From a virus (Duplodnaviria > Heunggongvirae > Uroviricota > Caudoviricetes): a stretch of DNA of 6,807 nucleotides. Positions 1 to 6,807 of the stretch are shown here, piece after piece (positions within the stretch are counted from its first letter, which is position 1; each line of letters opens with the position of its first letter). Below the pieces are notes generated by a model. The model searched no databases. It saw only the letters and a program-made list of their open reading frames with translations, and was not told the origin of the DNA. The stretch is taken from the IMG/VR virus record IMGVR_UViG_2698536620_000002, one strand, 5' to 3'. Both the position numbers and the translations under genes were made by a program.

Positions 1-1019
1 TTAATGACAGCGGTGCGGCGCTGGGATATTACGTCAGCGAGGACGGCTATCCTGGCTGGATGCCGCAGAAATGGACATGGATACCCCGTGAGTTACCCGG
101 CGGGCGCGCCTCGTTCATTCACGTTTTTGAACCCGTGGAGGACGGGCAGACCCGCGGTGCAAATGTGTTTTACAGCGTAATGGAGCAGATGAAGATGCTC
201 GACACGCTGCAGAACACGCAGCTGCAGAGCGCCATTGTGAAGGCGATGTATGCCGCCACCATTGAAAGTGAGCTGGATACGCAGTCAGCGATGGATTTTA
301 TTCTGGGCGCGAACAGTAAGGAGCAGCGGGAAAGGCTGACGGGCTGGATTGGTGAAATTGCCGCGTATTACGCCGCAGCACCGGTCCGTCTGGGAGGCGC
401 AAAAGTGCCGCACCTGATGCCGGGGGACTCACTGAACCTGCAGACGGCTCAGGACACGGATAACGGCTACTCCGTGTTTGAGCAGTCACTGTTGCGGTAT
501 ATCGCTGCCGGGCTGGGTGTCTCGTATGAGCAACTTTCCCGGAATTACGCCCAGATGAGCTACTCCACGGCACGGGCCAGTGCGAACGAGTCGTGGGCGT
601 ACTTTATGGGGCGGCGAAAATTCGTCGCATCCCGTCAGGCGAGCCAGATGTTTCTGTGCTGGCTGGAAGAGGCCATCGTTCGCCGCGTGGTGACGTTACC
701 TTCAAAAGCGCGCTTCAGCTTTCAGGAAGCCCGCAGTGCCTGGGGGAACTGCGACTGGATAGGCTCCGGTCGTATGGCCATCGATGGTCTGAAAGAAGTT
801 CAGGAAGCGGTGATGCTGATAGAAGCCGGACTGAGCACCTACGAGAAAGAGTGCGCGAAACGCGGTGACGACTATCAGGAAATTTTTGCCCAGCAGGTCC
901 GTGAAACGATGGAGCGCCGCGCAGCTGGTCTTAAACCGCCCGCCTGGGCGGCTGCGGCATTTGAATCCGGGCTGCGACAATCAACAGAGGAGGAGAAGAG
1001 TGACAGCAGAGCTGCGTAA
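1..1019 (+). CDS. B: Portal protein, 5'-partial: the frame is open from position 3 to the window edge, so the true start lies upstream; stop TAA at 1017-1019
   Basis: The reading frame of ORF 60..1019 continues upstream without a stop to position 3 (NDSGAALGYYVSEDGYPGWMPQKW...). The translation matches the C-terminal ~320 aa of lambda gpB (portal) as I recall it. The M at position 60 in the ORF track is an internal methionine, not the start. Confidence 0.93.
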   Translation, partial: NDSGAALGYYVSEDGYPGWMPQKWTWIPRELPGGRASFIHVFEPVEDGQTRGANVFYSVMEQMKMLDTLQNTQLQSAIVKAMYAATIESELDTQSAMDFILGANSKEQRERLTGWIGEIAAYYAAAPVRLGGAKVPHLMPGDSLNLQTAQDTDNGYSVFEQSLLRYIAAGLGVSYEQLSRNYAQMSYSTARASANESWAYFMGRRKFVASRQASQMFLCWLEEAIVRRVVTLPSKARFSFQEARSAWGNCDWIGSGRMAIDGLKEVQEAVMLIEAGLSTYEKECAKRGDDYQEIFAQQVRETMERRAAGLKPPAWAAAAFESGLRQSTEEEKSDSRAA

Positions 1020-2319
1020 TCTCCCGCATATTGCCAGCATGGCCTTTAATGAGCCGCTGATGCTTGAACCCGCCTATGCGCGGGTTTTCTTTTGTGCGCT
1101 TGCAGGCCAGCTTGGGATCAGCTGCCTGACGGATGCAGTATCCGGCGACAGCCTGACTGCCGGAGAGGCACCCGCGGCGCTGGCGTTATCCGGTGATGAT
1201 GACGGACCACGACAGGCCCGCAGTTATCAGGTAATGAACGGCATCGCCGTGCTGCCGGTGTCCGGCACGCTGGTCAGCCGGACGCGGGCGCTGCAGCCGT
1301 ACTCGGGGATGACCGGTTACAACGGCATTATCGCCCGTCTGCAACAGGCTGCCAGCGACCCGATGGTGGACGGCATTCTGCTCGATATGGACACACCGGG
1401 CGGAATGGTGGCGGGAGCATTTGACTGCGCTGACATCATCGCCCGTGTGCGTGACATAAAGCCGGTATGGGCGCTGGCCAATGACATGAACTGCAGCGCA
1501 GGTCAGCTGCTTGCCAGTGCCGCCTCCCGGCGTCTGGTCACGCAGACCGCCCGGACAGGCTCCATCGGCGTCATGATGGCTCACAGTAATTACGGCGCTG
1601 CACTGGAGAAACAGGGCGTGGAAATCACGCTGATTTACAGCGGCAGCCATAAGGTGGATGGCAACCCCTACAGCCATCTACCGGATGACGTCCGGGAAAC
1701 ACTGCAGTCCCGGATGGATGCAACCCGCCGGATGTTTGCACAGAAGGTGTCGGCATATACCGGCCTGTCCGTGCAGGCTGTGCTGGATACCGAGGCTGCA
1801 GTGTACAGCGGTCAGGAGGCCATTGATGCCGGACTGGCTGATGAACTTGTTAACAGTACCGATGCGATCACCGTCATGCGTGATGCACTGGATGCACGTA
1901 AATCCCGTCTCTCAGGAGGGCGAATGACCAAAGAGACTCAATCAACAACTGTTTCAGCCACTGCTTCGCAGGCTGACGTTACTGGCGTGGTGCAAGCGAC
2001 GGAGGGCGAGAACGCCAGCGCGGCGCAGCCGGACGTGAACGCGCAGATCACCGCAGCGGTTGCGGCAGAAAACAGTCGCATTATGGGGATCCTCAACTGT
2101 GAGGAGGCTCACGGACGCGAAGAACAGGCACGCGTGCTGGCCGAAACCCCCGGTATGACCGTGGAAACGGCCCGCCGTATTCTGGCCGCAGCACCACAGA
2201 GTGCACAGACGCGCAGTGACACTGCGCTGGATCGTCTGATGCAGGGGGCACCGGCACCGCTGGCTGCAGGTAACCCGGCATCTGATGCCGTTAACGATTT
2301 GCTGAACACACCAGTGTAA
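1000..2319 (+). CDS. C: Head maturation protease / minor capsid protein C (ClpP/SppA-like S49 serine peptidase), GTG start, 439 aa
   Basis: GTG at 1000-1002 is preceded by a strong Shine-Dalgarno GAGGAGGA at 987-994 (5 nt spacer). The translation VTAELRNLPHIASMAFNEPLMLEPAYARVFF... matches the lambda gpC N-terminus. Length is 1320 nt = 439 codons plus stop, as in lambda. It overlaps the 3' end of B by 20 nt. The ORF-track start at 865 is an upstream in-frame extension inside B and is not the real start. Confidence 0.92.
   Translation: MTAELRNLPHIASMAFNEPLMLEPAYARVFFCALAGQLGISCLTDAVSGDSLTAGEAPAALALSGDDDGPRQARSYQVMNGIAVLPVSGTLVSRTRALQPYSGMTGYNGIIARLQQAASDPMVDGILLDMDTPGGMVAGAFDCADIIARVRDIKPVWALANDMNCSAGQLLASAASRRLVTQTARTGSIGVMMAHSNYGAALEKQGVEITLIYSGSHKVDGNPYSHLPDDVRETLQSRMDATRRMFAQKVSAYTGLSVQAVLDTEAAVYSGQEAIDAGLADELVNSTDAITVMRDALDARKSRLSGGRMTKETQSTTVSATASQADVTGVVQATEGENASAAQPDVNAQITAAVAAENSRIMGILNCEEAHGREEQARVLAETPGMTVETARRILAAAPQSAQTRSDTALDRLMQGAPAPLAAGNPASDAVNDLLNTPV
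1714..2319 (+). CDS. Nu3: Capsid scaffolding protein Nu3, made from an internal in-frame start within C and sharing the C stop codon
   Basis: An in-frame ATG at 1714-1716 lies 714 nt downstream of the C start, the same offset as in lambda (C 4418, Nu3 5132 in reference coordinates, from memory). The translation MDATRRMFAQKVSAYTGLSVQ... ends at the shared TAA 2317-2319. The nested gene arrangement is established lambda biology; the sequence alone shows only the in-frame ATG. Confidence 0.8.
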   Translation: MDATRRMFAQKVSAYTGLSVQAVLDTEAAVYSGQEAIDAGLADELVNSTDAITVMRDALDARKSRLSGGRMTKETQSTTVSATASQADVTGVVQATEGENASAAQPDVNAQITAAVAAENSRIMGILNCEEAHGREEQARVLAETPGMTVETARRILAAAPQSAQTRSDTALDRLMQGAPAPLAAGNPASDAVNDLLNTPV

Positions 2320-2328
2320 GGGATGTTT

Positions 2329-2661
2329 ATGACGAGCAAAGAAACCTTTACCCATTACCAGCCGCTGGGCAATAGTGACCCGGCTCATACCGCAACCGCG
2401 CCCGGCGGATTGAGTGCGAAAGCGCCTGCAATGACCCCGCTGATGCTGGACACCTCCACCCGTAAGCTGGTTGCGTGGGATGGCACCACCGACGGTGCTG
2501 CCGTTGGCATTCTTGCGGTTGCTGCTGACCAGACCAGCACCACACTGACGTTCTACAAGTCCGGCACGTTCCGTTATGAGGATGTGCTCTGGCCGGAGGC
2601 TGCCAGCGACGAGACGAAAAAACGGACCGTGTTTGCCGGAACGGCAATCAGCATCGTTTAA
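2329..2661 (+). CDS. D: Head decoration protein D, 110 aa
   Basis: ATG at 2329 is preceded by AAGGGA at 2318-2323 (about 5-6 nt spacer). The translation [12 protein letters not shown]...FAGTAISIV matches lambda gpD in length and nearly all residues. The ORF-track start at 2323 (MFMTSKE) has no spacer after the Shine-Dalgarno and is rejected. Confidence 0.93.
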
Positions 2662-2681
2662 CTTTACCCTTCATCACTAAA

Positions 2682-2716
2682 GGCCGCCTGTGTGGCTTTT
2701 TTTACGGGATTTTTTT
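2682..2716 (+). promoter_or_regulatory. Short hairpin plus two T7 runs immediately upstream of the E start codon; candidate U-rich translational enhancer or attenuator-like element
   Basis: GGCC-GCCTGTGT-GGC (weak 3-4 bp stem) followed by TTTTTTT ACGGGA TTTTTTT ATG. The E gene has only a weak Shine-Dalgarno (GGGA), yet E is the most abundant head protein. Confidence 0.25.
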
Positions 2717-3742
2717 ATGTCGATGTACACAACCGCCCAGCTGCTGGCGGCAAATGAGCAGAAATTTAAGTTTGATCCGCTGTTTCTGCGTCTCTTTTTC
2801 CGTGAGAGCTATCCCTTCACCACGGAGAAAGTCTATCTCTCACAAATTCCGGGACTGGTAAACATGGCGCTGTACGTTTCGCCGATTGTTTCCGGTGAGG
2901 TTATCCGTTCCCGTGGCGGCTCCACCTCTGAATTTACGCCGGGATATGTCAAACCCAAGCATGAGGTGAATCCGCAGATGACCCTGCGTCGCCTGCCGGA
3001 TGAAGATCCGCAGAATCTGGCGGACCCGGCTTACCGCCGCCGTCGCATCATCATGCAGAACATGCGTGACGAAGAGCTGGCCATTGCTCAGGTCGAAGAG
3101 ATGCAGGCAGTTTCTGCCGTGCTCAAGGGCAAATACACCATGACCGGTGAAGCCTTCGATCCGGTTGAGGTGGATATGGGCCGCAGTGCGGCGAACAACA
3201 TCACGCAGTCCGGCGGTACGGAGTGGAGCAAGCGTGACAAGTCCACGTATGACCCGACCGACGATATCGAAGCCTACGCGCTGAACGCCAGCGGTGTGGT
3301 GAATATCATCGTGTTTGACCCGAAAGGCTGGGCGCTGTTCCGTTCCTTCAAAGCCGTCAAGGAGAAGCTGGATACCCGTCGCGGCTCTCATTCCGAGCTG
3401 GAGACAGCGGTAAAAGACCTGGGCAAAGCGGTGTCCTATAAGGGAATGTATGGCGATGTGGCCATCGTCGTGTATTCCGGACAGTACGTGGAAAACGGCG
3501 TCAAAAAGAACTTCCTGCCGGACAACACGATGGTGCTGGGGAACACTCAGGCTCGCGGTCTGCGCACCTATGGCTGCATTCAGGATGCGGACGCACAGCG
3601 CGAAGGCATTAACGCTTCTGCCCGTTACCCGAAAAACTGGGTGACCACCGGCGATCCGGCGCGTGAGTTCACCATGATTCAGTCAGCACCGCTGATGCTG
3701 CTGGCTGATCCTGATGAGTTCGTGTCCGTTCAACTGGCGTAA
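2717..3742 (+). CDS. E: Major capsid protein E (HK97-fold), 341 aa
   Basis: The translation MSMYTTAQLLAANEQKFKFDPLFLRLFFRESYPF...DEFVSVQLA matches lambda gpE. Length is 1026 nt = 341 codons plus stop. The D-E spacer is 55 nt, as in lambda. The ORF-track start at 2690 is an upstream in-frame extension. Confidence 0.95.
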   Translation: MSMYTTAQLLAANEQKFKFDPLFLRLFFRESYPFTTEKVYLSQIPGLVNMALYVSPIVSGEVIRSRGGSTSEFTPGYVKPKHEVNPQMTLRRLPDEDPQNLADPAYRRRRIIMQNMRDEELAIAQVEEMQAVSAVLKGKYTMTGEAFDPVEVDMGRSAANNITQSGGTEWSKRDKSTYDPTDDIEAYALNASGVVNIIVFDPKGWALFRSFKAVKEKLDTRRGSHSELETAVKDLGKAVSYKGMYGDVAIVVYSGQYVENGVKKNFLPDNTMVLGNTQARGLRTYGCIQDADAQREGINASARYPKNWVTTGDPAREFTMIQSAPLMLLADPDEFVSVQLA

Positions 3743-3744
3743 TC

Positions 3745-3771
3745 ATGGCCCTTCGGGGCCATTTTCTCTCT
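3745..3771 (+). terminator. Perfect 7-bp GC-rich stem-loop with UUCG tetraloop followed by a U/C-rich tract, in the E-FI spacer; candidate RNA-stabilising hairpin or weak intrinsic terminator
   Basis: ATGGCCC (3745-3751), TTCG (3752-3755), GGGCCAT (3756-3762), then TTTTCTCTCT. The arms are perfectly complementary. It lies immediately after the E stop (3740-3742) and before the FI Shine-Dalgarno. Confidence 0.4.
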
Positions 3772-3783
3772 GTGGAGGAGTTC

Positions 3784-4182
3784 ATGACGAAAGATGAACT
3801 GATTGCCCGTCTTCAGGAGCTGGGTGAGCAATTGAACCGCGATGTCAGTTTGACGGGAACGAAAGAAGAACTGGCGCTTCGTGTGGCAGAGCTGGAAGAA
3901 GAGCTTGATGACACGGATGAAACTGCCGGTCAGGACACCCCTCTCAGCCGGGAAAATGTGCTGACCGGGCATGAAAATGAGGTGGTATCAGCGCAGCCGG
4001 ATACCGTGATTCAGGATACGGCTGAACTGGTCACGGTCGTGGCACTGGTGACGCTGCATACTGATGCACTTCACGCCACGCGGGATAAACCTGTGGCATT
4101 TGTGCTGCCGGGAACGGCGTTTCGTGTCTCTGCCGGTGTGGCAGCCGAAATGACAGAGCGCGGCCTGGCCAGAATGCAATAA
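3784..4182 (+). CDS. FI: DNA packaging / head assembly protein FI, 132 aa
   Basis: ATG at 3784 is preceded by GGAGGA at 3774-3779. The translation MTKDELIARLQELGEQLNRDVSLTGTKEELALRVAELEEELDD...GLARMQ matches lambda gpFI. The ORF-track start at 3745 runs through the E-FI hairpin and is rejected. Confidence 0.92.
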   Translation: MTKDELIARLQELGEQLNRDVSLTGTKEELALRVAELEEELDDTDETAGQDTPLSRENVLTGHENEVVSAQPDTVIQDTAELVTVVALVTLHTDALHATRDKPVAFVLPGTAFRVSAGVAAEMTERGLARMQ

Positions 4183-4193
4183 CGGGAGGCGCT

Positions 4194-4547
4194 GTGGCTG
4201 ATTTCGATAACCTGTTCGATGCTGCCATTGCCCGCGCCGATGAAACGATACGCGGGTACATGGGAACGTCAGCCACCATGACATCCGGTGAGCAGTCAGG
4301 TGCGGTGATACGTGGTGTTTTTGATGACCCTGAAAATATCAGCTATGCCGGACAGGGCGTGCGCGTTGAAGGCTCCAGCCCGTCCCTGTTTGTCCGGACT
4401 GATGAGGTGCGGCAGCTGCGGCGTGGAGACACGCTGACCATCGGTGAGGAAAATTTCTGGGTAGATCGGGTTTCGCCGGNNNNNNNNNNNNNNNNNNNNN
4501 NNNNNNNNNNNNNNNNNNNNNNNNNNNNNNNNNNNNNNNNNNNNNNN
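4194..4547 (+). CDS. FII: Head-tail joining (head completion) protein FII. Only 4194-4479 (95 codons) is readable; the 3' end is masked by N, and end 4547 is inferred from a 117-aa homologue length
   Basis: GTG at 4194 is preceded by GGGAGG at 4184-4189. The translation MADFDNLFDAAIARADETIRGYMGTSATMTSGEQSGAVIRGVFDDPENISYAGQGVRVEGSSPSLFVRTDEVRQLRRGDTLTIGEENFWVDRVSP matches lambda gpFII residues 1-95. The stop codon is not visible. Confidence 0.85.
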
Positions 4548-4580
4548 NNNNNNNNNNNNNNNNNNNNNNNNNNNNNNNNN

Positions 4581-5159
4581 NNNNNNNNNNNNNNNNNNNN
4601 NNNNNNNNNNNNNNNNNNNNNNNNNNNNNNNNNNNNNNNNNNNNNNNNNNNNNNNNNNNNNNNNNNNNNNNNNNNNNNNNNNNNNNNNNNNNNNNNNNNN
4701 NNNNNNNNNNNNNNNNNNNNNNNNNNNNNNNNNNNNNNNNTGGTAAAGGAAAGGGCCAGGCTGAAAAGGGCCACGGTCAAAAATCCGCAGGCCAGAATCA
4801 AAGTTAACCGGGGGGATTTGCCCGTAATCAAGCTGGGTAATGCGCGGGTTGTCCTGTCCCGCCGCAGGCGTCATAAAAAGGGGCAGCGTTCATCCCTGAA
4901 AGGTGGCGGCAGCGTGCTTGTGGTGGGTAACCGTCGTATTCCCGGCGCGTTTATTCAGCAACTGAAAAACGGCCGGTGGCATGTTATGCAGCGTGTGGCC
5001 GGGAAAAACCGTTACCCCATTGATGTGGTGAAAATCCCGATGGCGGTGCCGCTGACCACGGCGTTTAAACAGAATATTGAACGGATACGGCGTGAACGTC
5101 TTCCGAAAGAGCTGGGCTATGCGCTGCAGCATCAACTGAGAATGGTAATAAAGCGATGA
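4581..5159 (+). CDS. Z: Tail completion protein Z. The 5' end is masked by N; the readable part is 4743-5159 (C-terminal 138 aa), and start 4581 is inferred from a 192-aa homologue length
   Basis: The post-gap translation VKERARLKRATVKNPQARIKVNRGDLPVIKLGNARVVLSRRRR...LGYALQHQLRMVIKR matches the lambda gpZ C-terminus. Stop TGA is at 5157-5159. The single ORF 4194..5159 in the track is an artefact of N-translation joining FII and Z. Confidence 0.85.
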   Translation, partial: XXXXXXXXXXXXXXXXXXXXXXXXXXXXXXXXXXXXXXXXXXXXXXXXXXXXXXVKERARLKRATVKNPQARIKVNRGDLPVIKLGNARVVLSRRRRHKKGQRSSLKGGGSVLVVGNRRIPGAFIQQLKNGRWHVMQRVAGKNRYPIDVVKIPMAVPLTTAFKQNIERIRRERLPKELGYALQHQLRMVIKR

Positions 5160-5551
5160 AACATACTGAACTCCGTGCAGCCGTACTGGATGCACTGGAG
5201 AAGCATGACACCGGGGCGACGCTTTTTGATGGTCGCCCCGCTGTTTTTGATGAGGAAGATTTTCCGGCAATTGCCGTTTATCTCACCGGCGCTGAATACA
5301 CGGGCGAAGAGCTGGACAGCGATACCTGGCAGGCGGAGCTGCATATTGAAGTTTTCCTGCCTGCTCAGGTGCCGGATTCAGAGCTGGATTCGTGGATGGA
5401 GTCCCNNNNNNNNNNNNNNNNNNNNNNNNNNNNNNNNNNNNNNNNNNNNNNNNNNNNNNNNNNNNNNNNNNNNNNNNNNNNNNNNNNNNNNNNNNNNNNN
5501 NNNNNNNNNNNNNNNNNNNNNNNNNNNNNNNNNNNNNNNNNNNNNNNNNNN
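5156..5551 (+). CDS. U: Tail terminator protein U. Readable 5156-5405 (83 codons); the 3' end is masked, and end 5551 is inferred from a 131-aa homologue length
   Basis: ATG at 5156-5158 overlaps the Z stop as ATGA (5156-5159), the classic lambda Z/U coupling. The translation MKHTELRAAVLDALEKHDTGATLFDGRPAVFDEEDFPAIAVYLTGAEYTGEELDSDTWQAELHIEVFLPAQVPDSELDSWMES matches lambda gpU. Confidence 0.88.
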
Positions 5552-5613
5552 NNNNNNNNNNNNNNNNNNNNNNNNNNNNNNNNNNNNNNNNNNNNNNNNN
5601 NNNNNNNNNNNNN

Positions 5614-6354
5614 NNNNNNNNNNNNNNNNNNNNNNNNNNNNNNNNNNNNNNNNNNNNNNNNNNNNNNNNNNNNNNNNNNNNNNNNNNNNNNNNNNNNNNN
5701 NNNNNNNNNNNCGTTGACTGGTCGCGTCTGGCAAAAGTTAAAGACCTGACGCCCGGCGAACTGACCGCTGAGTCCTATGACGACAGCTATCTCGATGATG
5801 AAGATGCAGACTGGACTGCGACCGGGCAGGGGCAGAAATCTGCCGGAGATACCAGCTTCACGCTGGCGTGGATGCCCGGAGAGCAGGGGCAGCAGGCGCT
5901 GCTGGCGTGGTTTAATGAAGGTGATACCCGTGCCTATAAAATCCGCTTCCCGAACGGCACGGTCGATGTGTTCCGTGGCTGGGTCAGCAGTATCGGTAAG
6001 GCGGTGACGGCGAAGGAGGTGATTACCCGCACGGTGAAGGTCACCAATGTGGGACGTCCGTCGATGGCAGAAGATCGCAGCACGGTGACGGCGACGACCG
6101 GCATGACGGTGACACCCGCCAGTGCTTCCGTAGTGAAAGGGCAGAGCACCACGCTGACCGTGGCATTCCAGCCGGATGGCGCAACCGACAAGAGCTTCCG
6201 TGCGGTGTCTGCGGATAAAACAAAAGCCACCGTGTCGGTCAGTGGTATGACCATCACCGTGAAAGGTGTTGCTGCAGGCAAGGTCAACATTCCGGTCGTA
6301 TCTGGTAATGGTGAGTTTGCTGCGGTTGCAGAAATCAACGTCACCGCCAGTTAA
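5614..6354 (+). CDS. V: Major tail tube protein V with C-terminal Ig-like (Big_2-type) domain. The 5' end is masked; readable 5713-6354, and start 5614 is inferred from a 246-aa homologue length
   Basis: The post-gap translation [117 protein letters not shown]...VTAS matches lambda gpV. Stop TAA is at 6352-6354. Confidence 0.9.
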
Positions 6355-6369
6355 TCCGGAGAGTCAGCG

Positions 6370-6792
6370 ATGTTCCTGAAAACCGAATCATTTGAACATA
6401 ACGGTGTGACCGTCACGCTTTCTGAACTGTCAGCCCTGCAGCGTATTGAGCATCTCGACCTGATGAAACGGCAGGCAGAACAGGCGGAGTCAGACAGCAA
6501 CCGGAAGTTTACTGTGGAAGACGCCATCAGAACCGGCGCTTTTGTGGTTGCGATGTCCCTGTGGCATAACCATCCGAAGAAGACGCAGATGCCGTCCATG
6601 AATGAAGCCGTTAAACAGATTGAGCAGGAAGTGCTTACCACCTGGCCCACAGAGGCAATTTCTCATGCTGAAAACGTGGTGTACCGGCTGTCCGGTATGT
6701 ATGAGTTTGTGGTGAATGATGCTCCTGAACAGGCAGAGGACGCCGGGCCTGCAGAGCCTGTTTCTGCGGGAAAGTGTTCGACGGTGAGCTGA
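6370..6792 (+). CDS. G: Tail assembly chaperone G, 140 aa
   Basis: ATG at 6370 is preceded by GGAGAG at 6357-6362 (7 nt spacer). The translation MFLKTESFEHNGVTVTLSELSALQRIEHLDLMKRQAEQAESD...PVSAGKCSTVS matches lambda gpG. Stop TGA is at 6790-6792. Confidence 0.93.
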   Translation: MFLKTESFEHNGVTVTLSELSALQRIEHLDLMKRQAEQAESDSNRKFTVEDAIRTGAFVVAMSLWHNHPKKTQMPSMNEAVKQIEQEVLTTWPTEAISHAENVVYRLSGMYEFVVNDAPEQAEDAGPAEPVSAGKCSTVS

Positions 6793-6807
6793 GTTTTGCC
6801 CTGAAAC
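6370..6807 (+). CDS. T: Tail assembly chaperone G-T fusion made by programmed -1 ribosomal frameshift; 3'-partial, the T-frame portion 6774-6807 runs off the window
   Basis: After a -1 slip on G GGA AAG (6768-6774), the -1 frame reads GTG TTC GAC GGT GAG CTG AGT TTT GCC CTG AAA = VFDGELSFALK. This matches the start of the T-specific part of lambda gpGT as I recall it, and the frame is open to the window end. Confidence 0.8.
6768..6774 (+). promoter_or_regulatory. Slippery heptamer G GGA AAG for the G to G-T -1 programmed ribosomal frameshift
   Basis: The X XXY YYZ motif has GGA and AAG in the G zero frame, lying 16 nt upstream of the G stop. This is the position and sequence of the well-studied lambda G-T frameshift site. 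Confidence 0.85.

Follow-up and report, generated by a model that had tools for sequence, protein, structure and literature searches.

The apparent 55-nt excess at the U/V junction of a lambda-type prophage is almost certainly an artefact of N-run length

A 6807-nt stretch of viral DNA (hereafter the window) poses a question about the junction between two tail genes. A run of 306 N covers the end of the tail terminator gene U and the beginning of the major tail tube gene V, and the distance from the start of U to the end of V exceeds that in phage lambda by 55 nt. Is there additional DNA between these genes, or is the length of the N run simply not a faithful record of the sequence that it replaces? 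The layout of the window is that of any lambda-type prophage late operon, with the genes portal, C, D, E, FI, FII, Z, U, V and G. The features that matter for the question are the visible fragments of U and V and two N runs, the second of which serves here as a control.

4480..4740, no strand: the other N run, 261 nt and spanning FII/Z; the relatives all have 239 nt here
5156..5405, + strand: tail terminator gene U from its start as far as it can be read (codons 1-83); PF06141
5406..5711, no strand: N run of 306 nt; it replaces about 251 nt in all relatives
5712..6354, + strand: readable remainder of V, the gene for the major tail tube protein (codons 34-246, then TAA); PF16461 and PF02368

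What can be read on either side of the 306-nt run is typical of lambda. The earlier note had placed the start of U at 5156 and the end of V at 6354, and both positions are borne out by an ATG at 5156, which overlaps the Z stop (ATGA), and by a TAA at 6352-6354. Both the gene order Z-U-V-G and the overlap of the U start with the Z stop are the same as in lambda, to which the visible parts of U and V are 97.7 % and 96.5 % identical at the DNA level, respectively; at the junction, the window departs from lambda only in that the N run has 306 nt where lambda has 251 nt. The U fragment matches PF06141 (Phage_tail_U) with an E-value of 7.7e-38 and 130.1 bits against a cut-off of 25, its residues 1-82 aligning to profile positions 1-83 of 130, as expected of a lambda gpU. 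Similarly, the visible part of V comprises the tube domain and the C-terminal Ig-like domain, and both profile matches exceed their cut-offs, as expected of a lambda gpV: PF16461 (Phage_TTP_12) at an E-value of 5e-61 and 205 bits (cut-off 26.1), covering profile positions 18-135 of 135, and PF02368 (Big_2) at 1.1e-19 and 70.5 bits (cut-off 22.8).

The arithmetic behind the apparent excess is sound. In lambda (NC_001416), U occupies 8552-8947 (131 aa, 396 nt) and V 8955-9695 (246 aa, 741 nt) with a 7-nt spacer between them, so that the lengths given in the earlier note were correct. From the start of U to the end of V, lambda has 1144 nt and the window 1199 nt, which accounts for the difference of 55 nt. 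On lambda lengths, U would run to 5551 in the window and V from 5614, with 62 nt in between, and the frame offset between U and V is 1 mod 3 in lambda versus 2 mod 3 in the window. However, all 55 extra nt fall inside the N run, and there is no readable base among them; when readable extra DNA of the kind that an intergenic insertion or a moron would leave was sought between U and V in the window, none was found, the excess consisting of N only. The claim of a longer junction thus stands as a count of positions but not as a statement about sequence. Likewise, the changed frame relation of U and V is real as a matter of offsets but cannot be taken as a sign of a net insertion, since the excess is made of N. 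In some records (phage PhiR70_1, 5789-6559; J02459.1), V is annotated as a protein of 256 aa with a start 30 nt upstream, inside the 3' end of U; this departure from the 246 aa of the RefSeq lambda record is an annotation discrepancy and not a difference in sequence.

The nearest relatives of the window provide the most direct view of what is likely to lie beneath the N run. Ten contigs or assemblies (L055, L100, L110 and L136-L142) are 100 % identical to the window over both 4741-5405 (665 nt) and 5712-6807 (1096 nt), and are 99.78-99.92 % identical to it over all 6240 visible nt (L055, L100 and L110, 99.84-99.92 %; L136-L142, 99.78-99.89 %). L055 is the IMG/VR record UViG_2667527914_000011, and L136-L142, which include CP104423.1, CP061367.1, CP026802.1 and AKNC01000068.1, are seven assemblies among the matches listed for the exact G protein of the window, which has 35 further similar places. 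All ten carry 239 nt and 251 nt at the places where the window has 261 and 306 N. Over 6.2 kb, no more than 3-14 SNPs separate them from the window, yet they possess neither insertion, and such near-identical lambda-type prophages (L055, L136-L142) are also free of N runs, unlike the window. The earlier note had called for the U stop, the V Shine-Dalgarno and start and anything additional between them to be looked for; a lambda-like U stop, the 7-nt spacer GGACGCT and the V start are present in 10/10 of the nearest relatives, which share lambda's junction exactly (...GAAATGTGAGGACGCTATGCCT...). The same holds for ten assemblies selected for the window's exact capsid protein (U of 131 aa, 7-nt spacer and V of 246 aa in every one), and the look-ups with the window's exact E and G proteins, which returned thousands of blocks, yielded 17 junctions in all, every one of them lambda-like. 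With flanks that are 100 % identical, the lengths of the N runs are thus at odds with those of near-identical relatives (306 versus 251 nt; 261 versus 239 nt), which indicates that the runs are not length-faithful. Among the explanations put forward in the earlier note, a masking artefact is therefore the one favoured by the junctions of about 251 nt in the relatives, including the ten with both flanks identical. In four of these assemblies, L137, L138, L140 and L141 (99.8-99.9 % identical), portal, C, Z and/or tape-measure genes are split in some cases, reflecting either prophage decay or indel errors in the assemblies.

Filling both N runs with the sequence of L055/L100 gave a reconstruction of 6730 nt in which U is intact (131 aa, 5 substitutions relative to lambda), V is intact (246 aa, 6 substitutions) and the spacer GGACGCT is identical to that of lambda; the reconstructed junction reads CTATGAAATGTGAGGACGCTATGCCTGTA. 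The masked stretch would thus be expected to contain 251 nt, of which 146 nt belong to U (48 codons and the stop), 7 nt to the spacer and 98 nt to V (32 codons and 2 nt), and the Pfam profile positions absent from the visible fragments (U 84-130 and V 1-17) agree with this content. Nor did anything stand out at the junction of this unmasked equivalent when it was searched for regulatory features: Rfam returned no hit near the junction (two sub-threshold hits at E ≤ 1 lie elsewhere), a promoter and terminator scan gave no promoter-like site and placed none of three terminator-like sites there, and RNA folding was unremarkable (z = -1.07).

We also asked how the length of this stretch varies across much larger collections. 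A scan of IMG/VR with the exact 20-nt flanks of the N run and lambda-like spacing returned at least 120 contigs; in the 120 matches listed, the fill was 251 nt in 118, 250 nt in one and 252 nt in one. At the 66 loci whose 60-nt flanks are identical, the fill is exactly 251 nt without exception and comes in 35 distinct substitution alleles; the U/V stretch varies in sequence, not in length. No contig with exact flanks at a spacing of 291-321 nt was found in the viral, genome or metagenome contig collections, and spacings of 267-290 and 322-352 nt were likewise absent from the viral contigs (IMG/VR). Among phages and complete E. coli genomes, the best 60 rows are all 55 nt shorter than the window, and 13 of the 15 whole-window rows listed span 6730 nt, that is, 6807 - 77 (the remaining two carry an IS66-family element, and their span is not informative). 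Lambda spacing was seen in 52/52 two-piece rows drawn evenly from 3989 E. coli records and in 42/42 phage rows down to 79 % identity. In more distant lineages, measured over an interval wider than the mask, the difference was 0 nt for N15, +3 nt for Gifsy-1 and +9 to +10 nt for Ayreon, cdtI and mEp460; the largest length variation is thus about +10 nt and occurs in lineages at 68-70 % identity. The earlier note had raised the possibility that the junction is a hotspot for insertions. A length of 251 ±1 nt in the 120 listed IMG/VR contigs, together with the uniform spacing of the 52 E. coli and 42 phage rows, speaks against this, and the reading of the excess as an insertion or moron remnant finds no support in any collection scanned, none of which contained a longer-spaced allele. 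The two IMG/VR contigs that deviate (L056 and L082) have 1-nt indels at fill positions 216-220, around V codons 21-23, and carry either frameshifted V pseudogenes or sequencing errors. One E. coli record, NZ_CP189959.1 1921456-1921761 (H128), is 100 % identical over 306 nt to the Z-end/U side and has no match on the V side, so that its prophage probably has a mosaic breakpoint from recombination at the end of U or immediately beyond it.

The second N run provides an internal control for these comparisons. Its excess is 22 nt (261 versus 239 nt), and blastn alignments of the window with an E. coli prophage (L001), phage PhiR70_1 (L002) and lambda (L003) gave gaps of 239 and 251 nt in all three. 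A search for contigs with a spacing of 246-276 nt at the exact flanks of this run returned none. Since both N runs are too long, the excess is a property of the N runs of the window and not of the U/V junction in particular. The lengths of the two runs are both multiples of 9 (261 = 9×29; 306 = 9×34), but they share no common grid and lie in no gene's frame, and the coincidence is probably due to chance.

Taken together, the comparisons indicate that the 55 extra bases of the window are almost certainly an artefact of N-run length. With high confidence, we view the window as an ordinary lambda-type late operon in which two stretches have been replaced by N runs whose lengths are not faithful, so that the additional 55 nt and the altered frame relation of U and V arise because the length of the run is off rather than from any biological change. 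In all likelihood, the normal 251-nt lambda sequence lies under 5406-5711. The hidden part of U would consist of its C-terminal 48 codons and a TGA stop, the spacer would be GGACGCT, with a V Shine-Dalgarno sequence, GAGGA, spanning the U stop, and the hidden part of V would comprise its first 33 codons. The most likely cause is a pair of scaffold gaps sized by an assembler's estimate. Gaps of this kind are favoured because there are two runs in error (by +22 and +55 nt), because a 665-nt island of sequence lies between them and because the region is repeated in E. coli, where a genome carries a median of 2 lambdoid copies and at most 10. Repeats of this kind break short-read assemblies, and scaffold gaps interrupt normal sequence with N runs whose lengths are off by tens of bases, just as in the window. 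Alternatively, a mask imposed with an altered length would give the same picture. From sequence comparison, we infer that the window's own junction is probably lambda-like and that its N runs probably represent assembly gaps. Several observations run counter to an artefact of length: N runs placed as an in-place hard mask would have faithful lengths, and N gaps are uncommon in IMG/VR, none being present in the 123 loci checked, 120 of which were IMG/VR contigs. A separate look for the signature that an assembler's k-mers would leave, namely a known allele identical to the window inside both gaps and with its nearest SNPs equidistant from all four gap edges, found none and speaks neither for nor against assembly gaps.

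The readings that invoke real extra sequence are improbable even when all of them are taken together, and a real insertion at U/V is, by itself, unlikely. In its most explicit form, which we consider very unlikely, an insertion of about 55 nt (a small repeat, hairpin, tandem duplication or moron remnant) would sit in the U-V spacer and a separate one of about 22 nt at FII-Z, with the mask covering both by chance or by aim. Such insertions would account for N runs that exceed the homologous sequence by 55 and 22 nt; each run lies across the boundary of two genes, a place at which additional DNA would be tolerated, and neither number is a multiple of 3, as would fit non-coding insertions. However, the more than 250 junctions examined and the scans of three collections contained no such allele, and both insertions are missing from relatives only 3-14 SNPs away in 6.2 kb. 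It would also be a remarkable coincidence for two insertions of independent origin to lie inside the masked 8 % of the window, unless the mask had been placed to cover them. If they were nonetheless real, these small non-coding insertions of about 55 nt at U/V and about 22 nt at FII/Z would constitute a class of short elements, not described so far, that sit between the genes of lambda-type tail operons and are hidden here by the masks, a prospect to which we assign a very low probability.

Two further possibilities appear to us even more remote. One is that a different lambdoid lineage contributed the masked stretch as a mosaic patch in which the C-terminus of U and the N-terminus of V are longer and the spacer differs. 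Lambdoid tail genes are mosaic, and the E. coli record that matches the U side only (at 100 %) points to a breakpoint near the junction. Yet divergent lineages have nearly the same length here (no difference in the rows at 79-89 % identity or in N15, and at most +9 to +10 nt), with none near +55, and on both sides the window matches L055-type prophages at 100 % as far as the edge of the mask. The other, which we regard as equally improbable, is that the prophage is decaying and that U and/or V has been disrupted by a duplication or frameshifting insertion, the extra bases being the mark of a pseudogene. The near-identical prophages with split portal, C, Z and H genes in some assemblies and the 1-nt indels in the 5' region of V in L056 and L082 would be in keeping with decay, but indels in the U/V stretch amount to only 1 nt, no 55-nt event was seen, and the coincidence of two events within the masked 8 % applies to this possibility as well.

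The longer U/V junction of the window is therefore almost certainly not a real feature, and an ordinary lambda-type junction most likely lies under an N run of unreliable length. The case calls for caution in that the lengths of N runs should not serve as evidence for insertions or frame changes. Had an insertion been real, the closely spaced and probably translationally coupled genes for the tail terminator and the tail tube would be separated, and the ratio of their expression could change; nothing supports such a separation.

The wider set of homologous late operons offered several additional observations. Phage PhiR70_1 (2690-4018) carries an IS4 element between E and FI, and an IS66-family element is present in the homologous operon of two pig E. 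coli strains (NZ_CP149565.1 and NZ_CP149553.1). A record named 'Campylobacter phage CJLB-4' (MW057783.1, 8415-9260; C. jejuni host, 48,361 bp) aligned at near-lambda coordinates and equalled the lambda records in identity and score; it appears to be either misnamed lambda DNA or a contaminant. Finally, the heptamer GGGAAAG is visible and intact at 6768-6774 of the window, near the end of G (ORF 6370-6792), and we take it to be the slippery site at which lambda produces G-T by a programmed -1 frameshift.
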